NCBI GenBank assembly: GCA_014905635.1
Contig: JABVCE010000003.1
Span: 930,001 to 994,000 of the forward strand
Length of the DNA stretch: 64,000 bases
Reading direction: 5' to 3'
Source of the DNA: Scenedesmus sp. PABB004
Taxonomy: Eukaryota
Numbering within the stretch: the stretch's first letter is position 1; each line of letters begins with the position of its first letter. Of the stretch, positions 1-64,000 are shown piece by piece. The translations under genes were made by a program, and so were the position numbers. The notes under the pieces are model-generated. The model searched no databases. It had not been told where the DNA came from and saw only the letters and a program-made list of their open reading frames with translations.

Positions 1-1613
1 GCCGCCGCTCCGCCTCCTTGGCGGCCGCCGCGTCGGCCGCGGCGCGCGCGCCCGCCGCGTCGGCGGCGGCGCGCGCGGCCGCGAGCGCGGCCGCGCTTCG
101 CGCCTCGGCCGCGGCGAGGAGGCCTTCGAAGTAGGCCCGCTGGCTGTCGAGCTGCGTGGTCAGCAGGTAGTTGTACTCGGTCGTGATGGCGTCCAGCTTG
201 CTGCTCACAATGACGTCCTTGACCTGCTGCGCCTCGTCAGCGCACACCGGGCAGCCTGCGGCCGCGCCGCCGCAGTCGCCGGCGCCGTCGTCGCCGTCGT
301 CGTCGCCGTCGCCGCCGGCGGCGCCGCCCGCGCCGCCGCTCGAGCACGCGCCGTCTCCCGGCGGCGGCGCGGAGCCGCCGCTGCGCGCGCGCGCCAGGTG
401 GTGGCGCCGCTGCTGCGCGGGGCTGCCGTGGCTGCACGCGGGCGCGGGCGACGGCACCTCCACCAGCTTGCCGTCCGTCTTGGACTGGATCAGCCTGCCC
501 GCCCGGCGCGGCGCGGGGCACGGCGCGGCGGTGGGCGCGCTGCGGTGACCGCGCCGCGGCTGCACCGTCTTTGCCGCGCCGCGCCGCGCGCCCGCACCGG
601 TGCACGTAGCCGTCGCCCGCGTAGTCCCACACGCGCTGCGTCTCCAGCTCCAGCGCGTAGCAGTGCGCCGACTCCTGCCAGTGGTCCGACGCGTGGCCCT
701 GCTTGTACCTGCGGCGCGGCACAGCTCGGGGTGACGCCGCCGTCGCGTGCGCGGCGGCGCGCGCGCGCGCGCTCGCTGCCATGGGCCGCGTGCGGGCCGC
801 TGCGGCGCGCCGCCGCGCCGCGCAGGGGCGCATGCGCTGCGCGCGCACCTGCCGCAGCCCACGTGGCCGCAGATGAGGCAGATCCAGAGGTTCTGCCCCG
901 TCCCGCACGCGGCGCAGCGCGACGTCGGCGCGGCGCTGCCGGCGAGCATGCAGTAGCGGCACACGGGGCAGGAGGTGTCGCCCCAGCGCTTGAGGCACTC
1001 GCCGTGGAAGCGGTGGTTGCACACCTGGCCGCGCCGCCGCCGGGGCGCGGCGGCGGGGGGCGCGGGGCGGTGCGCGTGCGCGGGCGGCGCACGTGTGCGC
1101 GGGCGGCGGCGTGGAGCGGGGCGCCACGGCGCGCGGCGGGGGACGGCCGCCGCACCGTGGTGACCACGCCGCTGATGTGCTCGTCGAGGCGCTCCAGGCA
1201 CACGGGGCAGGTGGGCAGCTCGGTCGTGCCCGGCGGCGGCTCCAGCCACAGCAGCGCTGCCGCGGCGGCGGGGGCGACCGCGACCGCGCCGCTGGCCACG
1301 AGCGCGCCGCCGCCGCCGCCGCCGCCGCCGCCGGACCGCGGCGAGCCGGGCAGGCCGGACGCGGCCGCAGCCGCATAGCTCTGCTGCCCGCCCTCGCCCG
1401 CGCGCGGCGACGCGGCGGGGGCCTCGCCCCTGCCGCCGCCCTTGCTGCTGCTGCTGCCGCCGCCGCTGCTGCCGCTGCTGACGCGCTCCTTGCCGTTGGC
1501 CTGCCCGCCGGGCTCGCTCGCTGCCGCCGGCCGCTCAGCGTCTGCTCTGCTGCCCTGCTCCGCCGGCATGCCGCCGGCGGCCTCCGCTTTGCTGCTGCTG
1601 CTCGCGGGACTGC

Positions 1614-1647
<34 letters not shown>

Positions 1648-2593
1648 CGCCGCGAGCGCGGGCCGGCCGCGCGTCGACACGACCTCGACGCTGCGCACAA
1701 ACACCAGCCTGCGCGGGCGGGCGCGCGCGCGCGCGCGCTCGGCGCGCCGCCGCGCCCCGTGCCCCGCGCAGCTGCGCCCCGCGCCCCGCGCCCCGCGCCC
1801 CGCGCCCCGCGCCCCGCGCCCCGCGCCGCCGCGCCCCTGCGCCGCTGCGCCGCCGCGCCTGCAGGGGATGTCCGGCTCGAGGCTGGAGAAGGGCAGGCCG
1901 TTGAAGTCGGCGTGGAACGCCTCGGCCTTGTCGGGCGACGGGAAGGTCAGCAGCACCATGCACACGCTCGGCTGCGTGCCCTCGCGCCGCAGCACCTGCG
2001 CGCGGCGCGGCGCGCGGCGCTCGGCGGCGGCGCCGCGCCCGCGCGCCTGCTGCGCGGGGCCGCCCGCCCGCCTCGCCCCACCCCGCGCGGCCCGCCATTG
2101 CGCGCGTCTCCCGGCGCGCCTGGATGGCGGCGACCTCGCTGAGATAGGCGCCGATGAAGGTGCAGAAGTGCGCGACGCTCATGTCGGCGGGGATCGCGAG
2201 GCAGCACACCGTGGAGCTGGCGCCGCCGCCGTCGTCCTCCTGCGCCGCGCCGCACGCGCCGGGCCAGCCGGCTCGGCGCGCGCCGCGCGCCGCGCAGCGG
2301 CAGCAGCGGCAGTGGCGCGCCGCCGCGCGCCGGAGCCCGCCGCGGCGCGCACGCACCCGGTCGCCTGGAGGCGTGCCCGGCAGCGCTCCCGCCGGCGGCG
2401 CGGCGCCGTAGGCGGGCGCGTTGCGCTTGTAGAGGTGGACGAGGCCGGAGATGTGCTCCACCCGCGGGTTGCCGAAGCTGAAGCTCACGCACTCGCTCTC
2501 CAGCGGGCCCCGGAAGACCTCCTGGTAGCCCCCGTCGTCGCTGTGCAGCTCCGCCATCGCGCGCGACGCGGCCTCGACGCGGATCGTGTACAT
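1..2593 (-). CDS. BRAP: BRCA1-associated protein BRAP2/ETP1-like RING + zf-UBP E3 ligase (multi-exon, 3' end runs off the window)
   Basis: ATG at 2593 (MYTIRVE...[19 protein letters not shown]). BRAP2 domain: [81 protein letters not shown]. zf-[38 protein letters not shown]. Coiled-coil tail: [18 protein letters not shown]. Confidence 0.93.
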
Positions 2594-3024
2594 CGCGCGC
2601 CTAGCGCGCGCCCATGGCGCTGTCGGAGGCCCACCGAGCGCCGCCGACGCGTGCGCGAGGGCGCCCGGGCCCGGCTCTGGCTTGACGAGCGGCGGGGCAG
2701 CGGGACGCGGCGCTGCGGCGCCGCCGCGCTGTGCCCTGGCGAGTAACAGGCCGCGCTGGGGCCACCCGGCACCGCACGGCGCTCTCCCGGCCACACACAG
2801 CGCTGCGCAGCGGCAGCGGAACAGCAGCCGCGCCGCGCCGCGCGCAGCAGCAGCAGCGGCGCGCCCGCCGCAACCGCCGCGGCAGGGGGCGGCCGGGCTT
2901 TTCCCTCCGGCGGGGCCGTCGCCGCGCCGATATCCCGGGGCTGGGGCGGCGGGGCGGCGTGAGCGGCCGCGTGTGCGGCCCGGGGCGGCGAGCAGCGGCG
3001 CCGGTGCGCCGACCCCCAGCAGCG

Positions 3025-5277
3025 ATGAGCGCGGTGAGCGTCCCCGCGGCGTTCAAGAAGCTGGTGCTGCTGCTGGGCCACATGTTTTACAACGGCCAGT
3101 GCCCGCCCGCGTGGTGGGTCGACGCGAACGAGCCGAAGAAGCCCGAGACCGAGGCGGAGGCGGAGGCGGCGCTGCTGTCAGAGGAGAAGAAGGCCAGCCA
3201 GCTCGCGCGCGAGGCGAAGAAGAGGCAGCAGGCACGCGGGCCAGGGGGGGGGCAGGGAGGCGGTAGCGGCAGGGGAGGGCGGCCCCGCCGGCGGCGGCGG
3301 CGGCGGCAGCGGGGCAGACGGCGGCGGCGGCACTGGGCTCATGCGCCTGCGCACGCGCCCGCGCCCGCGCAGCAAGACACCACCGGCCTGGGCATCGTGC
3401 TGCTGACCGCGCTCGTGGAGCGGCAGTGGGTGGAGGAGGACGAGCTGGCCAAGAGCCTCAACCTGCACCACAAGATGGTGCGCCGCGCGATGCGCTACTT
3501 TGAGCAGGAGCAGCTGGTGCAGCGCGAGCACAAGAAGGAGAGCAAGCGCGTGCGGCGCAAGGAGAAGGAGATGCTGCTCGCCGCGGGGCTGCGCGAGGCG
3601 CGCGCCGCGGGCGGCGGTGCCGGCGCCGCGGCGGCGGCCGCGGCCGCGGCGGCTGCGGCGTCCCAGGCGGCGGCAGCCGAGGAGGAGGAGGACGAGGACG
3701 AGCTCATGGGCAAGGGCCACGTCATCAGCTACGCTGCGCTCGACTACCCACGCATCGTCGACAGCGTGCGCTGGCGCGTCACGATGGTGCGCAAGAACCT
3801 GCAGGTGCGCGCGGCGCGGCGCGCCGCGCCGCGCCGCGGCGCGGCGCGGCGCCGGCGTGTGGCCGCCGTCCCTCGTCGCCGCCGCCACGGCCGAGCGCGC
3901 GCCCGCCGCCGCCCGCAGCGCGAGGTGCGGGGCGGCAGCACGCTCCAGAAGTACAAGTGCCCCAACGCCGCGTGCGGCAAAGCGTACGACAGCATGGACG
4001 TGTTTGAGCTCATGCCCACGCCCGGCAGCGGCGGCGGGCAGCTGCAGTGCGGCATCTGCAACACCGAGATCGAAATGGTCCTTGACGACGCCGGCACGCA
4101 GCTCGGCAGCATGGCAGACAAGAAGGAGCGCATCCGGGTGCGCGGCGCGGCGCGGCGCCGCGCAGCGCGGCGCGGCACGCCCGCGCCGGCGGCGGCGCGG
4201 GCCGAGCGCGCCGCCGCGCGCCGCGGTGCGCGCAGAAAGCGCGCGACATGCTGGAGGGCTTTGAGTCGTCGATGGCGCCGCTGCTGCGCCAGCTCGAGGC
4301 GATCGAGGGCCTGCACCCGCCCGACTTCAACACATACAACGCCTGGCTGCTCAATGAGGTCGCCGTCAAGCAGCGCCTCGCCCGTGAGCCACACGCACGA
4401 CCGCGCGGCGCGGCGCGCCGCGGCGCAGGGCGGGGCGGGGCGCCGCGGGGGAGGGCGGCGGGCGGGCGGGGCGGCGCCGCGCGCCGCGCGCCGCGCCGGC
4501 GCGGCCCGACGCGCGCGCGCCCGCGCCGCCTGCCCGCGCCGCGCGGCAGACATGGCGCAGCAGGAGGCGGCGGGCCCGCCGCGGCCGGGTGGCGCGGCGC
4601 CGGCGCCGGTCTTCACAACCAGCACCAAGGTCGTGCTCAGCTTTGGCGACGCCGCGCCCGGCGCGCCCAAGCCGGGCGGCGCGGGCGGCGCGGGCAGCAG
4701 CGCGGCGGCGGCCGCCGCCGCGGGCGGCGTGCCGGGCAGCGCGGCGGGCGGCGCGGCGCCGCCCGGCGCGCCGGGCCTGCCCGGGCGGGGCGCTGCGGGC
4801 GCCGCGGCCGCGACGCCCGGCGCCAGCAGCAAGCCGCTGCCGCCGTGGCTGGCGTCGCGCGTGCAGGCGGCGGCCGCGGCCAAGCCCGTCCCGCCCTGGC
4901 TGGCGTCGACGTACAAGCAGCAGCAGCAGCCGGGCGGCGGCGCCCCGGCGGGGCAGCCGGAGCAGGGCCCGGACGGCGGGCTGTCTGGCGGTCTGAAGCT
5001 GGACGCCGGCGGCGCGCTGGGCCTCAAGCTCGACCCGGGCGCCTTCAAGGCGGAGGGCGGCGTGAAGCTCGACCCCGCGGTCAAGCCCGACCCGGGCTGG
5101 GAGGGCCAGGGCGGCGGCGAGGAGCAGGAGGACGACTGGGAGGCCGTGCCGCCCAGCAGTGGCGGCGGCGGCGGCTCGCAGGCGGCGGACGCAGGCGCGC
5201 CAGGCGCGGCGGCCGCCGCCGGCGGCGGCGGTGTCGGCGCGGACGACGGCGAGGACGAGGACTGGGAGGACGTGTAG
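3025..5277 (+). CDS. GTF2E1: Transcription initiation factor TFIIE alpha subunit (multi-exon)
   Basis: Winged-helix segment WVEEDELAKSLNLHHKMVRRAMRYFE, then LDYPRIVDSVRWR, a Zn ribbon YKCPNAACGKAYDSMD...CGICNTE, and the acidic terminus EDEDWEDV typical of TFIIE-alpha. Confidence 0.9.
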   Translation: MSAVSVPAAFKKLVLLLGHMFYNGQCPPAWWVDANEPKKPETEAEAEAALLSEEKKASQLAREAKKRQQARGPGGGQGGGSGRGGRPRRRRRRRQRGRRRRRHWAHAPAHAPAPAQQDTTGLGIVLLTALVERQWVEEDELAKSLNLHHKMVRRAMRYFEQEQLVQREHKKESKRVRRKEKEMLLAAGLREARAAGGGAGAAAAAAAAAAAASQAAAAEEEEDEDELMGKGHVISYAALDYPRIVDSVRWRVTMVRKNLQVRAARRAAPRRGAARRRRVAAVPRRRRHGRARARRRPQREVRGGSTLQKYKCPNAACGKAYDSMDVFELMPTPGSGGGQLQCGICNTEIEMVLDDAGTQLGSMADKKERIRVRGAARRRAARRGTPAPAAARAERAAARRGARRKRATCWRALSRRWRRCCASSRRSRACTRPTSTHTTPGCSMRSPSSSASPVSHTHDRAARRAAAQGGAGRRGGGRRAGGAAPRAARRAGAARRARARAACPRRAADMAQQEAAGPPRPGGAAPAPVFTTSTKVVLSFGDAAPGAPKPGGAGGAGSSAAAAAAAGGVPGSAAGGAAPPGAPGLPGRGAAGAAAATPGASSKPLPPWLASRVQAAAAAKPVPPWLASTYKQQQQPGGGAPAGQPEQGPDGGLSGGLKLDAGGALGLKLDPGAFKAEGGVKLDPAVKPDPGWEGQGGGEEQEDDWEAVPPSSGGGGGSQAADAGAPGAAAAAGGGGVGADDGEDEDWEDV

Positions 5278-5375
5278 GCGCGTGTAGGCGCGGCTGCGAG
5301 CGAGCTGGCGGCGCCCGTTCGAGCTCGTGCGCGCTCGAAAAGCGCGCACTTGAACCGTGGCCGTCTGTCAGACGA

Positions 5376-6896
5376 CCGCGCACGCGCCTCAAAAAGCCCC
5401 CACCGCCCCGCGTCAGCCCAGGACCCCCGCCCCCGCTTCCTCCTGCGCCCCACACGCCCACCCACGAGCAGCGCGCACGCGCCCGCCCCCGCGCCGACGG
5501 CTCGGCGGGAGTCCCGCCCACGCCGCGCTCGAGCCGCGCCGCGACCCACCCGCGGTCGCCGTCGACGCCTCACGCCATCGACGCGCCACGGGTGCGGCGC
5601 GGGACGCTGCGGGGGGGCGCAGGGCGGTGTGCGGCCGCCGCGCTGCGCAAACGCGTGCTGCTCGCCAGATCGCCCCAGCCGCACCCACGCGGCCGGCCGG
5701 CCCGCCCCGAGCTGCCTGACCGCACCCTCAACCGGCCCCAGCTGCTGGCGCGGCGCGCACGGGCCAGGCGGCGCCGCGGCGGCACGCGCGCAGCACCAAC
5801 CGCGCTCACCGCCCGCCGCCGGCAGGGCGCCACTCCTTGAGCGTGCCTCGCCTCCCAGGCTCCTCCTCGGTCTCCCACCGCACACCGATCATGACCCGGC
5901 TCGCCGCCGCCCCGCGCTCGCTGGCGGTGCTGGCCACCGCCGCGGTGCTGATGCTGCTGGCCGCCGCGCCCGCGGCCGCTGACGAGTGGACCTGGGGGCG
6001 GGGCACCTTCTACGACGACAACGGCCAGGGCTCATGCCACATGTACAACAACATTCCAGAGTGGTGCGGCCGCGCGCACACGCGCGTGTCCCCGCGCCCG
6101 GCGCGGCGCAAGCTTAGAGCGGCGGCCGCTGCTTGGCAGCCTGGCGCGCGCACGCGCCCCACACGCTGCAGCTGCCTGACCTCGCCCCGCCGCCCGCAAT
6201 GGCAGGTACGCGGCCTGGCCAGATACCCTCACGGGCTTTGCGGGCTCCTGCGGGTGCGCCGCCAGCGCCACGCAAGCATATGCTTGCGCACGCACGCTGC
6301 ACGCCGCCGCGCGGGCTCTGCGCCAGCCCCGGCCCGCACCCCGCCGCCGCTGCCCTGCTGCCCCTCGTCGCGCCTGAACTTGCAGGACGTGCATCGAGAT
6401 CGCCTGCCGCGATGCGGACTTCACCGACGGCTACGGCGCGCGGGTCAAGCGCAGCGGCGCCTGCAAAGACAAGTCGCGCACCGTGCGCGTCAAGATTACG
6501 GACAGGTGGCGCGCCGCTGTCCCTTACGAATGTGCTCGCGCACGCGCGACCAGTTGTGCACGCGCTGCACGGCGGGCCGCCACCACCGCGGCGCGCGCGC
6601 GCGCCAACGCGCGCTGCCGCGCCCCGCGCGGCTGCCGCCGCGTCGCGCAGCTGCCCCTGCGTGCACCAGAACTACTACTCCAACAAGCGCTGGTGCTGCG
6701 GCGACATGGCCCACATCGACATGGGGCGCAAGGCCTTTGCGCAGGTGCGCGCGCGCGGCTGCCAGCGCGCGCGGCAGCGCTGCCAGCCGCCCGCGCCCCG
6801 CCGCTCAGCCGTCGCCCGCCACCGCGCCGCGCGCGCAGCTGGCGGACGAGGCCAACGGCGTGATCGGCATCAAGTGGCGGCGCGTGAGCTGCGACA
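5376..6896 (+). repeat. Copy 1 of a ~1.5 kb direct segmental duplication (upstream region plus expansin-like gene); copy 2 is at ~9218-10688
   Basis: Direct comparison of 5401-5890 with 9241-9730 shows 4 mismatches. Similarity continues through exons and introns to ...cgcgtgagctgcgaca. Confidence 0.97.
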
Positions 6897-6919
6897 AGCT
6901 GGGTCCACAGCACCTGTGA
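5891..6919 (+). CDS. Secreted expansin-like DPBB (RlpA/GH45-like) protein, copy 1, 5 exons
   Basis: Signal peptide MTRLAAAPRSLAVLATAAVLMLLAAAPAAA. Spliced protein: WTWGRGTFYD..GSC / YAAWPD..GSCG / TCIEIAC...VRVKITD / CPC..NYYSNKRWCCGDMAHIDM...AFAQ / LAD..GVIGIKWRRVSC. These are expansin domain-1 motifs, with HID in place of HFD. Confidence 0.88.
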   Translation: MTRLAAAPRSLAVLATAAVLMLLAAAPAAADEWTWGRGTFYDDNGQGSCHMYNNIPEWCGRAHTRVSPRPARRKLRAAAAAWQPGARTRPTRCSCLTSPRRPQWQVRGLARYPHGLCGLLRVRRQRHASICLRTHAARRRAGSAPAPARTPPPLPCCPSSRLNLQDVHRDRLPRCGLHRRLRRAGQAQRRLQRQVAHRARQDYGQVARRCPLRMCSRTRDQLCTRCTAGRHHRGARARQRALPRPARLPPRRAAAPACTRTTTPTSAGAAATWPTSTWGARPLRRCARAAASARGSAASRPRPAAQPSPATAPRAQLADEANGVIGIKWRRVSCDKLGPQHL

Positions 6920-7152
6920 GTGAGCACGCGCGCGCGGCGCACGCTGCGCGTGGCGAGTGACCCGGCCGGAAGCCAAACGAACGGTCTCTGCTGCTGTGCT
7001 GTGCGCGTGACTTGTGAACCCAACCTCTCTCTCGTGGGCGTGTGCGCGCGAGTGGCGCGCGGATGCTCGCCCCTTGACCGCGGCAGCGTGAGGCGAAGAA
7101 GTGATGGTGCTTGACCCCAGGCGTGCGCGCGTGGTCGTCCGGGGGAGCTCTC

Positions 7153-7157
7153 TGTAA
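7153..7157 (+). promoter_or_regulatory. TGTAA polyadenylation signal of expansin-like copy 1
   Basis: TGTAA, the canonical chlorophyte poly(A) signal, about 235 nt after the stop at 6919. Confidence 0.6.
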
Positions 7158-7502
7158 CAGGGCCCGCCCCTGCGCCACGGCCACGCCAGGAAGCCCGCCC
7201 TGCGTCGCCAGCGTCGCGACGGCTGCCAGCCTGGCCGCCTGCCGCCGCAGGCCGCGTGTATGCGCCGGCGCCGCGCCGCAGCGCCCACACTAACGAGCCC
7301 ACCCTCCTTAGCAGCACGCATTTTATCCCCTGCACTGCACTGCCTGCATTCGCGCGCAGGAGAGCTCAACCAACTTTTTGCAGGACGGCCCGCACCGCGC
7401 ACCGCACCGCCATTCGAGCAGCTCGTTTTTATCTGCGGCGTGCGGTCATCGTGCACGCGCAGCAGTTTTGCCTCTCGTGGCCGTGCTACCGCAGCACTGC
7501 CC

Positions 7503-9153
7503 ATGGCGCCGCGCCGGGCGGCGGTTGCGCTCATGCTGCTGCTCGGCCTGCCGGCAGGCCTTGGCCAGACGGACAGCGCCGCGGGAGAGGCTCAGCCAAT
7601 CACCTGCCCCGACCTCGGCACGAGCGTATGCCCGCCCGGGTGCGCGCGCCTGCGCGCGCGCTGTGTGCCGAGTGGGCGCCGCGGCGCGGCGCCAGCCACG
7701 CCCACCGCCCTGCCGCGCGCCGCGGCATCGCAGGCCCAACAGCCCCGGCGCGGGCGCGTCAAAGGAGCTGCCCGCCACCGACGAGCTGTCGGCCGCGGCT
7801 GCGCAGCTCACGGGCGCGGCGCCGGCGGCCGGGCCGGACCAGGCGAGCGCGGCAGCCAGCGAGCTGCCGAGGCGCGTGCCGCTGGACGACCCGGCGGGCG
7901 AGGGCGGCCCGCGGGGCGAGGAGTACGAGTCGCCCGCGCGCCGGGCGGCCATTGTCGAGCGGCTGCGCGCGCTGCTGGCCGCGGACGGCGGCGACGCCGG
8001 CGCCGGCGGCAGCGACGGCGGGCTGAGCTGCCCCCCGGCGCCGGAGCCGCTGCCGGCGCTGCCTGAGCTGCCGGCGCCGCCCGAGGCCGGCCCCGCGCCG
8101 GAGCCGCCCTACAGCGGGCCCCGCAGCGAGGTGATTCGCCACCTGGCCTTCCTGAACAGTTCCGCCGTGACGGCGGGCGTGGACGTGTGGAAGGCTGGCA
8201 CGCTGAGCTGGCTGTCCAGCGACTGCATGCCGGGCGCCTGGGCGGGCGCCAACCTGGTCAACGACTGGGACCAGGGCCGCCTCATCCAGCAGAGCTATTA
8301 CGGCTGCCCAGACGGCTCGTGCTGGGCTGGGAAGCACTGGATCTGGAACCCGGTGCAGGGCGGCAGCTGGGAGAACGCGCCGAGCGTCACCGTCACCGCC
8401 GAGGTCACGCCCGAGCGCATCTTCGCACGAGGCATCCCGCGGTGTGGCGCGGCGCAGCGCGGCGGGGCGCGGTGCTGCGCGGCGCCGGCGCGCGCTCGCC
8501 GCACGGCAGGCCGCCGCCGAGCGCGCCCGCGCGCGCCGTCGCCGGCGCCGCGTTGCAGGAATTGGGCGGGCCAGGAGCTGCTGCCCGAGGCGCTGATGGC
8601 CAGCGAGTTCACGCTGCAGGGCGGCATGGTAAGAGCGGACTTTACGCTGGACTACCGGGGGAACATCACGCACCGGGTGCGCCGCTTGCAGGACGCGCGG
8701 GCTTGCAGGACGGGCGCTCAGCGGCCGCGCCGGCGCGCGCGCGCGCAGGTCTCGCACCAGGAGGTGCCGGCCGTCTTTGTCGACCGCCGGCTGTCCGTGC
8801 TCGCGTACTACGCCGGCGACGCGCCCTGGACCGGCGACGCCAACCTGTCGTTCGCGTTCCCCCCGCTCGCAAACTCGTACGTACGCCCCACCGAGCGCTG
8901 GATCGCGTGGCTGGACCCCGAGTCGGGCGCAGGGCTGGGCATCTACCAGCCCGACGCGTCCGAGGGCGCCACAGCGTACCGCTACGGCCCCGACGGCAGC
9001 GACGCGCCGTGGCACACCAGCTACACGGCGATGCTGATCAAGGCGTCCATCTCGCCGGGCATGCCGCCGCTGCGCTACACGGCCTTCGTCGCCGCGGGCT
9101 ACCTCAGCGACATGCGCGCCGCGTTCCGCCGGCTCGCCGCCGCGAGGCGGTGA
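7503..9153 (+). CDS. Secreted protein of unknown function (Pro-rich linker plus aromatic-rich beta domain), about 4 exons
   Basis: Signal peptide MAPRRAAVALMLLLGLPAGLG and coding-like codon usage. Globular part: GTLSWLSS..NLVNDWDQGRLIQQSYYG..WIWNPVQGGSW...NWAGQELL...HQEVPAVFVDRRLSVLAYYAGDAPWTG...TERWIAW. Confidence 0.8.
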
Positions 9154-9217
9154 GGGGTCCGGGTCGCACGGTGAACCGCGCGCGCGCTTTTCAAAACCGC
9201 GCGCGACAGACCGCGCG

Positions 9218-10688
9218 CCGCGCACGCGCCTCAAAGCCCCCACCGCCCCGCGTCAGCCCAGGACCCCCGCCCCCGCTCCCTCCTGCGCCCCACACGCCCA
9301 CCCACGAGCAGCGCGCACGCGCCCGCCCCCGCGCCGACGGCTCGGCGGGAGTCCCGCCCACGCCGCGCTCGAGCCGCGCCGCGACCCACCCGCGGTCGCC
9401 GTCGACGCCTCACGCCATCGACGCGCCACGGGTGCGGCGCGGGACGCTGCGGGGGGGCGCAGGGCGGTGTGCGGCCGCCGCGCTGCGCAAACGCGTGCTG
9501 CTCGCCAGATCGCCCCAGCCGCGCCCACGCGGCCGGCCGGCCCGCCCCGAGCTGCCTGACCGCACCCTCAACCGGCCCCAGCTGCTGGCGCGGCGCGCAC
9601 GGGCCAGGCGGCGCCGCGGCGGCACGCGCGCAGCACCAACCGCGCTCACCGCCCGCCGCCGGCAGGGCGCCACTCCTTGAGCGTGCCTCGCCTCCCAGGC
9701 TCCTTCTCGGTCTCCCATCGCACACCGATCATGACCCTGCTCGCCGCCGCCCCGCGCTCGCTGGCGGTGCTGGCCGCCGCCGCGGTGCTGATGCTGCTGG
9801 CCGCCGCGCCCGCGGCCGCCGACGAGTGGACTTATGGCCGCATCACCTTCTACGATGACAACGGCCAGGGCGCCTGCCACATGTACAACAACATTCCAGA
9901 GTGGTGCGGCCGCGCGCGCACGCGCGTGTCCCCGCACCGGCCCGGCGCAAGCTTAGAGCGGCGGCCGCTGCTTGGCAGCCTGGCGCGCGCACGCGCCCCA
10001 CACGCTGCAGCTGCCTGACCTCACCCCGCCGCCCGCAATGGCAGGTACGCGGCCTGGCCAGATACCCTCGCGGGCTTTGCGGGCTCCTGCGGGTGCGCCG
10101 CCAGCGCCACGCAAGCATATGCTTGCGCACGCACGCCGCGCGGGCTCTGCGCCAGCCCCGGCCCGCACCCCGCCGCCGCTGCCCCGCCGCCCCCACCGCG
10201 CCTCAACTTGCAGAACGTGCATCGAGGTCGCCTGCCGCGACGCGGACTTCACCGACGGCTACGGCGCGCAGGTGCAGCGCAGCAGCGCCTGCCGCGACGA
10301 GTCACGCACCGTGCGCGTCAAGATCGTTGACAGGTGACATGGCGCGCCGCTGTCCCTCGCGCGTGCGACCAGTAGCGCCCTGCTGCACGGCGGGCTGCCA
10401 CCGCGCTGCCGCGCCCCGCGCGGCTGCCGCCGCGTCGCGCAGCTGCCCCTGCGTGCACCAGAACTACTACTCCAACAAGCGCTGGTGCTGCGGCGACATG
10501 GCCCACATCGACATGGGGCGCAAGGCCTTTGCGCAGGTGCGCGCGCGCGGCTGCCAGCGCGCGCGGCAGCGCTGCCAGCCGCCCGCGCCCCGCCGCTCAG
10601 CCGTCGCCCGCCACCGCGCCGCGCGCGCAGCTGGCGGACGAGGCCAACGGCGTGGTGGGCGCCAAGTGGCGGCGCGTGAGCTGCGACA
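9218..10688 (+). repeat. Copy 2 of the ~1.5 kb direct duplication
   Basis: Near-identical to 5376-6896; offset is about 3840 bp over the 5' part. Confidence 0.97.
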
Positions 10689-10990
10689 GCCTCGGCCCCA
10701 GCAGCATCGGTCAGCCCAGCCAGCAGCCGGCCGACGCCAGCACCGGCGACGGCGGCAACAACAGCCAGGGCAGCGACAGCCAGAACGACGGCAACCAGGG
10801 CAACGACGACCAGCAGCAGCAGCGCTCGTTCTGGGGCGGCGGCAAGCCATTCTGGGCCACCTGGGGCAGGCGCTGGGGCGGCGACAGCGGCAGGGCAGCC
10901 AACGCGGGCAACGAGGGGGCGCGCGAGAGCAACAACAAGGGCGGCGGCGGCGGCGGGCTCCAGAGCTTCGGCCAGCTGTTTGCCAAGTGA
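9731..10990 (+). CDS. Secreted expansin-like DPBB protein, copy 2, with a Gln/Asn/Gly/Trp-rich C-terminal extension
   Basis: Same 5-exon structure as copy 1 (WTYGRITFYD..GAC; TCIEVAC..VRVKIVD; NYYSNKRWCCGDMAHIDM). The last exon continues ...QQQRSFWGGGKPFWATWGRRWGG...FGQLFAK to the stop at 10990. Confidence 0.88.
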
Positions 10991-11539
10991 GTGGGAGCCG
11001 GCTGGCTGGCTGCACAGCTGCTGCCACCTGGCACCCGCGCGCGCGCCGCCTTGCGAACGCGCGCGTCGTGCCGCTTTCGCAGGGGCTGGATGGGGCAGCA
11101 CTGATGCACCAGACATCACTGATCTCTCTGGCTCTGGGTCCGGGCTGCGCGCTGCTGGGTCCCTGGCTCCTGCACAACTGACTGGCTGACCGACGTCGCC
11201 AGCGATCGCTGCGCGCGCGGCGCGCCGCACCTGCTGACCGCAGCGCTTGGGCGTGTGACGCCTTGCTGACTGCGTGCTGTGCATGACTTTGCTGTGACCG
11301 CGCGGCGGATCGGCCGCCCTGCATCAGCGGCCTGCGACGGGTGCTGTGTGCTGACCAGGGAGACATGCTGCGTGACCGTTTGCATTTTTGCCGCTGCGCT
11401 GTGCGGGGGGCCCAGATCGCATGCGGCGGTGAGCGCCTGTGGTTACTGCGACCGCAACTCAACCGCAACAACACACTCGCGCCGCCTGCCTCTCGAGCAC
11501 GCAGCCAGCCGTCGCCGGCGCGCCGCTCGCGTCAGCAGC

Positions 11540-12893
11540 TCACAGCGGCGGCGCGGCCTCGAAGCGGACTGCGTGACGCGCGCGGGGCGGGCAGCACGGG
11601 CGCGGCGCTGGCGTGCCTGCGCAGCGGGCCGGGGGCCAGCGGCGGGGAGCCGGCGCGGCGCGCACCGAGGTCTCGCAGGAAGTCCAGCGGCGCGACGCTC
11701 GCGTTGGCCACGATGTTCAGCGGCGGCGTGTTGGGAGCCCATGGATGAGGACTGTGGTCGCGACGGCGGCGGCGCGTCGGCCGCTGGCCGGCTGTGCGCG
11801 CCCAAGGCGGCGGCGCTCGCGCGGGCCTGCGCGCGCGCGCGCGGGGCCGCACCGGCTGGGCGCGTGCAGCTTGGACGCCTCCCAGAGCCGCCCGAGCTGC
11901 ATCAGGTGCTCGCTCGTCTGCCCCGCCGCCGCGAACCTCGGCAGCAGCTCCTCCTCCTCCTCGCGCATGTGGTGAAGCAGCAGCTGCGGCCGCGGCGGCG
12001 CGGCGGCGCGGCGGCTGTCGGGCGCGGCGGCCCCGGCCCCGCGCGCGCCTGGCGCTGCACAGCAGCACCGCCGCTGCCTTGGCGCGCGCGCGCGCGCCTG
12101 CATGGCCTCCTGCAGGCGCCCATCAAAGTTGGCGAGCGCGGAGACGTCGGTCGGGTCGAGCGCGTCGAGCTGGGCGAGCAGCTCCTTGAGCTGCTGGTGC
12201 TCGGCGAGCAGGTGGTCGGGCGTGAGGTCCCCCAGCGCGTCGCGCAGCGCGGGGTAGAGCACCTGGCGGCGGCGGAGGGCACGGCGCGCGGGCGGGCGGG
12301 CAGGGCGCGCGTGGGATGGGCGCGCACCGCGCGCCCTGCGAGCGGCGGCGCGCCCCAGCGGCCGCGCGCGGCACCTCCTCCTCCTTGGCGCTGTGGATGG
12401 ACACCTCCCGGATGATCGTCCAAGCCAGGAGGCGCTTCTGCGCCGTCTGCGTGCCCGGCAGCCTGCGCGGCGGCGGCGGGGTGGGGTCGCGCGCCGCCGC
12501 GGCGCGCGCGCCAGGCCGGCGCTGCTGCAGGCGGCCCCTCGCGGCTCACTTGTACTGCTCGTACAGCGCGCGCACGCGGTCGTGGTCCTCGCGGACCTGC
12601 GCGGCGCGCGGCGGTGGGGGCGGCATCGGACCGGCCGCGCGGCCGCTGCGGGGCCGGCGCCGGCGCCGCGCGGCGGGTGCGGCGCAGGCAGGCGGCGCGC
12701 GAGCAGTGCGCCGCACCAGCGTGATCACGTCCTTGCTCAGGGCCATGCCCGAGACTGTGGCGGCGCGGCGGCGCGGCGGCGGCGTGCGGGCGTGCGCGCG
12801 CGTGTGCGCGCGCGTGGGCCTGCGTGCGTGCGGCCGCTTACTTGGCGTGATCTTGGTGAGCACAGTCTGCACGGCGTGAGTGAGGAAGGCCAT
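11540..12893 (-). CDS. Hemerythrin (HHE cation-binding) domain protein, multi-exon
   Basis: Spliced motifs VREDHDRVRALY, REVSIHSAKEEEVLYPALR, LAEHQQLKELL, HHMREEEEELLP, PHPWAPNTPP. The last exon VRFEAAPPL ends at the stop at 11540. Confidence 0.88.
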
Positions 12894-13253
12894 CGCTCGG
12901 GCGGCGGCGCGCGGCGCGCGACGAGGGCGGCGTCTCCAGCGCTGAGCGGCGGGGGCGACTGCGGGCGGCTGGGGACGACTGGGGGGCGCCGGGCAGCCCA
13001 CGCAGCCGCCGTCATCGTGCGGGGCGTCGTCGTCGCGCAGCTCAAAACCCGCGCGGCGCGATTCAACGCAGCCCGCGCGATCAACGAGCACCTGCTCTCA
13101 CCCGTGACGGCACGGAACCACACGCGCGCACCCAGCTGCTGCTTCCCCCGCGCCGCGCATTGCGGAGCAGCGCCGCCGCATCGGTCGAACTTTCTTCGCA
13201 GCAGCGCCCTTCTGCCCGTCACCTTGACGCGAGGCAGTGCGTCGTGCGCCACC

Positions 13254-15076
13254 ATGCGAGCGGCCGGCGGCAAGCGGCGCAGCTCGGCCGCGGCCGACGG
13301 CGAGAGCAGCGGCGACGACGGGAACGAGCGGCCTGCCGGCGGGCCAGCCAAGCGTGAGCGGGAGCCTGGGCTGACCTGGTCGCGCATGCGGGATCGCAGG
13401 GCGCAGCGGGCCGAGCGCTGAGCGCCGCTCGCCGCTCGCCGCTCGCCGCTGCTGCGCGCCGGGCGCCGCAGGCGTGCGGGGCCAGAGGCCGGAGTCGCAG
13501 CAGCCACCGCGCGGCGCCGCCGACGCCGACGGCGGCCGCGCGCGGCAGGAGCGCGTGCGCTACAGCCAGGCCGAGGCGGCCGCGGCGACGGACGCGGTGT
13601 GCGCTGCGCTCCGCGGCGCACGCGCGGGGGCGGGCGCCCAGTGCCGCGGAGCCACTCCACCGCGGCTGCGGGCGCGCGCCGCGCACCACGCTGCGCCGCG
13701 CGTGCCGCGCAGATCAAGCGGTATGAGGACGAGGCGGCCGCCGCGCAGGCGAGGGCCACGACGCTGGGCGTGCCGCAGGCGGTGCGTGGCGCCGCCGCGG
13801 CCGCAGCTGCCGCGCCGCGCGGCGCGGCGCACGCAGCCGCCGCTGACGCTGGGCGCCCGGCCGCAGCACATCGACGGCCTGGTGGCCAAGGTGGTGCGGC
13901 ACATGCTGTTCCGCGCCCACGAGAGGCCCGACGTGCCGGTGAACCGCAAAGACCTGGTGGACCTCATGAAGGTGCGCGAGCGCCCCGGGGGGCCGAGTGG
14001 CGAGCAAGGCTGGCCGCTTGCAGGCGCGGCGGCGTGTGCGAGCGCCCCCCCCCCCCCCCCCCTGCCCCCGCGCGCCGCCGCAGGGCGACCACAAGGGCAG
14101 CCGCGCCGCGAAGCAGCTGCCCACGCTGGTCGTCGCGCTCGCGGCCGCGCGGCTGGCGGGCGCGTTTGGGCTGGAGATGCGGGAGCTGAGGCGCGGCGCG
14201 CTCGGCGGCGGCGGGCCGGCCGCGGCCGCGGCGGCGGCAGCAGCGGCAGGCGGCGGCGCGGGCGCGGCCGACGCCGGCAGCGGCGGGCAGCAGATGTATG
14301 TGCTGCGCAGCCTGCTGCCCGCGGCGCTGGTCACGCGGTGCGTGTGCGGCGCGGCCCGCGGCGCCCGCGCTTGGGCGGCAGCGGGCGCGGCAGCGACCCG
14401 GCGCGGGTGTCGCGCGCGGCGGGCCGCCCGCCGCCGCCGCCCACCGCGCCCGCGCCGCGCCGGCGCCGGCGCAGGTACACGCAGGACGCATCTGGCGACG
14501 CGGCGCGGGGGCTGATGACGGCGGTGCTCGGCCTGCTGCAGGTCAACGGCGGCCCGATGGAGGAGGAGGAGCTCTGGCGGCACCTCGCCCGCCTCGGCAC
14601 CGATCGGGACGAGCGCGGCAACGCGTTTGGCCGCGACGGCGCGGCGGGCGTGCTGGCGCACATGGAGCGCGCGCGGTGCGGGGCGCGGCGGGCGCTGCCG
14701 GCACGCGTGCGCGCCGCTGCAGGCGGCGGCAGCCAGCACGCCAGTGCCGGCCGCGCGCCGGCCGCTGCTGCGAGCTGTAGCTGAGGCGGCGCCCGCCGCT
14801 GCCCGCCGCTGCCCGCCGGCCGCAGCTACCTGGTAAAATCGAGCCAGGTTGCGGCGAGCGGCGCGCCGCAAACGCTCTACGGCCCCGGCGAGGCCGCGGG
14901 GGAGGAGTTTGGGCACAAGCTCGGCGCCCTCGTCGACAAGGTGCGCGGCGGGAGGCGTGGGCGGGCGCGCGCGCGGCGTGGGTCAGACACTGACGCTGCC
15001 CCCCCCCCCCTCTCGCCGCGCGCCCCCGCGCCCGCAGTGGCTGGCCAGCGCCGGCCCGGCCGGCGGCGACGAGTGA
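13254..15076 (+). CDS. NSE3: NSE3/MAGE-domain subunit of the SMC5/6 complex, multi-exon
   Basis: MAGE winged-helix segments IDGLVAKVVRHMLF..PVNRKDL, ARLAGAFGLEMREL, MYVLRSLL, GLMTAVLGLLQVNGGPMEEEELWRHLARLG, YLVK, YGPGE. Confidence 0.82.
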
Positions 15077-15110
15077 GCGCGGTGGCGGCGGCGACGAGTG
15101 AGCGCGGTGG
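15061..15110 (+). repeat. Perfect 25-bp tandem duplication spanning the NSE3 stop codon
   Basis: cggcggcgacgagtgagcgcggtgg at 15061-15085 and again at 15086-15110. Confidence 0.9.
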
Positions 15111-15185
15111 CGCCGGTGGCGCAGAGGCGCCGCGGCCGCTGCAGCGCGGGGCGGCGTAACGAGTTGCCGTCGCCGTGGGGCCGTG

Positions 15186-17025
15186 TCAGCGCCCTGGCCC
15201 CAGCGGCAGCTCGCCGTGCGCCGCGAGCCACGCCGCCCACAGCCCCAACCCGAGCGCGGCCTCCGCGCCGAGCCGCGCCGCGGCGGCGGCCGCCGCCGCG
15301 CGCTTCGCGGCGCGCGTGTTTTTGCCGCCGACGAGGTCGCTGAACCGCAGCGCGCCGCCGCCCACGTCGTGCCGCAGCGCGTACACCACGCCGCGCAGGT
15401 GGCCCTTGCCGACGACGCCGACGACGGCCGCCTGGACGGCACCAGCGCGGGCGCGGCCGCCGCGCGGGGAGGGGCGGCGAGGGGAGGGTCAGCCAGGCCG
15501 CGGCGGGCGCCGCGGCGGGCGGCGCGGGCGGCGGCGCGCCGCTGCGCGCGCGCACGGCGCCGTTGACGGCCTTGCTGCGCTTGAGGCTCCACGCCAGGTA
15601 CAGGTCGCGCTCGTGCACCAGCGGCGCAAGCAGCGTCGGGTAGCGCGCGCCCAGCTGGGCGAAGAACGCATTGATCGCGTCGTCCCCGCGCAGCGCCTCG
15701 ACCGCGTCGGCGTCCAGCGCCTGCGCCGCGGCGGCGGCGGCGGCGTCAGGGCGCGGGGCCAACGGGCGCGCGCGGCGCTGTGCGTGCGCGGGCGCGCGTC
15801 ACCTGCGCCTGCGGCGCCAGCCCCGCGAGCAGCAGGTCGCTGAGCAGCTGCGCGCGCTGGCGCCAGCTCAGCGCGGCCCACGCGCGCTCCAGCGTAATCT
15901 CGATCGGCCGGTCGCCGAGCACGAGCGACGCGCCGACCCTGTCCGCGGCGCGCGCCGCCGCGCGGAACTCGGCGCCCGGCGTCGTGTTAAGCCGGTCTGG
16001 CCGCGCGGCGGCACGGCGCGGGCGCGGGGCGGGGCGGCGCGCGTGGACGGCGCGCGTGGGCAGGAGGGCGCCGCCGTGCGCGCTGCCCGCGCCCGGCCGC
16101 GGCGCGTCGGGCGCGCGGCGCTCCCCGGCGGCGCCGCACCTGCCGCCTGGCGCGCCTGGCCGGCGATGAGCAGGCGCAGCAGCAGCCCGCTCTGGCCGCC
16201 CAGGCGGGCGCTGCGTGCGACCGCGGCGAAAAAGTTGTCGCCCGCAAGCGACCACGGGCTCGCCGCCTTGGCCGCCAGCGCCGCCGCCCGGGCGCCGCTG
16301 CTGCTGCCGCGGCCGCTGCCGCTGGCCGCGCCGCCGCTCGCCGCGCGCTCTGCGGCGGCGGCGGCGGCGGCCTCCTCGTCCAGGGAGGCCGCCGCGCTGC
16401 TGCTCGCCGCCGCCTCAACGTCGGACAGCAGCTGCTGCCCCTCCGCCGCCTGCTGCCGCTGCTGCTGCTGCTGCTGCTGCTGCCGCTCCTCGGGCTGGTC
16501 GTCAACATCCGGCGCGCCGAGCACGCCGACGCGGCTCTTGCAGAGCTCGACGACCACGCACTGCGGCGCCACCGCCGCCACGACCGCCGCGACCTCCTCC
16601 GCCGAGCGCGCGGAGACGTGCGCCGTGCCGAGCACGAACACGAGCCCCGGCTCGCGGTAGCCGTCGCGGCGGCGCTCGTACCCCGCAGGTCGCCGCAACG
16701 CGACGAGGTTGCCCGCCTCGACGAGCGGCAGCAGGCTCGGGAAGGCCGACACCACCTCCAGCGTCTCCGGCAGCACGTCGGCTTTGTAGTCATAGCCCGG
16801 CGGCGGACCCTCGACCAGCACGGGCGCACCGCTGCCAGCGGCGCGCGCCGCGAAGCAGCGGCGACCCGGCGCGCCGCCTGTGGCCCGGCCGGCCCCGCCG
16901 CCGGCGCGCTGTGACGACTGCAGGGGACAGGGCCGCCGCGTGCGGGCCGCAGCGGGGGCAGCGGTGCACGGCGGCGGCCGTGCTGCCGCGCCGCGCCGCG
17001 TGCGGTCGGCGGCGGCAGCGCGCAT
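15186..17025 (-). CDS. TraB/PrgY/GumN family protein, probably plastid-targeted
   Basis: Motifs VFVLGTAHVSARSAEEV, VVVELCKSR, PGAEFRAA, VLGDRPIEITLERAW, PLVHERDLYLA and VVGVVGKGHLRGV, with an Arg/Ala-rich N-terminus. The start codon is less certain. Confidence 0.88.
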
Positions 17026-17232
17026 CGTGGGTGCTGGCCGTGCGACGGGCGAGTGCGGGAGCGCGGGCAGCGCGCAAGCCCCTGTCCGCACCGGCGCAAT
17101 GGCATTGGTGCGGACAGGGTTCGGCGCCGCGCACCGCTGCGCCGCGCTGCTCAGCCGACGGCGCCGGCGCCGCCGCAGCGCGCCGAGCTCGCCACAGCAT
17201 CCACCACCCGCGCGATCGTTGAGCCGGCCAGC

Positions 17233-20200
17233 ATGGCGCCCAAGAAGGGCGGCGGGCCGGTGGAGCGGGTGGAGGCGAAGCAAATCCTCACCGCAGTGCT
17301 GCTGGCCGACTCCTTCACGCAGGTGGGCGAACGCGGCGGCGCGGCGGGCGTGCGGTTGGCCGCGATCAGCGCGCGTCCCGGCCGCCGCGGCGCGCGACGG
17401 CCGCGCGGGCGGCCGCCGTCCGCTGCTGCTGCCGCCGCCGCGCGGCGGCGACCGGCCTGCGCGCTGCTGCATCCGGGCGTCGGCGGCTGCCTGCGCGGGC
17501 CCCCAATCATGCTGCGTGCGTGGCGTTCGCGGGCGCCCACCGGCGCCGCCCGGGCCGCCCGCGCGCGCAGCGCTTCCGGCCGATCACGGTCGAGAAGCCG
17601 AAGGTCCTGCTGCCGCTGGTCAACGTGCCGCTGCTCGAGTACACGCTCGAGTGGCTGGCCATGAACAAGGTGGAGGAGGTGAGCCGCCGGCGCAGCAGCC
17701 GCCGCCGCCCCTGTGCGGCGGCGGCGCCGGGTCCTGCGGCGGCGGCCCCGCCCGACCGCGCCGCCGCGGCCGCGCCGCCGGCGCGACGCGTACCGCCGCC
17801 GCAGATCATCGTGTTTTGCTGCGCGCACGCGGACCAGATCAAGGCGCACCTGTCGGAGGGCAAGTGGCTGAAGCAGCGCGCGCCGCGCGTGACGACGGTC
17901 GTGAGCACCAACTGCCTCAGCCTCGGCGAGGCGATGCGCAGCCTCGACCAGAAGGACATCATCAAGAGCACCTTCATCCTCGTGTCAGGTGCGTGTGTGT
18001 GTGTGCATTGTGTGTGCATTGTGTGCGTGCGTTGTGAGTGTGGGCAGCGCGGGCGGCAGCGCGGGCGGGGCCACGAGCGCGCGCCGACCGTGTGTCCGCC
18101 GCCGCCCCGCACCCAGGCGACACGGTGTCCAACATGGACCTGGGCCCCGCACTCGCGGCGCACAAGGAGCGCGCCGAGAAGGACAAGGACGCGATCATGA
18201 CCCTGGTGCGGCACGCGCAGCGCGCACAGCGCGCGCAGCAGGCGCCGCGCGGCCGCCCTGCCGCTCGCTGCCCAGCGCGCCGCGCCCCGCTCGCCGCCGC
18301 GGCTGGCGTCCGCCGCCGTGCGCAGGTGATGAAGCCGACGGAGTCCGCGCACCAGCGGCTGCGCCTCGGCGACACCAACCTGCTCGTCGCGCTCGACCCG
18401 GCGAGCCAGCGGCTGCTCAAGTACCAGGAGCTGGACGGCCCCGCGCCGCCGCCGCCGGGCGGCGCCGCGCACGGGCACGGGCACGGGCACGGCCACGGGC
18501 ACCACCACCACCACCGCCGCGGGCGCGGCGGGCGGTGCTGGAAGCTCGACGCGGCGCTGTGGAGCGAGCGCGACTCGGTGCAGGTGCGCGCGGCGCACGC
18601 CCGCCCGGCCGCCGCGCGCCTCCCTCCGCCGCACGCCGCCGCCGCCGCCGCGCCGACACCGCCGCCGCCCGCCGGCGCCCGCCCGCCCGCCTGCCCACCG
18701 CCCCGTCCGCCGCCGCCGCGGCGGCCGCACAGGTGCGCACCGACCTTCTCGACACGGCGATCGCGATCTGCAGCCCCGAGGTGCTGCTCATGTTCAGCGA
18801 CAACTTTGACTATCAGACGCTCAAGCGCGACTTTGTGTGCGGCACGCTCAGCGAGGAGGAGCTGGGCAAGAAGGTCTACCTATACATACTGCAGGCGCGC
18901 GGCGTCCTGCAAGCGGCGCGCGCCGTGCAGGACGACGCCGCGCGCCGCCGCGCCGCGCGGCGTTCAAACGCGCGGCAACAGCGGCAGCCGCGCCCGGCCG
19001 CCGCCGGCGCCGGCGCCCGGTCCGGCCCCCGACCCGCGCGCCGCCCGCCCGCGCCACGATACCTCGCCAGGGCGAGTACGCGGCGCGCATCCACAGCTTG
19101 CGCAGCTACGATGCCGTGTCGCGCGACCTGCTCGCGCGCTGGGGCTACCCCTTCACGCCCGACACCAACGTCTTCCACAAGGCCGGGCCCTGGGGCCCCA
19201 GCAGCTACCGCTACGCGCGCGGCCACAAGTGAGGCGCCGGCGCGGCGCGGCGCGCGGCGCACGGCGCACGGCGCGGGCGCGGCCGAGTGTTTGGGCCGCC
19301 CGCCGCGCGCGCGCCGCGGCAGGTACCTGGAGAGCGCGACGACGTGCAGCCGCGGCGCGCAGCTGGGGCCGTGCCTCGCGATCGGCGCGGGCACGACGAT
19401 CGCCGACGGCTGCGTGCTGTCGCGCTGCGTGATCGGGCGCGGCTGCACGGTCGGGCGCGACTGCGTGCTCACGGGCTGCTACCTGCAGGACGGCGTCAAG
19501 CTCGGCGACGGCGTGACCGCGGCGCACGCGCTGCTGTGCGAGGGCGTCGTCGTGGGCAGCGGCGCGGTCATCAGCCCGGGCGTCGTGCTCAGCTACGGCT
19601 GCGTCGTGGGCCCGCGCCACACCGTGCCGCCGCACTCGGTCATCTCGCTGTGCAAGCAGCTCAACAGCCAGGCGCGCCGCCGCGCGGCGCTGCGGAGCGG
19701 CGCGGCGCGGCGCCGGGGCGAGCGCGGGCGCGCTCATGCGCCGCGGCCGCCGGCCTGCAGGTGTCGCTGTCGGATGACGAGCTGGAGTACACCAGCGCGG
19801 GGCGCGTCAGCAGCAGCGGCGGCCGGCCGCAGGCGCGGCGCGGCCGGCAGTCGTCGTCGGGCGGCGGCGCGCGCAAGGTGGTGCGCGCGGCAGGGCGGGG
19901 GCGCCGCAGCCGACGCCGCCGCTTCGCCATGGGCGCTGCCGCTCACGCGGTCGCGCTCGCGCGCCGCCGCCGCAGGGCCGCCGGCCGGGCAGCGACTCCA
20001 GCAGCAGCGGCAGCAGCAGCGGCAGCAGCAGCAGCGACAGCGAAGAGAGCAGCAGCAGCAGCGCGTTTGGCGACCTCGGCGACGCGCCCAGCCTGGAGAA
20101 GCCGTCCGAGCTGGCGGTGGAGGCGGCGCGCGCGGCGCAGAGCGCCGTCCTGGGCACGGCGGACAAGGCCGGCCGGGGCGGCGGCGCCGCCAAGGGCGGC

Positions 20201-21677
20201 GCCACGTCTGACATCGGCTTTGCGACGCACCTCGTGGGCGAGGGCGGCGCGGGCTACGCCTGGCCCATGGCGGCCGACGGCTACTGCCTCGCCGCGTCCT
20301 CCATCGCGCCGCCGCCGATGAGGTGCGCGGGCAGCGCGCGTGAGCGCGCGCGCGCGCGGCGGGCCCGCCGCTGCCGGCGGCCTGGGCGCGCACGGGCGCG
20401 GCGCGCGACCGCCGCCGCCGCCGCCGCCGCCGCAGCGTGCTGGACTACAGCTACGGCAGCGACGACGAGGGCGGCGACGGCGGCGGCGGCGGCAGCGACG
20501 AGCCGGGCGGCGAGCGCGGCGCGGCGCGCGGCGACGGCGGCGACGCCGGCGGCGGCGCCGGCGCCGGCGGCCGCGCGGCGCCGCTCGACCCGGAGACCAT
20601 GTTTATGCAGGAGGTGGGCGAGACGTTCCTGCGCTGCGTGAAGGAGCGCTTTGCCGAGACGAACGCGGTCATCGAGCTCAACGGCCTCAAGATCGCGGAG
20701 GACCGCACGTTTGCCGACTGCGCGCGCTACATCTTCACCGCCATGCTCCAGGCACGCGCGGCGCGGCTGTGACCTCCCGCGCAGCGCAGCGCGCGCGCGC
20801 GCCGGGCGCCGGCCCGTGCCGCCGCCGCGCTCACCCCCTGCCGCCGCCGCCGCCGCCGCCGCCACTGGCGCGCAGCTCTGCCTGCCCTGCCCGCCCTGGG
20901 TGTCGCCCGAGTACGCGTCGCTGTTCCCGTCCGACGCGCCGGACAGCGGCACCAAGGACGGCAAGCTCGCGCTGCTGGGCCGCTTCAAGCGCCAGCTGGG
21001 CGAGTGGGGCAACCTGCTGCGCCGCTTCCTGCGCAGCGAGGACGACCAGGCGCGGCCGCGCGGCCGCGCGCGCGGGCGCGCGCTCCGCTGCACGGCACTG
21101 GACGCCGCGCCGCGCTCGGCGAACGGGGCGCCGCCGCCGCCGCCTGCTGCCCGCCGCCGCCCAGGTGGAGCTGCTGCTGACGCTCGAGGAGTTTTGCTCC
21201 GAGGAGGGCGTGTTTGAGGCGCCCGAGGGCGGCGGCGCGCCGAGCGGAGCGGCGGCGGCGCCGAGCGGCGGCGCCGCGTTTGCGCCGCTGTTTGCCAACC
21301 TGCTGCAGCTGCTGTACGACGGCGAGGTCGTGGAGGAGGCGGCGGTCACGAGCTGGGCTGCGGAGAAGGAGCACGCTGACGAGGCGGACAAGGTCTACCT
21401 GCTCAAGGTGACGCGGCGCGGCGCGGGGTTTAGGGCGCGGCGCTCATGGTGTTACTAACAACACTATCGCTTATTCCTTTCACGTTTATTGCGTCTTATT
21501 GTTGTTGTTGTCGGGGGCCGGGGCGGCGCGGCGCGGCGCGGCGCGGCCGCCCCGCCGCCGTCATCGACGCCTGACCGCCGCCGCCGCCGCCGCCGCCGCG
21601 CGCAGTCGGCGGCCTTCCTGGAGTGGCTCAAGACCGCGGACGAGGAGGAGGATGACAGCGAGGCGGAGAGCGAGTAG
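17233..21677 (+). CDS. EIF2B5: Translation initiation factor eIF2B epsilon subunit (about 14 exons)
   Basis: LTAVLLADSFT/RFRPITVEKPKVLLPLVNVPLLEYTLEWL; FILVSGDTVSN; ICSPEVLLMFSDNFDYQ; a left-handed beta-helix exon at 19323-19671; a W2 domain IELNGLKIA...LYDGEVVEE...FLEWLKTADEEEDD. Confidence 0.96.
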
Positions 21678-21729
21678 GCGCGCCGCTGGCCTCCTGCAAC
21701 GCGCGTCCCGCGCGCCGCTGGCTCAGGGC

Positions 21730-22155
21730 CTAGCCCCGGAAGCGGTCCCACGAGTCCCAAGGGTTGCCCGCGCGGCCGCCGCCACCGATGCCGCCGCCGA
21801 CCGGCGACCGCCAGCTGCCGCCGCCGCCGCCCCAGTTCTGCCAGCTGTCGGGGCCGCCGGCGCCGCCGGCGGGCGTCGCCTCCGAGGACGCCGCGGGCTC
21901 GGCCGCGGGCTCGGCCGGCGCGGCGGCGGCGCCAGGCGCCGCCTCGGCGGCGGCGGCCGCCGCAGGCTCGGCGGTGGCCGCAGGCTCGGCCGGGGCCGTG
22001 AGAACGCCCTCCGTGGGGGCCGTGAGCACGCCCTCCTGGGTGGCCACCGCCTGGGCGGGCTCCTGGAGCAGGCGGCGCGGCGACGACGGCGCTGCGCTCG
22101 CGAGCGCGAACGCCACCGCCAGGAGCGCCGCCAGCGCCAGCGCGCGCGGACGCAT
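21730..22155 (-). CDS. Small single-exon secreted protein: signal peptide, RRLLQ, Ala/Pro/Glu-rich stalk, Trp/Gly-rich tail ending in Gly
   Basis: MRPRALALAALLAVAFALASA-APSSPRRLLQ...PWDSWDRFRG followed by a stop. Coding-like codon usage. Confidence 0.8.
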   Translation of the reverse strand: MRPRALALAALLAVAFALASAAPSSPRRLLQEPAQAVATQEGVLTAPTEGVLTAPAEPAATAEPAAAAAAEAAPGAAAAPAEPAAEPAASSEATPAGGAGGPDSWQNWGGGGGSWRSPVGGGIGGGGRAGNPWDSWDRFRG

Positions 22156-22843
22156 GGCGCGCAAGACTTCTGCGATTACGCGAGTCGCGTACGCGGCAGC
22201 AGCGCGGCATGCGAGTGTGTCGGGGGCGCGGCGGCGTCGGGCCGCGGCGCACCGCCGCGTGCGGGCAGGGCCGATCTCGCGCTGTTGCGTGGCGCATTAA
22301 GCTCGATATCTTTTCCATTTCGGCGCACCGCGCGCACCTTTTCCGGCTCTCTACGGAGCGAGCCTCTGGACAAGTGGCGCCGAACGCGGCGCTGGTGCGC
22401 AGGCCTGCGCGGGCGCCTGGCTGGTCGAAAAGATCTGGTACGCACTCCACGTGACCTCTGGCGCGGTCCACGCGGCGGCGGCGGCCTTGTTGCGGTCGCA
22501 GCGCTCGCTCGTCTTCCGCTCCGCGCGCGTTCCGCCGCCGCACCGCCTGCGCCCACCCTGCGCACAGGGCTACGCGGGGCCATTCATTTGATTAGTAATG
22601 GCTCGAACGGGCAGTGAGTGGCGTGGTGCCGCCTCGTACAGCACCCAAAGAGTGACGCCGAAGTGGTCACCGCGGCGCGTGCTGCCGCGCGAGGCAACCG
22701 CACGTGGCACACGCCCAGGCAGCACAGCACATTAAACAGCAAGGCCCCCCAGTGCTGCTCGAAGCTCAGGCAGAAGGGAGGGCCGTGCAATGTGATCGCT
22801 CGTCGTGCCGCCGCCACATCACGCTCCAATCACGCTCTCTCGC

Positions 22844-27075
<4,232 letters not shown>

Positions 27076-27381
27076 GGCGGCCGGTCCCGCCAGCTGTGGG
27101 CCGCGCCCCCGTGCCCGATGCCGCCCTCAGGGCCGCGGCGCCAGGAGCTCAAGGTGCCTGCTGCCCTTGGGTCTGCACGGCGCCGTCTGCGGCAGCCAGG
27201 CGTCGCGGTGGTGCTGTCAGGACGGCGTGAGTGTGATGGGGCAGCGGCCGAGCTCTGCGCGTGGGCCGGCAGGGCGGGCTCTGCGGGCGCCCGCACCGCG
27301 GTCTGGAGGTGCGGCCAGGGCGCCCGCGGTGCTCGCACAGTCCTGCAGAGATCGATCAAGACCTCACGAGCGTGCCGCGCC

Positions 27382-27823
27382 ATGCTCAAGACCAGCCTAC
27401 GCGCCGCGCCGGGCGCGGCGAGCGCCGGGTGCGGCGCGCGCGCTCGCAGCATGCATGCCCGCGCGCCCTGGCCGCCGCCTCACCGCTCCCGCCTCGCCTG
27501 CAGGCCGCGGCGCGGCGCCGCGCTCCAGCCGCCAGCGCCCAGGCGTGCTGCTGTCGTGGCCCCAGCGGTGAGGCCGCCCGGGCGCGGCGCGCTGCCACGC
27601 GCGGCCATTGCGGCGTGGCCGGGCGGCCGGGCGCCCAGCAGCGGCGCCGGCGCGACGCCGCGCGCCGCGGCGCCGGCAGCGGCGCGCGCTGCTGCTGCGC
27701 CGGGCGCGCGGCGCGGCCACACAGCGCCCGTGCGGCGCCGCGCCTGACCGGCCGGCGCACCCCTCCGCGCCGCAGTACGGCGACTACGACGCGCTGCCGG
27801 CGCGCCCGAGCGGCGAGCGTGGC

Positions 27824-27855
<32 letters not shown>

Positions 27856-30199
27856 CTACCGCGGCCGCGGCGGCGGCGGCCGCGGCGGCGGCTACCGGCA
27901 GCAGCAGCAGGAGGGCGGCTATGGCAGCTACGGCAGCCCTGCGGGCTACGAGCAGCGCCGGTGCGGGCGCGCGCGCTGGGCGCCCGCCCCGCACCGCTGC
28001 GCGGCGGCGCGCATCGACCGCCCCTCGCCGCCGCCCCGCCCCACGCCGCCCGCCCGCCCGCACCGCAGCGGCCCGGTGTCGTACGACGAGGACGGCGGCG
28101 GCTTTGACGGCGGGTCGCGGCCGAGCGGCGGCTTCCGCGGCGGCCGCGGCGGCGGCTTCCGCGGCGGCCGCGGCGGCGGCCGCGGCGACGGCGGCGGCCG
28201 CGGCGAGCGGCGGCCGTTCAACGCTGAGATGGCAGCCGTGAACGAGTCGATCAACACCGCGGGCAGCTGGCGCGAGCTGCAGACCATCCTGGAGCAGCAG
28301 TCGCGCGCGGGCCTGCCTGGGCTCGACCCATTCCAGCTCGTCGCGCTGCTGCTGCAGCTCGTCAACATGAAGACCGAGGGCAAGACGCCGACCGAGGGCG
28401 ACGACGCCGCCGACTTCCAGCAGTTTGTGGCATCGGGTGCGCCCGCGCGCGGCGCCGCCGGCCGCCGGCCGCCGGTCACGCCAGCTGGCCGCCGCCGCCG
28501 CGCCGCCGCAACTCTCACCCGCGCCGCGCCGCCTCACCCGCCGCCGTGCCGCCACCGGCCGCCGCCGCTGGCAGTGTACGGGTGGATGATGGAGCGCATG
28601 CCGCGCTTCCGCCCGCGCCAGGTGTCGAGCGGGCTCTACGCGATCAGCCGCCTGGACCTCTACAACGCGGAGCTCGTCGACGCCCTCGTCGCGGTGCGCG
28701 GCGCGGCGCGCGGCGAGGCGGGGCAGGGGCGGGCGGCGGCAGGCGGGTTCGGGTTGGGGCAGGCAGTGGCAGCCGTGAGCGCCGCCGCGGGCGGAGCGCC
28801 GAGCCCACCGCCGCCGCGCCGCCGCCGCCGCCGCCGCGCGCGCGTGCGCAGGCGTCGCTGCCGCTGCTGGGCGAGTTTGGCGCGATGGAGTACGTGCGCC
28901 TGCTGGACGGCCTCGAGCGCCTGCGCGTGCCGCCCAGCCCCGAGTGGGCAGCCGAGTTCTTCCGGCGCAGCGCCGACCGCATCGTCAAGACCGCCAACCG
29001 CGACGAGCTGCCGGCGATCTTCAGCTTCTGCCAGCGCCTCGGCCTCGCGCCCACGCCGGAGTGGCTCGCGGCGACGACGGACGCGGCGATGCGGCAGCTC
29101 GCGAGCCGCGAGCGCAACATGCGCGCCGCCGAGTTCCGCCGCCTGCTCGTCGGCCTCGCGGGCCTCGGCTGGCGGCCGAGCCCGGAGCAGCTGCAGCTGA
29201 TCGTCGACCGGAGCTACCCGCAGCTGCAGACCGGCTTCTGCCAGGCGAGGCCGCGCGGCACAGCCAGCCACAGCTGCGTGGCTGCAGCAGCGGCTCGGCA
29301 CGCGCCGTCGTGCTGACCGCGCCGGCCGCCGCGCGCAGGTGCACGACCTGGTGGAGATGGCCTGGGCGCTGGCGCAGTGGGAGACGCCGATGCCGCCCAA
29401 CTGGGCCAAGGTGCGAACGCGCTGCCCCGTCTCGCCCGCGCAGCCGCCGCTGCCGCTGCCGGCGCGCGCGACGCCGACCCGCGCCGCCCGCCACCCGCCG
29501 CCCGCCGCCCGCCGCCCGCTGCGCCGCCGCCCGCCGCCCGCCGCGCCGCCGCAGATGTTTGCGTCGGCGATGATGCGCCAGCGGCGCTACTTCCGGCCCG
29601 CCAACCTCGGCGCGCTGCTCTACAGCCTCGCGTACCTCCGCGCCGGCCCGGAGCCGCGCCAGCTGGAGGCGCTGCTGCAGGACCTGCGCATCCAGTTTGA
29701 CGACGCGAGCGGCGACGACCTCGCCAACGTGGCGATGGCACTCGTGCAGTTCCAGTACCGCCCCGAGTGAGCACACGCGCGCGCGCGCGGGGCGCAGCGG
29801 TGGCGGCGTGGCAGGGCGGGCACGGCGGGGCCCCGCGGGCGGCGGGGCCCCGCGCCGCCGCGCGCCGCGCTGCGCGTGACGCGGCGGCCGACGCGGCCGC
29901 GCCACCCCCGCGCCGCCCGCCCCGCCGCCCGCCGCAGCGACCGCTACCTCGATGACCTGCTCATCACAATCAAGCGCAAGATGCCGACCTGCACTGCGAC
30001 GGGGCTGAACAACCTCATCGCCGCGCTGCCCGCGATGGGCAGCGGCGTGCGCATCGGCGAGGTCGCGGCCGAGGCGGTGTCGCGCTACGACGCGCTCATC
30101 GCCGGCCAGGCCACAGGCGGCGCAGCGGCGGTCGAGGCGGCCGACGCGGCGCAGGTCGAGGCCGCGGAGGCGGCGGCCGCGGCGGAGGCGGTCGCGTGA
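27382..30199 (+). CDS. Organelle-targeted octotricopeptide-repeat (OPR)-like RNA-binding protein with N-terminal RGG boxes
   Basis: Transit-peptide-like start MLKTSLRAA. RGG/YRGG segments. Helical repeats of about 38 aa with PPSPEW, PTPEW, RPSPEQ, MPPNW, PEPRQ, and FRPRQVS/FRPANLG/DDLANVAMAL. Confidence 0.75.
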
Positions 30200-30295
30200 G
30201 GCCCGCGGCGCGGTCATCGCCGCCGCGCGTGCGGGCCGCGCCCTGCATCCCAGTGCGAGGGCTGCTGCCGGCCGTGCGGCGCGCCGTCGGCCCGG

Positions 30296-30300
30296 TTACA
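30296..30300 (-). promoter_or_regulatory. TGTAA polyadenylation signal of the Yip1 gene
   Basis: ttaca on the + strand, about 95 nt past the stop at 30393. Confidence 0.6.
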
Positions 30301-30392
30301 GGCCGGCAGGTCCGCGCCTCGCCCTCAGTCCGCGCCGCCGCTCGGGCGGCCTGATCGCGCCGCCGCCGCTCGCTCGGGCAGCGCCCCCGTGC

Positions 30393-31458
30393 TCAGTAGA
30401 CTGTGAGCAGCGCAAAGGAGCCGTACAGCAGGAAGCAGGGCACCAGCACCAGGCTGCGCACCTCGGCGAGCGCGTGGCTGATGCGCGCGAGCACCTTGGC
30501 CGCCGTCAGCGCCGACCACGCGGCCGCGAGCACCGCGAGCACCACGCTCACGGGGCCCCTGCGGCGCGGGCGCGGGGCGGTCAGCGCCGCCCGCGCGCGC
30601 CGCTGCACGCGCGCCACTCGCGCTGCGAGCGCCGCGCGTCGCTGCGCCCCGCGCCGGCGCGCACCGGGGCATGAGCAGCACGCCGAGGCTGAGCAGGATG
30701 AGGGGCAGCAGGCCGTAGCCCACGATGCAGCAGCAGCTGTACAGGTCAAGCGCGCGGTGCTCGGAGGCCTCGTTGCTCGCGATCTGGTTGACCACAAACC
30801 ACAGCACCCCGCTCTGCACCGCGCTCCAGCCGAGCAGCACGCCAAAGTGCATCTTGCCAAGCTGCCGGCGGCGCGGCGCGGCGCGCGTGGGCGCGGGCGC
30901 GGCGCGTGGGCGGGCGCGGCGCGTGCGCGGGGCAGCGCGCGCGGGCGGGCGCCGCTGCGTGGCGCGTGCGCGGCGCGTGAGCGGCGCGTGAGCGGTGCGC
31001 GCGCGCCACGCACCAGCAGGTGCAGGCCGCCGAGCAGGAGCAGGAAGATGAGCGCGCCGCCAAAGTCGAGGTCGTCCAGGCAGGGCGCCCGCATCTGGTG
31101 CAGCAGGATGGCCTTGGTCTTCTGCAGGATGGAGGGGATGTCGATGCCCAGCTCTGCGGCAAACAAGCGGCAAACAAGCGGCAGCGTCGCACGCGCAGTA
31201 GCGTGCTGGCGCGGCGCGCAGCGCAGCGTTCAGCGCGGCGCCGGGCCGCCCGCCGGGCGCCGCACCCTCCAGCAGCGGCGGCTCGTCCTCGAAGCCGCTG
31301 CTGTACGCGGCCGACGCGCCCGCGCCCGGCGGCGGCGCGTAGAACGCGGCGCTGCCGCCGCCGCCGTAGCCGCCGCTGTTCGGGCCCGCGCTGTACCACT
31401 CCATCGGCTGCCCCGCAGCGCTGCCGAAGGAGGGGCTCTGCTTCATGCCAAACTCCAT
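30393..31458 (-). CDS. YIP1: Yip1-domain protein (YIPF5/YIPF7-like), 4 exons
   Basis: FEDEPPLLEELGIDI, DLDFGG, GKMHFG, IVGYGLLPLILLS, LVPCFLLYGSFALLTVY. Confidence 0.93.
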
Positions 31459-32098
31459 CGCGGCGTCACCGCGCCGCGCCGCGGCGCGCCGCCCCGGGCG
31501 CCGCGAGCGCTGGCGCTGGCCGCGAGCAGCGGCGGGCTGCGTGCGGCGTTGCGGCGTGGCCCGGCCCGGCCGCCTGCTGCGCCGCAGGCGTGGAGGTCGA
31601 GCGGCGGGCGCGGTCGCGCGCGGCGGAGCAGGCGCGCGCGCCGGGGGCCTGGCCGCTCCGCGGAGGCGGGCAACCGCCGCTGCGGCGGCAGCGGCGCGGC
31701 TGCTTGGGGCGCCCCTCTGCGGCGTGCGTGGCGTTCGCGTGTTCGCGCTCCGGCGTCGCGGCGCTGTGAGCACGTGGGCAGGACGGACGCAGCTTGGATC
31801 GCGAAGGCAGCAGCAGGGTTTGGCAGCAAACACAAACGAACGCGCGACGCAGCGGCGTGGCGACCCGGCCGGCCGCATGGAGCTGCCGGCAGTCGCTCCT
31901 GCGGCCGCTCTCCAGCCTGAGCACGCGCATACGCCCGCCCAGCGGCCCGCGCCAGCCCGGCACGCAGCAGCGGCGCGCGCCCTGCGCCGGCGTCGACGCG
32001 GCCACGTGGGGGGCGCCCGCCAGCAGCGCCAGCGTGGACGGCAGCAGCAGGCCGCGCGGGGGCTCCCGCTGACCGGGCGGCTGGCGGCGCCCGCCGCC

Positions 32099-34790
32099 AT
32101 GGCCGACGACGCGCCGGGCAGCGCCCCGAGCGCAGCGGACACGGTGCACGCCACCAACTTGGCGACCGCCGTGCTCGTCGTCCTGCTCGTGGCCTGGGCG
32201 CTCGGCGGGCACCAGCTCGCTGCGAAGAGCCGGCACCTGACCGAGGCGGGCGCGGCGGCGGGGCTCGGCCTCGCGACGGGCTTCGTGCTGCTGCTGCTGC
32301 GCGCCATGGGCGCCGCGGGCGTCGTCACGGGGCTGCTGGAGTTCAGCGCCGCCGGCTTCTTCACCTACCTGCTGCCGCCGGTCATATTCTTCTGCGGCCT
32401 CTCCGTCGACCGCGCCGCGTTCTTCAAGTCGCTGCCATCCATCCTGCTCTTTGGCGTCGCCGGCACGCTCGTGTCGTTTGTCATCATCGCGCTCTTCACC
32501 TACCTGGCGCTGGGCTTCGCGATGTTCAAGCTCGAGGCGCGGCCGCCGCGGGGGCGGAGGGCGGAGGCGCTGGACGCGGGGCGCGAGGCGGGGCGAGAGG
32601 CGGGGCGAGAGGCGGGGCGAGAGGCAGGCGAACACGCTGCGCCGACGCGCGCGACGGCCCGCCGCCCCCGCAGGACTGCCTCGCGCTGGGCGCCATCTTT
32701 GCGGCGACGGACAGCGTCGCGACGCTGCAGGTGCTCGACCGCGAGGCGATGCCGGGGCTGTTCTCCCTCGTCTTTGGCGAGGGCGTCGTGAATGACGCGG
32801 TCAGCGTGGTGCTGCTCGGCTCGGTCGCCGCGACCGCGCGCGCGCGCGCCGGCGCCGGCGCGGCCGCGCCCCACAGCGGCGCGTTTGCGGGCGGCGTGGT
32901 CGCAAACTTCATCTGGCAGCTTGGAACCAGCCTCGTGCTCGGCGCGGCGGCAGGGCTGGGCATCGCGGCGGCGCTCCGCCGGCTGACCATCACCGAGCCC
33001 CACCAGGTGCGGGGCACGGCGCCGCGCTCAGCCCTCTGTCCCTCCCTCAGCCCTCTCTCCCTCTCTCCCCCTCTCTCCCCCTCTCTCCCCCTCGCCCGCG
33101 CGCCCCTCCGCCGGCCGCCCACCTCCCGCCGCCCCTCCCCCGCCCGCTCCTGCGAGCACAGGAGCTGGCCGTCATAACGCTGCTGAGCTACCTCAGCTAT
33201 CTCCTGGCCGACGTGATGGGCCTCTCAGGCATACTCGCGCTCTTCGTGTGCGGCGCCGCAGTCTCACACTACGCGCTGCACAACATCAGCGAAACGGCGC
33301 GCCGCGTCGCGTCGCGTCGCGTCGCGCGCACACACACCCGCGGCGCCGCCGCGCGCGCCGCCGGGCCGCTCCCGCGCGCGCCCGCACGTCGAGCGCGCCG
33401 CGCGCGCTGCGTGCCGCAGGGCCGCGTGGCGGTGATGACGAGCTGCCGCACCGCGTCGTCGCTGGCGGAGGGGCTGATCTTCATTTACGTGGGCATGGAC
33501 TCGCTCGACCCGCTCAAGTGGAAGGTGGGCAGGCGCGGCGCGGCGCCCGCCCACCTTCCAGCGCGCGCCGCGGCGACACGCGCTCCCCGAGGCTCTCCCT
33601 CGCGCGCGCCCTCGCTCTCGGCCCAAACGGCACGCCGCCGCCGCCGCCGCGCGCAGGGCGCCAACGCCGCGGAGGCGCTGTGGCTCGTCGCCGTGCTGAC
33701 CGCGGTGCTCGCCGCCGCGCGCGCCGCGTTCGTCCTCCCGTTTTCGTTCGTGCACAACCGCTGGGCAGCGCCGGGCGACCGCCTGAGCAGCCGGGAGGTC
33801 GTGGTCGTGTGGTGGGCGGGTGCGTGCCATCACACGGCGGCGGCGGCGCGCTGCTGCGGCCCGGCGCCTAGCCCGCGCCGGCGGCGCGCCGCGACCCCCG
33901 GCCGCCCCGACCCGCCCCGCCGCGCCCCGCGCCGCGCCGCGCCGCCCCGCCCCCGCATGGCCGCGCTCACGCTGCCGCCGCCGCTGCCGCCCCCGTGGCG
34001 CAGGTCTGATGCGCGGCGCGGTGAGCGTGGCGCTGACGTACTATTACTTTGAGGACAACCCGCGCGCCCAGCTCGACCGCGGGCGCGCGACGCTCATCGT
34101 GTCGACGCTGATGGCGGTGATGCTCAGCATCTGCGGCTGCGGCGCGCTCACCAAGCCCCTGCTCGAGGCGATGCTGCGCGGCGGCGACGGGCCGCTGCGG
34201 GACCAGCTGCGCACGATCCCGCTGCTCGGGTGGGCCCGCGCGCCGCCGCCGCGGCCCCGCACGCGCCGCCACGGCGAGCCGGCCCCTGACACCTCGGCCG
34301 TCCCGCGCCGCCGCGCGCCGCGTCGCGCAGCACGCTCGCGCGTGACGACAGCAGCGCCACGCTGCTGATCGAGCAGCTGGACAGGGTCGGCGGCGGCGGC
34401 GGGAGCGGTGGCGGCAGCGGCGCGCTCGGCGGGCGCGGGGCAGCGGAGGCAGCGTCCAGCTGGGGCGCGGCCGCGCCCAGTCGCCTGGCTCCTGGCTCTG
34501 CGGTGGGCGCCGCGGCGGTGGAGCAGCAGCAGCCCGCGGGCGGCCCCGCGCCTGCACTGGAGATGCGGGGCGCGGGCGGCGCGGGCGGGGGGAGTGCAGT
34601 GCTGGGCGCGATTGGTGTGGCCTTGCGGGACTTTGACGCGGCTGTCATGCGGCCGACGTTTGGCGGCCCCGGAGCCAGCGCTGCTGGCGGCGGCGGCCCA
34701 GGCAGCGGCGGCCCCGGCGGCCCCCGCGGCGGCGGCCCTGGCGGCGGTGCCGGCAGCGGCGGCGGCGGCGGCGGCGACTTGCTGCTGTGA
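32099..34790 (+). CDS. NHX: Vacuolar-type Na+(K+)/H+ exchanger NHX (CPA1 family), about 8 exons
   Basis: FFTYLLPPVIF (amiloride site), GAIFAATDSVATLQVL, LVFGEGVVNDAVSVVL, LSGILALFVCG, FIYVGMD, WWAGLMRGAVSVAL, and C-terminal DFDAAVMRPTFGG. Confidence 0.95.
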
Positions 34791-35040
34791 GCGAGCTCTG
34801 GGGCGTCGGGCTGGCCCCGCGGCGTGGGTCGCTGCGCACGCTTGCAAGTTGCTCGCAGCGCGCGGGCGGCTGCGATGTTCCAGCAGCACACCCCCGCAGT
34901 CAGCTGCACTCAGCTCGCTGCTCGCTCCGCTCCACGCAGCTGCTCCTGCGCCGCCAGCCGCCGCGCGCCAGCAAACACCGCCGCCTCGGCCTCTGCGCGC
35001 AGCGGCAGCGCAGCGCGAGGCGGGCAGAGTGAGCGCACGC

Positions 35041-35939
35041 TCACACGCCGCTGCTGCGAGTGCGCGGCCGGCGGCCCCGCCACCCGTGCGCGGCCGCACC
35101 CGGGAAGGCCTCCCCGCCGAATAGCACGCGGCTGGCGAGCGGCGCGGGCATGTGCACCAGCGGCGGTATGCTGCGCTCCGTGGACGCGCACGCGCTGGGC
35201 AGCCCCAGCTGCGTGATCCACTTGCTGCGCGCGTCTGCGGCGGCGGCGACGCGAGTGGCGGCTGCTCGCCGCGCCTGCGCCGCCGCCGCCACCACACCGC
35301 GCGCTCGGTGCCGGGCGCGCACCGTGGATGGTCGCCGGGTGCGTGGGCGCCGGCACCGACATCATGTTCAGGCTGTGGCGGCGCGGGGCGGCGGGCAGCG
35401 GGCGGCGCGTGGGCACGCAGCGCGAGCAGGAGCAGCAGCTGCTGCTGTTGTGCCTGGACACTTTTTCGTCTGCTGCGTGCGCTGCCGCCGCTGCGGCCGC
35501 ACCTCTCGTAGGCCCAGTAAACAAACAGCACCGTCAGCAGCAGGTGGCTGGGCAGGATGAGCGCCCACGCCCTGCGCGGACGCCAGCCGCGCGGTGGCGG
35601 CGGCGCCGCGCCGCGCAGCCGCCCGAAACGCGCGCTGCGCAGCGCGCCGCGGGCGCACCTGCTCGGGTACCAGTGCACGCCCACCGCGCGCAGCGCGGCG
35701 TCCGGAAGGAAAGCCCACAGGCAGTAGACCACTGCGGGCGCGGCGCGGCGCGTGGGCGGCACGGAGAGGTGCAGGCGGGGCGCGGGCGCGGCGCGGCGCG
35801 CACCGAACGCCGCTGCCGACGCGATCCAGCCGACGAAGCCGTACACCTCCACGCTGCTCGCCCCGCGGCGCGCCCGGGGCTGCCCCGCGCCCGGGGCGGC
35901 GGCCGGCAGCGGCGGCGCGCCGCCCGGGCCGGCGTCCAT
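35041..35939 (-). CDS. PIGP: PIG-P subunit of GPI-GlcNAc transferase, 5 exons
   Basis: EVYGFVGWI, YCLWAFLPD..L..VGVHWYPSRAWALILP, SIPPLVHMP..SRVLF. Confidence 0.9.
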
Positions 35940-36340
35940 CGCGCGGCGCGGCGTGCGGGGGCGAGCAGCGGCGGCGGCGGTGGTGGCCGCCGCTCCCGCT
36001 GCTGATGCTTCGCCTGCGCCTGCGCCTGCCGTCGGCTGATTCGGTGGGGCGCCGGTGGCGCTTGTGGGGCGCCTGGGGCGGCGGACGCGACCGGGCGTCG
36101 CCGTCGTTTGCGCCGCCGTGACGAGAACCCCGCCGCCATACCGCAGGCCTACCCCACCGCGCAGGCGGCTCCGCACACTCGCTGGGCAGGTTGACGGACT
36201 GCGCCGCGCGCTCGCCGCCGACGCCAGGCCACACGCGCTGCCGGCGCTGCAGCGCCCGGCCGCCGCCGCTCCTCCCCGGGGCCGCCGCGGCCGCCCGTTC
36301 TGACGCCCAGGCCACGCACTTGCTCGTTCCGAACGATCAA

Positions 36341-39300
36341 ATGCTGTCCCGCCGTCCGCTGCGGCCTGCGCGGCCGGCGCCTTCGCGAGCGTTTCGCCGA
36401 GCGCGCCCCGCGCGACCCCTGCTGGCCCGAGGGGCGCTGCCGTGGGCAGCTGACGTCGTGGGCGTGACGCCCGGCCAGCGCCTGCAGGCGGGCGGCTCGC
36501 CCGGTGGCGCCGACGCGGCGCCGCCGCTGCCGGGCGGCGCGAGCCCCGGCTGGGAGCAGGCGCCGCCGCGGCAGCCCGCCGCCCCACCGCCCCCGGGCGC
36601 GGCGGAGGAGCAGGAGCTGCAGGAGCAGCAGGGCGCCGGCGGGCTGCACCCCGGCATTGTGCTCGCGTGGGGGGTGGCTGTGTGCGGCGCCGCCGCGGCC
36701 GGGCTCTGGCTGGCGGGCGGCGAGGCGGCGCTCGGGGGCGCGCCGGTCACCGCCGCCGGCGTGGCCGCGCGCCTCGAGGCGGCGGTGCCGGCGCTGCTGG
36801 GGACCTGCGCGGCGCTCTGGCGCGGCGCGCTCCTGGGCTGGCAGCACGCGCTGGCCGCGCTCGCGGGCGGCGCGGCGACGCCCCCCTGGCTGGCCGCCGC
36901 GGCCGCCGCGGCCGCGGCGCTGCCGTGGCGCGTGCTGGGCGGCGCCGCGGCGCTGGCGGCGGTGGCGTGGGCGTCGCGGCGGCACGCCGCGGCCGAGACC
37001 GCCGCCGTGCGGGCGGCGTATGAGCGCCAGCTCGAGGCGGCGCTGCAGGCGGCGCAGGGCCAGCAGGCGGCCGATGCGGCGCAGATGGTCCGGCTGCTGC
37101 AGGAGCTCGGCGTGCCGCCCGGCGCGGCCGCGCCCGCGCCCGGCCAGGCGCGGCAGCAGCAGGCGGCGCAGGCGCAGCAGCGCGGCGGGCAGCGCGCGTG
37201 GCCGCCCGGCGGCGGGCCCATGGCCGAGCTGCGCCTGCGCCTGCAGAGCCTGCGCGGCGCGCTCGAGGCGCGCGCGAGCGCGCAGCGCGAGACGCAGCGC
37301 CAGCTCGAGGCGCAGGTTGGCGAGGTGCGCGCCCTGCGCAGCCGCCTGGCCTCGACGGAGCAGCAGCTCGCGGCGGCGGCGCGCGGCGGCGCGCGCGGCG
37401 CGCCCGCCGGCGGCGTCGACGTGGCGCGGTTCCAGGAGCTCGCGCAGGTCACCGCGCGGCTGACAAACCAGTGCAACCAGCAGCAGCAGCAGCTGGCGCA
37501 GATGACGGCCGCCAACGCGACGCTGCAGCAGCAGCTCGCGCAGGCGTACGCCGCCGGCGACGACGCCGGCGGTGCCGGCGCGCCCGTGGCGCAGCTGGCG
37601 GCCGAGCGCACGATGCTCGCGGCGCAGCTGGCGCAGCGCGAGCAGCAGCTCGCGCAGGTTCAGGGGCAGGTGCAGTCGCTGGCCGCGCAGCAGGCGCAGC
37701 TGCAGCAGCTGCTGCGCGCGCGCGACGCCGCGGTGTCGGAGGGCCAGCTCGAGGCGGTGGCGTACGCGGAGGCGCGGCAGCAGCTGCTGGACAAGGAGGC
37801 GGAGCTGTCGGGCGTGCTGGCGCAGCTGCGGGAGCGCGAGGCGCGCGGCGGCGCCGCGTCGCCGGCGGCGGGCGACGACGCGGGGCTGGCGCTGGCGCGG
37901 GCCGAGGCGGAGTGCCTGGAGCTGCGCGGCCAGCTGCAGGATGTCAAGGCAGAGCTGCGCAGCAGCAACCTCAACGCCGAGCTGCTGCAGCGCGAGCTCG
38001 CTGCGCGCGGCGCCGCCGGCGGCCCCACCGAGGCGGAGGAGGTGTGGGCGGCGCAGCAGCGGCTGGCAGCGGCCGAGCAGCGCAGCGCCGAGCTCCTGCT
38101 GGCGCTCCAGCAGCGCGACAGCCAGCTGCAGGCGATGGAAGGTGACCGCCGCGGCGCGGCCGGACCTGGGCTGTTCCTGCGCCTGCTCGCGCCTGCACTG
38201 CTGCCCGCTCGCTCACGCACCGCGCGCCTGCCGCTGCCGCGCTCGCCCGCCAGGCGAGCTCGCGGCGTCGCGCTCCGAGGTTGCTGTGCTCAGCGAGCTG
38301 AGCGCCGGCGCCGAGTCGATGCGGGAGGAGCTCACAGCCGAGCTGGACGCAACGCGTGGTCAGATGGCGGCGCTGGCGGCGCAGCTCGAGGAGAACGGCA
38401 TGGTGAGGCGCTGCCGCTGACGCTGCTGCCGCTCCAACCCCCCCCCCCCCCTCCGCTTGCCGCCACAGGCCACAGGGATGGTCGGCCCGCGCCGCCGATG
38501 CCGCGCCGCCGACGCCGCGCCGCCGACGCCGCGCCGCCGACGCCGCGCCGCCGACGCCGCGCCGCACACCTGCCACGCCACACGCAGGCGCTGGAGCAGG
38601 AGCTGGCTGCGAGCGCCGCATCGATGCAGCAGCTGCAGCAGGAGCTGCTGACGCGCGACGTCGAGGGCCAGCTGCTCCGCCAGCAACTCTCGGCCGCGGG
38701 GCAGCAGCTGCAGCAGCTGACAGAGCAGCTCACGGCGGGCCAGGCGGCGTCCGTGGAGCTGGCCGCGGCGCGCGCGGAGCTGGCCGAGCTGGCGGCGCGC
38801 AACGCCGAGATCGCGACGGAGGCGGCGGCGCAGCGCGAGCAGCTCGCGGTGACCGCCGCCGCCGCCGCTGACCAGGCGGCCGCGCTGGAGGCAGCCAGGG
38901 CGGAGGCGGCCAGCACAGCGGCCGCGCTCGACGCCGCACGTGAGCAGCAGGCCGCCGCGGCGGGCGAGGCCGAGGCGCTGCGCGCCGAGGTGGCCGCCCT
39001 GCGCGACGGCGCGGCGTCGCTCGAGGCCGCGCTGGCCGAGGCGCGCGCCGCCGCCGAGCGCGCGCGCGCGGACGCCGACGCGCTCGCGGGCCAGCAGGAG
39101 CAGCTTGTCACGCAGCTCGCCGCCGCTGCGGCGGTGAGGGAGTCTGCGGCGAACCAGGCGACCTCCACAAGCGCGCAGCTGGACATCGTGTCCCAGCAGC
39201 TGGACCTCGTGATCCAGGAGAAGGCCTCTGCCAGCAGCGCGGCGGCCGAGGCGGAGGGCCAGCTCGCTGCGGCGCGCCAGGAGCTTGCGGAGCAGGCGGC

Positions 39301-40779
39301 GCAGCTGGAGGACACCCAAGCGAGCCTCCGCAAGCGCGCGCAGCAGGTTGAGGAGCTGCAGCTGGCGCTGGAGGCGCGGCGCGTGGCGCTGGAGGACAGG
39401 GACGCCCAGCTGGAGGACCTGCAGGCGGCGCTGGCTGCGGCGGACGAGGCCGCCGAGGCGGCGCAGGCGGCCGCGGCAGACCGGGAGGGCAGGCTGGCGG
39501 CGGCGGGGGCGGAGCGGGAGGAGGCCACGGCCGCGGCCACGTCGGCGGCAGAGCGTGCGGCCGCGGCGCTGCAGCAGGAGCTGGGCGAGGCCAGGGCGGC
39601 GCTCGCGGCCCAGCAGGCGGAGCTGCAGGCGGCGGCTGCGGCCGCGGACCAGTCGCGCGCGCAGGCGGCGGCCGCCGAGGCGGAGGCCACGGCGCTGTCC
39701 GCCGCGGCGGCCGCCGCCGAGGCGGAGGCAGCCGCGGTGGCCGACAAGCGCGAGGAGGCGGAGGCGCAGCTCGCGCTCGCCCAGCAGCAGCTTGACGCGG
39801 CGCGGCTGCAGGTTGCGGAGCGGCAGCAGGGCGACCGGGAGGTGCAGGCGCTGCAGGCCCGGCTGGACGCGGCGGAGGCGCAGGTCGCGGCGGGCCAGCA
39901 GCAGGCGCGCGAGCAGGAGCGGCAGCGCCAGGCCCTCGCGGCGCAGCTCGCCGCGGCGGAGGGCGACGCGCAGGCGCTGCAGGCGCAGCTCGCGGGCGCG
40001 GGCGCCGCCCAGGCCGAGGCGGAGGCGGGCCTGGGCCGGCAGCAGGAGCAGGTGGCGCAGCTGGAGCAGGCGCTCGGCGACGCGCGGCGCGAGCTGGAGC
40101 AGCTGCGCGCCGCGGCCGGCGAGGCCGCCGCGGCCGGCGACGCCCGGGCGGCGCTGGAGCGGGAGCTGGCGGCCAGCGCGGCTGCCGCGGCGGGCGCGGA
40201 GGCGGCGGCCGCTGCCGCGGGCGCGCAGGTGGCGGAGCAGCGCGAGGCGGCGGCGGCGCTGCGCGCGCAGCTCGCCGACAGCGAGCGCGACGTGGCGGCG
40301 CTGCGCGCGCAGCTGGACGAGGCGGCGGCCGCCGCCGCCGCGCGGCAGGAGGAGGCGGTGGCGGCGGCGCTGCTGCAGCGCGCGCCGGCCGAGGCGGGCG
40401 CCGCGCGCGCGGCGGCGCCCGCGCCCGCGGCGCCGCCGGTGGTGGCGAGCGCCGCGGGCGCGGCGGCGGCTGCCGCGGCGCCCAGCCCCGCGGACGCAGG
40501 CGGCGAGGCCGGCGGCGGCTGGCTGAGCTACGTGCAGACCTACCTGCTCGCGGACGAGCTGCCCGAGGGCGGCCGGCTGAGCCACGGCGCCATCGTCGGC
40601 CCCGACTCGGGCGTGTGGGCCGCCGACGCGGGCTTCCCGCCGGTGTCGCAGGCCGAGGCCGCGGAGCTCGCGGCGCTGCTGCTGCAGCGCGGCGACGGCG
40701 CCGGCGCCGGCCGCGGCGCGCGCGCCGCCGAGGTGCGCATCGGCGGCCGCGCGTACGACGCGACGCCCGCGCCGGCGGC

Positions 40780-40810
<31 letters not shown>

Positions 40811-41023
40811 GCCGAGCAGGGCACCGCCGCGGCGCCGCTGCTGGTGTGCCGCGCCAAGGGCGGCGGGCCGTTTGGCATGGGCGGCGGCAAGGCGGGCGGC
40901 GCGGTCGCGCTCACCGGGGGCGGCACGCTCGTGGTGGCGCTGTGGGACGACAAGCGCGCGGAGCCGGGCTGCGGCGCCGCGGTGGCGCGCCTGGCGGCGG
41001 CGCTCGAGAGCTACGGCTACTGA
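36341..41023 (+). CDS. Large protein: transit-peptide-like N-terminus, hydrophobic/TM segments, ~1000-aa coiled coil and a C-terminal profilin domain; 3 exons (introns 38142-38253 and 38403-38587)
   Basis: ATG at 36341. Hydrophobic segments GIVLAWGVAVCGAAAAGLWLA and WRVLGGAAALAAVAWA. Heptad A/Q/E/L-rich body. Profilin motifs from 40520: WLSYV..L, LSHGAIVGPDSGVWA...FP, IGGRAY, LVVALW, VARLAAALESYGY-stop. Confidence 0.85.
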
Positions 41024-41608
41024 GGGCCGGGGGGCTGCGTGTGCACCGAATTTGGTGTGAATGTGGTGTGAGCGGCGCTGGGGTTGCATCGCTTTGCTGA
41101 CACTTCAAGAAGCGCGCGCGCACGGCGCGACGCGCAGCGTCCGCCCGCCGCCGACGCGCTGCCAGGCCGCCCCATTGCGGCCCGGCGGCGCGCGGCGGCC
41201 GGCGGCGCTCGTGTGCACGGTTCTTTGGGGGTCACTCAATCGTTGATTGGGCGGGTGCGTGCGACGATCAGGTCATGTTGGCCGGCGCTGCCGGCGCTGG
41301 CTGCGCGTGCAGCGTGCAACTGCGGCGGCCGCGCCGGTGACGCTCCCGCTCGCCCCGCAGACTGCATCATCTGGGTGTCCGCGAGTGCAGGGCGCGTCCC
41401 GGAAGCCTGCCAAGCAGGAGGCGGTGCGTTCAGCCAGCAGCTGACCAGCAGCTGACTCACCCGGGGGCCCTTTTTCAATCGATCAAACGCTGCGCCCGCT
41501 CGATCACGCTGCCGCCTGCGCGTCCCGCTCCTGCACTCTCGCCCGGGTCCCGGCAGCCGCTCGTCCGCGGCCTCCTCCCTCCCGGCTTCTTTCGGAGCTG
41601 CTGCAACG

Positions 41609-42769
41609 ATGGCGCGCGCCGCGCTCGCGCTCTGCCTCTTCCTGGCCGTGGCGGGTGCGTGTCCCGTCATGCGCAAGGCTCTCGGCAGCAGTCGGCGCTG
41701 CGCGGGGCGATGACGGGCGGCGTGTGCGCGGGGGCGCGCAGCTCAACCACCTCGCGATCACGCCCGGCGCCCGCCGCGCCGCGCCGCCCGTCACAGGCTC
41801 GGTACTGGCCACCGAGAACCCGACCAAGAACAGCACCGCCGTGATGGTGCGGGCGGCACCGGCGGCACCGGCGGCGCGCGGCCGCTGCTGCTCCCTGACC
41901 GCGCCCGGCCGCCGCCGCCCGCAGGCGCGCATTGAGCTCGACAACACGGTGAAGCAGGTCAACGCCAGCCTGGCCAAGCTCAAGACGTGCGCGGCGCCCG
42001 CGGCGCGCGCCTGCGCCGCGCGGCGCCGGCCCGACGCGCGCCTGCCCACCCCCTCGCCTCGCTGCGCAGCAACATCGCCAAGGAGCTCTGCGGCGTGCCC
42101 GAGACCGACGTGACCATCCACAAGGTCATGGACGACTCCACGAAGATCGCCGGCATCGGCAACACCCAGACCGTCGTGTACGCGTCCTGCAAGGCCCCCA
42201 ACGCCAAGCTCGAGGGCGTGCGCGACGACTGCGAGGACCTCTGGAACAGGGTGCGGGCCCGCTCTTGCACGGCCCGCGCAGCGCGCCGCCAGGCCCCGGG
42301 ATCTCGCGCCGTCGTGCTCGCGCGCACCCGCCGACCCGCGCGCCGCCGCCCCGCGCGCGCCCGCGTGCGGGCCCCCAGCACCAGGTCAAGGACGAGACCA
42401 AGGACTCGACCTCCTGGTGGAAGGGCGGCGAGCTGGAGGTCGACGACATCAAGTGGTGAGCGAGCCGCCGCCCGGGGCGCGCGCCGCGCCAGCGCCGCGC
42501 CCAGCCGCGCGGCCGCGCTTGCGCTGACGCCGCCGCGGCGGCCGCCTGCGCGCGTGTCGTGTCGTGTCATGAATGCGCGCAGCCGCTACGTCGAGAACAA
42601 CAATCCCGTCTACTTTTCGCGAGGGGACGAGACTAAGGCCGCCGCGACGACCGTAAATGGCACCGCGGCCGACGGCATGACGATGAAGCCCGCCGGCTCG
42701 GCCGCCGCCGCCGCGCTGCCTGCGACGGCGCTGGCGCTCGCGTGCGCCGCGTTCGCGCTGCTGCTGTGA
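41609..42769 (+). CDS. Secreted, probably GPI-anchored surface protein of unknown function, 6 exons
   Basis: Signal peptide MARAALALCLFLAVAG, N-glycosylation sequons (NST, NAS, NGT), four Cys, and a C-terminal GSAAAAALPATALALACAAFALLL-stop GPI-type signal. Confidence 0.8.
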
Positions 42770-43228
42770 GCAAACAGCAGGCCGCGCGCGGCCGGATGTC
42801 CTGCCGCTGCCGTCGCCGCGCCTCCCAACGTGCGCGTGCGGGCGCGCGCGGCCGATTTTGACCAGGAAGCCCCGCGCGGCGCCGCTGCCGTCGGCGGCGC
42901 GCCCCGCGCGCGCGGCCTGCGGCGCTGCAGAGCGGCAGCGCCACTGTTGGCGGCCGGGCGTGCCCGGCGCGGGCGCCGGGAGCGCGGGCGGGCAAACGAC
43001 TCGGGACTCGTTGATTGAAACCCGGGGGGCGAGGGACGGCCCGCCACCAGCCGCGCCGCCGCTGACTGGCGTGCGCGCTGGACCGTGGCGGCCGGGCGCG
43101 CGCGCGGCACGCGTGCGGCACTGGGACTGTGTGCTGCCGCGGCGCGGCCCGCGACCCCCGTTTTGACTAGTGTTGGGGCGCGCGCTTGATCGTCGTAACC
43201 GTCCAACGGTTCCAGGGGGCTGCGCCAG

Positions 43229-44295
43229 TCAGTCGCCCTCTTCGTCCGACGACTCGCCAAACGCCGCGCTCACGGGCTGCTTCGCGCCGGCCGCCCCGAA
43301 CCTGAGGCGGCCGCCACCGCCGCGGCCCCCCGCCATGGCCACGCCCGGCCGCTTCGCGCCCAGGCCGCCGCCGCGCGCCGGGCCCCTGCCAGCGAGGCCG
43401 CCGCAGCCGGGCGCGACCTTTTTGAGGCCAAAGCTCATGCCGCTGCCCGACGCGATCGCCTCCACCCGCTCAGGCGGCAGCTCAGCGGGCGGCGGCGGCG
43501 GCGGCGGGGGCGGGGGCGGCGGCGGCTCCGGCGTCGCTGCACCCGAGGACCGGCCGGCGCCCGCGCCGCCGGCGGCGGCCCCAGGCTCCGCGTCTGGCGG
43601 CTGCCCCGGCGGCAGCGGCGGCGGCGGCGCGTGCTGGTCCGGCTGCTGCGGCTGGCCCTGCTTCGCGGCTGCTGCCTGCGCCTTGCGGATCCTGCGGTCC
43701 GGCGGCGGCGGCGGCGGCGGCGGCAGCGGCAGCGGCGGGTTCGGCGCGCGCTCGGCGCGAGCGTGCGGGCGCAGCAGCGCGCCGCCGCCGGGCACGGCGC
43801 GACGCACTGCTCCTCCAGGCGCTGCTGCTCGCGCTGCTGCTGCCGCTGCTCCTTGCGCTGCCGCTCGTCGCGCGTGCGCTCCAGCTCCGCGGCGCGCGCC
43901 TCCGCCAGGCGCTGCGGCGCGGCGCGGCGGGCGGGCGGGTGGGCGGGCAGCGCGGCGCGTCGGCGCCACCGGCCGCGGAAGCTGTCTGCCCCCCGCTCCC
44001 CCGCCCACCCCCCAACACACACACGCACCTTTTTGTGGTGGTGGTCGTAGCTGCTCAGGTGCTCCTCCAGCTCCATGGCCGTCGCGTACTGCTTGACGCA
44101 CACCTGTGGGGCGCGCGGCAGCGGCGGCCGGGGCGTCGCGGCAGGGCCAACACGCGCGCTGGCGGCCCCGCCGCGCTGCGGCGCGCGTCCTCCCTCCCGG
44201 CTCGCCCCGCGCGCTGACCTGGCATAGGAACGTCCGAAGAATCTCCGTGACGTCCTGCTTGATCGCCTCGTCGCGCGCGGCCTGGGCCTGGCGGC

Positions 44296-44340
<45 letters not shown>

Positions 44341-45058
44341 AGTGAGGCGCGCCGCGCCGCCGCGGCGCCCGCCCGCGGCGCCCGCCCGCGGCGCGGCGTC
44401 CGCACGCAGCGCGGCGCCCACCGCGCACCTCGCGCCGCCGCGTGCGGTCGGGGTCCTCATCCGCCTGGATCTCCACCTCCAGCCTCTTGCGCACGATGCC
44501 GTCCGCCGCGGTGAACGCGTCGTCCTGCGCCTGCTTGCCCAGGCCCAGCCGCACGCCCGCCTCGACGCCCGCCGACACGGGCTCCACCAGGCCTGGCGCG
44601 GCGCGGCGAGCCGCCGCGTGAGCGCGCCGCGCCGCGCAGCGCCGCGCGCGGCGTGCCAGCGGAGGCGCGCGTGCGCGCACCGTCCTCGTTCCTGCCCAGG
44701 CCCTTGCCGGACCAGCCCATCTTCTGCAGCAGCTGGAAGCCCTTGTTGCTCGCATCGAGCGGCGCGCTGGCCGACGCCGCGGCGGCGAGCGGCGGGCCCT
44801 CGCCGATGGGGAACCAGTACGGCATGTCCTCCAGCGGCCCCTCCTCGTCGACCTGTGACAGCGGCGGGAGCCGGTGGGCGGCGGGGCGGAGCGCCAGGGG
44901 CACCGCAGGCGCCGCGGCGGGCCGGCGCTGGCACGCGCTGCTGGTGCGCCGCTGCGCACCAGCGCGCCAGCGGAGAAGGCTGCGCCCCGCGGGGCCGAGA
45001 GCTTGGGGTCGACCACCACCGGCACCGGCCCCGGCGGCGGTGGCGGCGGTGCCTCCAT
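43229..45058 (-). CDS. G-patch plus C2H2 zinc-finger protein (GPATCH8-like)
   Basis: G-patch LDASNKGFQLLQKMGWSGKGLGRNEDGLVEPV...RLGLGK; zinc finger FLCQVCVKQY...EEHLSSYDHHHKKRL; terminus FGESSDEEGD. Confidence 0.9.
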
Positions 45059-45303
45059 CGCGGCGCGGCGGTTGCCGCTGCCGCCGCTGCTGCTGCGGCT
45101 GCTGCTGCTGCTGCTGCGCCTGCGCGTGCGCCTGCGCCCGCTGTGCCACGTGCGGCATTGCCGCTTGCGGGTCTGGACAGCCGGGCTCAGTTCAGCAGCC
45201 AGCTTGCGCCCTCGCCGCTGCACCGCCGCCCGCTCGCACGCGCTCGCCCGCGCAGCATGTCCCAGCTGCTCTCACAGCAAGCTCACGTCACTCGCGCTCC
45301 ACG

Positions 45304-46955
45304 TCACTCGTCCTCCTCGCCGCCGCCCTCGGGGTCGTCGCCATCGCTGCCGCCCTCGTGCGGCACGAGGCCCGCCGCCTGGGCGAGCGCCTCGGCCAGC
45401 TTGTAGCTGCAGTACCGCGCGTCGAACCGCATGTCGTACCAGTAGTTGACGGCGACGCACCAGCGCTCATCGCCCGCCCCCGCCTGCGCGACCCAGTGCC
45501 ACCACAGCGCCGGCAGGTAGAGCACTTCGCCGGCGTGCACCTGCGGGGGTGTGTCAGGTCAGGGTGCGTCAGGCCGCCGCCGCCACCGCCGCAGCCGCCG
45601 CCGCCGTGGCCCGCAGCTGCGCCAGCTGCAGCTGCAGCCGCAGCCGCGGCCGGGCCCGCACCTCCACGCGCAGCGGGCGCGGCAGCCCCGGGTCAAAGAA
45701 GAGCGCGTGCTCGGCGCACGGCCGCCCCGGGTCAACCGGGCTCCACAGCACGCGCGGCGCGCCCAGCTGCAGCACAGGCACGAGCTGCCCGTCGGCCCCG
45801 CCCTGCGGCGCGCCGCGCGCGCAGGAGTCGGCCGCCGCTGGCCGCGGGCTGGCCGCCCGCGGGCGTGCGGCGCGGGGCGGCGCACCGGCTCAAACTGCGC
45901 GGCGGCGTAGCGCTGCAGGGCGAGGCGCCAGCAGTCGGATGGCGGGAGCAGGACGAAGGTCTTGGTGCCGGTGATGACCGCGTAGAGGTTCTCATAATTG
46001 TCCTTGTGAAAGGTCGTCACCGCGCGCTCGTCGCCTGGTGGCACGTGCCGCGGCGGGCGGGCGGGCGGCGCGCGCTGAGGGCGGGCGGGCGGGCGGCCGG
46101 GCGGGCGGCGCGCGCTGGCGGCGGGCGGCGCGGACGCCCGCCTCCAAGGGAGGCGGCGCGCCAGCGAGCGGGCGAGGAGCCGGCTGCGCGCACCGATCCA
46201 CAGGTTGACGGCGTCCGGCGGCGCGTCAAACGCCTCGGCCGCAAACGCGAGCTGTGCGTCGACGTCCGGCAGCAGCGCGGGCAGCTCCTCGGTCAGGTTG
46301 CTGTTCTGTTGTTGCAAATACGGCACCTCGCCGCTCGCCGCTGCCCGGCTGTCAAAGAAGAGCTGCAGGAAGGCTCGCAGGCTCATGCGGCGCTTGTGGG
46401 GCGTGCAGAAGCACAGCGCGGGCGCGGCGCCGCCGCCGGGCGCGGCCGCCGGTGCGCAGGGCGTGACCGCGTCGCCGCGGCCGTTGGGCGTGACGTCGAC
46501 CGAGATGGTCGCGTCGCCCGCGGCCGACTCCAGCCCCGCGCGGCTCCAGCAAGACCGCGCCGGCCAGTGGTCGATCGCGCCTGCCGCGCCGGCGGCGGCG
46601 GCGGGTGGGGGCTTGGCTGGCCGGCCGCGCAGGCGCAGCGCCACGCGCGCGGGCGCAGCGCCGCACCGCGGATGAGCAGCGGCTTGTTTGCGCCCACAAA
46701 GTCGCGCAGGAACGTCGCCGCGCTCGGCGGCCCCTCCACCACCTGTACCGCGGTGCCGACGTCCAGCTCCCGCAGCTCGCGCGAGTTGCGGGCGAGGAGG
46801 GCGAGGAGCTCCGCGCGTCCGCCAGCTGCACCGGCAGCACCGGCAGCGCCGGCAGCACCGGCAGCACCGGCAGCATCGGCAGCGCCAGCAGCGGCGGCGG
46901 CACCGGCAGCGGCGGCAGCGGCGCCGCTGCCGCACGCCGCGCCGGCGGCAGCCAT
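45304..46955 (-). CDS. JMJD7: JmjC/cupin-8 hydroxylase JMJD7-like, 5 exons
   Basis: FLRDFVGANKPLLIRGAIDHWPA, VDVTPNGRGDAV, YLQQQNSNL, PDAVNLWIGD, FHKDNYENLY, GEVLYLPALWWHWV, AVNYWYDMRFD. Confidence 0.93.
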
Positions 46956-47371
46956 GCCCCTGCCTGCCGGGCGAGACCGAGCTGGTCCGACTGCGCAGCC
47001 GTCACTGATGCGTGCGTGCGCAGGCCAGCGGCCGCTCTGGGAGCGCGCGGCGGGCCGCGGGCGTCGTCAGCAGCGGCGGCCGCCCGCCGCAGCGTGATGC
47101 GGGGCCCGGGCGCGGCGCGGGCGGTCACGCGGATGCGATGGCGTCGGCTCGGCCTGTTGGCTTGGCGCGCAGAGCCTGGGGCGGCTCCATCGCGGTCTTG
47201 GGGCGCGGCGCATCTCGCGCGTCACGAGCCCCGCGCACGCGCCCCACCGCCCGCCCGCCCGGCACAGGCTTTGTGAGCACCCCACACGCCCCCTCCGCCT
47301 GCTCCAGCCCCGCTCGCGCCGCGAGCGTTGCTGCTGACCCCGCCGCGCGTCGCCGCCATCGCCACAAAACG

Positions 47372-49162
47372 ATGTCGGACCTGCGCGTCGACACGGTGGC
47401 CATCGAGGAGGCCTACCTCAAGCGCGCCGGCGGCCTGAGCAGCGGCACCAAGGCGCGCGAGGCCAAGCTGCAGACGCTGGATGCGGCCGACAAGAACGTG
47501 CGCCGCATCGTGGACGGCGTGATCCGCCTCTTCGAGGCGCGCACCATGGCCGAGCACCGCGACGTGAGCCGGCGCCGGCGCCGCCGCGGGCGGCCGCGCG
47601 CGCGCGCGCGCGCGCGCGCGCGCGGCAGTTGCGCGACGCTGCGCGGACGCGCCTGGCTGCCGCGCGCAGGCGGTGGAGATCTTCGAGCACGACCTGCTCT
47701 GGGACGGCCCGCCCATCCGGCTGAGCAACAAGGGCCACCTGCGCCTGGTGAGCGCGCCGCCGCCGCTGCCGCCGTCGCCCCGGCGCGCTCTCCAACGCGC
47801 CTCTCCGTTGCTCTCTCCCTCCCTCTCCCTCCCTCTCCCTCCCTCTCCCGCTCCAGGCGACCTACCTGTTCAAGTACCTCGCCCGCGTGACCATCCTGCC
47901 CGCCGCGCTCGCGGTGTCGTCGCCCTCGCCCGGCCGCACGCTCATCGAGCTCGACGCCATCGCGGTCAGCCACCCGCACCGCACCTGGGCGCTGCCCGCG
48001 AGCCTGCTGCTGCCGGCCGAGGTCGCCAAGGCCGTGTCCTTCAAGGTCCGGGGTGCGCGCGGCGCGCCTGCGCGCCCGCGCCCGCGCCCGCTCACCGCCC
48101 GCGCCGCCCGCCCGCGCCGCCTGCCCGCGCCGCCCGCCCGCGCCGCGCCGCCCCCTCAAGATCGGCGTCAAGGGCGGCCTCGCCGACGGCAAGGTCGGCA
48201 CGCCCGGCGCGCGCACGCGGGCACAGGCCAGCAGCGCGCGCCCAGCCGGCTGCAGCTCACGCGCGCGCCGCCCGCACCGCCCGCGCCGCCCGTGCGCCGC
48301 GCCGCCGCAGGTCGAGCTCTTCACCGGCCGCCTGACCAACCTGCCCGCCTTTGCGCCCAAGCCGGTGCGCAGCCTCAACGGCATCGCCATGGGCGCGCTG
48401 CCGCACGCGTTTGAGGGCGCGCTCGGGTTCGTGTTCGACTATTGCGACGGCGGCAGCTTCTACGCCGCCAAGCGCAACGCCGCGTTCAAGGCGCGCCACC
48501 CCGGTGCGGCGCCGGCCGGCGGCGGCGCACGCGGCCGCGCGCGCTGCGCCGGCGCGCGTGCGGCGCCGGCGGCGCCCGCGCGCGGCCGCGCGGCCGCGCT
48601 CCGCCGCACCGACGCGCCGCCCTGCCGGCGCCGAGGCCGCGCGCAGACTCGGCCAACCCGACGTGGGACTGGGTGCAGGACCTCGCGCGCGACATCCCCG
48701 CCTGGGCGCAGGAGCAGGCGGTCATCGGCGCGGAGACGGCGCAGGCGCTGTTCGGGGTGCGGCCGGCGCGCGCCCATTCACCGGCCGTGCCCGCGCCTGT
48801 TCACCGGCCGCGCCCGTGCCCGTTCACCGCCTCCGCGCCCCGGCCCCGCGCGGCCGCCCCGCCGCGCGCAGAAGTCGTTTGCCGGCGTCGCCCAGACCGT
48901 GCAGAAGCTGGTCAACTTCTACGTCTGGCTCCTCACGCGCGCGTGGGCGGCGGTCTCGCGCGCCGCCAACGCGGCCGCCGACCTGCTCGGCGGCGGCGGC
49001 GGCGAGGCCGGCACCACGGCTTACGCCCGGCCGAGCGGCGCGGCCGCGGCCGCGGCCGCGCCGGCCGGCGGCGGCGCCAAGGTCTACAAGGGCACCCTGC
49101 CCCAGGCGCAGGCGCCGCCGCTCATCACGGCGCGTCCCATCGCCGCCGGCGGCAGCGCGTGA
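47372..49162 (+). CDS. Protein of unknown function (possible NTF2/SnoaL-like fold followed by amphipathic helices), about 7 exons
   Basis: ATG in caaaacgATG context. GT-AG exons splice into MSDLRVD...AVEIFEHDLLWDGPP...ATYLFKYLARVTI...VELFTGRLTNLP...VNFYVWLL. TGTAA at 49371. The fold assignment is a guess. Confidence 0.75.
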
Positions 49163-49370
49163 GCGCGGCGCGGCGGTGCGTGAGGGCGCCGCGCGGGCGT
49201 GAGCGGGCGTCGCACGCGCGCGTGTGGCCTGGCTGCCACGAGAGCGGCCGGCGTGGGAAGTGCCAGCGAGTTGACGCGCGCAGCCCACCAGCGCCAGTGC
49301 GCGCAGCAGGGCGCGCGCTGCCGGGCGTTGCTCGCCAGGGCTACTAGACTAGGGCGCGGGACCCACCGCT

Positions 49371-49375
49371 TGTAA
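49371..49375 (+). promoter_or_regulatory. TGTAA polyadenylation signal
   Basis: TGTAA about 210 nt after the stop at 49162. Confidence 0.55.
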
Positions 49376-49458
49376 GTTGCTCGCAGTGCGGCGGCGCCGA
49401 CGCGCACGGCCGCGGTCTTTCAGCGGCACGCGCGCGGCCGGCCAGGGCGCGCGCCCCC

Positions 49459-52400
49459 TCACGACCAGCGCAGCCGGCACTCGCCGTCGCCGCCGTCGGC
49501 GTGCGCGCCGCCGCCCCAGGCGGTGGCCAGCAGCAGCACGACCGTCCACAGCCCCGCGAGCGACGCGCCGGCCATACTCACCCCCAGCGCCAGCACCAGC
49601 AGCAGCAGCCCCGGGCCAGGCGCGCCGGCGCTGCTGGTGCTGGTGCTGCCGTCGCCGCCGGCGCTCGCCGGAGCTGCGGCGTCGGGCGGCGCTGCCGCGG
49701 GGCCGTTGGCCTGCGGCTGCTTGCCTCGGCCCGCCTGCGCGCGCGCGCCCTGCTGCTGCGGCTGCGGGTGTTGCTGCTGCTTCTGCAGCTGCAGCCGCTG
49801 CTCCTGCTGCTCCTGCTGTGTCTGCAGCTGCTGCGGCTCGCCCTCAGCCTGCGCCTGCGCGGCTGCGGGCGGCAGCTCCCGGCTCGCCGCCGTTTCCTGG
49901 CAGTCGGCGCCAGCGTTGTCACCAGCCGCGGTTGCGCTGTCCGCGCTGCTGGCTGCCTGCACGGCGCCCGCCGCCGAGCTGCAGCTGCCGCCGCAGCACT
50001 CTGAGCCGGCCGCGGCTGCAGCCCCTGCTGCCGCTGCGGCTGGCGCCGTCGCGGCGCCGGCGGCACTGCTGCAGCCACTGCTGCAGCTGCTGCTCACGCC
50101 CGCGCCCGCCAGCTCCGCCAGCTCTGCCGCGCCGCCGCCAGCTGGCGCGGCGCCCAGGCTCGCCACGTCCACGGGGCCGCCCACGGCCGGGGAGTACAGA
50201 ACCTGCGGCCGGGGCGCGTGCGGGGGGGGGGGCACTGAGAGCCAGCCAAGCTCACAGCCCCGACCGTGCGGCCGGGCGCTGAGGCACGGGGGCACAAGCC
50301 ATGGCTGCCGGGCTCTCCAAAAATAAGGCCGCGCCCCCTCACACCTTGAGCAGCCTGCCCGTGACGCTCCAGCGGCTGGCCGCGGTCACCTCCGCCTCGA
50401 CCACACAGCCCAGCAGCCCCGGCAGCGGCTCCAGCAGCACCTGCGCGGCGGCGCGGCACGGCCCGCCGCGGCTTGGCCAGGGCAGCCGCGGGGCGCGACC
50501 GGGCCGCGGCGCGGCGCGGTGGCGGCGTGCGCGTCTGGCGCGCTGCGGGCGCGCGCCTGGGTGTAGTTTTCGGTGTGGCCGACCAGGTGGTGCCCGTCCG
50601 CCGCGACGTCCACGACCCACACGCGCACCGCGCCGCCGAGCGGCTCGCGCCGCGCGCCCGGGAACGCGTCCACGAGCGCGGTCAGCTCGCGGCTGCGGGC
50701 CTTGACCAGCTGCGTGGGCAGGCGCGGCATGCGCGCCGCGGGCGTGCCTGGACGGGGATAGAACTGGGAGATGTGGCAGTGGCTGAACTGATACTCAGAC
50801 ACCAGCGCCACCGTGGCCGCCCAGTCCTCGTCGCTCTCGCCTGCGGCGCAGCGGCGGCGCGCACGTGAGAGCTCGCGTGCGGCCCTCAGGGCGCCGCAGT
50901 CCACGCGCCCCGGCTCGCCGCGCGCCGCGCTCCGCAGCGGCGGCGGCGCGCACCCGGGAAGCCCGCGATGATGTCCGTGGCCAGCTGCAGCCCCGGCACC
51001 GCCGCGAGCAGCGTGTCGGCGACGCGCTTGAACTCTGGGCCGCGGCGGCGCAGCGGCGGCGGGTCGGGGCGGCGCGCGCGCGCGCGCTCCCCGCCGCGGC
51101 CGCGAGGGTGCCCCGGCGCTGCGCCCCAGCGGTGCACCCACCCGCCACGGTGTACTCCCGGTGCATCCGCCGCAGCACCGCGTCGCTGCCCGACTGCACG
51201 GGCACGTGCAGCGTCGCAAACACGCACGGGTGGCGCAGCACCTGCGCGCGGGCGCGCCGCCGCCGCGGCCAGGGCTCGGCGCGGCGCGCGCGGGCGCGCC
51301 CGCGGCGCGCACAGCACGCGGTGGCGAGCACAGCGTGCGTGGCGCGCGCAGCACGCGCAGCACGCGCAGCGCGCGCCTCGGCGATGCCATCGAGGTGCTC
51401 CAGTATGAAGGGGGGGTTGGTCATCCCCAGGCGCAGCATCGTGGTCGGCCCGGTGGCACCATCGTGGCCGGCCGGCAGCACGGCCGCGCACGCGCGCAGC
51501 AGCGCGGCGACGTCGGTCCCGATGTCCCGCCCGTAGGCGCCGGTGTCCTCGCTGCTCAGCCACACCTCGCGCACCTGCGGCGGCACGTGCGGCCGCGCGC
51601 GGGCTGGGCGCGCGGCGCGGCGGGGGCCCGCCGCCACATATGCCGGTGCGCGGCGCGGCGCGCACCAGCGGGTCGGCGGCGGCCGCCGCGACGCGCGCGA
51701 CGATCGCCTCTGGCGCGTAGCTGCCCAGCGCGCCGCGCGCGTGCTTGGTCTTGCAGTAGGTGCACGCCCCGAGGCAGCCGGTGGAGAGCGGCACGATCTC
51801 CACGTGCGCGTTGCGCCGCACCTTGGAGGGGTGGAGGGAGGGTGGCAGGGAGTGGGAGGGAGGGGGGCGCCTGCCTGCTCAAACCGGCCGGCAGCAGCGC
51901 CCCCGCACCTTGGGCAGGTCGAGCGCGGGCAGGCGGCCGCGCTTGAGCAGCACCAGCGTCTGCCCTGCGAGCGCCGCCTCGGCCGCTTCGACCACGCGGT
52001 CAATGTTGGACACGCCTGGCGCGCGCGGCGGCGGCGGCGGCGGCGGCGCGGGTGCCCTCAGCGACGGCGGGGGGACCTCGGCGGCGGCGCGGGTGCCCTC
52101 AGCGGCGGCGGCGCGGCGGCGCGCACGCCCGCCCCGCACCCAGCAGGCTGAGGCCCTGCAGCTCCGCCGCCTTGCGGTCGCCCTGCGGCACGCAGCCCGC
52201 GACCAGCAGCGCCTTGCCGGCGGCCTTGCCGGTTGCGATGATGTTGGCCATGGCCGACTGGCTGCGCGGCGCGCGGGGGCGTGCAAGCGCGGCGCGCGGG
52301 GGCGGGCCGGCCGGCGGCAGGCACGTCGGCGTGCGGCGCCGCCGGCCGCTGCCAGCTCGCTGCGCGCCAGCCAGCTCGCTCGCCGCTGGCTGCGGGTGAG

Positions 52401-52905
52401 CTCTCAAGCCGGCGCTGCAGCTCGCTCGGCTGGTGGCGTGGCCAGCTGCCAGGCCGCGCCGTGTGCTGGCCAGCGAGCCCGGCGCCTGCCGACCCCGCCG
52501 CACGCGCCTGGGGCTCTTCACGGTGCAGGAGTTGATTATCCACAGCTGCGCCGCGTCGCGCTGCGCGTCCGGGACCAGCCTGCCAGCGGGGCGGCGGCGG
52601 CGCGGGGTCGGCCACGGGGCGCGCGGCGGCCGCGGCGGCCGCCGACCGCCGCCGCCGCACCTGTAGCCGTACGCCAGCAGCTGCCCCGCCATGTACTCGC
52701 CGTCGCTGACGTTGTGAGCACACCCAAACGTCTTGATCCAAATCGACTGCGTGCCGGGCACCCCGCTGGCCACGGCGTCCTCCGCGCCGTCGCCCGGGCG
52801 CTGCCGGCTGCTGCGCTGCTGCAGGCCCACCACGCCGCCGTCGCGGCCATCCCTGCTGACCGGGGCCTGCTGCGCGTCCAGGTCCTCAATGTCCCCCAGC
52901 GTCAT
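49459..52905 (-). CDS. CDKAL1: tRNA t6A methylthiotransferase CDKAL1 (eukaryotic MtaB; UPF0004, radical SAM and TRAM domains, TM tail), about 11 exons
   Basis: [119 protein letters not shown]; hydrophobic C-terminus. Confidence 0.96.
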
Positions 52906-53647
52906 GGGCCGCCCCGCGCGCTGCTGTTGTTGCGCGCGCGGCGGTTGCCGCCGGCCGGTTGCGGCCCGCAGGCCGGCGAGAGCTCGCCAGGGAGGCGCCT
53001 GGAGCCGCGATGGTGAGGCGGAGGCCCAACCACGTCCGGCGGCCGGCGCCGGCGACCCGCTGCCGCCGCACCCGCCGCTGCCGCAGGTGACACACCGCCG
53101 GGCGAGCCCCGGCCGCTCCGGCTGGTCGCTGACTGTCCGCTGAGACTGCGGCGAGGCGCGCAGCGGCAGCCGCCACGGGGCCAGGGCGCACCAACACAAC
53201 CCTGGGAGCTCCAATCTGCTTGGTGCGGCAGCCGCAGGCCTCGCCGCCCGCGCCACGGCACTCAGACGGCTCACGCTCGGCGCCCAGAGCGCGCGGCACA
53301 GCGTTCCGAGCTCCGTCGGTGCACGGCCGCGTCAGCGACTCATTGTTCCCGGCCGCTGCGCTAGACGCCCGCGCGGCCGTGCCGGAGCTAGGTGAGCCCA
53401 AGGGCCTCGGTCCGGAGCTCGGACGCGTGCCCGATGCAGCACGGGCGCCCTGGGCAGCGCGGCGGCAGCAGCGGCAGCAGCGGCGAGCGGCGCCGGGCCC
53501 GCCGCGCGCGCGGGCCTCGCCGCAGCGCGCGGCCGGGCGGCTCAGGCGCACCTTTCCGCGCTCACGACGCCCCGTCGCCCCGCCCCCGCAGCGCCCGTGC
53601 CCGCGCGCTCGGACACGCAGCTGCCGCCGCGCAGCGCCGCGCGCGCC

Positions 53648-55469
53648 ATGGCCGTGTCGGACGTGACCGCGCTGGTCGGCCACGAGGCCATCCTCGCCGA
53701 TGACGACGCCAAGCTCCGGGCGCTGGGCTACACGCCCGTGCTCTGGCGGTGCGCGCCTGCACCCCGCGCGCGCGCGCGCGCGCGCGCCGCCGCGCCGGCT
53801 GCGCCCCGCCGCCCACGCTGCCGCGCCGTGCGCCGCAGCGCGTGGGGCGCGTTCACGGCGATCACGCTGACCATCTCTGCGATGAGCGTCCTCACCTCCA
53901 TCACCGGTGCGGTGCTGAAGGCGCCGCGCCTGGGCGGGCCGGGGCTCGCGCCCCGTAGAGGCCGGGGCCCACGCCGCGCCGCCGCCGCCGCCGCCGCGCC
54001 GCAGCGTCGTTCGGCACGGGCCTCACGTACGGCGGGCCGGTCGTGTGCGTGTGGGGCTGGATCGGGGCGTCGTTCTGCATGCTCTGCGTGGCCCTGGGCA
54101 TGGCGGAGCTGTCCAGCGCGTACCCGACCAGCGGCGGCATGTATTACTGGCAGTTCCGGCTCGCGGGGCCCAAGGTCGGGCCCTTCGCCTGCTGGATCAC
54201 GGGTGCGCCGCCACCGCACGCCTGCGCGCGCAAGAGCGGCCCGCGCGCGCGAGCCGGCAGCGCCGCCGCCACGCGGCGGCGCCGGCGGCGCGCCCCCGAC
54301 GCCGCCCGCGCCGCCGCTCGCTGCTCCTGCCCATCCTCCCTCCCGCGCCCTCCCCGGCCCCGCGCTCCGCCGCTGGCTGGCCAGGCTGGCTCAACCTGCT
54401 CGGCCAGATCGCGTCAGTGTCGGCGGTCGCGTTCCTGTGCAGCGGGCTCATCCACACCATGGCCTCCATGGCCGCCACCGTCAACGGCGGCACGCCCTAC
54501 GCCCTCACGCCCGCGCAGGCGCGCGCAGCTGCCGCCGCCGCGCCCCCGCCGCCGCGCCCCCGCCCGCTTCGCCCCGCCCCGCGCCGCGCCGCGCGAACAA
54601 ACCGCGCCGCGCCACCAAACCGCACGCGCCACCAAACCGCGCACGCCGCCGCCGTCCCGCCGCCGCCGCCGCCGCCGCCGCCGCGCGCGCGCCGCGCCGC
54701 TTGCAGGACCTGGGCGTGTACGGCGGCTGCATCTTCCTCGTCGCGCTGCTCAACAGCTGCGGCCTCACCGTGCTCACGCTCGTGACGCAGCTCGGGGGCA
54801 TGTTCCACCTCGTCGGCGTCACGCTGCTCATCCTCATCGTGCCCCTCATGGCCACGAGCCACCAGAGCGCGGGCTTCGTGTTCACCAAGTTTGAGACGCA
54901 GCTCGCGATCGACTCGGGCATCACAAACTACTTGTGAGCCGCGGCGCGCGGCGCGGCGCGGCGCGGGGGACAGGGAGGCAGGGAGGGAGGGAGGGAGGGA
55001 GGGAGGGAGGGAGGGAGGGAGGGAGGGAGGCGGGGAGGCGGGGAGGCGGGGAGGCGGGGAGGCAGGGAGGGAGGCAGGGAGGGAGGCAGGGAGGGAGGGA
55101 GGGAGGGAGGGAGAGGGGGCGCGGCGCAGCAGGGCGGTGCAGCGGGGCGCGGCGGCGACGCGCGCGCGCACACGCGCGGCCGCCGCGCGCGCGCGCGCGG
55201 CACCGCGCAGCAACATCGCGATCCTGGGGCTGCTGCTGCCGGCCTACTCATACACCGGCATGGACGGGTGCGCAGCGCCTGCTGCAGCGCCTCGCGGCAG
55301 CGCCGCGCCAGCGCGCGCTCGGCGCGGCGCGTGCCGCCGCCCGAGCCGACACACGCACACGCGCACGCGCGCCGCACAGGCCGGCGCACATGAGCGAGGA
55401 GGTGGAGGGCGCGAGCCTCGCGCCGCCAAGGCCATCCTGGTCGGCTGGGGCGTGATGTTCGTCGGGGGT

Positions 55470-55512
<43 letters not shown>

Positions 55513-55875
55513 GTGCGCGCGCCGCCTGGCGGCTGCCCCGACCTCACACCTCACACCTCACGCCGGCGCTGCCTGCCCTGCCCTGCCGCGCCCGCCTCGC
55601 CTGCCCTCCTCCCCGCCCCCACAGGCCTGGGCATGATCATCTCGCTGCTCTTCAGCATGACGGTGCGCAGCCCGACCGCACAGCTGCCCCCGCCCAGCTT
55701 GCCCGCCCAGCCGCCCGCTCAGCTGCCGAGCGCGTGCGCGCTCACGTGCCTGCGTCGCGCCGCCCCCGTCGCCCCCCCCCCCTCGCCGCCCACACACACG
55801 TGCGCAGGGCATCGAGGCGGTGCTGGACGAGACCAACCCCGCGGCCGGCAACGCAGTCGGCCAGATCATGTGCGC

Positions 55876-55912
<37 letters not shown>

Positions 55913-57488
55913 GCGCGCGCGCCTCGCCCCGCCTCGTCTGCACCCCCTCTCCCCCCTGCCGCCCGCGCCGCCCGCGCCCGACGAACAAACCGCCACGCCT
56001 CGCACCCGCCCGCGCCGCCGCGCACAGGTACGACGCGAGCATGCAGCGCTTTGGCTCGCCCCGCGTGGGCATCGGGCTGATGTCCATCATCATCCTCGGC
56101 GTCTTCACCTGCAACGTCGCGACGCTCACCTACGTCTCGCGGTGCGCGCCCCGCGCCGCCGCTGCCCTGCTCCGCCCTGCCCTGCCCTGCTCCGCTCCGC
56201 TCCGCTCCGCTCCGCCCTGCTCTGTCCTGCGCTGCGCTGCGCGCGCCTCGCCACCGCGTATGCGACGACACCGCGCGCACCGAGCGCCACGCGCATCACG
56301 CCCGCCACCGCCGCCCCGCCGCCGCCCCGCCGCCGCCGCCGCGCAGCATCCTGTTCTGCTACAGCCGCGACCGCGCGGTGCCGCTGAGCGGGCTGTGGCA
56401 GAAGGTCGACAAGCGCACCAAGTCGCCGCTCGCCGCAATCTGGGGCGTCGCGCTCGGGGCGTTCCTGCTCGGCCTGCCCATGCTCGGGTGCGGGCGCCGC
56501 CGCGCAGGGCCGGCCGCCGCACACGAGGCGGCCGCCGCGCACGGGGCCGGCCGCCGCGCACGGGGCCGGCCGCCGCGCAGGGCGCGTCCCGCTCCTGCCG
56601 CGGCCTGCTCCGCAGCAGCCCCCGCCCGGCGCCGCGCGCCCGGCCCACGCGCCCCCCGCCCCGCGCGCGCGCCGCCGCGCCGCGCCGCCCCCGTCCCTGC
56701 CTCGCGTGCGCGCGCAGCTCATCGACCGCCTTCAACGCCATCCTCTCCCTCTCAACCATCTCCCTCATCATCGCCTATGTCTCCCCCATCACCGCGCGCA
56801 TCTCGTGGGGCCGGCGCTACTTTGAGCCCGGGCCGTTCAACCTCGGCGTCTGGGCGTACCCCGTCGGCGTCGTCGCCACGCTCTGGGCGATCTTCGCGGC
56901 CGTGGTGCGCGCGCGCACGCGCCGCGCCGCGCCCGCGCCCCCCGCGCCCGCGCCCCCGCGCCTCTCGCGCCCGCGCGTCCGTACCTCGCGCGCCCGCGCC
57001 CGCGCCTCCCGCGCCCGCACGCCCGCGCCTCCCGCGCCCGCGCGCCTGCCCCGGCGAGCTCACGGCCGCCCGTCGCCGCCGCCGCCGCCCATCCCCCGCC
57101 CCGCGCCGCCGCCGCCGCGGCTTAGGTGTTCTGCCTGCCGATTGAGATGCCGGTGGATGCTGATAACCTGAACTACGCGGCTGTGGCCTTTGTCGGCACC
57201 TGCACCCTCTCCACACTCTTCTTCTACTGCCCCGTCATCGGCGCGTACAAGTGGTTCAAGGCGAGCGGCTCAGCGCGAGCGGGGAGCGGGCGAGCGCCCG
57301 CTTGCATAGAGCCGGGCGGCCGCCGCGTCCGCCGCGTCCGCCGAGGGCGCTGGGGGCGCCGCCGTGACACGCCGCCCGCCGCCGACGCCGCCCGCCACGC
57401 GCAGGGCCCGCGCCACACGGTGGACGACGACAGCGCGCACGTGCGCGAGGGCCCGGGCGAGTTTGGCAAGGGCACCGACGCCGCGTGA
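53648..57488 (+). CDS. APC-superfamily amino acid/GABA/polyamine permease (BAT1/ACT-like), about 14 exons, with an apparent 1-nt frameshift near 55427
   Basis: DDAKLRALGY, YGGPVVCVWGW, GMAELSSAYPTSGGMYYW, WITGWLNLLGQ, GMDGPAHMSEE, FCYSRDRAVP, FEPGPFNLG, NLNYAAV, WFKGP. Confidence 0.93.
54971..55119 (+). repeat. Intronic polypurine tract, (GGGA)n and (GGGGAGGC)n
   Basis: Directly visible, inside the permease intron that begins near 54934. Confidence 0.95.
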
Positions 57489-58084
57489 GCGCGGCCGACG
57501 CGGCGGCCCCCGGCCGATTGCGGGAGGGTTTGTGGGGGCCTTGGACCCAACCCCGATTCGTTCCATGCCAGCCCTTACGGGCTCGCCCTTATGCTTATTG
57601 CCTGTGTGCTGCTGTCACCTCAACCGCGTGTCTGCATGTCTCGATGTGCCTTGTTTGTGCTCCTGGCGTAGCGCCGCGCCCGGCGCCTGCGGCTGCGGCT
57701 GCGGCCGTGCCGTCTGTCGGCACGGCCGCGCGTCGTTGCATTGCTAAGCTGAGAGCTCCCGCACCGCCGGCGACCTCGCCGCCGCGTTGGCATTGTTCTG
57801 CGCCCGCATGCGCGCCGGCCGCCCCCTGCCATGAGGCGCCGCGCGGCGCTGAGCGGCGGCGCTCAGCAGGGTCGTGTGCGGTGCGTGCCCGCACGCTCTG
57901 CTGCTCTGCTTTGATGCTTCGTGAGCGCAGGACTGTGTGGTCGATTGCGCGCTGTCTCTCAAACCCCCTGGGTCGCAGTGCTGGGTTGGGATGTGCCCAG
58001 GGCGCCTGAGGGCCCTGCTGGTGGCCCGGCCGCGTCGCGGCTGGCGCTGGCCACGGCGAGGCTGCAGCGAGGGCAGCGGCGAGG

Positions 58085-58089
58085 TTACA
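58085..58089 (-). promoter_or_regulatory. TGTAA polyadenylation signal of the MYND/MSS51 gene
   Basis: ttaca on the + strand, about 40 nt past the stop at 58126. Confidence 0.5.
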
Positions 58090-58125
58090 CTGCAGGCTAT
58101 GCGCCGCCCACGCCGCTCACGCCGC

Positions 58126-59118
58126 TCACGCCCAGCCAAACAGGAAGGCGTTGGACACCGCCGGCAGGCGCGTGCCGTGCCCCGCCGCGGGCGCGGGCTG
58201 GCGAAAGGGGTTCAGCGCCGGCCCCAGGTCAAAGCCCCGCCCCAGGACCGCGGCCGCGAGCGCGCCCGACTGGGCCGCCGCCTCCTCGCAATAGTCCGTG
58301 AACAGCACCGGCACGCCGCGCCACGGGGCCGCTGGCGGGCCGCCGCCGCCCGCGCCGGCACCCGGCACTGGCGGCACTGAGGAGGTCTCCGCGCTGGTTT
58401 CGCAGGCGGCGGGCGGCGGCGCCAGGCGCAGCAGCGCGCGCAGCGACGGCAGCCAGGAGGGGAAGGCTGGAAGGCCGGCGTTGGGCGCGAGCACGAGGGA
58501 CAGCTGCGCCAGGTCGGGCGGCGCCGCGGCCGTCCAGGCGGCCGGCACCGACCCCGCCGCGGCCCCGCCGTCGCTCGCTGCTCCGCCCGCCGCTGCTGCG
58601 CCGCCGCTGTGCTGCCACTCGTCGGCGACGTCGTGCCAGCAGCCGGCCCAGCAGCTGACCGTCAGGCTGCCGCCGCCGCCTGCGGCGGGCAGACGGCGGC
58701 GGTGAGCGGGGCCGCGCTCGTGCCTCGCGCCGCGCGCGCGCTGCCGCGCAGTGCGTCACGCCCGCTGCCAGCGCACCTGCGGCTGCCGTGCTGCAGGCCT
58801 TGCCGTGCAACTCGGCCGGCACGTCCGGCCCGCACAGGTGCACCCGCAGCGTGCGGCCAGGCAGCAGCGCGCACAGCTCCGCGAACGCCGGCAGCAGCTG
58901 CAGCTCCGCCTGCGGGCCTGCCGGCGGCGCGCGGCGCAGCTGTGGTGAGGCCGCGCGCCAGCCCGGCGCGCTCGCGGCGCGCCGCTCCGCGCCGGCGCAC
59001 CGAGGTACGCGACCGTGAGCGTGCCGCCCGCGCCCGGCAGCGGCCAGCCCCTGCCGGGCAGCACGCGCGCCAGGCAGTGGCCGAGCGTCAGCACGAAGTG
59101 AAGCGCCAGGGCTGCGCA

Positions 59119-59149
<31 letters not shown>

Positions 59150-59832
59150 TGGAGGGGGTGGGCGGGCAGGGCGGCGGCTGCCGGTGAGCACGCCGCTGCC
59201 CGCGCCACGAGCGCACCCGCTGGCGAGTCGCCGGCCACGCCGCGCCGTGCGTAGTACGCGGCCCAGCCCTCGGGCGCCTCCAGCGGCTGCGCGAGGCCGC
59301 TGCCGCCGCCCGCCAGCGGCCAGGGCGGCGCGTGTGCGAGCGCCAGCGGTGCCCAGGCCGCCCGCCAGGCCTGCTCACGCTGCGGCAGGCCCGCCGGCAG
59401 CGGCGGTGCCTGCTGCTGCAGGCCCTCGTCCTGCTGCCGCCACGGGTGCGCAGGGCAGCAGTGCTGCAGCATGCCCTGGCCGTGCGCGTGCAGCTCGTGC
59501 AGCCAGGCGCACACGTCGGCGGCGGTCTGCTCAGGCCGGCGGCGGCGGGTCACCTCCGGCAGGCGCGCCCCGCGCCTCGCGCCTCGCGCTGCAACCCCGC
59601 CGGCGCCGCCGCGCACCTGCGCGGGCCAGCGCAGGTCGCGGCCGTGCACCTCCGCCGCGCGCGCCAGCTGCGCCGCCATGCGCCGGCACTCGGCGGCGTC
59701 GTGGCCCAGCCGGCGCGCGAGGCGTAGGTGCTCCTCGCCACAGTACGCGAGCGCGCCGCAGCCGGGGCAGGCGTGCGCAGCGGTCGCGCCCGTGCCGCAC
59801 ACCTGGCACGCCAGCGCGTTGCCGGTGGCCAT
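58126..59832 (-). CDS. MYND zinc finger plus MSS51/ZMYND15-like C-terminal domain protein
   Basis: CQVC..CPGCGALAYCGEEH..GH..EC; WAAYYARRG; LALHFVLTL; YLGPQAEL; HLCGPDV; APNAGLPAFPSW; FTDYCEEA; NPFRQP; SNAFLFG. Confidence 0.87.
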
Positions 59833-60165
59833 GGCTGCTGCGATTAGAGCGGCGGCGGGCGTGCGGCGCTTGGTGCTGCGCGCGGCGACAGGCGAAGCAG
59901 CGGGCCGACGCCCCGTCGCAACGTCACTAGCGCGGCGTCCGCATGCGCATGCGGCGGCGGCGCCCCCAAGCACTCCCGCCCGCCGCGCCGCTCAGCAGCC
60001 TGCTCGCGTGCTGCCAGCAGCACCGACAGCAGCGCCCGCGCACCGCGCGCCGCCGCGGCGGCGCCGCTGCCCCCCGCGGCCGTCTCGCGCCCGCCCCGCC
60101 ACCGTCGCGGCTCCGGCTCGCAGCACCGGCGCGGGGCGGGCCGCCCGCGCGCCGGCGGCGCGGGG

Positions 60166-61878
60166 ATGGCGGGCATGATGCCGCCGCCGCCGTCGCGGCC
60201 CGGCAAGCGGCGCGTGGTGCTGGAGGAGGACCAGTTTGCGGGGGCCATCGAGGCCATCGTGGAGCGCGACTTCTTCCCGCAGCTGCCGAAGCTGCAGAAC
60301 CAGCTGGAGTGGCTTCAGGCAGTGCAGAGCGGCGACCCCGCGGCCATCAAGCGCGCGCAGCTCAACATCGCGCGCCGCCGCGCGGGCCTGCGCACGCCGC
60401 TGGCGGGCGAGCCGCTCCCCGGCGGCGGCACCACGGGCTGGCTCGCGACGCCGGGCACGGGCCTGCTGCGCACGCCCGCGATGACGCCGGCGCTGCCCGG
60501 CGGCGGGCCCGTCATGCCCGCGTCCACGCCCGCGCGCACGCCCGCGGGCGCCGCCGCGGCGGCGGGGCTGGCCGAGGCAGGCATGGACCCCGTGGCGGCG
60601 CAGGCGGCCGCGGGCGCGCGCGCGCCGCCGCTGGGGCTCGACCAGTTCCTCTCGGCGTACCAGGGCGAGGACAACGCGAGCTTTCAGGAGCTCCAGGCGC
60701 GCACGCTCGAGCGCAAGCGCGCGCGCGTGGCGCACCACCTCGTCGACCACAACGCGCCGCTGCGCCTCGAGGTGGGCGGGCACGCGACGGACGAGTACGG
60801 CACGTCCGGGCAGGCGCCGAGCACGCTCGTGCCGACGCGGCACGTCCCCAAGAACGCCCTCTACTACGACTCGTCCCAGCAGCGCGCGCTGGCGCTCTCG
60901 GCGGCGGAGGAGGCGGCGATGGTGCAGGGCCCGCCGCGCGCGATCAACCACGCCGGCACGCGCGCGCTCGCGCCGACCGGCGACGCGCCCGCGGCGCCCG
61001 GCCTGCTCGCCGGGCCGCCCGGCGGCGTCGGCGGCGGCGGCAGCGGCGACGGCGGCGACGGGCCGGACGCGGGCGGCGGTCGGCCCAGCCGCGTCGCGGC
61101 CGCGGCGGACGCGCCCGGCACGAGCGGCTACGGCTACATGCGCACGCCGCAGATCGCGCCGGGCGTGGGCGCGTCGCCGCTGATGACGTGGGGCGAGCTC
61201 GCGGGCACGCCGCTGCGGCTCGACGGCGAGTGCGACGACATCGAGGGCCTCGCCGCCCTGCTCGGCGAGGAAAATGGCGGCAGCGTGCGCCAGTTTGCGC
61301 TGCCGCGCGTGCGGCCGCGCGAGCTCGCGGCGCAGCGCATGATGGCCGGCCGCGGCGGCAGCGCCGCGCGGCGCGGCGGCGCCGCCGGCGGCCCGCTCGG
61401 GCGCAGCGCGACGCCGCTGCTCGACTCGCTGCGGCGGCGCGGCGCGGCCGGCGGCGCGACGCCGCTGTCGGCGGCGGGCCAGAAGCTCGCGCAGGCGCTC
61501 AAGGGCGGCGCCGGCGCCGGCGCGCGGCCCGGCACGGGCCCGCGCGGCGGCGGCCGCGCGGCCGCCGCCGGCGGCGACGCGGTGGACCTGCAGCTGCGCG
61601 CGAGCTACGCGCGCGCCGGCACGTCCACGCCCGCGCGCGCGCCGGGCAGCTGGGAGGCCGCCACGCCGGGCCGCGACCGCGGCGGCAGCCGGCCGCCCTC
61701 GTCGGCGCGCGCGCAGCCCGGCGGGGCGGCGGGGAGCGGGCGGCGCGGCGCGGCGGCGCTGGCCGCCGCGGTCGCGGCGGGCGGCGGCGGGGCGCCGCGG
61801 CAGCAGCAGCCGGCAGCGGCGGCGGCAGCGCCCGCCGCCGGCGGCAACCTAACGGACGACCTGCTGCAGCTGGGTTGA
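60166..61878 (+). CDS. ESS2: Splicing factor ESS-2/DGCR14 (Es2), single exon
   Basis: VLEEDQF..IEAIVERDFFPQLPKL, LDQFLSAYQGEDNASFQEL, PKNALYY, GYGYMRTP, SPLMTWGELAGTPLRL, LSAAGQKL, DLQLRASY, NLTDDLLQL. Confidence 0.95.
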   Translation: MAGMMPPPPSRPGKRRVVLEEDQFAGAIEAIVERDFFPQLPKLQNQLEWLQAVQSGDPAAIKRAQLNIARRRAGLRTPLAGEPLPGGGTTGWLATPGTGLLRTPAMTPALPGGGPVMPASTPARTPAGAAAAAGLAEAGMDPVAAQAAAGARAPPLGLDQFLSAYQGEDNASFQELQARTLERKRARVAHHLVDHNAPLRLEVGGHATDEYGTSGQAPSTLVPTRHVPKNALYYDSSQQRALALSAAEEAAMVQGPPRAINHAGTRALAPTGDAPAAPGLLAGPPGGVGGGGSGDGGDGPDAGGGRPSRVAAAADAPGTSGYGYMRTPQIAPGVGASPLMTWGELAGTPLRLDGECDDIEGLAALLGEENGGSVRQFALPRVRPRELAAQRMMAGRGGSAARRGGAAGGPLGRSATPLLDSLRRRGAAGGATPLSAAGQKLAQALKGGAGAGARPGTGPRGGGRAAAAGGDAVDLQLRASYARAGTSTPARAPGSWEAATPGRDRGGSRPPSSARAQPGGAAGSGRRGAAALAAAVAAGGGGAPRQQQPAAAAAAPAAGGNLTDDLLQLG

Positions 61879-62185
61879 GCGCGTGGGGGAACAGCGTGAG
61901 CAGCGTGCAAACGGGGGCCCTGCAACACGGGCCGCGCGGTTGCCGGAGCGACGACGGCTCGTGTTACGATTTGAACCCCGCCGTGCCGCCGCCAGCGCTG
62001 CGCGTCGCGCCATGAGCCCGCACAGCTGCCGTGGGTGTGCGTACTCATCGCCCGGGGCGGGCGCAGGCGTCACGCACCGACAGCCGCGCCGCCTGCTGCT
62101 CCTGCCCGCCGCGGCCCGCTCCCACCTGGGCGCGCGCTGCCGCCCCATGGAAGCGCTGGCGTAGGCTCTGCCACTCGTCAGAGCG

Positions 62186-64000
62186 ATGGGCGAGCAGCAG
62201 CAGCACGGCGCCGGCGCCAGCGGCGCCGCGCCGCCCGCCGGCGCCGCTGCTGCGCCCGGCGCGGCCGCTCCGGCGCCCGGCGCGGCGTACCAGGTCGCGG
62301 GCTTCGAGGTCCGCTTCCCGCACGAGGCGTACGGCGTGCAGAAGGTGTTTATGAACCAGGTGCTGCGGGCGATCGACCACGAGGAGAACGCGCTGCTCGA
62401 GGCGCCGACGGGCTGCGGCAAGACGCTCTCGCTGCTCTGCGGCGCGCTGGCGTGGCAGAGCGCGCAGAAGGCCAAGCGCGCGGCGGCCGAGGCGGCCAAG
62501 CGCGCGGCGGCCGCGGCGGCGGGCGCCGGCGAGGAGGGCAAGGGCTGCTTCGCCGACGCGCAGCAGGCCTGCTGCGCGGTGCCCGCGCCCGGCGCGGCCG
62601 ACGCCGACGACGCGTCGCCCCCGCCGCCGGACGAGCCCGTGACGGTGCCCAAGATCTACTACGCGACGCGCACGCACTCGCAGATCGCGCAGGCGCGGCG
62701 CGCGCAGGGGCGGCCGGGAGCGCAGCGCGCGCAGCGCGCACAGCGCGCGCACCGCGCACGCTCACCAGCCGCCGCCGCCACTGCCCTGGCAGGTGGTGCG
62801 CGAGCTCAAGCGCACCGCCTACCGCCCCAAGATGACCGTGCTGGTGCGCCGCCGCCGCCGCCGCCCGCCGCCCGCCGCCCGGCGCGAGCGCCTTGCAGGA
62901 CGCGGCCGCGCGCGCTCACCCGCCGCGCCCGCCGTGCGCCGCGCCCGCCGCCCGTTCTGCAAGGGCGCGCGGTCGCACTACTGCATCAACCGCGCCGTCG
63001 TGCGCAGCGGCGCGATCGACGCCAAGTGCGAGGAGCTGCTCAAGGAGCGGTCGGGCTGCCCCTACAAGAAGAACGCGGTCACGCTCACGCACGGCGTCGT
63101 GCAGGCGCGCCGCCGCCGCCGCCGCGCCGCGCGCCGCCGCCCGCCCCGTGCGCGCGCGCGCGCGCCACGGCCCCCGCGCTGAGCTGCCGCTCCGGCGCCT
63201 GCGGCGCGCCGGCAGGTGCACGACATCGAGGACCTCGCGCGCATCGGCACGCGCCGCAAGGCGTGCCCCTACTTTGCGGCGCGACACCTGGCCGACAGCG
63301 CGGAGCTCGTCTTCTGCCCCTACTCGTACCTGCTCGACCCGGGCATCCGCCGCGCGACCAAGGTGCAGGCAAGCGACGCGGTGCTCATCTTTGACGAGGC
63401 GCACAACATCGAGGACCAGGCCAGGCGCGCGCCGCCGCCGACGCGGCGAGCCCTCCCTGCGCCGCGCCGCGCCGCGCCGCGGCGAGCGCGCGCGCCGCGC
63501 CACGTGACGTGACGGCCGCCCCTCACGTGCCGCGCGCGCCAGGGAGGCGGGGTCGACGGAGCTGGACCTGGAGCAGCTCAAGCTCACCTTCCTCTCGCTC
63601 TCGCGCGCGGCGGCGATGAGCAGCGAGGCCGAGACGTACACGCCGCTGCGGGACGCGGTGCTCGCGGTGCGCCGCCGCGCTGCCGTGCCGCTTGCTGCTG
63701 CGCGTATGCGCCGCCGGCCTCGCTGCTCAGCGGCCGGCCGCGCGCGTGGGCACCGCGTGCCCACGCCGCGCCGCCGCGCGCCCGCGCCACCGCCCAGGTG
63801 ATCCAATGGCTCATTGGCCTCGCCGCCAACGGCGCCAGCTCCCCGGGCTTCAAGCAGTCCGGCTTTGAGCGCTTCGAGCGCATCTGGCGGGCCCGCCGGT
63901 GCGCGGCGGCGGCGGCGGCGGCGCGGCCGGCCCGCCCGCGCCGCCCGCGCGCCGCCTCACGCGCGGCAACCGCCGCGGCCGCGCGGCGGCCCCGCGCGCC
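62186..64000 (+). CDS. BRIP1: XPD-family Fe-S DNA helicase, FANCJ/BRIP1-like (RTEL1 not excluded); 5' part only, runs off the window
   Basis: Q motif VRFPHEAYGVQ, Walker A LLEAPTGCGKT, IYYATRTHSQIAQ, Fe-S cysteines RSHYCIN/KCEE/GCPY/ACPYF, FCPYSYLLDP, IFDEAHNIED. Confidence 0.9.

Follow-up and report, generated by a model that had tools for sequence, protein, structure and literature searches.

A predicted protein of a very GC-rich eukaryote in which a long coiled-coil rod probably carries a divergent C-terminal profilin domain

The window, by which we mean the whole analysed stretch of 64,000 nucleotides, harbours a gene whose three exons on the plus strand, separated by two GT-AG introns, combine to a single reading frame (Table 1). 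Removal of the introns yields a coding sequence of 4386 nt that specifies 1461 amino acids without any internal stop, in agreement with the first-pass annotation, which had postulated one spliced frame of about 1460 residues. The unspliced stop-to-stop frame (36122-41023, plus strand) comprises 1633 open codons, whereas by simple arithmetic approximately one stop per 100 codons would be expected at this base composition; the local GC content amounts to 79%. Third-position GC is ≈0.97 in the coding frame, and this only along the exons. From these sequence properties we take the locus to be a three-exon gene in the nuclear genome of a eukaryote with very high GC content. Translation likely starts at the ATG at 36341. 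Only two ATGs are present in any frame within 36000-36700, and the other one, at 36005, is followed by an in-frame stop at 36119-36121. The first 30 codons have a third-position GC of just 0.70, and values of 0.95-1.0 are reached from ~36460 on in exon 1; given this weaker codon bias at the start, an unrecognised exon may be present upstream of 36341.

Table 1 Features of the predicted gene and protein (positions within the window)
Feature	Position	Strand	Description
Exon 1	36341..38141	+	residues 1-600 plus one base; donor AAG/GTGACC (slash marks the splice site)
Intron 1	38142..38253	+	112 nt, GT...AG; codon-position GC pattern disappears
Exon 2	38254..38402	+	149 nt; coiled coil in its own frame, different from the read-through frame
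Intron 2	38403..38587	+	185 nt, GT...AG; 14-nt tandem repeat, 5.6 copies, at 38487-38565
Exon 3	38588..41023	+	remaining rod, hinge, profilin head, TGA stop 41021-41023
Arg/Pro/Ala-rich N-terminal region	36341..36640	+	residues 1-100; P 20%, A 20%, G 13%, R 12%, E 5%
Candidate transmembrane helix	36656..36712	+	residues 106-124; Kyte-Doolittle 19-residue mean 2.04, protein maximum
Two weaker Ala/Leu/Gly/Trp-rich stretches	36761..36967	+	residues 141-165 and 190-209; internal Arg in each
Coiled-coil rod	36983..40402	+	residues ~215-1255; broken by two introns and several short Gly/Pro-rich breaks
Ala/Pro/Gly hinge	40403..40516	+	residues ~1256-1293; A 54%, P 15%, G 13%
Divergent profilin domain	40517..41020	+	residues 1294-1461 (~168 aa); three Gly/Ala-rich loop insertions

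The predicted protein begins with a leader for which an Arg/Pro/Ala-rich character had been proposed, and the composition of residues 1-100 bears this out. Its first 37 residues contain neither Asp nor Glu, and the only PPPP run of the protein (residues 82-85, 36584-36595) lies here, N-terminal of the hydrophobic helix. Note that a GC content of 79% alone easily yields Arg/Pro/Ala-rich leaders and Ala/Gly/Leu-rich stretches. Two or three hydrophobic segments had been assigned to ~36650-36980 and the protein had on that account been called membrane-anchored. The positions are correct; only one of the three stretches resembles a membrane helix. On an approximate scale of insertion energy, residues 106-124 sum to 0.17 kcal/mol compared to 4.58 kcal/mol for the next best segment. 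On the same scale residues 141-165 and 190-209 require 4.6-5.3 kcal/mol, which is comparable to a β-strand of the head, and their Kyte-Doolittle values of 1.47-1.48 are below that of poly-Ala; they are not convincing as membrane helices. The proposed anchor comes down to one plausible helix preceded by about 105 residues, and judged by sequence the protein may be membrane-anchored or not with roughly equal probability. The helix at 106-124 sits behind a leader that resembles an organelle presequence. A plastid location is not supported.

A heptad coiled coil of about 1000 residues had been suggested for the central part, and the periodicity found here is in agreement. Over residues 215-1250 the hydrophobic 3.5-residue periodicity amounts to 0.574 in comparison to 0.143±0.027 for shuffled sequences (z=16), and not one of 300 shuffles reached 0.574; each third of the rod taken separately gave z values of 8.5-10. 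The same shuffle test, a home-made measure of 3.5-residue hydrophobic periodicity and not COILS or MARCOIL, detected no heptad periodicity in the N-terminus and the head (z about 0). A structure model of the last 340 residues runs from a long helix through the hinge into the head. The last 133 rod residues form one helix with pLDDT >90, and model residues 136-171, which represent the hinge, have pLDDT <50 and no secondary structure. Composition and predicted disorder thus both fit the Ala/Pro hinge that had been placed between rod and head.

The C-terminal domain is a genuine but divergent profilin, both by profile and by fold, as had been annotated for 40520-41023. Pfam PF00235 matches the region encoded at 40481-41020 with 35.8 bits (cut-off 25; E 9.9e-9), and the match spans profile positions 2-68 only because the inserts of the domain break the remainder. 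No other Pfam family was above threshold in the whole protein; Csm1_N scored 16.8 bits, below its cut-off of 26.3. Comparison with the PDB by phmmer gave plant profilins as best matches (E down to 2.3e-7), and profilins account for 22 of the 23 sequence matches at E≤1. The AlphaFold2 model of the head (pLDDT 81.2, pTM 0.79) features the N-terminal helix, the seven-stranded sheet and the C-terminal helix of the profilin fold (in model numbering, strands 26-32, 38-41, 76-80, 83-90, 113-118, 132-137 and 143-148; helices 6-15 and 151-170, plus 50-65). Among the PDB matches listed by Foldseek, all are profilins or profilin-containing chimeras; the best matches are profilins, with target-normalised TM-scores of 0.71-0.81 over the top 20 ranks.

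A HMMER scan of 1.84 billion representatives returned 48 matches at E≤0.001, five of which (P0002, P0003, P0004, P0005 and P0018) share either the complete domain or at least the motif at its C-terminus. Two further relatives, P0050 and P0051, came from a profile search and bring the total to seven; members compared in the phmmer scan are 44-62% identical to the head of the window. All seven are partial or mis-started gene calls on metagenome or read-assembly contigs. An N-terminal anchor is seen in none of these incomplete calls, and neither the scan nor the profile search yielded a full-length relative. A coiled coil, or its end, followed by a hinge precedes the head in two of the seven. In P0003, 167 residues lie upstream of a domain that matches the whole Pfam profile (1-127, 66.4 bits); residues 1-70 are heptad-periodic (z=5.7, 0 of 300 shuffles) and are followed by an Ala-rich linker. 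P0005 has a short Gln/Leu-rich start and then a Pro/Ala/Gly hinge, and the P0050 lineage shows an intron-like stretch directly before the first helix of the head. A Met directly before the first Trp was found in none of four sequences (window, P0003, P0005, P0018), whereas six canonical matches (P0015, P0016, P0027, P0037, P0041 and P0047) start with Met-Ser-Trp. By its sequence the head is a member of a profilin paralogue family, which is small.

Individual residues of the head were compared in the family alignment with the canonical profilin P0037 as reference, and strands were assigned from the AlphaFold2 model. The polyproline platform of profilins consists of an N-terminal Trp and Tyr, a Trp of the second strand, a Tyr or His of the last helix and the C-terminal Tyr. 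Four of these five positions are kept (W1295, Y1298, W1327 and Y1461). The fifth is occupied by Ala1455 in place of the 'GDYL' Tyr of P0037, and Ala or Val is present at this position throughout the family; Tyr1459, one helical turn further on, is family-invariant. The notion that all residues of the poly-L-proline face are present therefore holds for the Trp, the Tyr, the 'VWA' Trp and the terminal Tyr and fails for the last-helix Tyr. In profilins, residues of strands 5-6 and of the last helix contact actin. Arg and Lys of strand 5 are kept (R1405 and K1407, 'CR.K' versus 'IRG.K' in P0037), also in five of the six relatives that cover the region, the exception being P0018. The Lys-Lys of strand 6 ('IKKT' in P0037) is replaced by Ala-Leu in the window and by Ala-Leu or Ala-Ala in the family, and a Gly-rich loop of ~12 residues, which we take to be on the actin-facing side, is inserted between strands 5 and 6, in addition to two more low-complexity inserts elsewhere in the head. 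Three features are invariant in the family and absent from canonical profilins: one Cys precedes the conserved Arg, another precedes the last helix, and the C-terminus reads 'YGY'. Given this pattern the chances that the head still binds polyproline ligands appear evenly balanced, and binding of actin is doubtful.

Rod, hinge and head very probably constitute a real single-gene fusion that ends in a true profilin fold. Third-position GC remains at 0.90-1.00 without a break from the rod through the hinge, which is thus coding, into the head, and collapses past the stop. No ATG is present in any frame between 39500 and 40520, the 1 kb upstream of the head, and exon 3 as a whole has in-frame ATGs at 38624 and 40877 only. 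Both earlier claims, that a single gene is present and that neither a stop nor an in-frame ATG separates the coiled coil from the domain, are consistent with this uninterrupted frame and its shared codon bias. Alternatively, a separate profilin gene could be spliced from its own first exon to an acceptor near 40499, or the frame could be an unexpressed or decaying one that is kept open by its GC content. The transcript structure of the locus is inferred from sequence, long open frames exist on both strands at 79% GC, and the P0050 lineage indicates that introns near the start of the head exist among the relatives. However, the lack of an ATG over 1 kb together with the unbroken codon bias speaks against a separate gene; GT sites within 40300-40500 are limited to 40358, 40439 and 40442, and any splice that removes the hinge would still leave the rod joined to the head. 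Moreover, P0003 and P0005 carry coiled-coil or hinge sequence upstream of and in the same frame as the head, codon bias and heptad periodicity are strong over 4.4 kb, contrary to what decay would produce, and the antisense frames have no Pfam match. We consider artefacts of either kind very unlikely.

No described protein with a rod-hinge-profilin architecture was found in literature and database searches, as the first-pass annotation had surmised. Canonical profilins (PF00235; plant PDB 6iqi, 3nul and 5fef; Chlamydomonas PRF1, PMC6938247) have the same fold, give a significant profile match and share the N-terminal Trp/Tyr, the second-strand Trp, the terminal Tyr and the strand-5 Arg/Lys with the head. 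They are, however, free proteins of ~125-140 residues, whereas here 1293 residues precede the C-terminal 168 in frame; they also lack the three Gly/Ala-rich insertions, the Cys pair and the 'YGY', and have not exchanged the last-helix Tyr for Ala and the strand-6 Lys-Lys for small residues. Insert-bearing profilins of Apicomplexa and trypanosomatids (PDB 3nec, 2jkg and 8c47), which are among the Foldseek matches at lower target-normalised TM-scores of 0.48-0.67, demonstrate that the fold tolerates lineage-specific loop insertions, but they are free single-domain proteins with structured inserts, unlike the tethered head with its poly-Gly/Ala loops. Golgins and other long coiled-coil tethers have a segmented coiled coil that meets a membrane with one end and bears a small binding module on the opposite end. 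The window protein has a heptad coiled coil of comparable kind, extending over several hundred residues (z=16; 133-residue helix at the rod end), and the single candidate helix as a possible anchor. Golgins are usually anchored C-terminally and capture vesicles through N-terminal motifs. Golgin-type domains (GRIP, GRAB) were not detected by Pfam in the whole protein, and we know of no golgin with a profilin domain. A related logic is seen in CHUP1 of streptophytes, an actin nucleator of the chloroplast outer envelope with an N-terminal hydrophobic anchor (a candidate only in the present protein), a coiled coil and a profilin-actin module. The C-terminal domain of CHUP1 is reported to stimulate actin polymerisation with profilin present (10.1101/2020.01.14.905984), and orthologues are reported missing from chlorophytes (PMC4853393). 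CHUP1 has no sequence relationship to the window protein, in which Pfam finds only profilin above cut-off. Free profilin serves CHUP1, which itself contributes a proline-rich bait and a nucleating domain of FH2-like type, whereas the window protein has no nucleating domain and its profilin is tethered; the FH2-like fold, the F-actin-binding region and the proline-rich motif after the coiled coil are absent, and the C-terminus is a profilin fold instead.

Since profilin is normally a small free protein, a tethered profilin may keep its partners in actin assembly in one place. The protein consists, in this order, of the basic Pro/Ala-rich leader, one plausible membrane helix, a segmented coiled coil of ~1000 residues, a hinge of ~38 residues and the profilin-fold head. 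The rod probably dimerises the protein and would hold the head up to roughly 100-150 nm from the N-terminal fixing point, for which a membrane is the likeliest candidate. Proline-rich proteins (of the formin FH1 type or similar), possibly also actin monomers, would be captured by the head, and this capture would localise actin assembly or tether the N-terminal site to the actin machinery. The logic of CHUP1 would be inverted, profilin itself being the tethered part. In human profilin, N-terminal fusions are reported to impair the binding of polyproline and lipids if they lack a flexible linker (PMC9249392), and a natural hinge before the head fits this. For a rod-tethered profilin at a fixed, likely membrane site that captures actin-assembly partners we see an even chance on sequence grounds. 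The full scenario, in which a small clade of GC-rich, probably green-lineage microbial eukaryotes without CHUP1 would have converted profilin, otherwise a diffusible chaperone of actin monomers, into a fixed device, with a membrane-anchored dimeric stalk of ~100-150 nm whose heads capture proline-rich nucleators of the FH1 type, alone or together with actin monomers, and direct where actin assembles on an organelle or the plasma membrane, as a CHUP1 counterpart with reversed roles, is rather unlikely in all its parts.

It is conceivable, if doubtful, that the fusion is real and the fold no longer acts on actin. The protein would then be a structural coiled coil, such as a cytoskeletal or organelle-associated scaffold, with or without a membrane anchor, and its head a knob for protein binding or oligomerisation in general. 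The replaced last-helix Tyr and strand-6 basic pair and the Gly-rich loops near the strand 5-6 turn would be in line with this, the family-specific Cys pair and 'YGY' suggest a new constraint, and of the three hydrophobic stretches two make poor membrane helices. On the other hand, the Trp/Tyr/Trp of the platform and the terminal Tyr are kept across members with 44-62% identity to the window's head in the phmmer scan, as are Arg and Lys of strand 5 outside P0018, which is predicted if profilin-type binding is retained. Another alternative places rod and head inside an organelle, with the leader as cleavable plastid or mitochondrial presequence and the helix as stop-transfer anchor of the inner membrane, so that no connection to actin would exist. 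The Arg-rich leader, free of acidic residues over its first 37 positions, and the position of the helix ~105 residues into the protein fit this model; typical signal-anchored outer-membrane proteins have their helix at the extreme N-terminus. Such leaders, however, are produced by the GC-rich composition alone, the coding signal is weakest over the first 30 codons, and a profilin domain that retains its polyproline platform has no known partner inside organelles. We regard this localisation as improbable.

Profilin, one of the best-studied actin regulators, is regarded as a small protein of a single domain that diffuses freely, and a diffusible profilin pool underlies the models of actin assembly by formins and Ena/VASP. 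A natural and conserved profilin at the end of a rod, as favoured here, would represent a new use of the fold and a natural experiment on tethered profilin. Its hinge is of practical interest, as engineered N-terminal profilin fusions reportedly work only with a flexible linker (PMC9249392). Should actin no longer be bound by the head, the family would show recruitment of the profilin fold as a generic binding knob. The rod-profilin protein could also offer a way to study how organelles couple to actin in algae without the CHUP1 system of streptophytes.

The window consists of eukaryotic nuclear DNA with a GC content of 74-82% in every 2-kb bin, and its short exons reach a third-position GC of 0.9-1.0. 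Owing to this extreme composition, together with an exon third-position GC of 0.95-1.0, antisense frames stay open for 700-900 codons, and the length of an open reading frame alone is therefore no evidence of a gene in the window. The gene studied here is flanked upstream by a Na+/H+ exchanger gene and downstream by a small gene, both on the plus strand; the latter starts at about 41865 and may code for a secreted or lipid-anchored protein. Its plus-strand frame (36122-41023) comprises 1633 open codons, of which the read-through of 38142-38587 gives an Arg/Pro junk translation and has lost the codon-position GC pattern. Removal of two canonical introns joins 36341-38141, 38254-38402 and 38588-41023 to a coding sequence of 4386 nt and 1461 aa that lacks any internal stop, and the spliced frame of about 1460 aa proposed in the first-pass annotation is thus confirmed. 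The second intron carries a near-perfect 14-nt tandem repeat (38487-38565; 5.6 copies, 98% matches). An antisense gene was rejected: the minus-strand frames 36152-38212 and 38363-41104 yielded no Pfam match and are explained by the GC-rich third positions of the plus strand.

Features of the gene and of its surroundings (window coordinates)
Feature	Position	Strand	Remarks
Na+/H+ exchanger gene, upstream neighbour	31994-34293	+	multi-exon; PF00999 (Na_H_Exchanger) 44.7 bits on exon 32632-32889; last clear exon near 34290
Intron 1	38142-38253	+	canonical, AAG/GTGACC...CCGCCAG/G
Exon 2	38254-38402	+	149 nt, between the introns; coiled coil in another frame
Intron 2	38403-38587	+	canonical, ATG/GTGAGG...ACGCAG/G
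Small downstream gene	41865-42766	+	coding-like exon 41999-42298; hydrophobic C-terminal tail 42665-42766; no Pfam match found
G-patch domain exon	44637-44939	-	38.1 bits; within exons 43738-45996, which are either one gene or two
Cupin_8/JmjC-like domain exon	45307-45549	-	50.8 bits; within the same exons
MSS51_C	58129-58755	-	Pfam
Es2 nuclear protein	59848-61875	+	179 bits; apparently a single long exon
DEAD_2 helicase exon	63183-63509	+	Pfam

The C-terminal head of the protein (residues 1294-1461) is a profilin, as had been claimed from the sequence. The Pfam profile PF00235 matches 40481-41020 with 35.8 bits (cut-off 25, E 9.9e-9), and 22 of 23 phmmer matches among PDB sequences at E<=1 are profilins, with plant proteins ranking best (E 2.3e-7). 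An AlphaFold2 model of the head, computed from an 11-row alignment, reached a pLDDT of 81.2 and a pTM of 0.79 and has the helix and strand order of profilin; only two Gly/Ala-rich inserts are of low confidence. Foldseek placed profilins at the top ranks of the PDB with target-normalised TM-scores of 0.71-0.81 (39 matches at E<=0.001), and by both PDB searches the closest solved relatives are plant profilins, an observation consistent with, though no proof of, a green-lineage origin.

The coiled coil of about 1000 aa announced in the first-pass annotation was recovered by a home-made periodicity test (hydrophobic set Leu/Ile/Val/Met/Phe/Tyr/Trp). For residues 215-1250 the 3.5-residue periodicity amounts to 0.574 versus 0.143+-0.027 in shuffled sequences (z=16, equalled by 0 of 300 shuffles); it is significant in every third of the rod (z 8.5-10), is about zero in the N-terminus and in the head, and the rod is broken by Gly/Pro-rich sequence around residues 251-300 and at a few further positions. 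An α-helix rises by about 0.15 nm per residue, and the roughly 1000 rod residues would therefore reach a length of up to 100-150 nm. Modelling of the last 340 residues likewise bears out the hinge, in that a 133-residue helix (pLDDT >90) is followed by 38 unstructured residues (pLDDT <50) and then by the head.

Relatives of the head were sought by HMMER with a 173-aa query among 1.84 billion representative proteins. Forty-eight proteins were found at E<=0.001, of which five share the whole domain or its C-terminal signature: P0002 (173 aa, 62% identical to the head), P0003 (334 aa, 44% identical), P0005 (258 aa), P0018 (191 aa) and the fragment P0004 (52 aa). Seven of the other 41 matches that were inspected (P0015, P0016, P0027, P0037, P0041, P0044, P0047) are canonical profilins or fragments thereof and match mostly the first 50 residues. 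P0019 (2277 aa) and P0043 (1547 aa), considered as fused relatives, are unrelated repeat proteins matched via a Gly/Ala insert. A profile search returned five proteins and added P0050 and P0051 to the family; all five stem from JGI, ENA or Logan assemblies (contigs of 2.4-15.7 kb) and are unnamed or called 'hypothetical protein'. The protein searches, in which reference eukaryotic proteomes are perhaps under-represented, found no named member. The order of rod, hinge and head is seen in two of the seven relatives and contradicted by none, all of them being partial records uninformative on the N-terminal anchor. P0003 has 167 residues ahead of the head, of which residues 1-70 are rich in Gln/Leu/Glu/Ser (heptad z=5.7) and are followed by an Ala-rich linker; P0005 has no initial Met and opens with Gln/Leu-rich sequence that leads into a Pro/Ala/Gly hinge, and in P0018 the Trp of the head is preceded by 46 residues. 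Neither these three proteins nor the window gene have a Met before this Trp, versus Met-Ser-Trp in six inspected canonical matches. P0002, P0051 and P0050 are uninformative on the fusion, since the records of the former two start within the first helix of the head and P0050 reads intron-like just ahead of it. In the lineage of these three the frame ahead of this helix resembles an intron end, and by sequence the lineage seems to have an intron within the helix that the window gene lacks. When P0003 and P0005 were compared with exon 3 by BLASTP, only the head aligned and no rod homology was found, and a word-based search (858-2730 aa) found no long fused relatives at E<=0.01. A search at 304-2000 aa, also without long relatives, missed even P0003 and was therefore crowded by low-complexity words, which makes its blank weak. 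The ESM Atlas gave no usable match for P0003 or exon 3, and no related loci were found in genome or viral contigs. A metagenome scan with a narrow head alignment returned one locus, L001, rejected as a chance pattern match in a bacterial-looking contig (56% GC); judged by the reading frame, its gene may be a mechanosensitive-channel-like one.

One rival explanation, a gene-model artefact, would make the link between rod and head a product of annotation. The model is least certain at its exact 5' end: third-position GC is 0.70 in the first 30 codons versus 0.95-1.0 from about 36460. ATG 36341 is the likely start; 36000-36700 holds just one other ATG in any frame, 36005, which lies in a frame that hits a stop at 36119. 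The rod-head fusion is real at the DNA level. Third-position GC remains at 0.90-1.00 (20-codon windows) from the rod at 40181 via the hinge (40403-40516) into the head and drops to 0.5-0.7 directly past the stop. A stand-alone profilin cannot start here, because 39500-40520 contains no ATG in any frame and exon 3 has in-frame ATGs only at 38624 and, within the head, at 40877; the claim that neither a stop nor an in-frame ATG separates coiled coil and head therefore holds. The only GT dinucleotides in 40300-40500 (40358, 40439, 40442) would, as intron starts, leave the rod joined to the head, and a private first exon for the head would fall within the coding sequence of the rod. A separate profilin gene is unlikely on these grounds, and tblastn found no second profilin locus in the window.

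The two other rivals are an organelle-internal protein, which would keep its head away from the cytosol, and a repurposed profilin head. At the N-terminus, Pro, Ala, Gly and Arg are abundant in residues 1-100, and residues 1-37 lack acidic residues. Two or three hydrophobic segments had been proposed, of which only residues 106-124 resemble a membrane helix (Kyte-Doolittle 2.04, insertion energy 0.17 kcal/mol), whereas the other two are weak (Kyte-Doolittle 1.47-1.48, insertion energy 4.6-5.3 kcal/mol), Kyte-Doolittle values near 1.5 saying little in so Ala-rich a proteome. Membrane anchoring via this candidate helix is therefore plausible. For the abilities that the head may have kept, we compared residues by family alignment, AlphaFold2 strand assignment and roles known from the profilin literature. 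Trp1295, Tyr1298, Trp1327 and the terminal Tyr1461, which we take to be polyproline platform positions, are conserved, and strand 5 retains Arg1405 and Lys1407. The residues named for the polyproline face in the first-pass annotation are present, but the last-helix Tyr is Ala1455, with a family-invariant Tyr1459 one turn further; in addition, Lys-Lys of strand 6 is Ala-Leu, strands 5 and 6 are separated by an inserted Gly-rich loop of 12 residues, and two conserved Cys and a C-terminal 'YGY' are new features of the family. Judged from sequence and model, the head is more likely to capture polyproline ligands than to bind actin. The N-terminal leader contains a PPPP run (residues 82-85, 36584-36595), a type of motif bound by profilins, which makes a head-to-tail self-contact conceivable; a predicted complex of the head with the protein's own Pro-rich N-terminal stretch (residues 56-100) scored 0.02, where the mark is 0.34, and speaks neither for nor against such a contact. 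Human profilin engineered to carry an N-terminal fusion is reported to be impaired in polyproline and lipid binding without a flexible linker (PMC9249392), and by analogy the natural hinge would fit a head meant to keep its polyproline/lipid-binding face free.

The likeness to CHUP1 is functional only. CHUP1 combines a proline-rich motif with an FH2-like domain and uses free profilin as a partner (10.1101/2020.01.14.905984), and chlorophytes are reported to be without CHUP1 (PMC4853393). The profilin fold is known; a profilin ending a coiled-coil protein was not found described in the literature searched, which covered non-subscription papers, and within this scope the architecture is, as first suggested, apparently undescribed. 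The best-supported reading of the gene product is a rod that would be attached at its N-terminal end and would hold a profilin-type head at a distance from the attachment site.
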